Shown here: positions 1-45,284 of the stretch, piece after piece | Numbering within the stretch: position 1 is the first letter of the stretch | Layout of the letters: each line of letters opens with the position of its first letter | IMG/VR virus record: IMGVR_UViG_3300045988_113766 | Span: 1 to 45,284 of that record | DNA length: 45,284 bases | Origin: a virus | Reading direction: 5' to 3' (one strand) | Translations under genes and position numbers: made by a program | Notes under the pieces: model-generated | The model's input: only the letters and a program-made list of their open reading frames with translations | Told to the model about the DNA's origin: nothing | Database searches by the model: none

Positions 1-55
1 TCCACTTCCAAAACTTCTTTTCTGGATTCCTGATAAGCTTTCAGAGCGTAAATCG
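1..55. repeat. Terminal direct repeat, copy 1 (identical to 45230..45284)
   Basis: tccacttccaaaacttcttttctggattcctgataagctttcagagcgtaaatcg occurs at both window ends. A 55-bp overlap is typical of circular contig closure. Confidence 0.95.
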
Positions 56-1388
56 TGTTCGCATCTGCTGTCCATGTAAGTTTCATGGCTTTGCCGTTTT
101 TGCCTTTAAAGCCTCTGGCTCTTAATATTTCCTGTAAGAGGAGCACAGATGTGTTTTTATCTCCTGCTTTTACTGTCTCTGGGTTAAACATGTAGCTGCC
201 TCCTTCTGGGTTTGTTGTCTTGTCTGTTTCATCTTTATCTGCAGATAAAACAATTGAATAGTCCGGTGTACAAAATTTTGTCCCTGGAAGATTACTATTG
301 TAATAGCTCTTCTGGCACACCCCGCCACCATTTGCCACGATACCGGATGCTCCGGAAGTATTTCCCTCAATCGTCCAGAACCTGTCTCCGGCTACTTTTG
401 TTACAAAGCCGGTGTGGGTAAATGTATCGCCGTGTTTAAAGATAACAATATCTCCAACTTTTGGATTGGCATTTTTTACAAATAAGACGCCTAAGGTTGG
501 GCAATATACATACGGCCAGTGTTTTAAGAGTTTCTTTGCATTATCCAGACCAAAAGCTTTCATGAAACACCAGGAGATAAACGCTGCGCACCAGGGCTGC
601 CCCTGATAGGATGGTTTTATATCTCTCCAATATTTTGTATAGTTTGCTGATCCGGCATTTCCAGTCTTGCTGTCAAGCTTACTGTTATTTTTCTTTTCCA
701 AGTACCCGATCTCTTCTTCTGCAATTCCCAGAACTACGTTGATAGCTTCACTCTTTGTCATGACTGTGTTTTCCTTTTCTATATCTTTTGCTTCGTTATA
801 ATCTTTGTAAAATATATTTCTATCTACAGTTCCGCTGATGCCTGGTATCTTCGCTTTGCTGGAATACTGCCAGCCCACACCAAAGTCCGGCCGGAGTCGT
901 TCCTGTAAGGTGCCGTTATCTGATGCCGGATAACGTGCGATCCAGAAATCATATTTTTTCAGATGGCTACAAATTACATTCAGGTACCAATCCACATTGC
1001 AATAAATACCAACTTTATATCCCGCTGCCGTGATAATCTTTTCGAATGCTTCTGCCAATTTATGGATCTGTTCAGCTCCGAGGCTTCTCTGATTATTCCA
1101 TTCCAAATCCAGCCAGACCGGATACTGCAGTTTTCGCCCGTTCAGAACTTCCACTACTTTTCTGGCTTCGCTCTGTATCTCCGCAACTGTCATGGCATAA
1201 CTGTATTTATATGCTCCGGTTGGAATGTTATGTTCCTGACATCCGGAGTAATTTTTCTCAAAGCAGCTATCAATCACGTTTCCGGCTTCTGTGATCCGGA
1301 GTATTGCAAAGTCCATTCCGTAGTTTGCTACGGTCTCCCAGTCGATTGTTCCTTGCCATGCTGAAACATCTATTCCTCTTATTTCCAT
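1..1388 (-). CDS. Endolysin, first about 462 codons: GH25 muramidase, then a CHAP-type amidase/peptidase, then the start of a PG_binding_1 domain. The ORF runs off the window start.
   Basis: My translation from ATG at 1388 (RBS GGAGA upstream): MEIRGIDVSAWQGTIDWETVANYGMDFAILRITEAGN... (GH25-like). Then ...GQPWCAAFISWCF...HTGFV...TIEGNTSG (CHAP-like Cys/His). Then ...VLLLQEILRARGFKG... It is absent from the ORF track because it has no stop inside this end of the window. Confidence 0.85.
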   Translation of the reverse strand, partial: MEIRGIDVSAWQGTIDWETVANYGMDFAILRITEAGNVIDSCFEKNYSGCQEHNIPTGAYKYSYAMTVAEIQSEARKVVEVLNGRKLQYPVWLDLEWNNQRSLGAEQIHKLAEAFEKIITAAGYKVGIYCNVDWYLNVICSHLKKYDFWIARYPASDNGTLQERLRPDFGVGWQYSSKAKIPGISGTVDRNIFYKDYNEAKDIEKENTVMTKSEAINVVLGIAEEEIGYLEKKNNSKLDSKTGNAGSANYTKYWRDIKPSYQGQPWCAAFISWCFMKAFGLDNAKKLLKHWPYVYCPTLGVLFVKNANPKVGDIVIFKHGDTFTHTGFVTKVAGDRFWTIEGNTSGASGIVANGGGVCQKSYYNSNLPGTKFCTPDYSIVLSADKDETDKTTNPEGGSYMFNPETVKAGDKNTSVLLLQEILRARGFKGKNGKAMKLTWTADANTIYALKAYQESRKEVLEV

Positions 1389-1444
1389 GTCCGTCTCCTT
1401 TCACCGGGAAAATAGGGATTAGGGATGATCACTCATCCCCTGAA

Positions 1445-1744
1445 TCATTCGTCCTTGTTTGTCTGTTTAATAATCTGATTTACGTATGTAGAAAGTCCCG
1501 CAATGAGAATTCCCTGCGTGATTGCTGTGAAAATCGCCATCGCAATGTCCTGTCCGGTACCGCAGGTACAGGTGGCAAACACATAGATCGCGCAGATTGC
1601 AATGCTGATTCCGCCAAGGATAAGCGGGATATACTTATCTTTTACTGCCTGTGCCTGTTTGAGTGCCATGCCTACAAAATATAAGGCAATTGCTACTACG
1701 ATGAGTTCCGGTTTTACATAGTTAATGATCTGTTCCATAGTCAT
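1445..1744 (-). CDS. Holin (small multi-TM membrane protein)
   Basis: 99 aa with hydrophobic segments (ELIVVAIALYFVGMAL, IPLILGGISIAICAIYVF, MAIFTAITQGILIAGL). It sits immediately upstream of the endolysin. Confidence 0.7.
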   Translation of the reverse strand: MTMEQIINYVKPELIVVAIALYFVGMALKQAQAVKDKYIPLILGGISIAICAIYVFATCTCGTGQDIAMAIFTAITQGILIAGLSTYVNQIIKQTNKDE

Positions 1745-2043
1745 TCTCCTTTTTGTTTGATATGTAATTCATCAATTTCCTGCTTCATTTTGGTCACCAT
1801 ACCATTCCCGCCCAGCGCATGATAGGCGTCGTACATTTCACAGAAGTTCTGGTACGCATACGATGGAATGTTTCCGAACTTTGTGTACTTTGCATGATAC
1901 TCTATCATCTGCACGCGGAGCAGGAGCATAGTCCCCTTACTATTTGCATCCCGGTCTTTCTTCTGGTTTTTCAAGATCCAGACTATATACCCTAAAAGAA
2001 CCGGTAATACAATAGTATATGTCTGCATGAGTATTTCTTTCAC
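1741..2043 (-). CDS. Small membrane protein with an N-terminal TM helix, in the lysis cassette (function unknown, possible holin accessory)
   Basis: 100 aa. TM helix TYTIVLPVLLGYIVWIL. The stop overlaps the holin start. Confidence 0.45.
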   Translation of the reverse strand: MKEILMQTYTIVLPVLLGYIVWILKNQKKDRDANSKGTMLLLRVQMIEYHAKYTKFGNIPSYAYQNFCEMYDAYHALGGNGMVTKMKQEIDELHIKQKGE

Positions 2044-2079
2044 TATTTCACTCTTTCTCCGGTTTGCGCCGGCGCAATT

Positions 2080-2289
2080 TTAAAACGGTAATATGTCTTT
2101 CAGTGGCTCTGCTCTTATATTCTCTGGCAGTTCATCATCTTCGGTATCTGCATATCGGCGGCAGTTGTATTCTGCGATATCTATATCCTTTTCAATATCT
2201 TCAAGACTTTTATCACTCTCGCCTTTTATGATCAGAATCAAGTCGAAGATGATGGACCAGAGCTTACTTATAATCTGTAATTTTGTCAT
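2080..2289 (-). CDS. Hypothetical protein
   Basis: 69-aa ORF in the operon. Its start overlaps the stop of the upstream small ORF (ATGA). Confidence 0.4.
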   Translation of the reverse strand: MTKLQIISKLWSIIFDLILIIKGESDKSLEDIEKDIDIAEYNCRRYADTEDDELPENIRAEPLKDILPF

Positions 2290-2396
2290 TTATTCTCCTC
2301 TGGCAAAGAAATGAGTTCCTGGTACTCTTTATCTGTAAGTTTTCCACGTTCCTTTGCCTGTTCTACCATTTTCAGCCAATTTTCGTGGTTATACAT
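2286..2396 (-). CDS. XkdX-like small phage protein (36 aa)
   Basis: My translation: MYNHENWLKMVEQAKERGKLTDKEYQELISLPEENK. It resembles the XkdX family pattern (W..V..G.IT..EY.E.). It is below the ORF-track size cutoff. Confidence 0.5.
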   Translation of the reverse strand: MYNHENWLKMVEQAKERGKLTDKEYQELISLPEENK

Positions 2397-2604
2397 TTTC
2401 TTCATTTTCAATAAAATTCTGTACATCTTCATCCTCCTCTGTTTCTTCTGGAATATAAACATCTGTCATTGCTGCCAGATACTGAATTGTTACGTTCTGG
2501 TTTTCAATGGTTTTTTTCTGCTTTTCTACGGTTGCTCTGAGGTTTTCGTCCTCTGCCGCTTCTGCAGGTGTCTGAGTCATTTTTCTTACTTCCATGTTCT
2601 TCAC
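2389..2604 (-). CDS. Hypothetical acidic protein (start uncertain; overlaps the RT 3' end)
   Basis: 71-aa ORF in the same direction as the operon. It overlaps the RT C-terminal tail by about 100 nt. Confidence 0.35.
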   Translation of the reverse strand: MKNMEVRKMTQTPAEAAEDENLRATVEKQKKTIENQNVTIQYLAAMTDVYIPEETEEDEDVQNFIENEENV

Positions 2605-3625
2605 CCTTTCTTAACTGTTTTAAATATTTCTGAGTCCTTTGTTTTACTTTATACGAATTTCCTTTATCAGCATTATTTTCCCAGGAATTGTGATGTTCAT
2701 CTACTTTTTCCGGTTCAAGTTCTCCTCTCTGTGATTTATGAACCATCCTCACAAGAGTTTTTCTTTCATGCTTTACACTATCTGAGTTAAGCGTCATGAT
2801 TATCCTTCCTGTTTCTGTCAGCCGATAGTCGAATCCCAAAAATGTAAATCCTTTTTCAAGCGGTGTTATGTGTGATTTCTTTTCATTTGCTTCCAGCCCG
2901 TATATCTGCAATTGCTTCATTATCTCACCGAAAACTCTCTCAGCCTGTTTTCTTGTTTTAACAAGAATCCAGAAATCATCCATGTATCTGATATTGTATT
3001 TTACATGCAACTGTTCTTTGATGTAATGATCTAATGGATTCAGAAGTGAAATACCGGCAATCTGTACCATTTGAGACCCTGGATTGTATCCGGTTTCTCC
3101 TGCGTACTGGTCTCGTAAAACTCCACACGACATTTCTGTTGTATCCTTATCCGTCAGATTCCTTATTTGCCTTTCTACATCACTGTGCCGCATGTTTAGG
3201 TAGTATCCATGTATGTCAACCTGAACTATCCATCCTTTTGTGCCGTATCTGCAGTAATAATTCCATAGATATTTTTTAACCAGTGCTCTTGCAAAGTCTG
3301 TTCCCTTTCCTGTCTGGCAGGCGCAATTTGAATAAGTGAATCCCTTTGTCATTTGAGGATAAAGAGAATTATCATTAATGCTCCTTTGATATACCCGATC
3401 CTTAAACGGAATACTGAGAGCTTCCCGGCGTTTCGGATATGTTATCAAGACTGTTTTAGGCTTCCCATTCTTCCATGTTCCGTCTTGATGCTGATGTTTC
3501 ATCCGGAGTATATTTTCTTCTCCATTTAACAAAAACGACTTAACTGATGGTTTCCATGTTACTCCATTCTTACATTTCAGCATTGATTCGTATAAACTAT
3601 CATAGCTTGTTATATGATCTTTCAT
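2504..3625 (-). CDS. DGR reverse transcriptase
   Basis: 373 aa. Contains the YMDDFW (YxDD) motif and ...PGSQMVQIAGISLLNPLDHYI..., resembling the DGR-RT GxxxSQ...NPLD signature. Located directly downstream of TR. Confidence 0.9.
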   Translation of the reverse strand: MKDHITSYDSLYESMLKCKNGVTWKPSVKSFLLNGEENILRMKHQHQDGTWKNGKPKTVLITYPKRREALSIPFKDRVYQRSINDNSLYPQMTKGFTYSNCACQTGKGTDFARALVKKYLWNYYCRYGTKGWIVQVDIHGYYLNMRHSDVERQIRNLTDKDTTEMSCGVLRDQYAGETGYNPGSQMVQIAGISLLNPLDHYIKEQLHVKYNIRYMDDFWILVKTRKQAERVFGEIMKQLQIYGLEANEKKSHITPLEKGFTFLGFDYRLTETGRIIMTLNSDSVKHERKTLVRMVHKSQRGELEPEKVDEHHNSWENNADKGNSYKVKQRTQKYLKQLRKGEEHGSKKNDSDTCRSGRGRKPQSNRRKAEKNH

Positions 3626-3790
3626 CTTTTGTGCTTCCGCAGTTTCTCAGTGCTGGCAGGCTTATGTAAGTCACGCACTGTCTCTTTCGATTATCCGCGG
3701 TATTGTTTAGGCTTATGCCAGGGATTTCGGCTCCTTGTCTATATCTTCAAGGCGATCATTGCTATGCAATAACCATAATGCTTTTAGGAA

Positions 3791-3917
3791 GACAATCGGG
3801 GCATACACATTCGAGTTCCATGCGTTCGTGTTGTTGACGTTGCCGGATGTGTTCACATTCATGACGTTGTTAGCGTTGCCGCGGTTAGCCGAACGAGAAA
3901 ACACATTCTGAGGTGTT
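3791..3917 (-). repeat. DGR template repeat (TR); the 3626..3790 spacer probably belongs to the same TR RNA
   Basis: Aligns without gaps to 4432..4558 (offset 641). It is Asn-codon (AAY) rich in the sense strand: NANNVMNVNTSGNVNNTNAWNSNVYAP. Confidence 0.92.
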
Positions 3918-3936
3918 AGCCTACGTCCCATGTAAT

Positions 3937-4368
3937 TTAAGAGTATCTTTCTATGTCAGATTCCCGCCATTTTTTAATATAATTTCTCACTTTTACTGTT
4001 TGTTCTGACCAATATTCTACCCTTTTTCCTTTCAGGTGAAAGAGTGGATGCGCAAGCCCAATCAGTGCAAGTAAGTTGTTACAATCCAGAATCGCCTGAC
4101 GCTGCAGTTTGCTTCTCCAGGCCCATAGCTCTTTCTTATTCTTTTCTGTTACCCGGATATTGTTTGCGGTCCAGGCATTTATATAAATGTCTTTCGCTGT
4201 CCGGATGATATCGTCCGTGAGCGCAGATTGATATTCCGGAAGAAATACCTTTTTATTCTTGCAGATCTGAATCGTGTAGACCGCCAGCTCTCTTGCGTAC
4301 CATACTGCATTTAACTGTCTATTCTGCGGTGTGTCCGGTACATTTCTCTCACCTGCTTTAACTGCCAT
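3937..4368 (-). CDS. avd: Accessory variability determinant (Avd-like four-helix-bundle protein)
   Basis: About 143 aa from the ATG at 4368 (RBS GGAAAGGAAAAG). Helical and basic, positioned between VR and TR as in known DGRs. The ORF-track start at 4392 lies inside the hairpin. Confidence 0.75.
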   Translation of the reverse strand: MAVKAGERNVPDTPQNRQLNAVWYARELAVYTIQICKNKKVFLPEYQSALTDDIIRTAKDIYINAWTANNIRVTEKNKKELWAWRSKLQRQAILDCNNLLALIGLAHPLFHLKGKRVEYWSEQTVKVRNYIKKWRESDIERYS

Positions 4369-4382
4369 TTCTTTTCCTTTCC

Positions 4383-4408
4383 ATCCCTGCATCCGTGGGT
4401 GCAGGGAT
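4383..4408 (-). promoter_or_regulatory. Hairpin immediately 3' of VR (candidate DGR target-recognition hairpin/cruciform)
   Basis: ATCCCTGCA / TGCAGGGAT, a 9-bp stem with an 8-nt loop, 14 nt downstream of the target stop codon. No U-tract follows. Confidence 0.55.
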
Positions 4409-4422
4409 TATTTGATTGCTGA

Positions 4423-5619
4423 TTATACGACGACAAGCGGGGCATACACAACCGAGTTCCATGCGGTCGTGCTGCCGACGATGCCGGATGTGCTCACACC
4501 CATGACGCTGTAAGCGTTGCCGCGGTTAGCCGAACGAGAAAACACAAACTGAGGCGATGTGTGGTTCGCAGCTGAATATCTAATCATAATCGGATAGGTT
4601 TTCCATGGTTCAATCGGTGTTTTGGAATTTGTTCTCCGCTGCCAGTATTCGTGAACTGTTCCCTCCTCTTTGCTCATGTTGACATTCATCTGAGACGCGG
4701 ATGCAAGGAACACTCTGTCGTATGTGATATCTGTCACGCCACCATCATTGACGGTATTCGCAAGGGTAGTTACTTTGACCGTCTTTAATGCTGCCAGCAT
4801 ATCCGCAGGCATTCCGCAGAGGAAACCGTCTTTTGTGGCTAACTGACTCGGCGCAATATCCCAGTCGTCCTGTTTTGTCCACCATTTGCCCTTTGGTTGT
4901 GTTGAATTGAGCCACTGACGGGCCGCTGAGTATTTCCAGCGATTCCAGCCGTATGCTGATTCCTGCATACTGTTAAGATTTCCGTTTCTGGTTGCGTACT
5001 GCATGGTTCCCAGATCTGTTCCGTCTGATCCGGATGTAACTGCCACGGTTTCAATTGTGGTGATTCCGTCTGCAGCGTAAGAGGTTGCTTTCCAGTTGCT
5101 CGGCGCAATGTCCGGCATCTGTGTGAATCCATATACTGATCCGCCTGCAGGTACGGCCTTGGTCAAAGTAAACTGCCAGTATGTGTCTGCTTTTGCATTA
5201 TTTCCCCAATCCTTTTCTAATTTGAGGTGATAAGTTCCTGCTGCCAGTCCATCCGGACAGCGCAAGAATGCACGGTTGCTAAACTGTAATCCGAATGGGG
5301 TTGTGTAATGCGCTTCCAGGAATGTTCCTGAAATGACTTCTCCGTCCTCCAGTTCTACATTTTCAAAATGTGTAACCTGCCACGGGAAATCATATTCCTG
5401 GCCGGCGGCAGTATCTGTCCATTTCTCAAGAATCTGGTCTCCGAAATCAAAAATTTTCTGAGCGTACCCATTTCTGGAAAGCCCGCTGATCTGGTCCCAC
5501 GTTGATATGTTTTCCAGGTTTGCCGCCTGTGTAAATGCCATTGTCTGCAATGCCTGTGAAATTTCTTTCATAGTGCTTTCGCGTGGAAAATTAATGAGTG
5601 TCTGGTCTCCTGTTGCCAT
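4423..5619 (-). CDS. DGR target protein: putative receptor-binding tail fibre protein with a C-terminal variable (C-type-lectin-like) region
   Basis: 398 aa. The C-terminus FSRSANRGNAYSVMGVSTSGIVGSTTAWNSVVYAPLVVV is the VR. It is the last structural gene of the fibre block. Confidence 0.85.
   Translation of the reverse strand: MATGDQTLINFPRESTMKEISQALQTMAFTQAANLENISTWDQISGLSRNGYAQKIFDFGDQILEKWTDTAAGQEYDFPWQVTHFENVELEDGEVISGTFLEAHYTTPFGLQFSNRAFLRCPDGLAAGTYHLKLEKDWGNNAKADTYWQFTLTKAVPAGGSVYGFTQMPDIAPSNWKATSYAADGITTIETVAVTSGSDGTDLGTMQYATRNGNLNSMQESAYGWNRWKYSAARQWLNSTQPKGKWWTKQDDWDIAPSQLATKDGFLCGMPADMLAALKTVKVTTLANTVNDGGVTDITYDRVFLASASQMNVNMSKEEGTVHEYWQRRTNSKTPIEPWKTYPIMIRYSAANHTSPQFVFSRSANRGNAYSVMGVSTSGIVGSTTAWNSVVYAPLVVV
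4432..4558 (-). repeat. DGR variable repeat (VR) at the 3' end of the target gene
   Basis: 17 mismatches to TR over 127 bp. Every one is at a plus-strand T of TR (A in the sense strand). About 37 TR adenines are available. Confidence 0.92.
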
Positions 5620-5649
5620 TTCTGTTCCTCCTTTATTTATAATCTCTAG

Positions 5650-6657
5650 TTATTCTGTATAGACAATATCAAGTCCACCGTCTTCACTATTTATTGCCAA
5701 AGTTATATGTTGTGTCTGAGCAATCAGTGCATCTGTTGCGGACTTGGCGGCAGCCGCCTGGTCTTTAGCAGCTTTTGTGGCGGTATTTGCATTTGTTGCC
5801 GCGGTTTCGGCTGTAGTCGTGGCAGTTTTGACAGCTTCTAAGGATTTTCCAATTTCTGTGCTTAAATTTGCCGCGTCCGAAATCGTTTTTTTGAGTGTCG
5901 TATCCTTTGCAGTTGCATCCGCAATTGTCTTGTTCAGATTATCTTTCGCTGTCTCTATGTTTACATCAAATCTTCCAATCTCCTGATTGGTATGTTCTGT
6001 AATTCCTTGCTGTGCTTCTGATTCTTTCAGTGCAATATAATCTTCTGTCTGACTCTTTACATTCTTTACGGATATCTCCTGCTGACTGGTTATAGTCTGT
6101 ATCGCCTGTTTTCTTGTCTTATCAATTTCTGTCTGAGCCAAAGTGACCGATTCGGTCACTTTTTCATCAAATCCGGTGATCTGCGCATTGATATTCTGTT
6201 CAGACTCTGATGCTGCCTTTCTGGACTGCTCCGCGCTCTGGGCGTAGCCTGCGGCACTGTCTCTGCTATTCTCAGTTTCCTGCGCTGCTTGCACAGTGTT
6301 GGAATGTAACTGCTGTATATCCGTGTGAGCTGATTCTATTTCCTGTTGTGACAGCTCTACTGCTGCTCTGGATGTCTCAACCTGTTTGGCTTTATTAATC
6401 ACATCATCATAGGCTGCAATATATTCCGGTGTCATATCTCCTGGAAGGGCTATCATCTGCCAATGCTCTGAATTATGACCCGGATCAGGAGCGATTCCTG
6501 TGATTGTTGTCTCCAGCTCTGCCAGGCAGAAGTATGAGCCGCCCTGATATGAAACTGCATCAAGATATTCGTAGGCAGCTGAAGAATCATATTCTCCTCT
6601 CGGATTTAAGGAAACATTCCCCAAATCGGTTTCTATGTAGTTATTTTCTGTATTCAT
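5650..6657 (-). CDS. Coiled-coil tail fibre protein
   Basis: 335 aa. A long Q/E/A/T-rich heptad-like central region, between other fibre genes. Confidence 0.55.
   Translation of the reverse strand: MNTENNYIETDLGNVSLNPRGEYDSSAAYEYLDAVSYQGGSYFCLAELETTITGIAPDPGHNSEHWQMIALPGDMTPEYIAAYDDVINKAKQVETSRAAVELSQQEIESAHTDIQQLHSNTVQAAQETENSRDSAAGYAQSAEQSRKAASESEQNINAQITGFDEKVTESVTLAQTEIDKTRKQAIQTITSQQEISVKNVKSQTEDYIALKESEAQQGITEHTNQEIGRFDVNIETAKDNLNKTIADATAKDTTLKKTISDAANLSTEIGKSLEAVKTATTTAETAATNANTATKAAKDQAAAAKSATDALIAQTQHITLAINSEDGGLDIVYTE
6144..6158. repeat. 15-bp palindrome TGACCGATTCGGTCA, copy 1 (17-bp palindrome with flanks)
   Basis: Read directly. Inside the coiled-coil fibre gene. Confidence 0.9.
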
Positions 6658-6669
6658 TTTATCCTCCTG

Positions 6670-7416
6670 TCACATTTTCAGTCTGTACTTCAGACGTGAT
6701 CCGGTTCTTCGGAACCGAACCTTATCAACCGCTGGATCTGAATACAGTTTTAATTTGCCTGCCACAACTCTAAATGCAGCAAAAAAGACATTTCCTGTTT
6801 CTCCTTTCAGATCAGCTTTTTTCTGGCGGATGTAACTATCAATGTCTTTCTTTCCATTTTCCACTCTTCCCGAAATAGATGCGGTCTCTTTCTTTGCCTG
6901 TTTAGCGTAATATTTTGCATTATCTGTATCACATTCTGGATGTTTCTCATGTCCATGCGTCCATGCTTCTGCCTGTTCCTGGGCTTTTTCTGCTCTTCCA
7001 GCTGCTTCGCTCACAATTTCAACTGCTTTCCGAAAAAGTTCTGGTTCTTCCGGTGTTCCAGGAATCTCAGGTCTTGGTCTTGCTTTTACTGGAATGGTTA
7101 TTTTGCGTTCGGTATTGCCAGAATTATTTTCACTTAGGTATATAAATGCGTATATCTTATAGTTCTGATCGCTTTCATGATTTTCCAGCATGGAATCCGG
7201 AATTGGTACATCCGTCACAGAATCTTTTGTTGTTCCGATTCTTGTTACAGATGTTCCACCTGTTTCTTCCAGCGAGAAATGAATCTCTACCACTTTAGGA
7301 AGATCCAATCCTTGGATGCGAAGAATCTGTCCGTAATCGTACTGCCAAGTCCCAGATGCTCGCGAAGAGCATTCATCTTCACGAAATACCACCGTTGCTA
7401 TATTGTCATTCATCAT
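6670..7416 (-). CDS. Tail fibre/baseplate-associated structural protein (function uncertain)
   Basis: 248-aa ORF in the fibre block, with a beta-rich N-terminal part and a charged helical C-terminal part. Confidence 0.4.
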   Translation of the reverse strand: MMNDNIATVVFREDECSSRASGTWQYDYGQILRIQGLDLPKVVEIHFSLEETGGTSVTRIGTTKDSVTDVPIPDSMLENHESDQNYKIYAFIYLSENNSGNTERKITIPVKARPRPEIPGTPEEPELFRKAVEIVSEAAGRAEKAQEQAEAWTHGHEKHPECDTDNAKYYAKQAKKETASISGRVENGKKDIDSYIRQKKADLKGETGNVFFAAFRVVAGKLKLYSDPAVDKVRFRRTGSRLKYRLKM

Positions 7417-7535
7417 TCTCTCCTTCTGTCGTATCGCGTTTCGAAATTATAAGACAACAATCAACAAAGCAAATAAAAGCAAACATTAACGCAACCACTG
7501 TTTTTCCAATTATCGTCCTCTTTTGCACCTCCTTA

Positions 7536-9785
7536 TTAAGTCAAATTGCCTGAGCCTTTATTGTACAAATACTTATCCCTGACTTTGTCGTATAAACATA
7601 ATACTCCGTTATCTTTTTTCACTGGAATAAGATCTGCCACCAATACATCCTCCTGATAAATTTTCGCATAATAGATTTTGCCTTTTAGCCCAACTCCCGC
7701 ATTAGTTCCGTTTTTTGACATATTTCCAACATAAAGTGGACTTGTAAGAGAAAATGAATCAATAGAGTCTGTATCTACAGAAGAACTTCCGAAATTAAAT
7801 GTTGTGCCATTTTGTTTAATTGTCCAATTACCACCCCAAAATGCAGAGGGTTTAGCTGCACTGTCTATTGTTCCTCTAATCGCATAAAAATTATCAGTGC
7901 AAGTATATCCATATTTATATTTATCATCTCTTGCACCGCATATATAAGTTGTTCCAGTGTTTACATACAAACTTACTTCCGTATTAGTATTTTGATCAGG
8001 TAAAATTTCTGTATCGAAATAACAATTTCCATCCAAACTTAAACTTGTAATTTCTATATGATTTTCTGTAATGGATTTTTTATTAATAGTAACAGAACAT
8101 TGCGCTGTGTAATTGCCGTCAAGTGTTGTGACAGTAACAACCGAATGCCCAATTTCTTTTCCAATTATTTTTCCGTTTTCCACAATAACATTTGAATTAT
8201 TTACGCTCCATGTAACATTTTGATTTGTTGCGTAACTTGGGAGTACGGTGGCTACTAATTGTACGGATTCTCCGACTTCCAAGGTAATAGCGTTATGATT
8301 TAATGTAACTCCTGTAACTTTTACAATATCTGGTATATCAGATGCTAATCCATAAGCAATTCCAAGGTTTTGAAGAGTTTTGTCAATTACAGGGCAATAA
8401 TGGGTTCTATAGAATTGTTCATTTGGATGTACTCCATCACCTTTTTTACTATTTGGGTTATATGTATATTTATTTTTGTTTAATTTAGTCATTGCTATTT
8501 GTGCATATTTACGCATATCAAGATACGGCATATTCCATTTTTCACAGATTTCAATCGCTTTTGAATAGATGCTGTCCACGTAAGAATTGTCTTTTGCAAA
8601 ACTGTGTGGAATAATATACAGTTTGACAGTCAATGGGTACGTATCCATGATATACTGCAATGCACTCTCTAATGCTCCGCAGAACGTCCCCGTATTATAC
8701 GAAGCATCATATCCAGATTCGATTGATCCGACTGGAATACTACTATTGATGTCATTAACTCCACCGTCAAAAATGATCGCATCAGCTGCACCAGTGTAAC
8801 TCCTAATCTGCGTTACGATCGGTGTGTGTTCTGGGTTGGATGTAGTGGCAAAGTTCGCACCAGATTCGGCTTTATTAATCCAAGTGGCATCTGGATATTT
8901 TTCTTTTAACGGCTGCACGACGCCGGTGCCTTCTTTCCATCCCCATCCAGCTATGATACTATCTCCAAATGCAACGATTGTCTTTCCTTTGTATGGACTT
9001 TCTGTGACCTCAACATTCGAAGACTCGTTATTTTGCAGTTCTTTCCATGAGCCAAAAGCTGCTCCATTTTTAGTTCGAATGAATGTCCTGCTATCTTCAA
9101 GGCACGTATAGATGTGTACAACACATTTATTGGAAAAACCAACAGAACACGCCATGCCACCAGCGTCAACCGGTACATTTTTCACGCCATGACAGGATAT
9201 CAAATACGCCCTGTTGTCTTCCATATTGTCTAAGTCAGCCAAAACTTCCGTAGAATAAACATGCAAGCCAGTCATGAATGTTTTACTCGTATCCACAGTG
9301 CCAGAACTAGTTCCTGAACCATTTGCGCCTTTTGGAATCCCAAGATTCAGTACAGGATTCTCGGTCGTCCCTGTGATCGATGCAGTGGCAGACTGTCCAG
9401 ATTCTAGTGTATTCACCGTTCCAATTGTGATATTTGGTGTTTTCCCTGTTGACCCTTTCGAACCGTTTCTAACTTGGAATGTGCTTTTTTCGCCGTTCGT
9501 TTTTGTCACGGTGACAATATTTGTACCACCATCTTCTGTCGATGTTGTAGTCTGCTTAACTTCTAGGATGCCAACCCCATCTTTTCCATTACTGCCAGTT
9601 CCAGAACCACCGCTTGAACCAGCACCGCCGGTGCAATTTCTTTTCAAGTAATCTACATCTTCCATTAATTCAGGAATTTTTTCTGCGTTAATGAGCATTC
9701 TCGCAAATTCCTCTTCCGTTCCTGTGTATCCTTTTTCTTTTACGATTGCATACGCGCTTACAGCACCTAAGTCTTCCCACATCAT
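7536..9785 (-). CDS. Tail fibre/spike with an SGNH(GDSL)-type esterase domain and a Big_2 domain
   Basis: 749 aa. G/S-rich collagen-like linker. SGNH blocks FGDSIIAGWG, GGVNDI and DGVHPN. Big_2-like VTGVTLNHNAITLEVGESVQLVATVLP...VTWSV. Confidence 0.75.
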   Translation of the reverse strand: MMWEDLGAVSAYAIVKEKGYTGTEEEFARMLINAEKIPELMEDVDYLKRNCTGGAGSSGGSGTGSNGKDGVGILEVKQTTTSTEDGGTNIVTVTKTNGEKSTFQVRNGSKGSTGKTPNITIGTVNTLESGQSATASITGTTENPVLNLGIPKGANGSGTSSGTVDTSKTFMTGLHVYSTEVLADLDNMEDNRAYLISCHGVKNVPVDAGGMACSVGFSNKCVVHIYTCLEDSRTFIRTKNGAAFGSWKELQNNESSNVEVTESPYKGKTIVAFGDSIIAGWGWKEGTGVVQPLKEKYPDATWINKAESGANFATTSNPEHTPIVTQIRSYTGAADAIIFDGGVNDINSSIPVGSIESGYDASYNTGTFCGALESALQYIMDTYPLTVKLYIIPHSFAKDNSYVDSIYSKAIEICEKWNMPYLDMRKYAQIAMTKLNKNKYTYNPNSKKGDGVHPNEQFYRTHYCPVIDKTLQNLGIAYGLASDIPDIVKVTGVTLNHNAITLEVGESVQLVATVLPSYATNQNVTWSVNNSNVIVENGKIIGKEIGHSVVTVTTLDGNYTAQCSVTINKKSITENHIEITSLSLDGNCYFDTEILPDQNTNTEVSLYVNTGTTYICGARDDKYKYGYTCTDNFYAIRGTIDSAAKPSAFWGGNWTIKQNGTTFNFGSSSVDTDSIDSFSLTSPLYVGNMSKNGTNAGVGLKGKIYYAKIYQEDVLVADLIPVKKDNGVLCLYDKVRDKYLYNKGSGNLT

Positions 9786-10021
9786 ACTATGAGCACCTCC
9801 AGTCTTCCATCTTTCATCCTATAGTTTGCTTTATCTTTACTAACGCATATCAGGTGTCCGTTATGTATTTCAAAATTCATATAATCTCGTAATATTAGCG
9901 GAATATATATGTAGAGATGCCCATTCTTTTTTGTCCAAATACGTACAGTTTCATATTTTGGTTGATGTATTTCAATTGTTTCTTTAGGCTTAAATATTAT
10001 TTTTGCTTCTGCCGCATCCAT
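9782..10021 (-). CDS. Hypothetical protein
   Basis: 79-aa ORF. Its stop overlaps the fibre gene start. RBS TAGGAGATAAA. Confidence 0.45.
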   Translation of the reverse strand: MDAAEAKIIFKPKETIEIHQPKYETVRIWTKKNGHLYIYIPLILRDYMNFEIHNGHLICVSKDKANYRMKDGRLEVLIV

Positions 10022-10029
10022 TTTATCTC

Positions 10030-11352
10030 CTATTTAGCTTCTTTCTTCAACAAATCCCATTCTTTTTCTGTAATTATTTCCAAAGCCCATTTGGAAGGAA
10101 CATGTATTTTCATTCTCTTTGAAATACCATTCTTTCTGTAATACCTGTTCCAGAAGTACGCATTTGCTAAAGCACGCGCTTTATGCATGATGCAGATATA
10201 CGTTGCTCTAGCATCCGGTGTGCCAAAAACCTGATAGTTATATGCGGTGCACCAGGAACACCCCTCTGCAATCGGGCAGTAGAAGCATTCGTCCGTACTC
10301 TGCGTTCTCCGATTAATCTTTTTAAGGCACTCCACGCGGCATTTATGGCAGTCGCATTGACAGATTCCCGCATCTACATCTCCTATACTGTACGGTTCCT
10401 GTTGGCTTCCCAAAGAGCTTTCCATATATCGCAAGCATGGATAAATGATGCCGTCCGGATCAACCGCCAACATTACGCCGTTTCCACCGCACCAGTTTTG
10501 TAAATCGTCTTCTTTCTTTGGGTGAAACAACTCCTCGTTGAACAGTGAACAATAGAATTCTCTTTCAAAATCCATATTATGTTCTAAGAAATAATCCGCA
10601 AGCAATTTCATTTGGCCGTAAAGAGTTGTAGCGTGTATTGGTTTCCACCCATCCTCATAAACACAATTCGCATTTATCTCTGTGTATCCCAGGTTAATCA
10701 TGTGAACAATCGCATCATATATATGCATCACATTCGCCGGTGCAATAGTGATCTTTGAGCCCATGTAATTCCCCTGATTCATCCAGTCTTTTGCTGCAGA
10801 TACCGCCAAATCATAAGAGGGCTGTCCGTCTGGAAAAACGCGGCAAGAATCATGGAGTTCTTTGTTTCCGTCTACCGTTACTGAAAATGACAGTCTGTTC
10901 TTCCACTTTTGCAGTACCATCTGCACTTCCGGTTCGTGATACAAGACCCCATTACTGCAGATTGAAAACATAGTCTTCATAAGCCACGGATGGTTTAATT
11001 CAATCATTTTGTCGATTGTGTAGGTGCAAATTTTATCAATCAGTTTTGCCTCCAGAAGTGGTTCGCCGCCAATAAATTCTATTATTAGCCCAGGCGATTT
11101 CTTGGGATTTATATATTCTTTAACCCCTTTTTCTCCTGACAGTAAAAGATCTATCATCTTTTTTGCGGTTTCAAATTTCATACTGCGTTTTCCTTTGTGG
11201 GTTTGGTAGCAGTATGTACAAGCAAGATTGCAATCATCTGTCACCTGAAATGTCACCGACTGTGTAAGAACTCTTTCTTCTCCCTCTTTCCGCCGGTGTA
11301 ACTCAGGATACAACCTGCTTAATTTATCGCTGTACTGTTCTGCTCTCTTCAT
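10030..11352 (-). CDS. Radical SAM enzyme with a SPASM-type C-terminal auxiliary Fe-S domain (peptide/protein maturase-like)
   Basis: 440 aa. CNLACTYC (CX3CX2C) at residues 41-48, preceded by FQVTDD. C-terminal Cys clusters WCGGNG...DGIIYPC, CQCDCHKCRVEC and CFYCPIAEGCSWC. RBS GAAGGGA. Confidence 0.85.
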   Translation of the reverse strand: MKRAEQYSDKLSRLYPELHRRKEGEERVLTQSVTFQVTDDCNLACTYCYQTHKGKRSMKFETAKKMIDLLLSGEKGVKEYINPKKSPGLIIEFIGGEPLLEAKLIDKICTYTIDKMIELNHPWLMKTMFSICSNGVLYHEPEVQMVLQKWKNRLSFSVTVDGNKELHDSCRVFPDGQPSYDLAVSAAKDWMNQGNYMGSKITIAPANVMHIYDAIVHMINLGYTEINANCVYEDGWKPIHATTLYGQMKLLADYFLEHNMDFEREFYCSLFNEELFHPKKEDDLQNWCGGNGVMLAVDPDGIIYPCLRYMESSLGSQQEPYSIGDVDAGICQCDCHKCRVECLKKINRRTQSTDECFYCPIAEGCSWCTAYNYQVFGTPDARATYICIMHKARALANAYFWNRYYRKNGISKRMKIHVPSKWALEIITEKEWDLLKKEAK

Positions 11353-11680
11353 CTTTTATCCCTTCAATTTTACAATTGCAATGGATTGTAATCTCCATCT
11401 GATTAGAGTCCAGTGGAAGGATCCAACTGTATTTATGTCCTCTCAGTTTTTCCGGAATGTACTTCTGTTCAAGACTGGCAGATGCAGTTTTATATTCAGC
11501 TTCCAGTTCCGCGCCTTTTTTTTGGTAAGCAGCAAATGCTTTGCTTTTAATCATTTCCGGATCGTTTGAATGAGACTCAAGAATCCTTTGAATCACGTCT
11601 TTTGCAAATCCCAGTTCAAAATTTAGACGTTCCAGGTATTCCGCGTCTTTTTTGTCAATTTCAATAATGATTTTTCTCAT
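11324..11680 (-). CDS. Hypothetical protein in the rSAM cluster
   Basis: 118-aa ORF with RBS AGGAGGAGAC. It overlaps the rSAM start by 29 nt. Mostly helical. Confidence 0.5.
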   Translation of the reverse strand: MRKIIIEIDKKDAEYLERLNFELGFAKDVIQRILESHSNDPEMIKSKAFAAYQKKGAELEAEYKTASASLEQKYIPEKLRGHKYSWILPLDSNQMEITIHCNCKIEGIKDEESRTVQR

Positions 11681-11692
11681 GTCTCCTCCTAG

Positions 11693-11707
11693 TGACCGAG
11701 TCGGTCA
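11693..11707. repeat. Palindrome TGACCGAGTCGGTCA, copy 2 (17-bp with flanks)
   Basis: Intergenic, directly upstream of the RBS of gene 11324..11680. Confidence 0.9.
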
Positions 11708-11709
11708 CA

Positions 11710-12018
11710 TTACATTTTGCCAAGTTTGATGATAATCACTTTATTTTTATCTGACATATCTTCAGTTATCGCTTCGATTTTCCATCCCGGAAAGTCTCTT
11801 TTTTCATTTCCGCGCACAAGAATAAAATCCGTGCCGTTCCCGTCATTCGAGATTTTTGCCTTTACTGCGGAGAATGATTCATTTTCGCTCGCGTAAAAGG
11901 TAATAATGCTGTCATAATTTAATTCGTTTCCGTTTCCATCTTTGAACTTCTCGAATGAAAAAGCATTGTTCATACTTTCGATCTGGATTTCCTGTTTGTT
12001 TTTAAGTATTAGTTTCAT
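11710..12018 (-). CDS. Hypothetical beta-rich protein in the rSAM cluster
   Basis: The likely start is ATG at 12018 (MKLILKNKQEIQ...), behind RBS AAGGAGAGAAAGA. The ORF-track start at 12096 overlaps the upstream gene. Confidence 0.5.
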   Translation of the reverse strand: MKLILKNKQEIQIESMNNAFSFEKFKDGNGNELNYDSIITFYASENESFSAVKAKISNDGNGTDFILVRGNEKRDFPGWKIEAITEDMSDKNKVIIIKLGKM

Positions 12019-12038
12019 TCTTTCTCTCCTTAATCTCC

Positions 12039-12680
12039 TTAATACACTGGTGACGATGCTGTTCCATAGCAAGTTCCGGAACAGGTTTTTCCACAATTAT
12101 TTGAGCAATCGTTCGAGCAGCTAGTACTGCATCCGCCGCATTGGCTCTGGCACAAATTAGAACAGCTGTCTTTGCAGGTTGCTTCACATGAATTGTTGCA
12201 TCCTGTCCCGCATGATGTTCCGCATGAGCTGCACCCTGAACATCCAGAGCAAGACTGTGTGCAAGATGCAGTGCAGTTGTCGTCGCATCCAGAGCAATAT
12301 CCGGAGCAGTTTCCAGAGCATCCGGAGCAATTATCGCTACATGAACTTCCACAATGCCCGCTGCAATCTCCAGAACAGTTTGTCGAACACGATGTCCCAC
12401 AGGCAAATCCGCAGCCATTATTGCAAGTATCACCGCAGGAAACAGAACAGCCGGCTGTGCAGTCCATCGCGCATTTTGCCTCGCAATAAATCGTGCAGTC
12501 AGTTTCGCATGCCGCGGAGCAAGTATCCCGGCACACATTTGTGCATGTTCCCGAACATACCGTGCTGCAGTTATGTGAGCAACTAGTTCCGCATCCGCCG
12601 CAATTCCCCGACGCCGTTGTCTGGCAACTGGTTGAACAGCTGGTTCCGCAAGTCGTACAAGCCCTTTCTCTCCCTCCTTT
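12039..12680 (-). CDS. Cys-repeat reading frame continuing directly after an in-frame TAG (213 codons, about 51 Cys, CxxxC periodicity). There is no canonical start before GTG at 12536.
   Basis: My translation after the TAG: KGGRERACTTCGTSCSTSCQTTASGNCGGCGTSCSHNCSTVCSGTCTNVCRDTC...CSGTCYGTASSPVY*. Same frame as 12681..13208. AAAGGAGGGAGAG lies right after the TAG. Confidence 0.55.
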   Translation of the reverse strand, partial: KGGRERACTTCGTSCSTSCQTTASGNCGGCGTSCSHNCSTVCSGTCTNVCRDTCSAACETDCTIYCEAKCAMDCTAGCSVSCGDTCNNGCGFACGTSCSTNCSGDCSGHCGSSCSDNCSGCSGNCSGYCSGCDDNCTASCTQSCSGCSGCSSCGTSCGTGCNNSCEATCKDSCSNLCQSQCGGCSTSCSNDCSNNCGKTCSGTCYGTASSPVY

Positions 12681-13208
12681 CTATGCTTTTGTTGATGTTG
12701 TGCATCCAGATCCGCATGTATGTGAACATTTGCCTGCACATCCTCCTGTGCATCCTCCGCAACCTCCAGAGCACCCATCTGCGCAGGATTTATTGCAATT
12801 GTTGCTACAATTTCCTGTGCAGGAGCTGCAACCCATGCAGGCAGAAATGCAGGACTGTTCGCACAATCCTGTACAGTTTCCCCGGCATCCAGAATTTTCA
12901 GCTGTTTTTGGAACTGCCATCATTTTGTCTGCAAATTTTTCCGCTCTTTCCAGTTCCATTTCCAGAGATGTTCTCTTTTTTCTGAGACTGTTATCCGGAA
13001 GATAATCATTGATCTCCAGTAATGGATCTATAATCTTTCGAATGTGTTCATCCGAAATCTGGCTTACTACTTTTGGTTCCATCATATAGTCATACTCCTG
13101 AGAAGCATATTGCGTGAGCTGACCTCCCATATCTGGCACATCTCTACTAGCCATGACTCTTTTTACTTTTTCTTTGATGCGTATCAACGAATCTGCCGTT
13201 ATGATCAT
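12681..13208 (-). CDS. Protein with a roughly 105-aa non-repetitive N-terminal domain followed by a Cys-every-4th-residue repeat (candidate rSAM substrate)
   Basis: 175 aa. RBS AAGGAGGAAAG. C-terminal part GCRGNCTGLCEQSCISACMGCSSCTGNCSNNCNKSCADGCSGGCGGCTGGCAGKCSHTCGSGC. It ends at TAG (12681..12683). Confidence 0.7.
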   Translation of the reverse strand: MIITADSLIRIKEKVKRVMASRDVPDMGGQLTQYASQEYDYMMEPKVVSQISDEHIRKIIDPLLEINDYLPDNSLRKKRTSLEMELERAEKFADKMMAVPKTAENSGCRGNCTGLCEQSCISACMGCSSCTGNCSNNCNKSCADGCSGGCGGCTGGCAGKCSHTCGSGCTTSTKA

Positions 13209-13221
13209 TTTGCTTTCCTCC

Positions 13222-13788
13222 TTAGACCGCAGATACAGATGTATATGCCGGATTTATGAGGACATAATCTACCGTAACTGTTTCCGTAGCATTTGTTTTT
13301 CCTATAGCAGCCTCGATATATATGTTGGTTCCCTTTGTCATGTTCTCCATATCCAGGATGGTTCCGATGATCTTATATCTGTCATTCGCTTCAAATGCTG
13401 CCGGCGAAATATATATTGTTTTTATAATGTCACCGTTTGCAGAGCCTTTCCGGAATCTCACCCTGATCATATTTTCATTTTTAGAAACATCTGATACCTT
13501 CATTCTTATCATTACTGCATAAGTTCCTAATTTAAGCGACATTCCCACGGAAAAAAGCTGCATATCCGCTACCGAACTGCTCGTTTTACTCAAAACGGTA
13601 TATTCCGCCGCTGTATCTTTTATAGTTGCTTCGCTGGACAGTCTCTTGCCTCCTATATAGAGATTGCTGCCATTTTCAATTCGATACAGAGCATCATCCA
13701 CCTGATCCATCATTTCGTCAAAATGAGCAACATTAAAAAAATCATCATCCTCAGGTTTTAGAAAATTATAATTTTTTGTATATTTCAA
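13222..13788 (-). CDS. Tail fibre-like protein (conserved phage fibre N-terminus)
   Basis: 188 aa. The N-terminus MKYTKNYNFLKPEDDDFFNV... resembles the N-termini of many Firmicute phage fibre/baseplate-attached proteins. Confidence 0.45.
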   Translation of the reverse strand: MKYTKNYNFLKPEDDDFFNVAHFDEMMDQVDDALYRIENGSNLYIGGKRLSSEATIKDTAAEYTVLSKTSSSVADMQLFSVGMSLKLGTYAVMIRMKVSDVSKNENMIRVRFRKGSANGDIIKTIYISPAAFEANDRYKIIGTILDMENMTKGTNIYIEAAIGKTNATETVTVDYVLINPAYTSVSAV

Positions 13789-14327
13789 TCAAATTTCGCC
13801 TCCTCATTTCGTAGCTGATGATAAGTTTTTGTTGACATCTGTTTATAAGTAAATGGTTTAAATACTTTGTACTGGTTGTACCTTAAAATGATTGACAGAC
13901 CATAATCCAAAGGGATCATCTCTTCTAAGAGATTTTCTATCGCATTAATCATATAGCTTCTCGTTACTTCCACCTGACATGTAACTGTCTTTTGGTCCAG
14001 ATCTATCGTAAGAATATAATTCCTCAATCCAAGAGTTGCATCAAGTTTTTGCCTGAGTGTCGTTTCCGTGTACATGGCGCTAGACCACCATCTCAGTAAA
14101 ACTTCCATTCTGCGATCCTCTAACGTCGCGGTATCCAATGGAGCAATTTTTAAAATCCTTTCTCGATGCGCAATTCCTGATTCCTCGGATGTTTTTATTG
14201 TTATGTCATTGTCAATCTCATCAAGATGTCTCTCGAATACTTCGCCTACCTTATCACCGGCTTCTACTGTCGCCTTAACCTCACGGATATTTATCACTAC
14301 ATCCGGATATTCCACTTTTATGTGCAT
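13785..14327 (-). CDS. XkdU-like baseplate protein (DUF2313-like)
   Basis: 180 aa, positioned after the baseplate J-like gene as in PBSX. Overlapping start/stop. Confidence 0.55.
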   Translation of the reverse strand: MHIKVEYPDVVINIREVKATVEAGDKVGEVFERHLDEIDNDITIKTSEESGIAHRERILKIAPLDTATLEDRRMEVLLRWWSSAMYTETTLRQKLDATLGLRNYILTIDLDQKTVTCQVEVTRSYMINAIENLLEEMIPLDYGLSIILRYNQYKVFKPFTYKQMSTKTYHQLRNEEAKFD

Positions 14328-15370
14328 GTAATCTCTCCTTTGACCGGCACGGAGCCGTCCGTGATCTGCAGATTCTTCTCAGCTCCATTGATCTTTGTTC
14401 CGGCAACATCGAGTATACCCGTTATATTTATCAGAGCAGCTTCTATCTGCAGGATCCTCACAATGATCGTTTTGCTGTCTTCCCATTTCTTTCTGAGACT
14501 GAGCAGATAATTATCCACTGCCTGATTTATGTAGCTTTTCAAAGCTTCTGGACTGTATCCGGACTCGCAGGTTATAGTTGTTTCTATATTTACCACCGTT
14601 TCTTTTACTCCTATAACAGTGACTCGGTGCCCGATCGGAGCAAATCCTTCCCCTTCTCCGCTGTTTACAATAGGATCAACTGCTGTCTGGGCTGCTGATA
14701 TGACCTCTTCCGAAGGTGTTCTGTAATCCTGCCCGATGATAGTTGCTTTGATTCTGTCAGAAGGCGCTGAAACACGTTCCAGTTTGCATCCATACACTCC
14801 ACTCAGCTCTTTGAGTCTGCTTTTATAATATTCACGGTTTCCAGCGAATCCGCGATAGTTATATGTCGCCATAACTCTGGCCCGATAGGTTTCTGTTTCC
14901 TCCTGATCGGTTCCTTCCAGTGTGCATTTGATGATCTTTCCCCATTCAAATCCTTCCACATATTCGATTGGGTCTAAGTCACCCATGACATGGTTTGGTT
15001 CTGCACCAGGAGTATCGCATCCTAGCCGATATGTGTGATTTTCTTCACTGATCACATTGAATACCGTATAGTTATATTCATCCAGATTCCAACGTGATCC
15101 CGCCGGGACAGGACAATTAAACTGTGCTGTAAATTCTGCATATGTTGCCTGGTTGATATAGCAGCCCCTGTCATTTCCATTTCTGATCAGATGTTCCAGG
15201 TCAGCAGTATCTGTATACATATTCTGCTCCAAACCAGCCAACAACAGATATGCTTCTTCCAATCTTACCGCCTGTTTTGCGCAAGCATTAAAGATCAGGC
15301 TTCCCTCAGATGTGTCTATGTCATCCGGCATATCTTCCATCATGGTCCGCATGATCGTTTCATAAGTCAT
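14318..15370 (-). CDS. Baseplate J-like protein (XkdT-like)
   Basis: 350 aa. N-terminus MTYETIMRTMMEDMPDDIDTSEGSLIFNA..., typical of the baseplate J family. Synteny supports the call. Confidence 0.7.
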   Translation of the reverse strand: MTYETIMRTMMEDMPDDIDTSEGSLIFNACAKQAVRLEEAYLLLAGLEQNMYTDTADLEHLIRNGNDRGCYINQATYAEFTAQFNCPVPAGSRWNLDEYNYTVFNVISEENHTYRLGCDTPGAEPNHVMGDLDPIEYVEGFEWGKIIKCTLEGTDQEETETYRARVMATYNYRGFAGNREYYKSRLKELSGVYGCKLERVSAPSDRIKATIIGQDYRTPSEEVISAAQTAVDPIVNSGEGEGFAPIGHRVTVIGVKETVVNIETTITCESGYSPEALKSYINQAVDNYLLSLRKKWEDSKTIIVRILQIEAALINITGILDVAGTKINGAEKNLQITDGSVPVKGEITCT

Positions 15371-15374
15371 GTCT

Positions 15375-15776
15375 TCAAACCTTTATCTCCACCTCCCCGT
15401 CTCCAAGTTCAGTGATCAATGAAAAAGTAAGCGTTATCTTTTCATCATTTTTTGTACAGGAAAAGTTCTCAATTCCCATAATATACGGATTTTTAGTCAG
15501 GCATTCTTCCGTCATTCGTTCCAATTCTGAGTCTGTCAGCTCGACTGAATAAGTTTTTCCAACAAGATTTTCATATTCCTGGCCATAGCCATCTGAATAG
15601 ATATAATACCGATACCGCGCTATCTGCAGTGCCAGCCATGCCCATACAAGAAGCGCATCATATCCTTCGACAACTTTTCCAGAAAGCTGACCTGTTTCAA
15701 AATCAATGCCATATTCCCGTGGAATATACAGGCTCTCTTCGGCTTCTTCTTCACTTTCCACGAAAGGAAACATCAT
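15375..15776 (-). CDS. XkdS-like baseplate wedge protein (DUF2634-like)
   Basis: 133 aa. Called on synteny and size. Confidence 0.55.
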   Translation of the reverse strand: MMFPFVESEEEAEESLYIPREYGIDFETGQLSGKVVEGYDALLVWAWLALQIARYRYYIYSDGYGQEYENLVGKTYSVELTDSELERMTEECLTKNPYIMGIENFSCTKNDEKITLTFSLITELGDGEVEIKV

Positions 15777-16096
15777 TCCGGAATCACCACCTTTGCAATC
15801 AGAATGTACTTTTCATGCCTGTCCAGTTTCAGGAGCAGCACTTCATCCCCTTCTTGCAGGATATTTCTTTTGTATTCTTCTAAAGTGCTGTTATGTTCGG
15901 AATCTGTCATATACTCTGCTGATTCCGGTTTCAAAGTATGCAGGAATACTTTCTTTGTCCGATCCAGACGTAAATTGCAATTGATCAAATAATCACTTTT
16001 ATCAAGGATCATCGTGTCCATCCTGATTTTTCCGGAATCCATCATAATTCCCAGGCAAGGTACCGGGGCATTGTAGAAGCTTCCGGCTTTTCTCAT
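15773..16096 (-). CDS. XkdR-like baseplate protein (DUF2577-like)
   Basis: 107 aa. Called on synteny. Confidence 0.5.
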   Translation of the reverse strand: MRKAGSFYNAPVPCLGIMMDSGKIRMDTMILDKSDYLINCNLRLDRTKKVFLHTLKPESAEYMTDSEHNSTLEEYKRNILQEGDEVLLLKLDRHEKYILIAKVVIPE

Positions 16097-16122
16097 CTGT
16101 TCTATAAATCTTTCATATGTAT

Positions 16123-18057
16123 TTATAGCCCTTTGTATCTTCCTCCGTTAATAATAGTCGTTACCCTTTGACCTCTCCATTTATCCACGTTTGGAAATCC
16201 ATACACCATCGATTCCCATTCAATTACGTCTGCCTTTCCGCCTCCGAGGTCGTGTCCCCATTCTGTGTAATTGCTGTCGCCTGGGTTCTTCTCATCTGCG
16301 ATCATGCAATTTATTCTTGTTCCGTTTGCCAGTACCACGCATACAATATCTCCTACTTGTCCAAATTTCTGTGTTACAGCAATCAGATAATAACCATCTA
16401 TGGTTGCTATGTTTTCAGGGCTTCCAGTCTTTCCTTTTTGTCCCCATATTTCAGAAATTCTTCTTTGCGTCGTTCCTGCATTCCATCTTCCGTAAAATTG
16501 TGGATAGCAAGTGTAGTTGCCGGTAATCCCTGTCTGCGGGACGGACGATGGAATATTTACAGTTGTTCCGGATATTGCTGTACCGCTTCCAACTGATATT
16601 GTTGTAACAGGATAGTCAATGTAACAAAATCCATATACGTCATTTCTTCGATTTCCATACTGCTTTCGTGCTACAAGTCCGCCTGTTGCACCGCTTGTAT
16701 TTCCCTCAATAGACACATAATCGTTGATTCCCGATCCGGAAACACTTTCCACCAAGCCTATATGGCTTCCACCACCAGGTCCATAGACTACCAACGCTCC
16801 AGCTTTTGGAGTTTTTCCAAATTTCCCGCGAGCCTGATACCATTGTGTGACATTAATGCAGCTTGCAGTCTTTCCTCCGCCCATGAAGAGATTTCCATGT
16901 CCTGATTTATTAAATACAGACCATTGAAAGATGCAGCACCAGGCAACTCCGTTATATCCATAGTACTGTGTAGCTTCATTTGTTGTCCCAGATATTCCAA
17001 TCCATGCCCTTGCCTGGTTCAAAACATCGTTCAGCGCATCGCTTGTCCCGGTTCCCGAAGCAGAAGAAGAGGCAGAGGACGATGTTTCCTGTTCCTCATC
17101 CTCTTCCTGTTTGTCCATAATATTCTTGAACGCAAGCTCCAATGTAGTTGTATAAACTCCACTGTTCCATTGATGGCTGTCATTTTCTATCCAGAATTTC
17201 CCCTTCAATCCTGTCCTGAAATCTTCTATAATCACGCCTAAGCCGGATACACATCTGTAATCTCCAATCATGGTCAGATTTGCTGTTTTATCTATTCCAT
17301 GCAATTCATTTTTAGCTTCTGCACTTCCATTTCCAGAATCTACAGATATCGCATTTTGAAATATCCCGTATTTATCTGCCCATTTTGAATTACTTATACT
17401 TCCTATCTTTTGATTGCTCGAATTATAAACATATACTCGGTTTACCATGTTATCAAGGCTTTCAGAATATGTAGAGCTTGTGATCCGCTCGCCTTGGCGA
17501 ATGTGAAAATTCGGGATAACCTTTCCTTTCTCGATCACTTCCAGTCTATCTTTGTTCATCTGCGCTATATACGGTTTCTTAGTCTTTTTATAAGCTTTTG
17601 TATATGCTGCCATGATAATTTCATAATACGGGCGTTCCTGAAAGAATATTTTCGCAATAGGCATCTTAGTTTTTGCAATGGATCCGGTCTTTACTTTTAC
17701 GTCTCTGCAGACCATCTGTGCGATTTTTTCAGGGGTTTTGTTTGCAAAACGGTATGTACCGCTAGATCGTAAGAGATGTATCATGCCGTCAGTTGCTGTA
17801 TACTGTAGCTCACCCATTTCAGATTTTCTTTCTCTTTGGGTAATAATTCCGACAAATTTCGTTTTTTTATCATCCGGATATCCTGGGTAGAATACAATTT
17901 TGTCTCCTAATTTTATATTAAGAGTCTTGACATTCTTATCATTCGGGCTGTATGCAACACTAAACACAACTGTTCTGGCTGCCTGTTTAGCACTCCCAGC
18001 CCAAGTCACGCTCGTTACATAACCGGTTATTTTTGCATCATTCCACATTATTATCAT
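16123..18057 (-). CDS. Baseplate hub (XkdQ/gpD-like) fused to a CHAP-type peptidoglycan hydrolase and a further C-terminal domain
   Basis: 644 aa. The N-terminal part is hub-like. An S-rich linker (SSSASSSASGTGTS) follows. CHAP-like AWCCIFQWSVF...SHIGLVESV...SIEGNTSG. The C-terminal roughly 130 aa are uncharacterised. Confidence 0.7.
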   Translation of the reverse strand: MIIMWNDAKITGYVTSVTWAGSAKQAARTVVFSVAYSPNDKNVKTLNIKLGDKIVFYPGYPDDKKTKFVGIITQRERKSEMGELQYTATDGMIHLLRSSGTYRFANKTPEKIAQMVCRDVKVKTGSIAKTKMPIAKIFFQERPYYEIIMAAYTKAYKKTKKPYIAQMNKDRLEVIEKGKVIPNFHIRQGERITSSTYSESLDNMVNRVYVYNSSNQKIGSISNSKWADKYGIFQNAISVDSGNGSAEAKNELHGIDKTANLTMIGDYRCVSGLGVIIEDFRTGLKGKFWIENDSHQWNSGVYTTTLELAFKNIMDKQEEDEEQETSSSASSSASGTGTSDALNDVLNQARAWIGISGTTNEATQYYGYNGVAWCCIFQWSVFNKSGHGNLFMGGGKTASCINVTQWYQARGKFGKTPKAGALVVYGPGGGSHIGLVESVSGSGINDYVSIEGNTSGATGGLVARKQYGNRRNDVYGFCYIDYPVTTISVGSGTAISGTTVNIPSSVPQTGITGNYTCYPQFYGRWNAGTTQRRISEIWGQKGKTGSPENIATIDGYYLIAVTQKFGQVGDIVCVVLANGTRINCMIADEKNPGDSNYTEWGHDLGGGKADVIEWESMVYGFPNVDKWRGQRVTTIINGGRYKGL

Positions 18058-18743
18058 GGTATCACCAGCTTTGTCCCGTCATATATATACCAGCCATTTA
18101 CACCATTATGTGCGCTGCTTACACGTCCATGCTTTTTTGCGGCTTTTTCTATGACAGTCTTGTTTGCATTGTAGATTTTGTTCGCATAGGATCCTGAACC
18201 GTAATATTTTTTTGCGATACTCCTGAGGGTGTCATTTCCTTTTACTGTATGAATTTTTTTCTTTGGTTTATTGTCTGAGCGGCTGTTCTCCTTTTCCGGC
18301 TTCTTTTTCTCCGTTTTTACAGGTTCCAGGACTGCCTTCAACGGTTTCGTGTATTTTGGCGGACGATAATCTTTCATAGTGATTGAATATGTTATATCGC
18401 CCGTTCCGTCGTCTTCCCCGAACTGAAAAGATGTTATTATTACATTTTTATTAATCTTTGTTTTTGTAATAATGAATTGAATAGGGGTTTCCTGCCATCC
18501 AAGGATTTCCTTTACATACTCCCAAGGATTTCTGTCTTTTGCATAGTCTGCAAAAGGGTAATCCTGTGCCGGAAAAAAAGACTCAATCGTATACGCTTTA
18601 AGTCCTTTTTTCCCAAGTATTGTTACATCCCCTCTTGTTTGCACATTAACAGTCTGATGTGTATTTTCAAAGGTCACGTTGAATGATGCCGGTCTTATAG
18701 GAAGTTGTATTGATTTGTCTTTATTCTTTAACCAGTATTCCAT
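18054..18743 (-). CDS. XkdP-like tail protein with a C-terminal LysM domain
   Basis: 229 aa. LysM-like HTVKGNDTLRSIAKKYYGSGSYANKIYNANK. Confidence 0.7.
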   Translation of the reverse strand: MEYWLKNKDKSIQLPIRPASFNVTFENTHQTVNVQTRGDVTILGKKGLKAYTIESFFPAQDYPFADYAKDRNPWEYVKEILGWQETPIQFIITKTKINKNVIITSFQFGEDDGTGDITYSITMKDYRPPKYTKPLKAVLEPVKTEKKKPEKENSRSDNKPKKKIHTVKGNDTLRSIAKKYYGSGSYANKIYNANKTVIEKAAKKHGRVSSAHNGVNGWYIYDGTKLVIP

Positions 18744-18751
18744 ATCTCCTC

Positions 18752-20851
18752 CTATGCTGTCTGCGGCATATTGTCACTTGTCTGTTCGATTTTTCTTATA
18801 ATCGCTTCTGCTATTTTATCAATATCAGTTTCTTCTCTCACTACGATACTATCTGCAAGCTTCGCAATCTTGACTGAAAAGTTCTTTCTTGCTTCCTGTC
18901 GCGCTATCTGTACGGATTCGTCATGCGGATATACCCTGCTTCCAGATGGAAGATCTACAATCTCTCCACCTTTTTCACTGATCTGTACGATGCCTCCCTG
19001 CCAGTTATCTGTGCCTTTCGCAAGAGTTGGGATTTGTGGTATGTTAAGGCCCTCCCAGCCTTTTCCTCCTATTCCGGGTACCCACTCAGGAACTGTAAAA
19101 TGAATTGAATTAATCTTGCTGATTGCTCCATTGACGATTGATATCACAGCATTAATTGGAACTTTTACCATATCAGCCAGTCCTGAGAATGCAGTTCCTA
19201 CAAACTCCTTGCATCCATTCCATACAGATTCCCAGTCTGTTTTAAACACACCACTCAAAAAGGAGATAATTCCTTCGAACATAGTGAGTAACGCATCAAT
19301 GGCAACTCCAATCGTATCAAATGTTCCGACGATAAATTCTCCGGCGAAATTAAAGATTTCTTTGACTACCGGTCCGAATGTCTCTTTCAGGTATGATGCT
19401 ATTTTTTCCACAAATTCTATGAACGGTTCTAATTGCGGTTTTACTGTCTGCCAGAATTCCACAAATCTATCTCCTATCTTCTGCAAAATAGGTGCGATTC
19501 TGTCCCAGTTTTTATAGATCAGCAGAGCCGCTGCTGCCACTGCTGCTGCCGCAATTCCAAATGGTCCTGTCATTATCTTCGCAATTCCCGAGAATCCTGA
19601 AGCACCCGTCAGTTTTGTAATCGCACCACCTATTTTTCCAAAATTTGAGATTACTGTTCCGATTCCGGAGGACACTTTCCCGAACCCAAGTAAAACAGGT
19701 CCTACTGATGCCGCTACTGCTGCAAATTTGACTATCGTCTTCTGAGTTGCCGGTCCTAATTTATTCCATTTGTCCGTAAATTTCTGTATGGCATTAATCC
19801 CTTTTGTGACATACGGAATCAACTGGTTCCCAATTGGTTGCAGCACATCTACCTGTATCGTTCTCCAAAGTCCTCCCAGAGCGCCTGATAATGTGTCGTA
19901 TTTTACATTCACCAGTTCTTCGACAGATTCTCTGCTTTTATCTATTGCGTCGCTGGCAGTTGACATTGAGGTTATGACCTGTGGTCCCAGATCTTCCCAC
20001 ATAGTTCCGAATAAGTTAACACCGGCTGTGCTTTGCGCTACAGGATCATCCATGGAAGCAAGTCCTTTTATCACTTCATTGAATGCTTCCTTTGCGGTAT
20101 CTCCTCCGGCTCCAAATTTCTCTGCCATTTTCGCTGCATCCATTCCAAGAGCTTCAAATCCCTGCTTTGTCGTATCTGAACCATCTATTGCTCTTATAGA
20201 GAATTCTTTTACAGCATCTCCGACTTTATCCAGATTAAAAGCGCCATTCTGAGCGCCATTGGCAAATATGGAAAACATATCTTCTGCATCCAGTCCAAGT
20301 TTCTTAAACTGCACTGAATATTCATTAATGCTGTCTATCATCTCCCCGGAATAGTCCATTCCTGACTGTGCTCCCTGGGTGATCAGGTTAAAAGCTTCTC
20401 TTGCAGATACACCGTAATTTTTTATCAGGGTATCTGCAGCTCTGGTGTTTTCCGCAATGTCATATCCGAAGGTGTCTGAAAGAGTATAGGCGTATTCCGT
20501 GCATCTCTGCAGAGCTGAATCATCCAAGTAAGACATGTTTTGATTAACAGTTGCCATGGCTTCTGCGACATCATTTATTGATTCACCGAAATTATCTTTA
20601 TAGACATTGTTGATCATGTCTTTATACTTGCCCATCTCATCTGTTGCGGTACCTGTTGCCGCCGCAAACTGCTGAAATGCGTCATGTGAATCAGAGGAAA
20701 ATTTAATGGCCGCAGTTCCGACTGCTACCAGTGGTGCAGTGACCGACTTGGTCAATGTTTCTCCGGCAGATGTGAATGCATCTCCGGCATGTGAGAACAC
20801 ATCAGCAACATTGTTAAAACGTTTTTCCAGGTCACGAGCCTGGGCCGCCAC
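18752..20851 (-). CDS. Tail tape measure protein
   Basis: 699 aa, helical and G/A-rich with TM-like segments, downstream of the chaperone genes. The start is uncertain: GTG at 20851 has no RBS, and the frame stays open upstream to 20923. Confidence 0.8.
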   Translation of the reverse strand: MAAQARDLEKRFNNVADVFSHAGDAFTSAGETLTKSVTAPLVAVGTAAIKFSSDSHDAFQQFAAATGTATDEMGKYKDMINNVYKDNFGESINDVAEAMATVNQNMSYLDDSALQRCTEYAYTLSDTFGYDIAENTRAADTLIKNYGVSAREAFNLITQGAQSGMDYSGEMIDSINEYSVQFKKLGLDAEDMFSIFANGAQNGAFNLDKVGDAVKEFSIRAIDGSDTTKQGFEALGMDAAKMAEKFGAGGDTAKEAFNEVIKGLASMDDPVAQSTAGVNLFGTMWEDLGPQVITSMSTASDAIDKSRESVEELVNVKYDTLSGALGGLWRTIQVDVLQPIGNQLIPYVTKGINAIQKFTDKWNKLGPATQKTIVKFAAVAASVGPVLLGFGKVSSGIGTVISNFGKIGGAITKLTGASGFSGIAKIMTGPFGIAAAAVAAAALLIYKNWDRIAPILQKIGDRFVEFWQTVKPQLEPFIEFVEKIASYLKETFGPVVKEIFNFAGEFIVGTFDTIGVAIDALLTMFEGIISFLSGVFKTDWESVWNGCKEFVGTAFSGLADMVKVPINAVISIVNGAISKINSIHFTVPEWVPGIGGKGWEGLNIPQIPTLAKGTDNWQGGIVQISEKGGEIVDLPSGSRVYPHDESVQIARQEARKNFSVKIAKLADSIVVREETDIDKIAEAIIRKIEQTSDNMPQTA

Positions 20852-20906
20852 CTGTTTTGACGGGTCGCTGAAATCATCTATTAACTTAACAACTGCTGCA
20901 ACCGTC

Positions 20907-21083
20907 TTACCTGCCCTTGTTTTTCATCTCCTCTTTTAAGTCTTGTATTTCCTGTTTCAAAAAAGCGCGGGTGATTAATCGTTCACCCGCGCCCATATTG
21001 TAATATTTCGATGGCTTCCATTTTTTCAGGCGGAACAATGCGTAAGCAACGCTTGCTTCGCTGTCCACCTTTATAAGTTTTTT
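20907..21083 (-). CDS. -1 frame extension of the tail assembly chaperone (the T part of a G/GT-type pair)
   Basis: The -1 frame is open from the slippery site to TAA at 20907: ...KKLIKVDSEASVAYALFRLKKWKPSKYYNMGAGERLITRAFLKQEIQDLKEEMKNKGR*. Confidence 0.6.
   Translation of the reverse strand, partial: KKLIKVDSEASVAYALFRLKKWKPSKYYNMGAGERLITRAFLKQEIQDLKEEMKNKGR
20959..20992 (-). terminator. Strong intrinsic-terminator-like hairpin plus U-tract inside the chaperone extension, upstream of the tape measure gene
   Basis: Minus sense: GCGCGGGTGA-ACGATTAA-TCACCCGCGC followed by TTTTTTG. A 10-bp GC-rich stem. Confidence 0.5.
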
Positions 21084-21475
21084 ACTTCTTCTTCAGCGTC
21101 TTCTCCAAGTCCTGAGAGCTTTACGATTTCTGATGCAATGCTTCCAGTTTCCATTCCGAACAGAATCGCCGCAAGATCCTTTGGCGTAGAAGCCCCAAAA
21201 TGTTCCATCAATTTCTGATCAGTCAGACATGGATCCACGACACCGTATACACAGCACATTAAATTGAAATCATATGTGGCATTCATGTCACGGTTTCCCT
21301 TTTTGTCATACAACATGGCCTGAAGGGTATTGTATCTTTTCCCTGATAATTCTCTGATCGTAATCTCTGCATCTTCGCCTACCAGTTTGGCCAGTTTCTT
21401 TGATTTAATCTTTTTTGTCTCTTTTTCCGTGGCTTTTGTTTTATCTACACTGAGTAATTTTTCAATTAAATTCAT
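21071..21475 (-). CDS. Tail assembly chaperone (XkdN-like)
   Basis: 134 aa, acidic C-terminus, located between the tube and tape measure genes. Confidence 0.7.
   Translation of the reverse strand: MNLIEKLLSVDKTKATEKETKKIKSKKLAKLVGEDAEITIRELSGKRYNTLQAMLYDKKGNRDMNATYDFNLMCCVYGVVDPCLTDQKLMEHFGASTPKDLAAILFGMETGSIASEIVKLSGLGEDAEEEVKNL
21077..21083 (-). promoter_or_regulatory. Candidate -1 programmed ribosomal frameshift heptamer A_AAA_AAC
   Basis: The zero frame reads GTA AAA AAC TTA TAA, so the heptamer fits X_XXY_YYZ two codons before the chaperone stop. Confidence 0.6.
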
Positions 21476-21484
21476 GTCATCCTC

Positions 21485-21865
21485 CTACACATCTATCGAA
21501 TCGAGTACTTCGAATCCGCTGAAATTAAACGGAATTGATTCTTCAAGCAGCTTTCCAGCTTCCCAGTTTGCAATCGTCAGTTCTGTGATCACGCAGTCGT
21601 CCAGGCGGATTCTTTCTGCTCCGAACGCTTCCGGATCTTCCAAATTTGTGATAATCGTCATTCTGGTTGCTTTTCCCTTTTTTAAGTTTTCGGATACTTT
21701 CTTCAAAAAATACGACGTAACCTTGTTTAATTTCAACGTGCCTGAACCACTAATCCCAGTTATTTTATAACCTTTCTCCAGCGTCCCTGTTCTTTTCACC
21801 TCGCTGGTGTCAAGTTTCATTTTTGCCTGGAGTGCTGTTGTCTCTGCCATGTAATCATTGTCCAC
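21485..21865 (-). CDS. Tail tube protein (XkdM-like); the true N-terminus probably lies upstream of the first canonical start
   Basis: 126 aa from GTG. The in-frame upstream codons encode PDRVINGTFGECW, which matches the conserved XkdM N-terminal motif (VISGTHGEAY in B. subtilis, from memory). Confidence 0.75.
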   Translation of the reverse strand: MDNDYMAETTALQAKMKLDTSEVKRTGTLEKGYKITGISGSGTLKLNKVTSYFLKKVSENLKKGKATRMTIITNLEDPEAFGAERIRLDDCVITELTIANWEAGKLLEESIPFNFSGFEVLDSIDV

Positions 21866-21931
21866 CCAACACTCTCCAAACGTTCCGTTTATAACACGGT
21901 CTGGTGTGTAATTATTCCTTTCAGTTCCTCC

Positions 21932-22999
21932 TTAAACAGTGATCTCCAGATTGATATCTTCCATAACGTCAACAATAGTCACCGATGCGGCCAGGAACAC
22001 TTTTTCGTCAGTGTACTGCTTTCTTATTTCCTCATCCGACATTGCTTCCGCTTCATCTCTGGTCACACCTTTATTTTCGATGATGTACTCTTTAATTTTT
22101 TCAACATCCAGCTCAACAATATAATCCTGTATAAGGCCATTTCTTTCCAGTTCCTTCATGTATGAATTAATTGCTGAAATCAATAGACATTTATTACTGT
22201 ATGTGTTCGGATACTTCCCGATGTAATTGTCTTCCGCAAGGAGCACCAGATCGTCATGCATCATGTCCATGGTTTCCACAACACGAATTTTCTTCCATGG
22301 ATCCGCTTTTCCCTTCGGGATTGTCACCATGGAATTTACTCCTCTGGCTACCTTTACTTTTTCTCCATCATAAAATACTACGAATTTTCCAGCATCCACC
22401 GCGGCGTCCAGCGCGTCTTTATCCAGTTTCTCGCATGCCGTTACTTCTTCTAAAACCGCAAAAGTAGATGATATTTTATACGATGTTCCAGCCAGCAACC
22501 CGGCAATTCTGGAGCAAAAGGCTTCCGGAGCATATTTCTTTCCGTTTACCGTAACCTCATTTGTTGCATAGTTTACAATACCTTCGCTGTCTGCAGTATT
22601 ATCAGGAAGAATCGCTTTTACTTTATTCCTGTTGTTTTCTCTCTGATCTTTGACCCAGGTTACAATTTTTTCCTCCTGACCATCCGTCTTTACCGTCGGG
22701 CAGCACAGCCATGTTACTTTTTTTATCCCAAAATATTCTAAGGCTTCGCTATAATCCTCTTCTGTCTTTGCAAGTGTGTAAACAACGACCTTTCGTGGCG
22801 TCGTGTCGTTTCCTTTCATTGCAAATCTGATCTGTTCCTTGCTTGCATCACTGAATGTGTCAGGTATATCTTTTTCACGGTAAATCGTGACCGGATTCCC
22901 ATCCGGGACCGTCGTATCTTTTATAATCATTCCTACCACGCCACGTTCAGATCTTCTGATTGATTTTCTTGCTGCCGCCACAAATACGACATTCATCAC
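21932..22999 (-). CDS. Contractile tail sheath protein (XkdK-like)
   Basis: 355 aa, directly upstream of the tube gene. Sequence is typical of short Firmicute sheath proteins. Confidence 0.75.
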   Translation of the reverse strand: MMNVVFVAAARKSIRRSERGVVGMIIKDTTVPDGNPVTIYREKDIPDTFSDASKEQIRFAMKGNDTTPRKVVVYTLAKTEEDYSEALEYFGIKKVTWLCCPTVKTDGQEEKIVTWVKDQRENNRNKVKAILPDNTADSEGIVNYATNEVTVNGKKYAPEAFCSRIAGLLAGTSYKISSTFAVLEEVTACEKLDKDALDAAVDAGKFVVFYDGEKVKVARGVNSMVTIPKGKADPWKKIRVVETMDMMHDDLVLLAEDNYIGKYPNTYSNKCLLISAINSYMKELERNGLIQDYIVELDVEKIKEYIIENKGVTRDEAEAMSDEEIRKQYTDEKVFLAASVTIVDVMEDINLEITV

Positions 23000-23009
23000 C
23001 GGTAAACCC

Positions 23010-23444
23010 CTAATTTCTTACCTCCTGTGCAAATATTAATTCTTTCATTGTGTCATAGTTTTCTTTTCTCGGAATCTGATCCCAGAATTCTACATCGAAC
23101 CGGCATACAGGAATATTCAAATTTTCTCCCTGGAAATCCAGTTCCATGTTATTTGTGTTCAGGTTTCTGTTCCCTGCTGTCACTTTTTGTCCAAATAATT
23201 CTTCCATCCTAGCGAAAAATTTCATTGCTTCCTCTTCATTCGCTGCTCTTTGTATAAAATCAATCTCTATTTCCACATTTTTGTGAGCTGCATTTTTAGT
23301 CGATTCCGAAAAAGTCTGTGTTATATATACAAAAAATGAAGGGCGTATATACCCCTCTATCGTGTCTGCTCCGTATATCTTCATATCCGGAAATCTTTCT
23401 TTCAAAGCGGAATTGACCGCTTTTTTTATTTCTTTAAGTGTCAA
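23010..23444 (-). CDS. Tail terminator / tail completion protein
   Basis: 144 aa. N-terminus MTLKEIKKAVNSALKERFPDMKIYG... resembles the phage tail terminator family. Synteny supports it. Stop is TAG. Confidence 0.55.
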   Translation of the reverse strand: MTLKEIKKAVNSALKERFPDMKIYGADTIEGYIRPSFFVYITQTFSESTKNAAHKNVEIEIDFIQRAANEEEAMKFFARMEELFGQKVTAGNRNLNTNNMELDFQGENLNIPVCRFDVEFWDQIPRKENYDTMKELIFAQEVRN

Positions 23445-23919
23445 GTCCTGCCTCCCTCAGTATCTCGTTCAGCAGTTCCTGTCCGATCAGCTCGGCGTGT
23501 TCTGCACGCTGTGCCATATATTTTGCCACAGTCTTTTTTCCCCTGACTTCTCCAACCTGCCTCAATCCCTTTGTTTTGTCTTTACTTTTATGAGTTATCA
23601 TGGCATGTCCTTCTTCGTAGAGATGGTAATGCGGAGCTGAAGACGTTACTGCAACAGTCATTTTACTTCCAGAGCGAATTACTTTTCCCTGCCGGAAGCT
23701 CTTGCTTAATGGCTTCTGTGTTTCTTCGTCACTGCTGTTCTTTCCCCGCCGATAATGATGCCCTTTTGCTTCAGAATTTACTCGTTTTTGTAAATCCTTA
23801 GCAATATTTTTCGCTTCTTTCTTTAAAACTTTTTCCGCAGATGCAGGATATTGTTTTGTCGCCTTCTCCATTGCCTGGATCAGTTCCGAAGCGTCAAAAT
23901 CAAAGTTGATACTTGACAC
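23434..23919 (-). CDS. HK97 gp10-like head-tail joining protein
   Basis: Likely start GTG at 23919, behind RBS GAGGAGG (VSSINFDFDASELIQAMEK...). Called on synteny. Confidence 0.55.
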   Translation of the reverse strand: MSSINFDFDASELIQAMEKATKQYPASAEKVLKKEAKNIAKDLQKRVNSEAKGHHYRRGKNSSDEETQKPLSKSFRQGKVIRSGSKMTVAVTSSAPHYHLYEEGHAMITHKSKDKTKGLRQVGEVRGKKTVAKYMAQRAEHAELIGQELLNEILREAGLDT

Positions 23920-24244
23920 TTTCGAACACCTCCTCACATTGGATTTCCAGCATTCTGTGCGCATTATCCATATCAAGCGGTGGGCCTGCAATGGAAAACA
24001 TGTGTCCCTGATACAAAATCCTCATATCTGCAGTAATATCTTTTCGGAAGCGGATGTACATCCTGTGTGTAACCTCCGGCTTTAATTTGCTCATGAAATT
24101 GTATTCTGATGCTTTGTATGGTTTTACAGTTGCCCATACTGTCCGATATTTTTTCCACTCGGATTTGTCCTGACCCATTTCATCTTCTGAAGTGTTCAGG
24201 CGGAGAAATGTGATCCGCCTGTTTAGTTTTCCGATATCAACCAT
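23900..24244 (-). CDS. Head closure / head-tail adaptor protein (SPP1 gp16-like)
   Basis: Likely start ATG at 24244, behind GGAGGAAGAAA (MVDIGKLNRRITF...). This is the typical N-terminus of the head closure family. Confidence 0.6.
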   Translation of the reverse strand: MVDIGKLNRRITFLRLNTSEDEMGQDKSEWKKYRTVWATVKPYKASEYNFMSKLKPEVTHRMYIRFRKDITADMRILYQGHMFSIAGPPLDMDNAHRMLEIQCEEVFESVKYQL

Positions 24245-24521
24245 TTTCTTCCTCCAGTTGTGACGCCTGTAGCTGAAGAACCATTGATCCGACCGCATGT
24301 GTCAGTCGTTGTTTGTCTGCTTCCTTTACTGTCAGCACACGATTTTCGTAGAGATCCTGTATGATAAGCATGAATAACATCTGCGTTTTTGGATTCTTCT
24401 CATCACATTTCCCGACAGCATCTTTTATGTACTCTTTTGCAGCGTTCATCATCAGTTCTATGGTCATGTCGTCTGCATCATCGTCGATTCGTAGATACTC
24501 TTTTACTGCATCAATATCCAC
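24237..24521 (-). CDS. gp6-like head-tail connector protein
   Basis: 94 aa. MDIDAVKEYLRIDDDADDMTIELMMNAAKEYI is the classic pattern of the gp6-like connector family. Confidence 0.7.
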   Translation of the reverse strand: MDIDAVKEYLRIDDDADDMTIELMMNAAKEYIKDAVGKCDEKNPKTQMLFMLIIQDLYENRVLTVKEADKQRLTHAVGSMVLQLQASQLEEENG

Positions 24522-24537
24522 AGTTCACCGCCTTATC

Positions 24538-25641
24538 TCATACTCCTGTAACAGTTGCATCTTTAATTGTCAGCTGCCCGTTCACGAACGCTTCTTCGTC
24601 TTTCACCGTGCAGTCTTCCCTTTCGATTGCCCTGAAGATTGTAAGATCTTCTTCAAATGCATTCAGTTCTCCGATCTGGGCGATGTTAGATGTCATAAGA
24701 GTCATCTGGTTTCTATCCCAGAATTTGATACCCTCTTTCAAATCTCCGATAATAACTGGTATCTTTCTACTTCCTGCTGTCTTTGTATCGGATGGCATAT
24801 CGGAGTTTGGAATAACTTTGACAGGAACAATTGTTGATCCAGCGCAAAGTCTAAGCTGCATTGGATTTGCAGGATCCGGCTGGAGAAGATATCTTCCTTC
24901 GTTATCCTTTAATGTATCAAGCCACTGTAACCCATCGTCGTTTGTCACAATTGCAGAAGTAGGTTTAAATGCCTGTCCAAGCGTGATATTCAATGCTTTC
25001 TTGATATCATCAAGATCTTTCATTGCTGTTACATCCTTTGTCGCAATCTGCTCAAGAATCATTTTATTTCTTGTGACTCTTGACTCATCCGCAATCCATG
25101 TTGTCAAAGCTCCCGTAATATTTGCATCTGTATCCGCAAGAAGTTCATTTGTGCAAGGAAAATATCCTGCATATTTTTCAATCTCGTATGAGATTCTTTC
25201 GAACTGCGGGGTTGTTCCAGCTGTTATCTTTCCACCTTCTCCCACTTTCGCAAACCCAGTCTGCTGCGCACGTTTCTTATAGGTTCTCTGGCCTTTGTTT
25301 GTTGTTACATTTTCTACATCAACCAGGCTGATCAGAGAGAATTTTGCGCCTCTGTATGTATTGATCTGTGTCTGGATGTCTTCCGGGACTGTATATCCTC
25401 CATCTGCAGGTGTGCCTTCTACCATAGTTGCGTTTCGGAATCCTCTTCTTGCAGCATTAGCAAATTCTTTGATAGAGTTATTTTCTAACGGTTTCGGTTC
25501 CTGTGATGGATTGGCTGTTCCATCTCCGTCTGGATCCATGATGTCTTTCAGAAGGTCAAACTGTTCCTGCATATCTTTAAGTTCTTCCTTGGCTGTTCTT
25601 GCTTCTTCCAGCTTTCCCTGCTCTACCAGGGACTGTACCAT
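24538..25641 (-). CDS. Major capsid protein, HK97 family
   Basis: 367 aa, with a coiled N-terminal delta-like region followed by a capsid core. Downstream of the ClpP-like protease. The frame stays open upstream and looks coding (see findings). Confidence 0.85.
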   Translation of the reverse strand: MVQSLVEQGKLEEARTAKEELKDMQEQFDLLKDIMDPDGDGTANPSQEPKPLENNSIKEFANAARRGFRNATMVEGTPADGGYTVPEDIQTQINTYRGAKFSLISLVDVENVTTNKGQRTYKKRAQQTGFAKVGEGGKITAGTTPQFERISYEIEKYAGYFPCTNELLADTDANITGALTTWIADESRVTRNKMILEQIATKDVTAMKDLDDIKKALNITLGQAFKPTSAIVTNDDGLQWLDTLKDNEGRYLLQPDPANPMQLRLCAGSTIVPVKVIPNSDMPSDTKTAGSRKIPVIIGDLKEGIKFWDRNQMTLMTSNIAQIGELNAFEEDLTIFRAIEREDCTVKDEEAFVNGQLTIKDATVTGV

Positions 25642-25709
25642 TGTTTTTTTCTCATTAATAGAGTTTAAAAGTTCTAATAATTTTTTATTCCTTATATCCT
25701 CCGTTCCGC

Positions 25710-26381
25710 TCAGATACCATACTGATCTAAGTCTCTTAATATTTCTTTTTTCTGCTGTTCTTTTGCTTCCTGGGCTTCTTTTTCCTGTTTTACTTTATTG
25801 CGTATTTCATCCGTCAGTCTGACTCCGCACACGCAATTAAAGAACTGCTGCCCTGAATTCTCGATCTTATCAATAAATCCAAGTTCAAGAGCCTTCTCTG
25901 CTGTGATCCATGTTTCCTTATCCATCATTTTCAGGATTTCATCTTTTGATCTTCCTGTTTTTTTTGCATACGCTTCCGAAAGCGCACTGTTCATTGTTTT
26001 CAGGATTTCTGCGTTCTTCTGCATATCATGATAATCTCCGGAAGCTCCTGACATTGAGACATTGTGGATCATTATAGTCGCAACAGGGCTCATTTTGCAT
26101 GTGTTTGCCATTGCAATCACACTGGCTGCACTACCAGCAAGCGATTGAATGTTGATTTCCACGTCACTTCTTCCGGCAAGAATAGAATAGATTTCCTGTC
26201 CTGCCATCACAGAGCCGCCGCCTGAGTTTATGTTTACCGTGAGTGTTTCTCCTGGTTGAAGAGAGGCAATTGCATTCCTGATATCATTCGGACATGTGGA
26301 ATCCCAGTCCAGCCAGTCGTAAATCCATTTATCATCATTGCTGATGATATCCCCTCTTACATCAATCTCCATCTCCTTCAC
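25710..26381 (-). CDS. Prohead maturation protease (ClpP/S14-like)
   Basis: 223 aa. INSGGGSVMAGQEIYSIL...SLAGSAASVIAM...IMIHN matches ClpP-family Ser/His regions. Confidence 0.8.
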   Translation of the reverse strand: MKEMEIDVRGDIISNDDKWIYDWLDWDSTCPNDIRNAIASLQPGETLTVNINSGGGSVMAGQEIYSILAGRSDVEINIQSLAGSAASVIAMANTCKMSPVATIMIHNVSMSGASGDYHDMQKNAEILKTMNSALSEAYAKKTGRSKDEILKMMDKETWITAEKALELGFIDKIENSGQQFFNCVCGVRLTDEIRNKVKQEKEAQEAKEQQKKEILRDLDQYGI

Positions 26382-27618
26382 CTCCCTGTGTGTTAACTCC
26401 GTAAGCCGCGCCTATATGTGTTATTGGCTGATACGTTCCGTTTACCATGTTGACATCTCCTCCGTCCACGAAAGGAAGATCAAGGAGATCTCTCCCCTCA
26501 TTGATCGTATAGATTCCGTTCTGCACGTATCCAGTTATTACTTCCTTCTGTGTCTTTGAATCCGTTCTCAATAATGCTTTTTCGTTGAATTTAAAATAAT
26601 ATCCTTCTTTTTTCTCAGTATCAGAAAGACATTTATAGTTTATCTCCTGCTCGTACTGTGACAATCTATAGCTCATCGTGTCCACCAGGAATGCCAACTG
26701 CTGGCTTTCAGAATTTGAATAGCTTGACTTATCATAATCGTTTAGCTGATTTGGTTTAATTCCGAATGCTGCTGCAATCTGCAATGCCGTATATTTTTTT
26801 ATCTCTGCATACTGCGCATCTGCCAGAGTTACGTTTAGTGGCTGCAGTGTCATACCAACTGGTACCGCCACCACTTTACCTGCGTTTTTAGCGCCTGAAA
26901 GTAATGCGTTGTATTCCTTTTGCAAGGCCATACGCTTTGGTTTATCAAGGTCTCCTGTATACTGCAACGCTGCCTTTGCGGTTAATCCGCTAGCATACAG
27001 CTGATTCAAGTATTTCTGTGACTCCACTGCGCCCGAAATTGAATCCTGTAAGATCTGCCTTACCGGTTTTCCCATGATTCCATTAAGTGTGCACCATGTT
27101 TTAAAGTGCATAACATTATCCTGTGAAAAAGTGTATGTCTTTCCGGTCTTAGGATCGCTGTATCGATAATACAGCCTTCCTGCGTCTCCGAACACTCCCA
27201 CATCATCCATTAGCACATCCACATAATTGCTCTGCATAGGCCAGAATGAAAGAATGTTGTATTCTCCTCCATATCTTCCCTTTTTCTCGAATTTCGTCTG
27301 TATCCATACATACGCATTTCCATAATGTTCACAATTATATTCTATCGTGCCCCAGAACGTCGCCGGAGTCATGATCTGATTTGGTCTGTTCATAAGGAGC
27401 CATGAAGCTCTCGTCGGATCTGCCCGTATTTTTCCCTTATCGGTCTGCTTATAAAATTTCAGTGGCATTTTCCCCATTGTTTCTGAAAGCATTTTTAAGC
27501 ATGTAAAATACGTTACTTCTCCAATTGCATTTCGTGGGGTTTTTGGATCAATTCCAAGCCACTCCATTAGCCTTTCATCATCTATTGATGTAGGCTCTCC
27601 AACAAGGGAATTCCACAT
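26362..27618 (-). CDS. Portal protein (HK97 family)
   Basis: 418 aa, between the terminase and protease genes. Confidence 0.8.
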   Translation of the reverse strand: MWNSLVGEPTSIDDERLMEWLGIDPKTPRNAIGEVTYFTCLKMLSETMGKMPLKFYKQTDKGKIRADPTRASWLLMNRPNQIMTPATFWGTIEYNCEHYGNAYVWIQTKFEKKGRYGGEYNILSFWPMQSNYVDVLMDDVGVFGDAGRLYYRYSDPKTGKTYTFSQDNVMHFKTWCTLNGIMGKPVRQILQDSISGAVESQKYLNQLYASGLTAKAALQYTGDLDKPKRMALQKEYNALLSGAKNAGKVVAVPVGMTLQPLNVTLADAQYAEIKKYTALQIAAAFGIKPNQLNDYDKSSYSNSESQQLAFLVDTMSYRLSQYEQEINYKCLSDTEKKEGYYFKFNEKALLRTDSKTQKEVITGYVQNGIYTINEGRDLLDLPFVDGGDVNMVNGTYQPITHIGAAYGVNTQGGEGDGD

Positions 27619-27622
27619 TTCT

Positions 27623-29386
27623 TTAATTTTCTGTAGAATCCTTCAATATCTCCTCAATAAAATTATCAATGTAATCTCCGTAATCGTCTCCGAATGCATG
27701 AAACATTGCCAGCTTATACGCACATAGTGTTGCATCCACCGGGTCGATTCTCTTTGTTGTTGCATCTTTATCAATTTTGATCAATCCATTGTTCTGCCGG
27801 ATTACCGCATTACTCATCGCATAATTCAGCAGAGGATTGTAAGTATATATAATATTTCTGCAAAATACCTGCTCTCTGAATCCCTGTGTTGCTTCGTTTA
27901 AATGTTTGTGGCTCTGAAATACTTCTTCGACATCGTATCCTTCATCTGACAGATCCATCATTAATTTACTTGCATTTGCAGGGTCAAAGCACAGGCATTG
28001 TATTTTTAATTTCATTTTTTCGCAGGTCTCAAGAACATATCTCATAACTGCTCCCTGATCTACGATCGGAGTGTTTGTTACCTCCAGAAATCCCATACGT
28101 TCCCACGCGTCATAGGCAACCTTGTCTTTTATAATATGTTCCTGAAGCTTCTCCCTTGTCGGGATAAAACTGTGTGACCAAAGAATATACTTTACTATTT
28201 CTTTTCTATTCGCATCATATTCCCCGGATAAAAATGGAATCATAAACGCCACTGATGTAAGATCTGTCTTTGCGGACATATCGAAACCTACATACACCGG
28301 ATGTCCCGTTATATCAAATGGTAATTCATTCACCTGGCAGGCTTTCCATTTCGACATGTCCATATACCCATTCTCTTTCGCCTGCACCCAGACATCCAGA
28401 CATTTTGTGAGGAAGGCCGTCATATGTTCTGGCTGTTCTCTGGCAATCTTATATTCACCGCGAATCTTATCGACACCTTCCGGATATGTCATTCTAATCG
28501 GATTAGCTTTCTTCCAAGTCTCTTCGTTATCCAGATTTGAAATGTCTTCATAATCTTCCGGGTCCATCTCACAAATGTCGATTAGATATTCATCATTCTC
28601 CACGTCCGTGTTTGGATCCAACACCTTGGAACAATACTGATACTCAGTCACATAACAAGGATAAGTTAAATCCATTCCAGCTGTTGTTATGATCATCAAG
28701 AGCGGCTCTTTTGTGTTTGATCCTATTCCTAAATCATAGAACTCCGTGGTTTTGTGCTGATGATACTCATCCAAAACCAGAAGTGCAGGGTTTGTACCAT
28801 CCCCGGACTTTCCATCGTCTTTTGATAATGGTTTGATTGTGCTATTGCTTTTCAGATGTTTTATACAGTCCCTGGTTACCTTAAATTTCATCCTCAAAGG
28901 TGATCCTTGAAGCATTAATCCGGCTTCCCCGAATACAATCTTGGACTGATCGCGTTTTGTGCCGGCGGTATAAATCTCGTATACTTCTCCGTTCTTGGTT
29001 GATGTAACTGCTGCCTCATAGAGTGCAATACCTGCCTCTTCCTGAGATTTCGCATTCTTTCTAGCCACTTCTGTGAAATATTTCTTAAAACGTCGATATC
29101 CGGTATCTTTATGCACCCATCCGTACAGCTGGCAGATTCTAAATCTCTGCCATGGTGTTAGAATGATCGGTTGCTTTGCCAGAACTCCTTTACTATGTCG
29201 TAAGAGCGCAAACCATTCTACAATGTTCTCTGCCTGTCTTTCATTCCACACATACGGGAAATCCAATTGACCGATTCGGTCAATATCTTTCAACAATCTT
29301 TTGCAGGCCCATATGTGTTTCCTGCCGCTGATAATCTTTCCAGAGATACAATCTAATGCGTATTGTTTTAATTCATCAAGGATCAT
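27623..29386 (-). CDS. terL: Terminase large subunit
   Basis: 587 aa. A Walker-like region and LVLDEYHQHK (DE motif). The C-terminal part is nuclease-like. Synteny supports the call. Confidence 0.85.
   Translation of the reverse strand: MILDELKQYALDCISGKIISGRKHIWACKRLLKDIDRIGQLDFPYVWNERQAENIVEWFALLRHSKGVLAKQPIILTPWQRFRICQLYGWVHKDTGYRRFKKYFTEVARKNAKSQEEAGIALYEAAVTSTKNGEVYEIYTAGTKRDQSKIVFGEAGLMLQGSPLRMKFKVTRDCIKHLKSNSTIKPLSKDDGKSGDGTNPALLVLDEYHQHKTTEFYDLGIGSNTKEPLLMIITTAGMDLTYPCYVTEYQYCSKVLDPNTDVENDEYLIDICEMDPEDYEDISNLDNEETWKKANPIRMTYPEGVDKIRGEYKIAREQPEHMTAFLTKCLDVWVQAKENGYMDMSKWKACQVNELPFDITGHPVYVGFDMSAKTDLTSVAFMIPFLSGEYDANRKEIVKYILWSHSFIPTREKLQEHIIKDKVAYDAWERMGFLEVTNTPIVDQGAVMRYVLETCEKMKLKIQCLCFDPANASKLMMDLSDEGYDVEEVFQSHKHLNEATQGFREQVFCRNIIYTYNPLLNYAMSNAVIRQNNGLIKIDKDATTKRIDPVDATLCAYKLAMFHAFGDDYGDYIDNFIEEILKDSTEN
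29268..29282. repeat. Palindrome TGACCGATTCGGTCA, copy 3 (17-bp with flanks)
   Basis: Inside terL, where it encodes IDRIGQ. Confidence 0.9.
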
Positions 29387-29934
29387 ATTGCACCAAACCG
29401 GTTTTCAATTTCTTTCTGCTGCTTATTCACTTTTGCCGTGCCGGCTTTCAGTCTCGAATCAATTGTCAATCCACACAAGGCAGCAAAGCGTCGCATTTCT
29501 TCCGCATATCCTTTCTGAATGTCTACCATCGGATTCTTTACGACAATTACTCCGGTTCTGGTTTCTCTGTCAACATAATATGTCTGCTGACTTAATATTT
29601 CTGTGGCTTTTACATAGTTTGCGAACGCATTACAATAGCCTCCGATATTATTCCTGTCCAGGTTTCCGACTATATTTAGTTTATCCAACTCTTTTATGAT
29701 CCTGCGCCATTCTTTTTTTGCCACATCATCTATCAGCCATGTCGGAGGACGTTTGAGCTGGTTTTTCTCTGTTCTTACCTGGTCTTCTGCGTCTGCTTTC
29801 TTTTGTCCTTCTACTATTGTCAGGTGCTTTTTCTGCAAGCTGACTGGTTTCATTGGTCTTGCCCTTGTCCTCCCTCCTCTCTGGCCTGCCAACTTTTTTA
29901 TTGTTTTGGGAATTTTGCAGAAAGAAAGGGGCAT
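29383..29934 (-). CDS. terS: Terminase small subunit (P27-family-like)
   Basis: 183 aa, directly upstream of and overlapping terL. Basic N-terminus GRTRARPMKP. Confidence 0.65.
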   Translation of the reverse strand: MPLSFCKIPKTIKKLAGQRGGRTRARPMKPVSLQKKHLTIVEGQKKADAEDQVRTEKNQLKRPPTWLIDDVAKKEWRRIIKELDKLNIVGNLDRNNIGGYCNAFANYVKATEILSQQTYYVDRETRTGVIVVKNPMVDIQKGYAEEMRRFAALCGLTIDSRLKAGTAKVNKQQKEIENRFGAI

Positions 29935-29968
29935 ACGTGGTCGTGGGAGATCCGTTCAAAACTTTTTT

Positions 29969-30370
29969 CTATCCCCCGGTGGTCTTGAAACGCATCTGAA
30001 AGCCTCTCAATTCCTCCTGCACTACCGTCTTTCCCTCTTTCTCATATCGTTTATGTATCTCTTTATGTCCAGCTCTTGAGACTGGAATCAAGTTTGAATC
30101 TGAATAGAACAGATCAGGTCTATCTTGCGATAATTCAATATGGTGTACCGTATCTGCTGTCACTATTCTGTTATGCTTGTACATCATGTAGATATCCAGC
30201 CCGTCATAACTGTTAAGCACAAACTGTCTCAGATTCTTCCACCGTTGTGTGTGGTATTCTTTCTTTATTCCGGTTGGCTTTGCATACTCTCTGATGTTGT
30301 TCTTTCTGCATATACATGTAGTCCCTGCTGGTACCCTACTCCCGCATCTGCTACATCGTTTGTATATCAT
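29969..30370 (-). CDS. HNH endonuclease (packaging-associated)
   Basis: Likely start ATG at 30370, behind GGAGGGATGGC. CSRCGSR...C.C zinc knuckle. HHIELSQ...N...H HNH motif. Confidence 0.8.
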   Translation of the reverse strand: MIYKRCSRCGSRVPAGTTCICRKNNIREYAKPTGIKKEYHTQRWKNLRQFVLNSYDGLDIYMMYKHNRIVTADTVHHIELSQDRPDLFYSDSNLIPVSRAGHKEIHKRYEKEGKTVVQEELRGFQMRFKTTGG

Positions 30371-30391
30371 GCCATCCCTCCTGTTCTCTGA

Positions 30392-30462
30392 TAGCGGGAG
30401 ACGGATTCGAACCGCCATTCCAGGCTAAGGAGGCCTGTAAGTTTCCGTTACTTTATCCCGCG
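30392..30462 (-). tRNA. tRNA-Arg-like (anticodon CCT), atypical
   Basis: Hand-folded cloverleaf. T arm GGCGG-TTCGAAT-CCGTC. Anticodon arm CAGGC-CTCCTTA-GCCTG. A 4-bp D stem with GG in the loop. Oddities: a C1-U72 mismatch and U at position 37. Confidence 0.6.
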
Positions 30463-30469
30463 GTAATTA

Positions 30470-30543
30470 TGGACATTCTGAGATTCGAACTCAGGACCGT
30501 CCGGTTATGAGCCGGATGCTCTGACCAGCTGAGCTAAATGTCC
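30470..30543 (-). tRNA. tRNA-Met or tRNA-Ile2 (anticodon CAT)
   Basis: Clean cloverleaf. Acceptor GGACATT/AATGTCC. D arm TAGCTCAGCTGGTCAGAGCA. Anticodon loop CTCATAA. T arm CTGAG-TTCGAAT-CTCAG. Confidence 0.85.
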
Positions 30544-30625
30544 GTAGCGCAGGAGCCACCTGCTCATAAAGAACAGATGGCTCCTATGTCAAGGAAAATC
30601 CATATGAGTCCGGTGTTAAACCGGA

Positions 30626-30693
30626 GCAGAACATCAGGATTCGAACCTGCGGCTCCATGGCTCACGCTCGCTCCCACTTGGCGAGATGTTCTG
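30626..30693 (-). other. Degenerate tRNA-like element (acceptor, D arm and T arm present; no foldable anticodon arm)
   Basis: 9-bp acceptor-like pairing CAGAACATC/GATGTTCTG. T-loop GCAGG-TTCGAAT-CCTG. D-like CTCGC-CAAGTGGGA-GCGAG. I could not fold the remaining 16 nt into an anticodon stem. Confidence 0.35.
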
Positions 30694-30788
30694 GTAGTCT
30701 GCCAAGCGGGTACTGGCAGACAACTAAGGGAAGGAGAACTCTGTATGATCTTCCACTGAGTTCAGTTTATACTATAACATTTTGAATC

Positions 30789-30812
30789 GGGACATTTGGG
30801 ACATTCGGGACA
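30789..30812. promoter_or_regulatory. Three direct GGGACA repeats with 9-bp period, between the late-activator gene and the tRNA/late operon
   Basis: GGGACATTT GGGACATTC GGGACA at 30789, 30798 and 30807. Confidence 0.5.
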
Positions 30813-30816
30813 AATT

Positions 30817-31239
30817 TTAATTTTCTTTGAAAAATCTTTGAAATTCTTTTTTTACGCTCTCTTCTGTGGCTTTTCTTCCCATCTTTCCAGCTACCTGCTG
30901 CCACGTCAGTTCTTCAAACACCTTGTATTTTATGATTCTCTGCATTCTTGGAGGAATTGTGTTTAGCCACTCTTCTACTTTTGTCTTTAGCTGCTCTGCC
31001 TGTTTTCTTCTCTCTTCCAGTACCTTCTGTCGATAGCGCAGTTGGCTGTCGTCCTTAATAGAAAATGTTGTTCCCTGCACCTTGAAATGTTTTGGGTTAT
31101 AAGGAAATTCGGGGTTGCTTCCAGATACGTTTGTCTGTATCACTGTCTTTTTCTTTCTGTTAAGCTTTTTAATCTCCTGTTCCGTTTCCCTGATCAGTTC
31201 GCAGGCATCTATGTACTGGTTCAAAATATTCTTATCCAT
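30817..31239 (-). CDS. Putative late-gene transcriptional activator with a sigma-70 region-4-like HTH
   Basis: 140 aa. C-terminus IPPRMQRIIKYKVFEELTWQQVAGKMGRKATEESVKKEFQRF resembles ECF sigma region 4. It sits just upstream of the packaging genes, as RinA/ArpU-type activators do. Confidence 0.55.
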   Translation of the reverse strand: MDKNILNQYIDACELIRETEQEIKKLNRKKKTVIQTNVSGSNPEFPYNPKHFKVQGTTFSIKDDSQLRYRQKVLEERRKQAEQLKTKVEEWLNTIPPRMQRIIKYKVFEELTWQQVAGKMGRKATEESVKKEFQRFFKEN

Positions 31240-31324
31240 CGGTATCGCTCTCCTTTCCTTCTTTTCATACTTTCAGCCGGGAGCTTTGCGGTTCCCGGCT
31301 TTCCTTTCAATGTCTTTTATTTTT

Positions 31325-31588
31325 TCATGCCGCTCCATGAAGCATCAGATATAGTTTTGTGTATCCGGGAGAGGTGTATTGCCCGTTTTCCAGCTGTAAT
31401 TGTACCACATAGGGATATAATTTTATAACAGTCGCTGTATGGTATATGATTCGTGTGCTATTTCCATCATCTCTTACCCACGCTTTTAATTTAATCTTTC
31501 TGCCTGGGCGGACTTTGAACGTTCTTTTGAGTGTCTTTCTTATGTCTCCCATTCTCATGAGAGGGATGTTGCTTTTGTCGTAATTCAT
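31325..31588 (-). CDS. Hypothetical protein
   Basis: 87 aa. RBS GGAAGGAGAAAA. Confidence 0.5.
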   Translation of the reverse strand: MNYDKSNIPLMRMGDIRKTLKRTFKVRPGRKIKLKAWVRDDGNSTRIIYHTATVIKLYPYVVQLQLENGQYTSPGYTKLYLMLHGAA

Positions 31589-31600
31589 TTTTCTCCTTCC

Positions 31601-31615
31601 TGACCGATTCGGTCA
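31601..31615. repeat. Palindrome TGACCGATTCGGTCA, copy 4
   Basis: Intergenic, directly upstream of the RBS of gene 31325..31588. Confidence 0.9.
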
Positions 31616-31695
31616 CTTTTTGTTTGTATAATCTGTATTCCTTGCAATTCGTTCCGGCTGTAACATTTTTGTCTTTGATGATGTGCAATGTTCAT

Positions 31696-32049
31696 CTATT
31701 CATCCTCCAGATAGTTCTTTCCAAATATTTCCGTGAATTTATCCCTGCTGCCACACTTCTTCTCAAATGTTCTCTGGCCGATCCGCTGCAGGGTAATCCT
31801 GACTTCTTTGTTTCGGTGTGCTGATATCTCTGAGGTCCTGTGGCATTCTGGGCAAAGATATACGGTTAAGCCATATTGCTCGGAGTATTTGCGGTTTGCG
31901 CTGCCATAGATGTGATGGCGTTCTGTATAGCCTGTTTTTCCGCAAATGAAGCACTGATTTTTCATATCTCTGTCTATAATGCTTTTGTGGTGCTTTTTCC
32001 GTTTTTTTCTGGCGGGTTCTTTGGGAAATAATAATCCTCCCTGTTTCAT
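31696..32049 (-). CDS. Zinc-binding His-Me/HNH-like protein (possible NinG/DUF968-like recombination nuclease)
   Basis: 117 aa. CFICGK...ERHHIYG...LCPECH motif arrangement. The assignment is tentative. Confidence 0.35.
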   Translation of the reverse strand: MKQGGLLFPKEPARKKRKKHHKSIIDRDMKNQCFICGKTGYTERHHIYGSANRKYSEQYGLTVYLCPECHRTSEISAHRNKEVRITLQRIGQRTFEKKCGSRDKFTEIFGKNYLEDE

Positions 32050-32270
32050 CTAGTGTACCTCCTTGCTTCTCTGAGCAGGTAATTCCTGTTCTGAATATTC
32101 CGGTTAAAGTCTTCTACTGTTCTGGCGGCTTCCTGCTTCTTTAGGGCTGCCAGACCTCCCCATGGCTTACCGATAAAAACATGGTAGTCCAGGCTGGTGT
32201 AGATTAAACAGTCCGGAGGATTCCATCCCATGGTTTTTCGGAATAGTTTCTTTTTCTGTCTTTTATTCAT
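32046..32270 (-). CDS. Hypothetical protein
   Basis: 74-aa ORF, with start/stop overlapping its neighbours. Confidence 0.4.
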   Translation of the reverse strand: MNKRQKKKLFRKTMGWNPPDCLIYTSLDYHVFIGKPWGGLAALKKQEAARTVEDFNRNIQNRNYLLREARRYTR

Positions 32271-32530
32271 TTCCTGTCGCCTTTCTTATATCCCAGCAAG
32301 CGGAGACGGACGGTATCAAATTCCTGAAGCAATGCGATATCCTTCATTCTGCTTAATTTCCGATCAACTCTGTGCATTTCGTACTTCCTGAAGATTAAAT
32401 CTCCGGAGGTCCTTGCATTGTTCGCCTGTGCTTTTGAGCAGTTTAAACCTTCCACTATTTCTGCAAATGTTGCATTGCCTATCACCAGATTGCCTGATCT
32501 ATCTGTTACATCGTATAAAAATGGGATCAT
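32267..32530 (-). CDS. Hypothetical protein
   Basis: 87-aa ORF in the early operon. Confidence 0.4.
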   Translation of the reverse strand: MIPFLYDVTDRSGNLVIGNATFAEIVEGLNCSKAQANNARTSGDLIFRKYEMHRVDRKLSRMKDIALLQEFDTVRLRLLGYKKGDRK

Positions 32531-32543
32531 TTCCGCCCTCCTC

Positions 32544-32711
32544 TCAGTGTCCGGCCAGAAATGTATTCATCATCCTTGCTTTCCATTCCGGAACTTCTTT
32601 GGTTTTCCATTTTGCGCACCAGTCGTCATCTTCTACCATGCGTCCAATGCGATCGCAGAAACCATTATCATTCTCTTTACAGGTTTCGCATATCTGTTCC
32701 TCTCTGCTCAT
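32544..32711 (-). CDS. Small Cys-containing hypothetical protein
   Basis: Likely start ATG at 32711 (MSREEQICETCKENDNGFCDR...), just after the upstream stop. Confidence 0.4.
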   Translation of the reverse strand: MSREEQICETCKENDNGFCDRIGRMVEDDDWCAKWKTKEVPEWKARMMNTFLAGH

Positions 32712-32715
32712 ATTC

Positions 32716-32946
32716 TTAAATGTCCTTTCCTTCTCCGGTAATCTTATCAATGCAGCTATTCCAACCAGCGGTAATTTTGATTTCGGGCAATCTCTCACTG
32801 GCAGGAATCCAGCTAGTATCTTTTAAACGTTCAATAACTTTCTTCTGCTCTTCTTCTGTCTCGCAATGTATTACAACATCGTAGGTATCATCATATGCAC
32901 TAAATGTGCCATCTTCATTCTGAACAAGTTTCATTACATCACTCAT
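32716..32946 (-). CDS. Hypothetical protein (DUF551-like WIP.SERLPE motif)
   Basis: 76 aa. Contains WIPASERLPE. Confidence 0.4.
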   Translation of the reverse strand: MSDVMKLVQNEDGTFSAYDDTYDVVIHCETEEEQKKVIERLKDTSWIPASERLPEIKITAGWNSCIDKITGEGKDI

Positions 32947-33302
32947 GCTTCCACCTCACTATCCTCTGGCATTTGAAAGACCATTTTGTTCATAAGTGCT
33001 TTTCCAATAGCTTCAGCCAGAAGTTCATTTTCTTTTGATGCTGACGCTTCTGCGAACATCTTCCCGATATTTGGCACTGTCATTGGAATTAACTCTGCGT
33101 CCGCATAGGCTTCCTGAATCATATCCAGTACTTTCATGGCTTTTTCTTTTGTGGAATATTTTCCTAAAATAAAATATCCTCCACTTCTCTGTGCATCCTG
33201 CCAACTCCAACATATAACATTCAATAAATCTGGGAGTTTTAGATTGACTACAATGTTTTCAAACTTTACCAGTGCTGTTTTATCCTGACTTCTGATTAAC
33301 AT
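32943..33302 (-). CDS. Hypothetical protein
   Basis: 119 aa. RBS AGGAAGGAGAAAGG. Confidence 0.45.
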   Translation of the reverse strand: MLIRSQDKTALVKFENIVVNLKLPDLLNVICWSWQDAQRSGGYFILGKYSTKEKAMKVLDMIQEAYADAELIPMTVPNIGKMFAEASASKENELLAEAIGKALMNKMVFQMPEDSEVEA

Positions 33303-33389
33303 ACATTTTTTCCTTTCTCCTTCCTGTGATCTGACAGGCTCACACAGGAAGGATGTATCTATGTGAATTTTAGTAGCACCCTTTTTCAG

Positions 33390-33404
33390 TGACCGAATCG
33401 GTCA
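33390..33404. repeat. Palindrome TGACCGAATCGGTCA, copy 5
   Basis: Overlaps the stop codon of the parB-like gene. Confidence 0.9.
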
Positions 33405-35312
33405 TTTCTTGTCGTTCCACCGGATTTCTAAATCTATTCCGGTTTCTTCCTTGAGCACATCTACTATATCCAACCATGTGCAGTAGTCTTCTGCCAGAGA
33501 TGCAGCTTTCTCGGTGAATCTGTCCTTGAATCTTTCCAGGCGTTTCTTTCCGAAGGTGAATTCATCTCTTAAAGTCATAAGACTCATTGCTAACATGGTG
33601 TCAAAAGTCATATTCTTGATTTTGTCGGATCCGGCGGCTATCTCCTGTCTGGTAAGATTTAACGAGACTCCTGTCCGGTTTCGGTCCTCCTGACAGTCTT
33701 CTACAATATTTTTGAGAATTCTGAGTCCTGCTACAAGCATTTGTTGTTTTTTAATCACCAACTCTGGAAATCCTGCTTCTTCTTTCTCAACTTCCGTCAT
33801 CTGTTTTAACAGGTCTTCTTGTTTTTGCAGATATATTGATAGATCGCCCGTTGATGGAATCGGGATATCTTTTAAATCTTCCGGCCACGCATCCGAGATT
33901 TTATCTGTATTTCTCAGATGTTTTACCATCTCGGCGGAATCGCCGGAATGGTCTTCCTGATGCTTTTTGTCCGGTGTTTCTGTTGCCGGTTGGCAGCTCT
34001 TTTCCTGAATATTCTCTGTTGGCCGATGAGCCGAAGCATTACATTCGTATCCGCAAGCTCCATGTTTTTCACAATTCCAACAGCATTTTCTATTACAATT
34101 TTCTCCATCCCCTGCTATCACTTTCTGAGCTGCTTCGAGAGTACAGGTGAATCCTTCTCGGTGAATACACTTTCCAGCATTGGTTTCTTTCTTCTCTGGC
34201 TTCTCAGGTGCATCAATTGTGGTCATCTTGACTGGTTTCTTTGTTGAGTAGCGCCTGATCAGTTCTTCGGTCAGTTCCTGCCAGGTCATTTCTTTTTCTT
34301 CCGGGCTGCCTGGGTTGAATGTGATCCTATCCGGATGTCCCTGATAGTTCAGGTACCCGTTTCTGTGCTTTACATAGCAATAGAGCATACTAATCATCTT
34401 TGTTCCCATCAGCTTGTCTCCATTGCGGATCCTGGCTGTTGTGTTCTTTTTCAAGCTGTCAAAGAATCTTTCTATCTGCAGTTCTACGGGAATCGGCGTC
34501 TCGTCTTCTGCAGGCTTCTGCTGCCTTGTTGCCTGTTCCATTGTCATCTGTCCTGAAATATCTACCTCCTGCCGCTCTTTCAGAAGCTCAACATCAGAAG
34601 GTGTCAATGTCCCGTTTTCCATAAAAATCTCATACGACTGCTGTTGCAGTTCAGGTTTCAGAGATGCTACGGCATCAGCCACTGAAATTTTAATCCTTTC
34701 TTCTTTGAATTCTTTCATCAGCTCTTCTATCAAATTATTGCTGATTTTCTTATAGCGGCTATATTGACCGCCCGATATTCCCATAAGCTCTTTTAATTCG
34801 TCTCTAAGATTGCCTTTAAGCCCCATGCTTTCTTTAAATTGCTTTACAATCTTTTCCATTTCAAGAAATTCCTGCATTTTTTCCCAATCACTTTTATCTC
34901 TGTAGTTATTAGTCTGAATTACTTTGAACTGGCGCAAGATTGGCTCAATTTTTTCTTTTTCTTCCAGAGACAGCGTTTCCATTCCAGGTATCTTGATTTC
35001 TGAAGCGTACATACACGGGACTTTTTCAAATCTGGTATCTCCTTCATTGATCAGATCAATACAGCACAACCGGCGGCGATGCCCAGCAAGCACTCGGTCC
35101 TTTTCATTTACGTTCTCTATCAGGATTGGCTGCATAAGATAACCTGTGATTTTAATAGATGCTTTAAGTTTTTCTATGTTTCGTGTATTGTAGAAATTTT
35201 CCTGAGTCGGTATCAACTCTCTGGGATCTCTGTATACAATTGTCTGGTCTTCCCTTCTCTGCGGAAGAGACTGGATTCCCAACAAATCTCGTGGATTAAA
35301 TCTTTTTCCCAT
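33402..35312 (-). CDS. parB: ParB-like protein (ParB/Srx N-terminal domain plus HTH) with a long C-terminal extension containing a Cys cluster
   Basis: 636 aa. N-terminal ...LIPTQENFYN...LMQPILIENV...RVLAGHRRRL (GxRR box). HTH-like LKELMGISGGQYSRYKKI. Cys cluster at residues 382-424. Adjacent to ParA. Confidence 0.7.
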   Translation of the reverse strand: MGKRFNPRDLLGIQSLPQRREDQTIVYRDPRELIPTQENFYNTRNIEKLKASIKITGYLMQPILIENVNEKDRVLAGHRRRLCCIDLINEGDTRFEKVPCMYASEIKIPGMETLSLEEKEKIEPILRQFKVIQTNNYRDKSDWEKMQEFLEMEKIVKQFKESMGLKGNLRDELKELMGISGGQYSRYKKISNNLIEELMKEFKEERIKISVADAVASLKPELQQQSYEIFMENGTLTPSDVELLKERQEVDISGQMTMEQATRQQKPAEDETPIPVELQIERFFDSLKKNTTARIRNGDKLMGTKMISMLYCYVKHRNGYLNYQGHPDRITFNPGSPEEKEMTWQELTEELIRRYSTKKPVKMTTIDAPEKPEKKETNAGKCIHREGFTCTLEAAQKVIAGDGENCNRKCCWNCEKHGACGYECNASAHRPTENIQEKSCQPATETPDKKHQEDHSGDSAEMVKHLRNTDKISDAWPEDLKDIPIPSTGDLSIYLQKQEDLLKQMTEVEKEEAGFPELVIKKQQMLVAGLRILKNIVEDCQEDRNRTGVSLNLTRQEIAAGSDKIKNMTFDTMLAMSLMTLRDEFTFGKKRLERFKDRFTEKAASLAEDYCTWLDIVDVLKEETGIDLEIRWNDKK

Positions 35313-35314
35313 AC

Positions 35315-36078
35315 TTATCTCCCTATCATCTGCAGATATTCTCTTACAAGTTTCTTATAGTCTTCTGCTGCCGCGCTTCGCTTGCTGTACTGCACAACCG
35401 GCATTTTTGCATATGTACTCTTTGCAACTGCAAGAGAATTTCTGATCACGGTGTGCATTGTCGGATAGTATTCTCGAATAATCTCAGCTCCTGCAGTGTG
35501 TGCTTCGTTATATCGGTTGTATCTGGAAATAAAGCATTTTACGTTCTTCATTTCCGGATTCCAGTCACGTTTGATTGTATCGATCTGCTTTAGCAGCTCT
35601 CCCATGCCTTCTGTCGTATTATCATCAATTTCAATAGGAATCAGCACATCGTCTGCTGCCGCAAGCGCATTGATTACAGAGATGTTAATATCCGGAGCAT
35701 TATCGATTACACAAAAATCATAATCTTCTTTCACTCTTTCAACAGCTTTTTTCAGTCTGGTCTGCTGCACTCTTGTCAAATCCATGGACGCTTCCAGATT
35801 TGCTTTTAACAGATTGAGATTTGCAGTGATGATATCCAAATTTTCATAATTTGTGTTCTGGATTAGTTTTTCCATGTCCGGATCTTCTTCTGTCATAATC
35901 TCATCGATTCCGACACTCTCCGGAGATCTTCTATCCAATCCACGGGAGCAGTCTCCCTGCTTGTCATTATCTACAAGCAGAACTTTATAGCCTTTCTGGT
36001 TAAGGATGTAAGCAATGTTAATGCTGGAAGTGGTCTTAGCTACTCCTCCTTTTAAGTTGATGATTGCAATTGTTCTCA
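35315..36078 (-). CDS. parA: ParA-family partition ATPase
   Basis: Likely start ATG at 36078, behind AGGAGAATCAAC. MRTIAIINLKGGVAKTT is the deviant Walker A motif. VLLVDNDKQG also present. Confidence 0.85.
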
Positions 36079-36099
36079 TGTTGATTCTCCTTTTCTTGT

Positions 36100-36510
36100 T
36101 TATTCTTTTCTTTTTCCGAAACTGCATCCGTCACCGGCTTTTAATCCTTCACAGGAGCCGTTTCCAAGTCTGCAGCAATCTGCATTTGTCGTTTCTTCGT
36201 GTATTCTGTAAGCGCATTCCTGACAGAGCACGATATTTTTGTATTTCTGCATGAGCTGATAGGCAGCAGTTTTGCTGAAGGTGTTGATTTCGTCATATTC
36301 CTGACCGATTCGGTCAATGTAGCTTTCCAGTTTGCAAACGGCACAGCATTGATCCTGTTCTTCTTGTGTCATTGTCGTGTAATTACTCGGACAGATCTTG
36401 TCGCAGATGTATGTTGCAAATTCTTCAAGAATAGAGCTTATGCCTTCTTCTTCGTTCTTTTTCTGCTCTGAGCATCCATTCAGGTTTTCCTTCAATTGGT
36501 TCGTCTTCAA
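36100..36510 (-). CDS. Cys-rich hypothetical protein
   Basis: 136 aa. TTG start behind GGGAGGG. Motifs CDKICP, CCAVC, CQEC, CC. It contains one copy of the 15-bp palindrome. Confidence 0.5.
   Translation of the reverse strand: MKTNQLKENLNGCSEQKKNEEEGISSILEEFATYICDKICPSNYTTMTQEEQDQCCAVCKLESYIDRIGQEYDEINTFSKTAAYQLMQKYKNIVLCQECAYRIHEETTNADCCRLGNGSCEGLKAGDGCSFGKRKE
36302..36316. repeat. Palindrome TGACCGATTCGGTCA, copy 6
   Basis: Inside the gene immediately upstream of parA, where it encodes IDRIGQ. Confidence 0.9.
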
Positions 36511-36557
36511 ACCATATCCCTCCCTCGTCTTTATAGTATGTAAACCGGGTACCTGAT

Positions 36558-37091
36558 CTAATAATGGTACCCAGACATTCCATTGTTCTTTGATCCTGTT
36601 CCGGTCTCAGGCTCCAGCCTTTGCCCCATAGTTCTTCTACATTCATCTTTTCTCTTTTCCATCTCCTCCTGCAGCCACTCGGAGTAACTGTGTTTCTCAG
36701 TCTTTTCTGACAATTGGTGTGCATTAGGAAGGGCATGGACGGCCGCATATACCCGCTTCCATTCTTCTGCATTCCTGATCGGTTCTCCTTTGGTGTCTTT
36801 CCATCCGGATCCGGCCAGTTCTTCCAGTTTCACAATTCGACTACAAACATATACGTCTCTCGTATGTATACAGATTTCGCAAGGTACAGTCATGCGTTCA
36901 AGAGCTTCTGCAAGTGTAACCAAGACTGCCTGATGCCAAGTTCCTTCGAGATGTCCGAAGCCTTCCTTGGTTCGTTCTTCGTTTCGTATCGATACTGAAA
37001 GGACATAAGAGCACTTTCTATCTGTGATTCCCTGATAGATACTGCTGGTTTCGATGTAAATATCTACTTTCACTTTCTCATCTCCTCTCAA
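36558..37091 (-). CDS. RNase H-like protein (3' end uncertain)
   Basis: 177 aa. VDIYIETSS, HTRDVYV and WKDTKGEPIRNAEEWKRV align by eye with RNase HI (IYTDGS, STDSQYV, WKTADKKPVKNVDLWQRL). The C-terminal roughly 30 aa overlap another open frame (36425..36646). Confidence 0.55.
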   Translation of the reverse strand: MRGDEKVKVDIYIETSSIYQGITDRKCSYVLSVSIRNEERTKEGFGHLEGTWHQAVLVTLAEALERMTVPCEICIHTRDVYVCSRIVKLEELAGSGWKDTKGEPIRNAEEWKRVYAAVHALPNAHQLSEKTEKHSYSEWLQEEMEKRKDECRRTMGQRLEPETGTGSKNNGMSGYHY

Positions 37092-37891
37092 ATCTGTAAT
37101 CGTTCGGTAGCTCTATCGAGCCAGCCTATATCTGTATGCGGATTCAGGCGGAACATTGTGTATCGTCTGTATCTAAATCCGGTTTTTGGATTTATTCCTT
37201 CATGAATTTTTGCTATGTAATAACCTTTCTTAGGCTTCAGTTCTTTTTGCCATCTCTGGAGCTTGTCTACATGTGGTTCAGGCAAAGGCATATTCCTCGA
37301 AGTGTTGTAGCTTGCTTCTTTAATCCTCTGTTTGGCAAGTGTCCCGTCTTTTTTCTTTTGTCGGGTGTTTTCATCTTTTGTTATGTAATTGCTAAGCTTC
37401 GTGAAATCTTCGTCATAATATTTACTTTTCTTTATTGCACTGGTCCACGTTCCGCCTTTACTCCAAGCTCTTTCTAAGATACTGGCTGTATCGCCTACTT
37501 CATTTACAATAATGTGGATATGCCAAGCTCCTTTTGTTCCCCTTTCTATATTCCTGATCCAGAAAAGTTCGTATCCTCTTTTTTTATATTCCCTTCTCAC
37601 TATGCGTATCGCCTTCTGGAAATCATCCAGAGCTTTCTTTATATTTCCGGGGCGATTTTCTACTAGGTAATCCCATGTAGCCAAAATATCTCCCGGACCG
37701 AAATACATGAGCATTCTCTGTCTGGCTTTCTTAGCCTTATTCATTGCATTGACCTTTTGCATATCTTCTTTGGTGGGAGTCTTCTTCTTTTCTCTCTTCT
37801 TACCTTTTGCTCCATACTTCCCGTCATGGTATTCTTCTCGGTCAATGATATCTCCATCCCGGAACATGTATTCTTTACGTTTCGTAGCCAT
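37088..37891 (-). CDS. HUH-superfamily rolling-circle replication initiator-like protein
   Basis: 267 aa. HUH motif GAWHIHIIVN. A YxxK motif in LSNYITKDE. Basic N-terminus. A structured intergenic region lies upstream. Confidence 0.6.
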   Translation of the reverse strand: MATKRKEYMFRDGDIIDREEYHDGKYGAKGKKREKKKTPTKEDMQKVNAMNKAKKARQRMLMYFGPGDILATWDYLVENRPGNIKKALDDFQKAIRIVRREYKKRGYELFWIRNIERGTKGAWHIHIIVNEVGDTASILERAWSKGGTWTSAIKKSKYYDEDFTKLSNYITKDENTRQKKKDGTLAKQRIKEASYNTSRNMPLPEPHVDKLQRWQKELKPKKGYYIAKIHEGINPKTGFRYRRYTMFRLNPHTDIGWLDRATERLQI

Positions 37892-38080
37892 ATTTCTGTC
37901 CTAACTTTAATATCTTTATCAAGTCCTAAACGGGTCTTCCGACCCTCGAAAAAAGGTTAAAAATATGGCAGGTTCACTCCTGCCGGAATTGACATTCCGC
38001 CGCCTGAGTGTTATACTTGTTGTATTGCAATTGTCTCAGGTGGCGAAAGCCCGGCTCATGTATTCCCGTACATGAGCTTT
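37892..38080. promoter_or_regulatory. Highly structured intergenic region upstream of the rep-like gene (candidate replication origin and promoter)
   Basis: Hairpins GGCAGG/CCTGCC (37967..37984), CGGAAT/ATTCCG (37984..37999), CCTGAG/CTCAGG and GCTCATGTA/TACATGAGC. Minus-sense ACTTGATAA at 37915..37923 resembles the CTTGATA nick motif of pC194/phiX174-type origins. Confidence 0.4.
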
Positions 38081-38416
38081 TTATTTTCTTTTCAGCGTGT
38101 CTGCGTATGCTCTGGCAGCCGCCTTGGTCGTGTTCGCGTTGAGCGTGCCGGATTTACTTGAGTAACTCATTCCATCAAACAGTTTCTGTGCCATGCGTGT
38201 CGCCTCTGGCTCTAGCTTCTGCGTAGCTTCTGTTATCATCCTCAGTGCTGTGATAATAAAGGCCATATCCCCGCTCGGTGCAACTTCTATTGCATCCTGG
38301 ATTTTATCTACATATAACTGCGTACGTTCTTTGTAGAGTTTTTTCTTTTCTTCATTGTCGGCTTCCTGGACTTTCTGCACGAATTCCAGATATCCGTCAA
38401 AATCTTTTTTCAGCAT
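38081..38416 (-). CDS. Hypothetical helical protein
   Basis: Likely start ATG at 38416, behind AAGGAGAAAATAAA (MLKKDFDGYLEF...). Confidence 0.5.
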   Translation of the reverse strand: MLKKDFDGYLEFVQKVQEADNEEKKKLYKERTQLYVDKIQDAIEVAPSGDMAFIITALRMITEATQKLEPEATRMAQKLFDGMSYSSKSGTLNANTTKAAARAYADTLKRK

Positions 38417-38484
38417 TTTATTTTCTCCTTGCTTTTTCTCTTGTTTTGTTTTATACTTCTTGTAAATCAAATTATTTTCTTTTT

Positions 38485-38685
38485 TTATAAGCCTCTCATG
38501 TTTGCAGACGTGAGGGCTTTTTTAATTACTTTTCTCTTCTCCTGCAGCCAGATCAGGATTGCCAGGCACGTGATACTCAGCACTATTGTTCCAGCAAAGA
38601 GTTCTAATCTTGTGTTCCAGTCCCAGATCGGGAGCATGGCGGTTATGTATCCGATCAGCAGAGATATGATCATCTTGCGCTCCAA
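38485..38685 (-). CDS. Small two-TM membrane protein
   Basis: 66 aa. TTG start behind GGGAGG. Hydrophobic MIISLLIGYITAMLPIW and LFAGTIVLSITCLAILIWL. Confidence 0.5.
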   Translation of the reverse strand: MERKMIISLLIGYITAMLPIWDWNTRLELFAGTIVLSITCLAILIWLQEKRKVIKKALTSANMRGL

Positions 38686-38733
38686 TTTTCTCGCCTCCCT
38701 TCATTTATGTATGCTTGTCCTACTGTCTCCGCC

Positions 38734-38904
38734 TTATTCGGCGGTTTTTCTTTCGCAGTAATTCTTCCTCTGGTAATATCCGATTATAATTTTTGAAACG
38801 TTATCTATAATCCTTTGATTGTCTTCCTTTGTATTGTTTTTACAGTAGTCGTCGTGGATTCGGATTAAGCCGGATCCATATTTGATTTCTTTGATCACTG
38901 CCAT
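38734..38904 (-). CDS. Hypothetical small protein (56 aa)
   Basis: My translation: MAVIKEIKYGSGLIRIHDDYCKNNTKEDNQRIIDNVSKIIIGYYQRKNYCERKTAE. RBS GAGAGGTG. Below the ORF-track cutoff. Confidence 0.45.
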   Translation of the reverse strand: MAVIKEIKYGSGLIRIHDDYCKNNTKEDNQRIIDNVSKIIIGYYQRKNYCERKTAE

Positions 38905-38995
38905 ATGTATTCACCTCTCTTGGGTTATATTATGTTGTGTGGTTGTACAGGGTTCCTTCCCTACTCAAGTCACTTTAAGAGTGTTCTGTGAGATT

Positions 38996-39103
38996 ATGAA
39001 AGGATGGTTGCTGTTAAGGTACATAACCTTCGCTGATTTATGTGGCTTCACATTAGCTATTTGTGCGGTTGCTTCATTAGTGTGTTTAATCCTTAAAAAA
39101 TAG
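38996..39103 (+). CDS. Small hydrophobic peptide (35 aa), paralogue of the peptide at 40384..40527; toxin-like or membrane peptide
   Basis: MKGWLLLRYITFADLCGFTLAICAVASLVCLILKK*. On the opposite strand to the surrounding operon. A plus-strand terminator lies 54 nt downstream. The RBS is weak. Confidence 0.45.
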   Translation: MKGWLLLRYITFADLCGFTLAICAVASLVCLILKK

Positions 39104-39156
39104 GGATTGCGCCGGTAACTATTAACCTGTCTTTTCCACAGACATTAATCTCTTAT

Positions 39157-39190
39157 GGCCGTTTCTTTCTCAAGGAAGCGGCCTTTTCTA
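39157..39190 (+). terminator. Rho-independent terminator
   Basis: GGCCGTTTC...GGAAGCGGCC stem (one G-U pair) followed by TTTTCTATTT. Confidence 0.55.
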
Positions 39191-39265
39191 TTTAACAGCA
39201 ACTACCCTTTCAAAATCTCACAGGCTGCTCTTCGCTCTATGACGGTTAGCCCTGCCCTTCCTTTT

Positions 39266-39433
39266 TTATCCTGCTTTCTTCTGTTCTGCGCCTGCCAGAG
39301 CGATGACTGTATTCATACAGCCATCCAGATAGCCTTTCTGTCTCTCTGTAAGGCAGTCCCAGATCGCATTCATTTCTTCCATCTGCTGCCATCTCTGTTT
39401 TACTTTTTCTTCTGTAAGGATTTCTTTTATCAT
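39266..39433 (-). CDS. Hypothetical small protein (55 aa)
   Basis: My translation: MIKEILTEEKVKQRWQQMEEMNAIWDCLTERQKGYLDGCMNTVIALAGAEQKKAG. RBS GGGGTGA. I prefer this over the overlapping track ORF 39246..39443. Confidence 0.45.
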   Translation of the reverse strand: MIKEILTEEKVKQRWQQMEEMNAIWDCLTERQKGYLDGCMNTVIALAGAEQKKAG

Positions 39434-39594
39434 TGTGTTTCACCCCACTTTTGTTTTTTATTTATAATTGCTTTAGATTCTTTTAATCAGATTGTCGAAC
39501 GACTCTGTTTGACTATTCTGTTTGACTCCCTTATTCTGTATGTACAGGGTATTGCGAGTACCCGAGTACATACAGAAAGGAGGAAAATCGTATT

Positions 39595-39849
39595 ATGTAT
39601 CGTTTTTCCAAAAATGAAAAAGATGTCTTGAAATCGGCTTATAAAAACCTCACCGAAAACGGCACGCACAGAAACACATTTTTGATGAAAAATTCTGAAT
39701 TCGCTGTGTATATCAATGCTCTCCGTTCATTAGCCAGAGAAGGTTATATTAAGCCTATTTCTGATAACTTTTTCGATTCTACGCTTTCTTTGAAGTATGA
39801 GTATGATCTGACTTCAAAAGGCGAGTCTGCAGCGGAATCTTTAACTTAA
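39595..39849 (+). CDS. Hypothetical protein encoded on the plus strand inside the early region
   Basis: 84 aa. Strong RBS AAAGGAGGAAAA. Repeats and an inverted repeat lie upstream. Confidence 0.6.
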   Translation: MYRFSKNEKDVLKSAYKNLTENGTHRNTFLMKNSEFAVYINALRSLAREGYIKPISDNFFDSTLSLKYEYDLTSKGESAAESLT

Positions 39850-40096
39850 CAGTCAAAGCAGGCGTCTCTGCATCTCCTACTGATATAGAGACGCCCGAAA
39901 GATAAGGAGCCAGGTCCTTCCCTTCCATTTCTTTAATAAAATCAAGAAATGCTTCGCATTGTTTTATTTTCTTTGTCCGCTCAGGTTCAAAGAACATTGC
40001 GTCCGATAATGTATCTTTATATTCTGGTTCAGTTTGTTTTTCCCATTTTGGAAACCATGCTGCTTCCATAACTGGATTACTTGACACTTCTATCAC
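39779..40096 (-). CDS. Hypothetical early protein
   Basis: 105-aa ORF. GTG start overlaps the cro-like stop (GTGA). The 3' end overlaps the convergent plus-strand gene by about 70 nt, so the true end is uncertain. Confidence 0.4.
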   Translation of the reverse strand: MIEVSSNPVMEAAWFPKWEKQTEPEYKDTLSDAMFFEPERTKKIKQCEAFLDFIKEMEGKDLAPYLSGVSISVGDAETPALTVKLKIPLQTRLLKSDHTHTSKKA

Positions 40097-40305
40097 CTCT
40101 TTTCTTTTTCAATAAGCTGTTCGACAGATACTTCAAGGATTTCTGCAACTTTTTCAAGTTTCCATATTCCAGGCTCTACCTTATTGGATTCGCCACTGGA
40201 ACCCCATTTGCAGATGCTGCCCCTTGCGACACCTGCCATTTTTTCAAGGCAATTAATTGATATCCCTTTTTCTTTTGCAATTCTGCAAATATTCTTGTAA
40301 ATCAC
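40093..40305 (-). CDS. Cro-like XRE-family HTH regulator
   Basis: 70 aa. HTH ICRIAKEKGISINCLEKMAGVARGSICKW. GTG start behind TAAGGAGG. Divergent from the repressor side. Confidence 0.75.
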   Translation of the reverse strand: MIYKNICRIAKEKGISINCLEKMAGVARGSICKWGSSGESNKVEPGIWKLEKVAEILEVSVEQLIEKEKR

Positions 40306-40307
40306 CT

Positions 40308-40335
40308 TTGCACCTCCTTAATTACGTGATATAAT
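40308..40335 (+). promoter_or_regulatory. Sigma-70-type promoter facing the lysogeny side
   Basis: TTGCAC, a 16-nt spacer, then TG-n-TATAAT. It overlaps the cro-like gene's RBS on the other strand. Confidence 0.5.
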
Positions 40336-40383
40336 CAGATTGTTACTATTGACCCCAGCCACCTTTAAGGAGGTAAGCAAAGG

Positions 40384-40527
40384 ATTGATTTTAACAAGAG
40401 CTACGTTCTAACACCAGAAACAGAAAGGAGATATTTAAGGTTACCTAACCTTGATATCAATACTCTGTGTGGCATTATTTCAGCCGTATGTGCTGTTATT
40501 TGTGTCTTACAGAACCGTAAGAAGTAA
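40384..40527 (+). CDS. Small hydrophobic peptide ORF (start unresolved), paralogue of 38996..39103
   Basis: The frame is open from the TAA at 40367. It ends ...RYLRLPNLDINTLCGIISAVCAVICVLQNRKK*. The only start-like codon after AAGGAGG is ATT at 40384. A terminator follows immediately. Confidence 0.4.
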   Translation: MDFNKSYVLTPETERRYLRLPNLDINTLCGIISAVCAVICVLQNRKK

Positions 40528-40551
40528 TTTTCTTACGTTACATATTTTTTT
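40513..40551 (+). terminator. Rho-independent terminator
   Basis: CGTAAGAA-GTAATT-TTCTTACG stem (extendable to 10 bp with one bulge), followed by a run of 7 T. Confidence 0.6.
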
Positions 40552-40686
40552 GTTTTATAGTAGAACGTAGCCCCACACTTGGGCTGTTGCTTTTGCAATG
40601 GCCCATTTCCTTTTTATTCGCCAGAATTATATATCTGGCGATTGCTTCGCTTTCTGTTTCCTTTGTTTACAGTATAGTTTTAAAAA

Positions 40687-40760
40687 TTAACTTTGTCAAG
40701 TATTTTTTGTTTTCAAAGTTAACTATTTGTGTTGACATTGTTCTGCAATGGTGATATTCT
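40687..40760 (+). promoter_or_regulatory. Operator-like inverted repeat plus the promoter of the repressor gene
   Basis: TTAACTTTG (40687..40695) and CAAAGTTAA (40714..40722). TTGACA (40732..40737), a 17-nt spacer, then TG-n-TATTCT (40755..40760). Confidence 0.55.
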
Positions 40761-40787
40761 GGTTTTAAGAAATGGAGGTGAAAGATA

Positions 40788-41159
40788 GTGCAGGGTGAAA
40801 GAGTCAAAGAGGTTCGCAAAGCTCAAAATATGACCTTAGAAGAATTTGGCAAACGTTTAAATGTCACTAAGGTAACTATGTCAAATATAGAAAGAGGACA
40901 TCGCGGTTTAACGGAAAGAATGTTAAAAGATATCTGCCGTGAGTTTAATGTAAATGAAGACTGGCTACGGACCGGAGCTGGTGGCCCTGAAAATATGTTT
41001 ATTCCGGAAGATATGCGGTACCTGAACACCGTTGGCAGACTGGGAAACGAGCAGAATGAGTTTAAGAAATTCTGTATTAACATGCTGATGGAGCTTCCGG
41101 ACAAATACTGGGATTACATTTATGAAGAATTCAAGAAATTTGAGAAAAAAGAAGAGTAG
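40788..41159 (+). CDS. CI-like XRE-family repressor
   Basis: 123 aa. GTG start behind GGAGGTG. HTH VRKAQNMTLEEFGKRLNVTKVTMSNIERG. Confidence 0.75.
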   Translation: MQGERVKEVRKAQNMTLEEFGKRLNVTKVTMSNIERGHRGLTERMLKDICREFNVNEDWLRTGAGGPENMFIPEDMRYLNTVGRLGNEQNEFKKFCINMLMELPDKYWDYIYEEFKKFEKKEE

Positions 41160-41206
41160 CCACTAAGGCTACTCCTTCCGAGGTTATCTGCAGATAAAAT
41201 TGTAGA

Positions 41207-41311
41207 TCATCTTTCCAGGAATCCGATAAGGAGATAATAGATCTCTTTTGCGCGGTTCCGGTTTCTTTCAAGTAATTTAATAATAAGTGTAATGTATTTT
41301 TCGTTTTCCAT
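41207..41311 (-). CDS. Possible 34-aa ORF with its own promoter and terminator
   Basis: GGAGGTACATACTC-ATG. MENEKYITLIIKLLERNRNRAKEIYYLLIGFLER*. Upstream TTGAAA, 17-nt spacer, TATATT. Downstream hairpin 41154..41174 followed by a U-tract in minus sense. Confidence 0.3.
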   Translation of the reverse strand: MENEKYITLIIKLLERNRNRAKEIYYLLIGFLER

Positions 41312-41494
41312 GAGTATGTACCTCCTGTGTCGAACATTCGTTTGTATTTAATATACAACAAGATTCTTTCGATTTCAAGAGGTGCTTTGTAGCATTTTCA
41401 TAATCATCCCTCCCTGTGTATATTATGACATTTTTTCCAAAAAAATCATGCATTTAGAGGGAATCGTCCAGCATTCTGGACACTTTTTTTGTTT

Positions 41495-41716
41495 TTACTT
41501 GTAATCCGACTCGAACAAGTCGGTAATCCGCACTTTTAGTGCTTTTGCAAGCAGCTCCATGTTTTCCATCGTTGGCGAATATACTTCGTTCATTATATTA
41601 TCTATTGTGGACTTGGATATTCCCGATCTGACAGAGAGCTGTCGGACTGAAATGTTTTTGCTATACATAATTTCGCTTAACAATATCTTCATAACCTTAT
41701 TTCTTTGCAAAAGCAT
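41495..41716 (-). CDS. XRE-family HTH protein
   Basis: 73 aa. HTH IMYSKNISVRQLSVRSGISKSTIDNIMN. Divergent from 41772..42101. Confidence 0.7.
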   Translation of the reverse strand: MLLQRNKVMKILLSEIMYSKNISVRQLSVRSGISKSTIDNIMNEVYSPTMENMELLAKALKVRITDLFESDYK

Positions 41717-41771
41717 TTCTATTATACTGGAAATTCATTCCACATCTTTTGATATTTAGGAGGTATTTAAA

Positions 41772-42101
41772 ATGGGACTTTTTGGCAATAGCGAATCCAA
41801 AGATGAGAAGAAAGCTCGTAAACAAGCTGAGGCAGAGGTAAAACAGCATGAAAAGGATCTTGCCATTCTTCGCAAATTTGGAATGGAAGGTTTAACTGAT
41901 TCCAGAGATATTGAATCCGTTAAAAATATATTAGCTGAATTAAACGGTACTGGTCTTATAGAGTTAGGTATTACCTTAGGTGCTGGAAATGACCGCGATA
42001 TTCAGAAAAACTTAATGTATTATCAGCGTGCAATCCTCGAACAGAATTTTATTATAATCCGTCAACTTGACAGAATTGCAAAAAATTTATCCGAAAAATA
42101 A
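41772..42101 (+). CDS. Hypothetical protein (lysogeny-side cargo)
   Basis: 109 aa. RBS TAGGAGGTATTTAAA. No motif recognised. Confidence 0.55.
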   Translation: MGLFGNSESKDEKKARKQAEAEVKQHEKDLAILRKFGMEGLTDSRDIESVKNILAELNGTGLIELGITLGAGNDRDIQKNLMYYQRAILEQNFIIIRQLDRIAKNLSEK

Positions 42102-42323
42102 AAGTTATCTGCATAGTAATACTTGTGATTCTCAATATACTGTAAGCAAATAACTTTATATAAAAACCGCCCCTGCTGGTAACAAGGACGGCTTTTCAAG
42201 AATCTTTGCAGTTGTGAATGCTCAATTCTTTCCTGGACAGTTAGAATTATAGCATATTTATTTACACCTGCAAAGGTGCATTTTTTATACCCTTTTTTAC
42301 ATAAAATATCACGGAGGTGTGCT

Positions 42324-43898
42324 ATGAGTCTTGAAAATGTATGTATCTATTTAAGAAAGTCCCGCGCTGATCGGGAGGCTGAAGCAAGAGGTGAAGGTGA
42401 AACCCTGGCTAGACACGAACGAATCCTTCTCGATCTGGCCAGAAGCCGTAATTATAATGTCGGTGCTATTTACAGGGAAATTGTTTCCGGAGAAACTATC
42501 TCTGCCCGACCGGTTATGCAGCAGCTTCTTCGAGAAGTCGAAGCTGGTTCGTGGGATGGCGTCCTGGTTGTAGAGGTAGAACGTCTGGCCAGAGGCGACA
42601 CAATTGATCAGGGTGTTGTATCCAGAGCTTTCCAGTTTTCTGATACAAAGATTATTACTCCAACAAAAACTTATGATCCTGATAACGAATTTGACGAAGA
42701 ATACTTTGAATTCGGTCTTTTCATGTCCAGGCGTGAATACAAAACTATCAAGCGGCGTTTAAATGCCGGAAGGATTTCTTCTGTCAAAGAAGGAAAGTAT
42801 TGCGGGTCCAAACCGCCTTACGGATACGAGCGTGTTAAACTGCATGGCGAAAAAGGTTTCACTCTCCAGCCGGTCCCGGAGCAGGCCGAAGTTATTAAAA
42901 TGATCTACTCCTTGTACTCCGGAGCATCCGGTGACCGAATCGGTGTTTCAAAGATTGTCCGAAAACTCAACGATATGGGGATCAAATCTCCTTCCGGAAA
43001 AGACTGGGTTCCGATCAGTGTCCAGGATGTTCTTGCAAATCCTGTGTACGCCGGAATGATCCGCTGGAATGGTCGAAAAACTGTCAGGGCTATTCAGGAT
43101 GGTATGGTCACGCAGTCGCGTCCACGATCTAAAGAGGATGATATACTCTTATTTCCCGGCCGGCATCCGGCAATCGTATCCAAAGAAATGTATGATTCCG
43201 TACAGCAGATCCGGAAGAAGAACCCTCCGCGTCCGATCAGTATTAAGAACACGATAAAAAATCCTCTTGCCGGAATTGTGTACTGCAGCAAATGTGGTCG
43301 CGCCATGGTTCGGCGGCCTTATCAGAAACGCGGTCAGGATGACACACTTATGTGTTCTTACACCTCCTGCCCTACTGTAAGTAGCAAATTGTCGCTTGTG
43401 GAAAGAGCTGTGTTAAATGGCATTCAGGATCTCGTTGACGAATACCGCCTGAATGCTGCTGTTCCCGGTCCGGATATTAACAACGCCGTTAAATCTAAAG
43501 AGAAATTAATTGCAGAGAAAGAGCATGAACTAGAGAAATTGAATGTACAGAAGATGAAGCAGTATGATCTGCTCGAACAGGGAATCTATACGACTGAGGT
43601 TTTTCTTGAACGATCTAACTCAATCGCATCCTCCATTAATTCCTGTCAGGATTCTATAGAATGTCTAAAAGAAGAAATCAGACATGACAAAGAGCTTATT
43701 GATCAGCAGTCCTCTTTCATTCCAAGATGTGAAAACCTGCTTGAAATCTACTGGAGTTTAGACACTGCCACAAAGAACAAGATGTTGAAAGAGTTGATCG
43801 AGAGGGTTAATTATACGAAGGATACCAAAAATGCTTTCCGCAAGGGGAATGAAGCCACCTTTGTTTTGGATATTTTCCCCAGAATTCAGTCAAATTAA
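42324..43898 (+). CDS. Large serine recombinase (integrase)
   Basis: Likely start ATG at 42324, behind GGAGGTG. N-terminal resolvase domain VCIYLRKSRADRE (catalytic Ser). Recombinase domain. Zinc ribbon CSKCGRAM...C.Y..C. C-terminal coiled coil. Confidence 0.88.
   Translation: MSLENVCIYLRKSRADREAEARGEGETLARHERILLDLARSRNYNVGAIYREIVSGETISARPVMQQLLREVEAGSWDGVLVVEVERLARGDTIDQGVVSRAFQFSDTKIITPTKTYDPDNEFDEEYFEFGLFMSRREYKTIKRRLNAGRISSVKEGKYCGSKPPYGYERVKLHGEKGFTLQPVPEQAEVIKMIYSLYSGASGDRIGVSKIVRKLNDMGIKSPSGKDWVPISVQDVLANPVYAGMIRWNGRKTVRAIQDGMVTQSRPRSKEDDILLFPGRHPAIVSKEMYDSVQQIRKKNPPRPISIKNTIKNPLAGIVYCSKCGRAMVRRPYQKRGQDDTLMCSYTSCPTVSSKLSLVERAVLNGIQDLVDEYRLNAAVPGPDINNAVKSKEKLIAEKEHELEKLNVQKMKQYDLLEQGIYTTEVFLERSNSIASSINSCQDSIECLKEEIRHDKELIDQQSSFIPRCENLLEIYWSLDTATKNKMLKELIERVNYTKDTKNAFRKGNEATFVLDIFPRIQSN
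42932..42946. repeat. Imperfect copy TGACCGAATCGGTGT (13/15)
   Basis: Inside the integrase gene. Confidence 0.6.
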
Positions 43899-43967
43899 TT
43901 AATGATAACATCTATGTACAAACGAATCAGCTCATAGCTGTTGTCATTTTAATTATGCAATAAAGCT

Positions 43968-43997
43968 TTGACAATACCGCACAATGTGTGGTATTGT
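43968..43997 (+). promoter_or_regulatory. Promoter with an overlapping 13-bp inverted repeat (autoregulatory operator candidate)
   Basis: TTGACA (43968..43973), an 18-nt spacer, then TATTGT (43992..43997). Inverted repeat ACAATACCGCACA / TGTGTGGTATTGT (43971..43997, one mismatch). Confidence 0.5.
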
Positions 43998-44021
43998 TTC
44001 AATATGAAGGAGGTAACAATT

Positions 44022-44438
44022 GTGAATATTACAGAAATGAGAAATTATATAGGAGTCTCCAGAGCAGAGTTCTCCAGGCGCTATAACATTCCGCTCCGTA
44101 CACTTGAATCGTGGGAATCCGAAGTCCGAACTCCACCGGAATATGTTCTGCGATTATTGGAAGAATCTGTTAGAAGAACAGACATTGTAGAAGTAACATT
44201 CATGTATGACACGCTTCTGCAAGAAGATAAAATCCATCCATGGTCTAAAGATTTAGATGACCAATACGGAGCCGATCAAGCAGCGTATAAAACCGTGTTA
44301 AATATTGTCGATAGATTCCGGGAAAGGTATCCTAATTGTGAATGGGAGGATGAAGATATAGATTATATCGATGCGATAGAAGGCTTCGCTTCAGATTTCT
44401 TAATAAAGTCGTTGGGAAAAGGAGAGGGAAATGAGTAG
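44022..44438 (+). CDS. HTH protein (MqsA/HigA-like antitoxin-type HTH N-terminus, acidic C-terminal half)
   Basis: Likely GTG start at 44022, behind GAAGGAGG. ITEMRNYIGVSRAEFSRRYNIPLRTLESWESEVRTPPEYVLRLLE. Confidence 0.6.
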   Translation: MNITEMRNYIGVSRAEFSRRYNIPLRTLESWESEVRTPPEYVLRLLEESVRRTDIVEVTFMYDTLLQEDKIHPWSKDLDDQYGADQAAYKTVLNIVDRFRERYPNCEWEDEDIDYIDAIEGFASDFLIKSLGKGEGNE

Positions 44439-45132
44439 AGAACGAGGTGCTGGATACATTCCGGATAAAAGCAATTTAATGTCAAGCACTCTGGTTATGT
44501 TGAATTTTTTCAGGGACTGCGAGAAATCATTCTCTCGCTTTTCAGCTTTTTTAGAATCGAATTATAATATAAAATCCGCAAACACTGTTCGAATGACTCT
44601 GGTTACACTGTGCAAATGGAAGTTATTGCGTGAAACGGATTTCAAAACTTACTCGCTCACAGATGCAGGCATCAATCTGTTAAATACGCCCTCCGAAATT
44701 TCACTGGGCAAACATATACAAGCCTGTACACTTTATTTCGCAGAGATTTTGCAAGAATTAGAAATAGAAGCAGGGGTGCTAACCGGATCAGCACTAAAAC
44801 AGGCGGCAAACCAGAAATACAGTATGTCGTTCAAGTCGAGCAGCGACTTATCATGTCGCACGCAATATTTAAGGGGGTTAGGTTTTATTGAGAGAAACTC
44901 GAAGAGATATAGAATAACTTCAAAAGGAAAAGATTTCTTGCAGTTACTAAGAGATGAAAGCTTACTTTCAGAGTGCAATAACAAAAAATCATATAAAGAA
45001 CCAGAATCAAATAATCACATCAGCCTTGAGTTGCCCAACAGCTTTTTGAAGAAATGTAAAAGGCGAAATTTATCACCAGAATTTGTGTTATATAAACTTA
45101 TGGCGCACTACGCAGACAATGAATTGTTTTAG
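44431..45132 (+). CDS. Unknown 233-aa protein with two winged-helix-like segments (moron; candidate defence or exclusion effector)
   Basis: Overlaps the upstream gene by 8 nt (an operon). AT-rich codon usage. YSLTDAGINLL and YRITSKGKDFLQLL resemble wHTH recognition regions. Terminator downstream. Confidence 0.55.
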   Translation: MSRERGAGYIPDKSNLMSSTLVMLNFFRDCEKSFSRFSAFLESNYNIKSANTVRMTLVTLCKWKLLRETDFKTYSLTDAGINLLNTPSEISLGKHIQACTLYFAEILQELEIEAGVLTGSALKQAANQKYSMSFKSSSDLSCRTQYLRGLGFIERNSKRYRITSKGKDFLQLLRDESLLSECNNKKSYKEPESNNHISLELPNSFLKKCKRRNLSPEFVLYKLMAHYADNELF

Positions 45133-45146
45133 AAGGTTTATTCAAA

Positions 45147-45178
45147 AGGAACTCTGTAACATAGAGTTCCTTTTTTTA
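45147..45178. terminator. Bidirectional rho-independent terminator between convergent genes
   Basis: Stem AGGAACTCT / AGAGTTCCT (9 bp, 7-nt loop). It is followed by TTTTTTTATT on the plus strand and by TTTTG on the minus strand. It lies between the stop at 45132 (+) and the endolysin stop at 45184 (-). Confidence 0.75.
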
Positions 45179-45183
45179 TTCCT

Positions 45184-45284
45184 TTAGATTGCAATCAGGT
45201 CTTTCCATGTGGCAGGTCCGCATATTCCGTCCACTTCCAAAACTTCTTTTCTGGATTCCTGATAAGCTTTCAGAGCGTAAATCG
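45184..45284 (-). CDS. C-terminal end of the same endolysin (PG_binding_1 tail ...EVDGICGPATWKDLIAI*)
   Basis: The reverse-strand frame continues exactly across the circular junction. Stop TAA at 45184..45186. The DGICGP.TW motif is typical of peptidoglycan-binding domain 1. Confidence 0.8.
   Translation of the reverse strand, partial: IYALKAYQESRKEVLEVDGICGPATWKDLIAI
45230..45284. repeat. Terminal direct repeat, copy 2 (identical to 1..55)
   Basis: Exact 55/55 match to the window start, read by eye. Confidence 0.95.

Follow-up and report, generated by a model that had tools for sequence, protein, structure and literature searches.

Among diversity-generating retroelements (DGRs), the prototype is that of Bordetella phage BPP-1, which is ordered as mtd-avd-TR-brt. 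In BPP-1, the target gene ends in a variable repeat (VR) of ~130 nt, the template repeat (TR) is also ~130 nt long, and the two differ by adenine-only mismatches. The element comes after the last tail genes, and the lysis genes follow a short distance downstream. In this architecture (B1, avd-TR-RT), the accessory protein Avd, a small, basic, four-helix-bundle pentamer, is encoded directly upstream of TR. DGRs have also been described in gut Firmicutes phages, namely the Faecalibacterium phages Lelie, Roos, Pioen, and CP11, nd4/nd12 (target 2), and Toutatisvirus, where the target is a DUF6273 protein. DUF6273 is a published DGR target domain, which is reported to be C-type-lectin-like and bears VR at the C-terminus (PMC10743442, PMC11792537, bioRxiv 10.1101/2024.10.15.618418). 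Avd genes are reportedly very poorly conserved (PMC5758913).

Here, we analyzed a 45,284-nt stretch of phage DNA (the window), which carries a target gene, an Avd-like gene, a TR, and a reverse transcriptase (RT) gene, all on the minus strand and in BPP-1 order. Taking the whole explanation jointly, this is very probably a complete, recently active DGR of BPP-1 architecture in a temperate, contractile-tailed Blautia phage. The system is known, not new, and the cassette exemplifies it cleanly, as the first-pass annotation of the window had also judged.

Organization of the cassette

The gene order target-avd-TR-RT was the same as that of the annotated BPP-1 record. The features of the cassette are as follows.

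5619..4423, minus strand: target gene, an ORF of 398 aa with DUF6273
4432..4558, minus strand: VR, codons 355-396 of the target
4420..4450, minus strand: IMH-like 3' end of VR, sense GTGTATGCCCCGCTTGTCGTCG..., including the fixed C (+4437) by which VR differs from TR
4383..4408, minus strand: inverted repeat, sense ATCCCTGCACCCACGGATGCAGGGAT, located between the target stop codon, 14 nt away, and the avd ribosome-binding site
4392..3937, minus strand: avd-like gene (likely start ATG 4368, 143 aa), phrog_3206
3791..3917, minus strand: TR, non-coding, between avd and RT, with 37 adenines and 13 AAY codons in the VR frame
3626..3800, minus strand: structured spacer RNA (the DGR RNA 'Sp' region), with covariation in a 12-sequence alignment
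3790..3795 with 3735..3740, minus strand: duplex of the TR end and the spacer, TTGTCT:AGACAA, 6 bp
3753..3775, minus strand: spacer stem-loop of the consensus structure, extended by pairs 3781..3783 with 3749..3751
3637..3700, minus strand: 3' domain of the spacer in the consensus structure
3625..2504, minus strand: DGR reverse transcriptase, 373 aa, RVT_1, phrog_1423

The adenine-specific mismatches, DGR-type RT, Avd-like gene, BPP-1 order, IMH-like end, and hairpin downstream of VR together indicated that the minus-strand cassette is an intact DGR of the BPP-1 (avd-TR-RT) architecture. The first-pass annotation had likewise named a DGR in which an Avd-like gene and an RT with YMDD and NPLDH completed the BPP-1-type order, and each of these elements was recovered.

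The phage has genes for a tail sheath, baseplate, tape measure, and integrase, and a holin gene lies downstream of the RT gene, after four small ORFs. The host genus is Blautia, and the phage is a temperate, contractile-tailed gut phage. The three proteins of the window itself are already in NCBI nr (DAE69938.1, DAE69897.1, and DAE69937.1; 'hypothetical protein', MAG Caudoviricetes). Near-identical or related cassettes were found in IMG/VR UViGs, ENA/Logan contigs, and Blautia wexlerae and B. obeum genomes. Their proteins are named only 'hypothetical protein' or after a domain or a general family (RNA-directed DNA polymerase, DUF6273 domain protein, 23S rRNA-intervening sequence protein), and never as a DGR. 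In the literature searched, we found no paper describing this particular phage lineage.

Template and variable repeats

TR and VR were aligned without gaps at an offset of 641, with exactly 17 mismatches, and each of them (17/17) falls where TR has T on the plus strand and hence A in the sense (minus) strand. There are 37 such adenines in the 127 nt of TR, so that the hypergeometric probability of this placement is P = 3e-11. In the target frame, TR encodes TPQNVFSRSANRGNANNVMNVNTSGNVNNTNAWNSNVYAPIV, in which we counted 13 AAY codons, and no adenine substitution in TR can produce a stop codon. Realignment agreed with the first-pass annotation in the gap-free pair, its offset, and its 17 adenine-only mismatches, in the adenine number (about 37 by hand, 37 exactly), in the AAY-rich TR codons, and in placing VR within the last ~40 residues of the target (residues 355-396). 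Mismatches at non-adenine TR positions, which that annotation had singled out for checking, were 0/17 within the two repeats. Weaker TR/VR homology with non-adenine mismatches ran on to +3779/+4420, and no further VR-like copy was found in the whole window.

Two of the 17 mismatches did not come from mutagenesis. At +3796, the sense base is A in TR and C in VR, and C was observed in 23/23 distinct VRs of the family with a window-like TR, as well as in the less closely related cassettes examined (e.g., L013, L015, and L044-L053). This constancy indicates a fixed difference of the IMH/IMH* type and not a product of mutagenesis. At +3916, the TRs of most relatives bear the VR base, indicating either a TR change in the lineage of the window or a position outside the transferred segment.

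The adenine-mismatch pattern recurred in cassettes whose RT is only 50-85% identical. In nine cognate TR/VR pairs from other contigs (seven distinct VRs), 134 mismatches were at A and 13 elsewhere, the non-adenine share in relatives being ~9%. Furthermore, lineage-specific non-adenine alleles of TR (G28A, C37T, and CAGT at 70-73) reappeared in the VR of the same contig, indicating one-way sequence transfer from TR to VR. One exception to this cognate transfer (L005/L011/L021) was observed.

Target gene

The target consists of N-terminal helices, a beta-sandwich (residues ~60-206), and a C-terminal DUF6273 domain (~216-398). It matched Pfam DUF6273 (E = 1e-10, residues 216-382), which was its only family match, and phrog_19280 among the PHROGs (E = 3e-25). 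The AlphaFold model of the target had a pLDDT of 94.6 and a pTM of 0.90, and that of the isolated C-terminal domain a pLDDT of 91.8. Foldseek searches with both models returned no Mtd, TvpA, FGE, or other C-type-lectin-fold structures, and hhalign of the target against Mtd was negative. The only significant solved-structure match was the DUF6273 N-terminal domain of the T. ramosa IgA peptidase (9qa6).

The first-pass annotation had called this gene the distal tail-fibre gene. This name is deduced from its location: the target is the last gene of the tail module, ahead of the DGR genes and the holin gene, and the protein encoded directly before it has an N-terminus matching a tail-fibre PHROG. 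The word fibre is not given by its own matches, which name DUF6273 only, and one PHROG that it matched, which includes such domains, bears the label 'Hoc-like head decoration'. This label opens a different reading, which we consider unlikely but which deserves weighing, namely that the DGR is real and the DUF6273 protein is a decoration or adhesin for gut or 'superhost' ligands (e.g., mucus glycans), or a protein serving the lysogen. Published DUF6273 DGR targets do include Hoc-like 'tentaclins', for which binding of superhost or microbial carbohydrates has been proposed; however, the target here has none of the Ig-like repeats of tentaclins. The sole solved structure with DUF6273, being a secreted IgA peptidase of a gut bacterium, also fits a non-fibre role, whereas the neighborhood of the gene speaks for the tail, not only in the window but also in siphovirus-type relatives, where the Dit/Tal genes (Sipho_tail, Prophage_tail) precede the target at a distance of two unannotated ORFs. 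In addition, the target was matched by 1640 representatives at 50% identity, many of which are much longer proteins that carry the matched module at their C-terminus, which also argues against the decoration or adhesin reading. The proteins upstream of the target in the window and in L013 are otherwise unrelated and have their last 22 residues in common, suggesting a docking joint. By analogy with BPP-1, the target most likely serves a tail fibre as its distal, receptor-binding subunit, and the element would then vary host or ligand recognition.

Some relatives bear the cassette on a siphovirus-type tail module. A more far-reaching and unlikely reading is that the cassette is portable, a 'binding tip plus diversifier' that passes from one Blautia phage tail to another, unrelated one and can be written in trans.

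Natural variation and activity

At 90% identity, the clusters contained 1900 distinct sequences for the target, 525 for RT, and 373 for Avd. Among related target proteins, the 13 AAY-coded sites had a pairwise difference of 0.82 per site, compared to 0.017 for all other sites, a 48-fold excess, and all 663 observations at the AAY-coded sites were residues that NNY can encode. The 33 related contigs yielded 23 distinct VRs, across which the mean entropy was 1.08 bits where TR has adenine and 0.09 bits elsewhere. Diversification in relatives spanned about +4451 to +4558. TR was nearly invariant among close relatives, in which the VRs all differed, and RT was 98-99% identical in 18 IMG/VR contigs. 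The hypervariability in public sequences, confined to TR-adenine positions, indicated that the lineage has been recently active, and it backs the apparent activity suggested in the first-pass annotation.

We considered whether the window holds a silent relic, that is, an intact-looking cassette whose VR differences stem from past activity of the lineage and in which homing has been lost in this genome. The lineage-specific TR change at +3916 would suit such a loss; however, all ORFs are intact, and TR, the spacer, the IMH-like end, and the hairpin are as in relatives. Moreover, nearly every independent contig has its own VR while the remaining target is ~98% identical, indicating turnover much faster than point mutation. 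A relic is therefore very unlikely, and we retain the reading of a recently active element.

Reverse transcriptase and Avd-like protein

The RT ORF is intact, with YMDD at residues 214-217 and with NPLDH. It matched RVT_1 (E = 9e-13) and phrog_1423 (E = 2e-67), and its best solved-structure match was the BPP-1 bRT (8ub7, E = 6e-9, residues 3-298), ahead of a group II intron maturase RT in the PDB (4e-6). BLASTP against bRT gave E = 3e-14 near full length. The closest phage RTs were those of gut Firmicutes phages (Faecalibacterium and Roseburia phages; nd4/nd12), with identity of at most 45%. In place of the canonical DGR RT motif (I/L)GxxxSQ, a variant, GYNPGSQMVQ, was observed, at which the alignment is ambiguous. 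These matches indicated that the protein is a DGR-type RT. Ordinary duplication or gene-conversion repeats beside an unrelated RT (group II intron, retron, or defence-associated) might be read from sub-threshold matches to group II intron and DRT profiles, but this reading is effectively refuted by the adenine-exclusive mismatches recurring in every relative, by Rfam, which matched only two tRNAs and no group II intron or retron RNA, by defence and intron profile scores far under the curated cut-offs, and by bRT as the best structural relative. BPP-1 bRT likewise gives such matches against defence-RT (PADLOC) profiles.

The true start of avd is likely ATG 4368, which is preceded by an AAGGAAA ribosome-binding site; the resulting 143 aa is the length of many Avd cluster members. 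The protein is basic (pI 9.7) and matched phrog_3206, 'Avd protein of DGR', with E = 3e-10, compared to 9e-29 for BPP-1 Avd. It matched no Pfam family and no Avd structure in the PDB, and hhalign detected no similarity to BPP-1 Avd. We call the protein Avd-like on the basis of one PHROG profile, position, size, and charge.

Spacer RNA, IMH-like end, and hairpin

The spacer between TR and RT fits the element types described for the BPP-1 DGR RNA (bioRxiv 10.1101/2023.10.23.563531). The consensus from 12 sequences has 43 pairs, with 99.4% of cells paired and compensatory changes at 12 pairs; these values were reached by 0/500 shuffles, and slid controls showed at most 2 compensatory pairs. The duplex of the TR end and the spacer was invariant in all 12 aligned sequences. 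In L060, it is altered on both sides (TTGTGT/ACACAA), and in L057 it is kept with a different sequence. Judged by this covariation, the spacer RNA structure is conserved.

At the 3' end of VR, the difference within the GC-rich GCCCCG(C/A)TTGTC was constant across the family, and non-adenine mismatches follow. By analogy with BPP-1 (PMC3240598), this end would act as an IMH. The inverted repeat can form an 11-bp hairpin (DNA fold -9.8 kcal/mol, z = -2.0), whose sequence was identical in cassettes with targets only 77-83% identical, its distance from the stop codon being variable. It is a candidate for the hairpin/cruciform of DGR target recognition (PMC3240598). Its use as an intrinsic terminator of the target gene was rejected because no U-tract follows the hairpin on the coding strand.

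Proposed mechanism

We propose that minus-strand transcription would span avd, TR, the spacer, and RT, and that the TR RNA with its structured 3' spacer would assemble with RT and the basic Avd protein. The spacer itself would prime cDNA synthesis; judging from the BPP-1 structure, the priming nucleotide is likely the A at +3735, which ends the 6-bp duplex with the last TR bases (+3790..3795). RT would then copy TR faithfully, except that any base may be inserted opposite adenines. The cDNA would replace the homologous VR at the target 3' end, guided by the GC-rich IMH-like end and the downstream hairpin. The 13 AAY codons would thereby become NNY codons, with 15 possible residues and never a stop, allowing up to ~6e18 protein variants. 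The rewritten residues are predicted to lie on a C-terminal beta-hairpin surface of the DUF6273 (reportedly C-type-lectin-like) domain, and varying 13 codons at the tip of a probable receptor-binding protein would alter host or ligand recognition.

The proposal of the first-pass annotation that the phage may have two independent host-range devices, the second being a neighboring rSAM cluster, was not sustained. The rSAM gene encodes a CXXX-repeat peptide maturase, adjoined by a CXXX-repeat ORF, and nothing ties it to host range; no rSAM gene was found among the called genes of the 10-20 kb loci examined in relatives with the same DGR cassette.

Comparison with known systems

The cassette shares with the BPP-1 DGR its gene order and strand logic, its place between tail and lysis genes, the length and position of both repeats, and the restriction of mismatches to adenines. 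In both, the GC-rich IMH-like end carries a fixed difference between TR and VR, and a hairpin follows closely after VR (PMC3240598). The spacers of both form a stem-loop adjacent to the 3' side of TR and pair with the TR end in a duplex whose last base is A (bioRxiv 10.1101/2023.10.23.563531); the stem-loop has a tetraloop in BPP-1 and a 3-nt loop here. bRT and the RT described here are aligned along nearly their whole length, but with only 22% identity, and the finger/palm motif is IGSLTSQ in BPP-1, compared to GYNPGSQMVQ. BPP-1 Avd and the Avd-like protein matched the same PHROG but were not alignable by hhalign. The target differs, being Mtd in BPP-1 and here a DUF6273 protein without detectable sequence or Foldseek similarity to Mtd. 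Unlike BPP-1, the phage has a contractile tail and a Gram-positive gut anaerobe as its host.

The DUF6273 DGRs of gut Firmicutes phages are alike in their target, in the C-terminal VR, and in belonging to temperate phages of Clostridia in the human gut, and they hold the phage RTs closest to the one reported here, at 45% identity at best. In contrast to those elements, the present cassette has a single adjacent target, with no second tentaclin/Ig-domain target, and its host is Blautia.

Adenine-specific differences between the two repeats

A repeat search of the window recovered a direct repeat at 3779-3913 / 4420-4554 with a spacing of 641. Base-by-base comparison of the template repeat (TR, +3791..3917) with the variable repeat (VR, +4432..4558) gave 17 mismatches, and all 17 were at positions where the upstream copy has T on the plus strand (from TR to VR on the plus strand, 9 T>C, 6 T>A, and 2 T>G). 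Because all genes here lie on the minus strand, these T's are adenines of the transcribed TR. The 127-nt TR contains 37 A, and the probability of 17/17 random mismatches landing on A was P = 3e-11. The gap-free pair with adenine-only mismatches described in the first-pass annotation was thereby confirmed, and its approximate figure of 37 adenines proved exact. In the reading frame of the target gene (5619..4423, 398 aa), 15 of the changes were at first or second codon positions. The TR encodes ...NVFSRSANRGNANNVMNVNTSGNVNNTNAWNSNVYAP... in this frame, and its design is clean: it has 13 AAY codons, no adenine substitution can reach a stop codon, and the number of possible protein variants runs up to ~6e18. 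When both strands of the 45 kb window were scanned with the TR, ignoring adenine positions, no second VR or remote target was found. Two open reading frames, of 72 aa (3713..3931, minus strand) and 58 aa (3735..3911, plus strand), also span the TR; they are artefacts rather than genes, since the TR copies coding sequence.

Two of the 17 mismatches, one near each end of the repeat, have other origins than mutagenesis. At +3796/+4437, A in the TR is paired with C in the VR, and this C was observed in 23/23 distinct VRs of the close family as well as in the examined cassettes with RT identity down to ~50%. This position is therefore a fixed marker separating the VR end from the TR end, not mutagenesis, and it is reminiscent of the difference between IMH and IMH*, the paired 3'-end elements of VR and TR in BPP-1. 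The homology extends ~12 nt past this marker, with mismatches there at non-adenine positions. At +3916, the TRs of most relatives carry the base found in VRs, so this mismatch is likewise not mutagenesis; either the TR was substituted in the lineage of the window, or the position is outside the transferred segment.

Natural variation and evidence of activity

The three cassette proteins (target, RT, and Avd) were all found in the protein collection, and in NCBI nr they appear as hypothetical proteins of MAG Caudoviricetes. Their 90%-identity clusters contained 1900, 525, and 373 distinct sequences, respectively. Fifteen targets of the cluster varied almost solely at residues 358, 365, 368, 370, 371, 374, 376, 380, 382, 383, 385, 388, and 390, which are exactly the 13 AAY-coded sites; the pairwise difference per site was 0.82 at these sites versus 0.017 elsewhere. 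Among 51 related proteins, 663/663 observations at AAY-coded sites fell within the 15 residues that NNY can encode, with Tyr, Asn, Ser, and Gly predominating.

A search with a TR-derived DNA pattern and the RT yielded ~55 related contigs. Nothing was found when the TR pattern was scanned against one-genome-per-species contigs. Contigs with a window-like TR carried 23 distinct VRs, whose mean entropy was 1.08 bits at TR-adenine positions versus 0.09 bits elsewhere, and cassettes with more divergent TRs showed the same adenine-only mismatch pattern. Non-adenine TR polymorphisms (G28A, C37T, and 70-73 CAGT) recurred in the VR of the same contig, which is what one-way TR-to-VR copying predicts. 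Judged from public sequences, then, the cassette is apparently active, as had been proposed; the cluster sizes, the per-site difference, and the 23 VRs all argue for it.

An exception was observed in two independent assemblies (IMGVR_UViG_3300045988_115216, as L005/L021, and OLNS01000353.1, as L011), where the VR carries non-adenine markers (G28A, C37T, and 70-72 CAG) of another TR allele than that of the contig's own TR. Possible causes are recombination later than the last homing event, writing in trans from the TR of a co-resident relative, or chimeric assembly. For BPP-1, avd-TR-RT has been demonstrated to act in trans (cited in PMC5758913).

Reverse transcriptase, Avd-like protein, and gene order

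Protein-coding and structural features of the cassette
4383..4408, minus strand: inverted repeat (hairpin), sense ATCCCTGCACCCACGGATGCAGGGAT, starting 14 nt past the target stop codon
4392/4368..3937, minus strand: avd-like gene; phrog_3206 'Avd protein of DGR', E = 3e-10
3625..2504, minus strand: reverse transcriptase, 373 aa; RVT_1 E = 9e-13, phrog_1423 E = 2e-67
1445..1744: holin, phrog_1129

The top solved-structure match of the RT was the BPP-1 bRT (8ub7, E = 6e-9), which ranked above group II intron and retron RTs; the two proteins share 22% identity over an almost full-length alignment that includes YMDD. Scores against group II intron and defence-RT profiles were far under the curated cut-offs, and bRT gave the same sub-cut-off pattern with the PADLOC defence-RT profiles. 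An Rfam search likewise found no group II intron or retron RNA, and just two tRNAs reached threshold. The DGR-typical IGxxxSQ motif appears as GYNPGSQMVQ and is conserved in the RT's family. At residues ~178-190, the window RT has GYNPGSQMVQIAG where bRT has GIPIGSLTSQLFAN, and RTs with as little as 45-50% identity retain this variant. Both BLAST and HMMER alignments place a Pro of the window RT against bRT I181, a residue that contacts the template and the incoming bases.

The Avd-like protein is basic (pI 9.7), which fits the pI of 9.5 +/- 0.7 reported for the very poorly conserved Avd proteins (PMC5758913). A good ribosome-binding site precedes the ATG at 4368, and a length of 143 aa is common among database copies. 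Its sole profile tie to Avd is phrog_3206, which BPP-1 Avd also matches (E = 9e-29). No match was obtained in Pfam at E up to 10, nothing relevant in PDB with the single sequence or a 9-member profile, and hhalign against BPP-1 Avd was negative; because these similarities were absent, the Avd identity is considered only partly established. The order target-avd-TR-RT, followed by small ORFs and lysis genes, agrees with the annotated BPP-1 record, as the first-pass annotation had stated.

RNA structure between TR and RT, and the hairpin downstream of VR

Elements of the spacer RNA
+3753..3775, minus strand: stem-loop just 3' of the TR, 10 bp plus a 3-bp extension
TTGTCT +3795..3790 with AGACAA +3740..3735, minus strand: TR:spacer duplex, comprising the last TR bases and ending in A
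+3637..3700, minus strand: larger 3' domain

The 165-nt spacer from the TR to the RT start is covered by no described Rfam family and is more highly conserved than the flanking genes. An alignment of 12 sequences gave a consensus structure of 43 pairs, in which 99.4% of cells were paired and 12 pairs showed compensatory changes; 0/500 shuffles equalled these values, and slid controls gave <=2 compensatory pairs. The element types resemble those of the BPP-1 DGR RNA determined by cryo-EM (bioRxiv 10.1101/2023.10.23.563531), where the Avd-binding stem-loop occupies the same position as that at +3753..3775, and the template:primer duplex with its priming nucleotide Sp A56 resembles the TTGTCT/AGACAA duplex. 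This duplex was invariant in 12/12 close sequences. In L060, a 45%-identity relative, it is altered on both sides (TTGTGT/ACACAA), and in the related contig L057 a duplex of different sequence is kept at the site. If priming is BPP-1-like, cDNA synthesis would begin at ~+3796, which would fit the observation that +3796 and all sequence 3' of it were never transferred to the VR.

A conserved GTAGGCT just upstream of the TR (3918..3925, minus strand) is complementary to AGCCTA in the spacer (3708..3713, minus strand). By analogy, the two might pair as the 'cPRT stop' duplex of BPP-1 does; this candidate was dropped because support in relatives was mixed, with L057 and L060 retaining the pairing and two others (L015 and L047) showing a weaker one.

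The hairpin at 4383..4408 is identical in sequence in cassettes whose targets are just 77-83% identical, while its distance to the stop codon varies. Its position agrees with that of the BPP-1 hairpin/cruciform needed for efficient homing (PMC3240598). A role as target-gene terminator was rejected because no U-tract follows the hairpin on the coding strand. A promoter/terminator scan gave sites no more numerous than in shuffled sequence.

Target protein

The target matched Pfam DUF6273 (E = 1e-10, residues 216-382). Its predicted model (pLDDT 94.6) comprises N-terminal helices, a beta-sandwich, and the DUF6273 domain, with the variable residues on the last beta-strands and loops. The family has 1640 representatives at 50% identity, and the ~360-residue unit often forms the C-terminus of longer proteins, which reach ~1300 aa. 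Sequence comparison with PDB and hhalign against the BPP-1 protein Mtd were negative. Foldseek with the full model and the isolated domain matched just DUF6273 domains, namely the T. ramosa IgA peptidase (9qa6) and other phage DUF6273 proteins, so a C-type-lectin fold was not reproduced and its assignment had no independent confirmation.

The tail module ends with the target gene, which is preceded by the gene of a 335-aa protein rich in Ala, Glu, Gln, and Thr; the N-terminus of that protein matches a tail-fibre PHROG. The target is thus most likely a receptor-binding tail-fibre tip; the earlier designation as a distal tail-fibre gene stands on this inferred, positional ground. A separate 749-aa protein (7536..9785, minus strand), with a GDSL/SGNH esterase domain and a Big_2 Ig-like domain, matches tail-fibre PHROGs; it is probably a fibre or spike that modifies the receptor by deacetylation and is distinct from the DGR target.

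Phage, host, and modularity of the cassette

Other features of the phage and cassette-bearing relatives
42276..43898, plus strand: integrase, 540 aa, phrog_95
30392..30543, minus strand: two phage-encoded tRNAs, Arg(CCT) and Met(CAT)
10030..11352, minus strand: radical SAM/SPASM peptide maturase of the CXXX-repeat target family (TIGR04115, 581 bits, cut-off 350)
~12060..12887, minus strand: >60 consecutive C-x3 repeats (CGTSCSHNCSTVCSGTC...) in one reading frame, just upstream of the radical-SAM gene
L013/L014 (ENA ERZ28579402/ERZ28579055) and L015 (Logan ERR12389449): siphovirus-type cassette carriers

The whole 45,284-bp contig is a temperate contractile-tailed phage, with genes for terminase, portal, major head protein, tail sheath, tape measure, baseplate wedge, and integrase and the two tRNAs. 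The species names borne by cluster members indicate Blautia wexlerae and B. obeum as hosts, the former name coming from the RT's 90%-identity cluster. The 10 kb around the cassette had no megablast match among 50,697 phage records, indicating that this is not a deposited cultured phage. The lineage is common in public gut data, yet annotated just as hypothetical proteins.

The same target-avd-TR-RT block also occurs in relatives whose targets are 77-83% identical, but there it is attached to siphovirus-type tail modules, in contrast to the sheath and baseplate of the window phage. In these relatives it lies downstream of the tape-measure, Sipho_tail, and Prophage_tail genes and of two ORFs that carry no annotation. 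The cassette thus appears modular. In a comparison with window 4423..6657, the proteins upstream of the target in the window (335 aa) and in L013 have just their last 22 residues in common (68% identity, QxxHITxxIxxEDGGLxIVYTE), which suggests a conserved joint where the DGR target docks.

The radical-SAM gene and the C-x3 repeat frame both lie within the tail/baseplate module. Together they resemble a RiPP-style maturase and its very long Cys-repeat substrate, located among phage structural genes. Nothing supported the earlier suggestion that this cluster is a second host-range device: the enzyme belongs to the CXXX-repeat maturases, the cluster contains no TR-like sequence, and no radical-SAM gene had been called in the loci fetched for siphovirus-type relatives with the same DGR.

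Comparison with known DGRs

DGRs, which have their main reservoir in gut phages, are the only natural means known by which prokaryotes hypermutate proteins in a targeted way. Blautia is an abundant gut commensal. The main value of this element is the depth of its natural VR sampling, with 1900 distinct sequences for one 398-aa Blautia-prophage protein in one 90%-identity cluster, together with a covariation-supported DGR RNA structure. It should be of use for studying the conservation of DGR RNA elements in Gram-positive phages and the ligands of DUF6273 tips. The first-pass annotation was correct in finding a DGR and essentially right in interpreting it, given the adenine-only mismatches, the bRT-like RT, and the BPP-1 order. 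The element is a textbook DGR of BPP-1 architecture with a known target class and introduces no new principle; its RNA structure lends itself to comparison with the cryo-EM model of BPP-1.

Follow-up and report, generated by a model that had tools for sequence, protein, structure and literature searches.

The CXXX-repeat system pairs a radical SAM maturase family (TIGR04115) with a Cys-repeat target (TIGR04114 / PF27846; paralogs from Syntrophobotulus are modelled as TIGR04117). It is known from models alone; no function or chemistry is reported for it, and a literature search for the maturase system retrieved no paper. Two of its traits are shared by the locus analyzed here: in the target, every fourth residue is Cys and the spacers are polar or small, and the gene of the enzyme adjoins that of the target and runs in the same direction. 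PapB, QhpD, and the SCIFF (thermocellin) maturase CteB, all radical SAM/SPASM enzymes, make Cys thioethers. PapB, the ranthipeptide (freyrasin) maturase, acts on repeated Cys-X3-acceptor motifs, converting them to thioethers; its substrates are short peptides, and PapB-type enzymes recognize a leader. In the QhpD/QhpC system, QhpD installs several Cys thioether cross-links in the gamma subunit of quinohemoprotein amine dehydrogenase, a protein that is retained in a functional complex and is not a secreted peptide, hence, a precedent for a cross-linked structural protein. Phages are also known to recode late genes with their own tRNAs (stop-codon recoding), and tail-fibre regions are common sites for cargo genes and recombination hot spots. 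Thioether macrocyclisation by PapB has been described (PMC12373016), and an initiator tRNA body given another anticodon is reported to begin translation at the codon that pairs with it (PMC11744186; bioRxiv 10.1101/524249).

The window (the whole stretch of viral DNA that was analyzed, 45,284 nucleotides) comes from a gut prophage, and the cassette lies inside its tail genes. The cassette occupies positions 10030-13208 on the minus strand and comprises CysA (12681..13208; 175 aa, 17 Cys at period 4); CysB (12039..12665; about 208 aa, 51 Cys, with AGG at the start position, 12663-12665); a 102-aa protein of unknown function (11710..12018); a 118-aa partner (11324..11680); and a 440-aa radical SAM/SPASM enzyme (10030..11352). 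Upstream, on the same strand, are three baseplate genes (13222..15382), encoding Baseplate_J (14318-15382; its putative start codon, at 15382, is AGG), a tail protein of 180 aa (13785-14327; phrog_521), whose counterparts in the near-identical relative loci L005 and L092 match Phage_Mu_Gp48, and a 188-aa protein (13222-13788). Downstream, again on the minus strand, a 79-aa protein of unknown function (9782..10021), seen in close relatives only, stands between the radical SAM gene and the gene of a tail fibre (7536..9785; 749 aa) that carries GDSL esterase and Big_2 domains. The order in the window is Baseplate_J, sheath initiator, tail-protein gene, cassette, and GDSL tail fibre, in agreement with the preliminary description, which had placed a block of approximately 3.2 kb between baseplate genes and an esterase tail fibre; relatives show the identical gene order, followed by holin and endolysin genes. 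Within the late operon, the cassette genes run in one direction and are tightly packed, with stops overlapping starts, and both CysA and CysB are at most about 1.9 kb upstream of the radical SAM gene. Family searches in the window and its relatives reveal no exporter or protease families among the cassette neighbours, the flanks consisting of genes for tail, fibre, and lysis functions; nor do the loci share a leader protease, exporter, or immunity gene near the cassette.

The sequence of the 440-aa enzyme places it clearly in TIGR04115, the maturase family of the "CXXX-repeat target" system. It scores 580.9 bits (E=1.2e-174; curated cutoff 350 bits), residues 30-400 aligning to profile positions 1-359 of 359, and matches phrog_1802 with 264.6 bits. 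The enzyme/substrate pair is therefore of a catalogued kind, and the earlier impression that the system had not been described holds for publications, none having been found, and fails for the family collections (TIGR04115, TIGR04114, PF27846). Other families were rejected for the enzyme. The runner-up, the PapB-type maturase NF047865, yields 173.6 bits over residues 31-379, below its cutoff of 340; QhpD yields 105.9 bits, not reaching 453; the SCIFF maturase TIGR03974 yields 99.7 bits, far below 425; and anSME TIGR03942 yields 44.7 bits, below 349. The ACGX-repeat family, proposed earlier as the counterpart, is absent from the best 25 of the 59 NCBIfam matches.

The Cys layout of the enzyme agrees with the radical SAM/SPASM assignment made initially. 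The radical SAM motif is C41-x3-C45-x2-C48 (CX3CX2C), and the SPASM region contributes seven further Cys (C288, G301-x4-C306, C356-x2-C359-x5-C365-x2-C368, C387); all these Cys are invariant in an alignment of 10 homologues with 35-79% identity. The closest solved structure is that of CteB (PDB 5WGG; E=1.6e-19, 73 bits), with which the enzyme shares the radical SAM core and the SPASM domain. CteB has an N-terminal RRE domain of about 90 aa, whereas the enzyme of the window is without it, as the alignment starts only at residue 94 of CteB, facing residue 28 of the enzyme. QhpD is likewise a radical SAM/SPASM enzyme, but its system differs in belonging to another family, in serving a housekeeping periplasmic enzyme subunit, in using Asp/Glu acceptors, and in having no repeats. 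Thioether chemistry may be expected for the enzyme by analogy with its nearest characterised relatives.

We counted conservation in 80 species-level genome loci around relatives of the radical SAM enzyme. A CxxxC-repeat ORF is found on the same strand, at most about 4 kb from the radical SAM gene, in about 70 of the 80 loci; the pairing is therefore not due to chance, and the idea of a substrate/maturase pair carried by a phage within its late tail operon is borne out. The N-domain of CysA is present in 72 loci; a homologue of the 118-aa protein adjoins the radical SAM gene in 68 loci and in L008; both are present together in 64. The conserved core, newly recognized from these comparisons of sequences, consists of the genes of three proteins: the radical SAM enzyme, a partner of about 100 aa, and a Cys-repeat protein that has an N-domain of 105 aa. 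The expected linkage to tail modules is also seen in relatives: Baseplate_J is upstream on the same strand in 35 of the 80 loci, while other loci have siphovirus tail families such as Dit, Tal, and BppU_N. A human faecal phage has the same trio with fibre genes on the flanks, its radical SAM enzyme being just 36% identical. Many prophages of differing tail types carry the system in a tail or tail-fibre module, a setting that is also newly recognized. Relatives are encoded on no fewer than 562 IMG/VR contigs; none of the cultured phages of the GenBank phage collection carries it. The three-gene core with its partner and target N-domain, and the location within phage tail modules, distinguish the system from the catalogued CXXX-repeat one; moreover, the lineage of the window adds a second, leaderless repeat protein with an apparent AGG start.

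In CysA, about 105 aa form a conserved N-terminal domain, mostly helical, and the Cys repeats come after it, as the preliminary description had read it. All 17 Cys are within residues 108-169, at a spacing of 4 (13 times) or 3 (3 times). The repeats open with a conserved motif, SGCRGNCTGLC, in which C108, C112, G114, and C116 are invariant (alignment of 42 sequences). With the repeat model TIGR04114/PF27846, CysA scores 11.2 bits (cutoff 20 bits). The structure prediction suggested earlier for the repeat protein (solenoid or rod) gives an answer for the N-domain, where AF2 confidence is mostly 65-88, and returns no fold for the repeats (31-48), which is consistent with a fold that depends on modification. 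The predicted model has no significant match in PDB; the sole matches in BFVD are uncharacterised homologues from gut viromes, and neither database offers a structural match tying CysA to known virion proteins. The N-domain is kept across myovirus-type and siphovirus-type tails and co-varies with the maturase, not with the tail type. Hence, a role in maturase recognition ("leader-like") fits better than baseplate attachment, and virion incorporation is not implied by the N-domain.

Two small proteins had been listed as unknown; both are present, and they turn out to differ in standing. The 102-aa protein is accessory and lineage-specific, occurring in close relatives only (one other locus detected by iterative HMM search), and has no family match in Pfam, NCBIfam, or PHROG. 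The 118-aa protein, equally without a Pfam, NCBIfam, or PHROG match, is a core member of the system as judged by the conservation of its gene. Its predicted fold is a beta-strand, a helical hairpin, and a beta-hairpin (AF2 pLDDT 86); comparison of the model with PDB reveals no fold match with E<1 and no RRE-like fold. The 3' end of its ORF overlaps the start of the radical SAM gene by 29 nt, suggesting translational coupling. A canonical RiPP locus was considered and rejected as a description of the cassette: the enzyme has no N-terminal RRE, the partner has no RRE-like match, and the neighbourhood has no leader protease or exporter.

For the mechanism as a whole, we give a modest preference to the view that the phage carries its own copy of the CXXX-repeat radical SAM maturation system, which would act in five steps. 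Late in infection, two substrates would be made, CysA, with an N-terminal recognition domain and CxxxC repeats, and CysB, almost pure repeat; the enzyme and its 118-aa partner would be produced as well, from overlapping genes. The enzyme has no built-in RRE of the kind found in its relatives; the partner would probably present or chaperone the substrate. With its radical SAM cluster and a pair of auxiliary Fe-S clusters, the enzyme would convert Cys thiols along the repeats to thioether (S-C) cross-links within the molecule, and the outcome, if the nearest characterised families are a guide, would be a densely stapled, protease-resistant rod or knot. The product would most likely be part of the virion, associated with the tail or fibre, or would be a factor in assembly, not a secreted peptide; this is favoured by the baseplate-fibre position in many unrelated tail types and by the lack of an exporter, leader protease, and immunity gene, and, on the strength of gene context, a virion role of the Cys-repeat product, which may be cross-linked or metal-loaded as proposed at the outset, is plausible. 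Finally, CysB would be translated from its own ribosome-binding site at AGG, probably by an initiator-like tRNA(CCU) of the phage.

The residue at Cys+4 constitutes a point against this mechanism. PapB uses Asp/Glu acceptors at this position, and the repeats of the window are without such an acceptor of the PapB/QhpD type, having Cys there instead: the Cys+4 residue is Cys in 41 of the 50 CysB intervals, and Asp and Glu are a minority within the spacers. Also counting against the mechanism are the conservation of the N-domain across tail types, the partner's lack of an RRE-like fold, the lack of a structural match between CysA and known virion proteins, and the frequency of cargo genes in tail-fibre regions.

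The alternative that survives best, though we regard it as unlikely, is a cargo ("moron") RiPP locus. The N-domain of CysA would then be a long cleaved leader, NHLP-style, and the modified Cys-rich core would not be in the virion; set free when the cell lyses, or given off by lysogens, it would serve the phage or the host as a bacteriocin, metal chelator, or signalling peptide. Such a locus would agree with the place of the enzyme among RiPP maturase families, with the co-variation of the N-domain and the maturase, and with recombination in tail-fibre regions generally; it agrees poorly with the lack of a conserved leader protease, exporter, or immunity gene nearby, with the tight co-directional packing and overlapping stops and starts in the late operon, with the recurrence of the baseplate-fibre position across tail types, and with the size of the substrates, which at 175-669 aa across loci far exceed typical RiPPs.

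The frame is open for 212 codons past the TAG of CysA (12681-12683), with 51 Cys and small or polar spacers, much as first described; what does not hold is its interpretation as a continuation of CysA. From its sequence context, CysB is an independent cistron that appears to start at AGG, not a readthrough product. Its Cys spacing is 4 (41 times), 3 (8 times), or 8 (once), the Cys content is 24%, and Cys, Ser, Gly, Thr, Asn, Ala, and Asp account for 183 of the 212 residues past the TAG. CysB of the window scores 44.5 bits with phrog_6085 and has no match in NCBIfam; its homologue in L001 scores 31.4 bits with TIGR04114/PF27846 (cutoff 20 bits), and the 89%-identical P0121 carries PF27846. The Shine–Dalgarno (SD) sequence of CysB, AAGGAGGG (about 12672-12679), is ahead of the AGG at 12663-12665, and this AGG recurs in three independent assemblies with 99% identity to the window. 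In relatives, CysB has its own SD and ATG, and its frame relative to CysA varies.

That CysB is not expressed in this lineage seems very unlikely. It would be either a remnant with a dead start codon, the other SD-AGG arrangements being a coincidence of purine-rich sites, or part of a rare TAG readthrough fusion with CysA. AGG is indeed a very poor start with the normal initiator tRNA and itself looks like an SD sequence; CysA and CysB share one frame, interrupted by just one stop, and fused CysA-CysB architectures exist in other phages. However, a sister clade (about 29 contigs, radical SAM enzyme approximately 83% identical) conserves the AGG and the SD at 8-nt spacing, while spacer codons vary, and retains an intact CysB (224 aa, 54-55 Cys). 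The intergenic stop is TAA in that clade versus TAG in the window, which argues against a conserved readthrough signal, and the differences between the window and the 99%-identical assemblies are 3 synonymous and 0 nonsynonymous. Coincidence is further opposed by the other genes: about ten late genes show the SD-AGG layout, CysB and about nine others, including capsid, tube, sheath, and portal. At SD-start positions in the window, AGG occurs 10 times and five other purine codons together once, against a background of 58 and 309 (Fisher p=1.9e-7). The domain model of the tail tube requires residues upstream of any canonical start, and in Baseplate_J, ATG and AGG swap at the same codon.

The proposed decoder of these AGG starts is a tRNA with anticodon CCU and initiator-tRNA hallmarks (30392..30462, minus strand), adjoining an ordinary, elongator-type tRNA-Met(CAU) (30470-30543). 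Its C1 faces U72, so that there is no Watson–Crick 1-72 pair, a mismatch that does not vary among 40 near-identical copies or the divergent ones in L235, L277, and L314. The lack of a Watson–Crick pair at 1:72 is the primary formyltransferase determinant (review PMC4611024). The D stem AAGU/ACUU forms A11:U24, an initiator hallmark, while the neighbouring tRNA-Met and the host tRNA-Arg(CCU) in L044 have C11:G24 instead. At the base of the anticodon stem, the window copy has G29:C41, G30:C40, and C31:G39, the third pair being inverted; the divergent copy in L235 has one of the three initiator-type G-C pairs. The tRNA departs from initiators, which have the anticodon CAU and are charged with methionine, in its anticodon, CCU, and its A20, C35, U36, and A73 fit ArgRS identity. 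Taken together, the SD-AGG starts and the initiator-like tRNA(CCU) suggest phage-programmed initiation at AGG. Engineered non-AUG initiator tRNAs (amber initiator, tRNA(AAC)) likewise combine an initiator body with a changed anticodon; in contrast to them, the tRNA of the window is natural, phage-encoded, has the anticodon CCU for a sense codon, and is paired with about 10 SD-AGG late starts. Our literature search found engineered systems only and no description of initiation at AGG by a natural phage tRNA.

Least probable of the alternatives is that the Cys-repeat proteins are metallothionein-like binders of metal or Fe-S clusters, with the radical SAM enzyme acting elsewhere or using them as a cluster or redox donor and with no thioethers formed: the extreme Cys content (24% in CysB) and Gly/Ser/Thr spacers do resemble metal-binding proteins, and the repeats are unfoldable by AF2 without a ligand, but the strict family-wide co-occurrence of repeat protein, N-domain, partner, and SPASM maturase is the signature of a substrate and its enzyme, and NCBIfam curators model a target/maturase pair.

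We lean, with some reserve, towards late-gene initiation being re-coded in this gut prophage group via the initiator-like tRNA(CCU) at SD-AGG sites, together with a radical SAM system making a thioether-stapled Cys-repeat component of the tail. The genes affected, as predicted from their start regions, would be those of the portal, protease, capsid, sheath, tube, tape measure, and baseplate, and CysB. If this is true, the phage would rely on a tRNA of its own to make virion proteins.

The cassette lies on the minus strand of the window and, in transcription order, comprises CysA (12681–13208, 175 aa), CysB (a Cys-repeat ORF open from just past the CysA stop to 12039), a 102-aa ORF (11710–12018), a 118-aa ORF (11324–11680), and the gene of a 440-aa radical SAM protein (10030–11352), whose start is overlapped by the 118-aa gene by 29 nt. 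A 79-aa ORF follows on the same strand, and then the gene of a 749-aa GDSL-esterase/Big_2 tail fiber. The arrangement given in the preliminary description, that is, Cys-repeat proteins and a radical SAM enzyme within a tail module, is thus confirmed, and its hand counts of cysteines proved exact on recounting: 17 in CysA, all within residues 108–169 (residue count), and 51 in the 212 codons 3′ of the CysA TAG, with a Cys–Cys spacing of four in 41 of 50 intervals.

The profile search assigns the 440-aa enzyme to NCBIfam TIGR04115, named "radical SAM peptide maturase, CXXX-repeat target family" (580.9 bits, cutoff 350). The next matches, PapB (173.6 bits), QhpD (105.9 bits), and SCIFF maturase (99.7 bits), all fall under their own cutoffs. 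C41/C45/C48 and the seven-Cys SPASM layout are invariant in homologs down to 35% identity, in agreement with the initial assignment to radical SAM enzymes with a SPASM domain; a Cys-repeat radical SAM family, as named in the preliminary description, does exist, but it is the CXXX-repeat family, not ACGX. The PHROG matches are phrog_1802 for the enzyme and phrog_6085 for CysB. The family has 3858 homologs at E ≤ 1e-30, and the full-text literature search for CXXX repeats, TIGR04115, or phage radical SAM tail systems found no paper. Many close homologs of the enzyme (61–71% identical, 549–768 aa), including P0036, P0037, P0043, P0060–P0062, P0067, and P0071, contain inserted intein/Hint and homing-endonuclease domains.

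Eighty loci, drawn from different species that are mostly Lachnospiraceae, Oscillospiraceae, and other Clostridia, were compared; their radical SAM enzymes are 38–79% identical. Blautia wexlerae, Anaerolentibacter hominis CSJ-1, Neglectibacter timonensis SN17, Eubacterium pyruvativorans i6, Desnuesiella massiliensis, and Anaerobacterium chartisolvens DSM 27016 are candidate cultured carriers of such a prophage. The proposed pairing of substrate and maturase is well seen here: a same-strand CxxxC-repeat ORF is found within approximately 4 kb of the radical SAM gene in about 70 loci, and the CysA N-terminal domain in 72. Sixty-eight loci encode a homolog of the 118-aa protein, 64 of them together with the N-terminal domain. 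The same trio is located between tail-fiber genes in MT835573, a human faecal phage contig whose radical SAM enzyme is just 36% identical. Hence, judging by gene content, the core unit is formed by three genes, encoding a Cys-repeat protein with the N-terminal domain, a 118-aa-type partner, and the radical SAM enzyme; the 102-aa gene, the 79-aa gene, and a separate CysB are restricted to some lineages. In many phages a single protein (340–670 aa, up to 145 Cys) combines the N-terminal domain with a long repeat region. Single Cys-repeat proteins of 477–669 aa with 90–145 cysteines, encoded in three of the related loci (L054, 5120–7126; L023, 7861–9291; L040, 8160–9671), rank with the long ORFs richest in Cys in the data examined. 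No fusion of the Cys-repeat domain to known fiber domains is seen among 53 homologs.

Upstream of the cassette are the genes of Baseplate_J, the sheath initiator, DUF2577, a YQBQ/CHAP protein, and the tape measure, hence, the operon is a contractile-tail late operon. The gene order in close relatives is tape measure, baseplate, cassette (CysA, CysB, small proteins, radical SAM enzyme), fibers, holin, and endolysin. Same-strand Baseplate_J is found upstream of the cassette in 35 of the 80 genome loci, and at least one window-type tail marker in 43. Loci without these markers have siphovirus tail families (DUF6558/Dit, SPP1_Dit, Prophage_tail, BppU_N, and Sipho_Gp37) and also capsid, portal, and amidase genes; a few of them show host genes too, presumably past the prophage ends. 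In IMG/VR, a relative is encoded by at least 562 contigs. In the GenBank phage collection, the system is encoded by uncultured "Bacteriophage sp." contigs only and by no cultured phage, and the DNA similarity search against GenBank phages gave no match to the cassette or to the phage tRNA(CCU). An N-terminal motif of tail fibers was too rare to be used as a context marker.

A different module of the window, at 2504–5619 of the minus strand, is a diversity-generating retroelement with an RVT_1 reverse transcriptase (2504–3625), a template repeat (3779–3913), and a variable repeat (4420–4554), the repeats being 135 nt each; 16 of 19 mismatches between them are at template adenines. Its target is the C-terminus of a 398-aa DUF6273 protein, a likely receptor-binding protein. 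Four related loci, L001–L004, also have an RVT_1 gene downstream of the fibers.

The comparison demonstrates a conserved unit of maturase, substrate, and partner, predicted to be expressed from the phage late operon. With moderate confidence, we infer a tail- or fiber-associated component or an assembly factor as the product, because the position between baseplate and fiber genes recurs in unrelated tail types; because the operon is tightly packed, with no exporter, protease, or immunity gene; and because the substrates are protein-sized. Virion maturation is a plausible role. The cassette might instead be cargo, its product being a RiPP and not a virion part, which we consider rather unlikely; the CysA N-terminal domain follows the maturase rather than the tail type and is therefore uninformative on virion attachment. 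The enzyme probably introduces multiple Cys thioether cross-links into the repeats, since the three nearest characterized families (PapB, QhpD, and SCIFF maturase) all form such links; the acceptor residue is Asp/Glu in PapB and QhpD, whereas in the Cys repeats it cannot be.

The nearest solved structure to the 440-aa enzyme is CteB (5WGG), which has an N-terminal recognition domain; the 440-aa enzyme lacks it, the alignment starting only at CteB residue 94. Substrate recognition may be provided by the 105-aa N-terminal domain and the 118-aa protein, replacing an RRE. The AF2 model of the 118-aa protein (pLDDT 86) consists of a strand, a helical hairpin, and a beta-hairpin, and has no match in the PDB fold search; the assignment of this protein as a PqqD-like RRE is unsupported, with no family match and no fold match. 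The CysA N-terminal domain is modeled as helical with moderate confidence, and the sole matches in fold searches with CysA are uncharacterized gut-virome homologs. For the repeat region, where a rod or solenoid had been raised as a question, AF2 gave no confident structure (pLDDT 31–48).

The Cys-rich frame following the CysA TAG, initially described as a continuation of CysA, is present, but it is a separate gene with its own Shine–Dalgarno (SD) site. CysB of split-architecture relatives always has its own SD and start, in a frame that varies relative to CysA; the starts in 99 such genes are ATG (92), TTG (5), and GTG (2). The layout in the window is the same, that is, AAAGGAGGG, 7–8 nt, then GCT TGT (Ala-Cys), the start codon being AGG. 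This AGG is common to three independent assemblies, 99% identical to the window. In the sister clade (approximately 29 IMG/VR contigs, radical SAM enzyme about 83% identical) the sequence reads SD-N8-AGG-GCT-TGT, the spacer codons vary, CysB is intact at 224 aa, and the CysA stop is TAA instead of TAG. CysB of the window and its near-identical relatives differ by three synonymous and no nonsynonymous changes. Given the shared AGG, the sister-clade TAA, and these changes, readthrough is unlikely, and CysB looks maintained. Readthrough or recoding of the TAG is further rejected by the SD and ATG of CysB in other frames in relatives, by TAG ending eight other window genes, and by the lack of a suppressor tRNA in the window. 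A sequencing error at the start is rejected, as the same AGG occurs in the three assemblies and in the sister-clade contigs. Since CysB has no canonical start, gene callers replace it with a spurious out-of-frame ORF of 245–258 aa, seen in three assemblies (L089, L090, and L091) and at 12002–12778 (minus strand) of the window; in annotations of this phage group, capsid, tube, portal, and further genes are probably shortened at their N-termini by the same miscalling.

Besides CysB, about nine late genes seem to be started at AGG. We searched the window for strong SD sites with, 5–10 nt further on, a codon upstream of the first canonical start, and obtained ATG 13, GTG 1, TTG 3, and AGG 10. As AGG resembles the SD sequence, other purine codons served as the control for that likeness (AGA 0, GAG 0, GGA 1, GGG 0, AAG 0). 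The background in 1.28 Mb of other loci is ATG 444, AGG 58, and 309 for the five control codons combined, and the AGG excess in the window is significant (Fisher p = 1.9e-7). The minus-strand AGG starts are those of portal (27642), ClpP-like protease (26387), capsid (25692), gp10-like protein (24009), sheath (23011), tube (21919), tape measure (20917; from a looser scan, SD about 10 nt upstream), DUF2577 (16132), Baseplate_J (15382), and CysB (12665).

Residues 5–140 of the AGG-started tube protein align to positions 4–139 of 139 of Pfam PF09393, while the first canonical start is only at residue 19. AGG initiation predicts (f)Arg/Met-NKKLLELL as the N-terminus for capsid and -NNYTPDRV as that for tube. 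At the Baseplate_J start, the window has AGG TTT GAA GAC ATG ACT versus ATG TTT GAA GAA ATG ACT in relatives. Across the ten sites, relatives have AGG (129 cases), ATG (19), or GTG (1) at the position of the window codon, and no other Arg codon occurs there, two AAG cases coming from a poor alignment (68% identity); internal AGG codons of the same genes correspond to another Arg codon in 103 of 249 cases. The 22-codon upstream extension of the tape measure shows six synonymous and one nonsynonymous change between the window and the related locus L005. An unrelated phage with a divergent tRNA(CCU) copy has AGGAGG-N7-AGG before a 406-codon ORF. The 219-nt gap (20852–21070, minus strand) between a tail assembly chaperone-like gene (21071–21475) and the first canonical tape measure start holds an out-of-frame ATG and then A AAA AAC, which might be the slippery site of the chaperone frameshift usual in such genes.

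The phage appears to encode an initiator-like tRNA(CCU), the putative reader of these AGG starts, at 30392–30462 of the minus strand, where it lies immediately upstream of the late operon, beside an ordinary tRNA-Met. Position 37 of tRNAs is normally a purine; the anticodon loop here, CUCCUUA, has U37, and divergent copies in L235 and L277 have A37. In the acceptor stem, CGCGGGA/UCCCGC, C1 faces U72 without pairing, and the discriminator is A73; the D stem has A11:U24, and the pairs G29:C41, G30:C40, and C31:G39 lie in the anticodon stem. Initiator determinants are the absence of 1:72 pairing, A11:U24, and three G-C pairs (review PMC4611024). The comparison tRNAs, a host-type tRNA-Arg(CCU) in L044 and the adjoining tRNA-Met, both have G1:C72 and C11:G24. 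The acceptor stem is invariant in 40 tRNA(CCU) copies, which also show a compensatory T-stem change; in other phages, C1xU72 and A11:U24 are retained by divergent copies, but not all of the G-C pairs. The loose pattern search for initiator-like CCU tRNAs gave mostly chance matches, and only four further tRNAs passed the ARAGORN filter. The co-occurrence of tRNA(CCU) with the AGG clade is phylogenetically non-independent. The literature search for natural non-AUG initiator tRNAs found engineered ones only.

The system is of a kind already catalogued yet uncharacterized; what is new is that it is phage-tail-embedded, has three genes, and includes a putatively AGG-started second substrate. Most surprising are the apparent AGG starts with the initiator-like tRNA(CCU), just outside the interpretation in the preliminary description. 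AGG initiation, if true, would explain the mis-annotation of these phages by gene callers, and a naturally occurring initiator-like tRNA that reads a sense codon would add a new type of translation control to those of viruses. As a three-gene unit in phage tail modules, an abundant radical SAM family gains a defined biological context and substrates that can be tested. A radical-SAM cross-linked virion protein, should the product prove to be one, would be a new particle-building route for phages in anaerobes and a source of hyper-stable protein scaffolds too.
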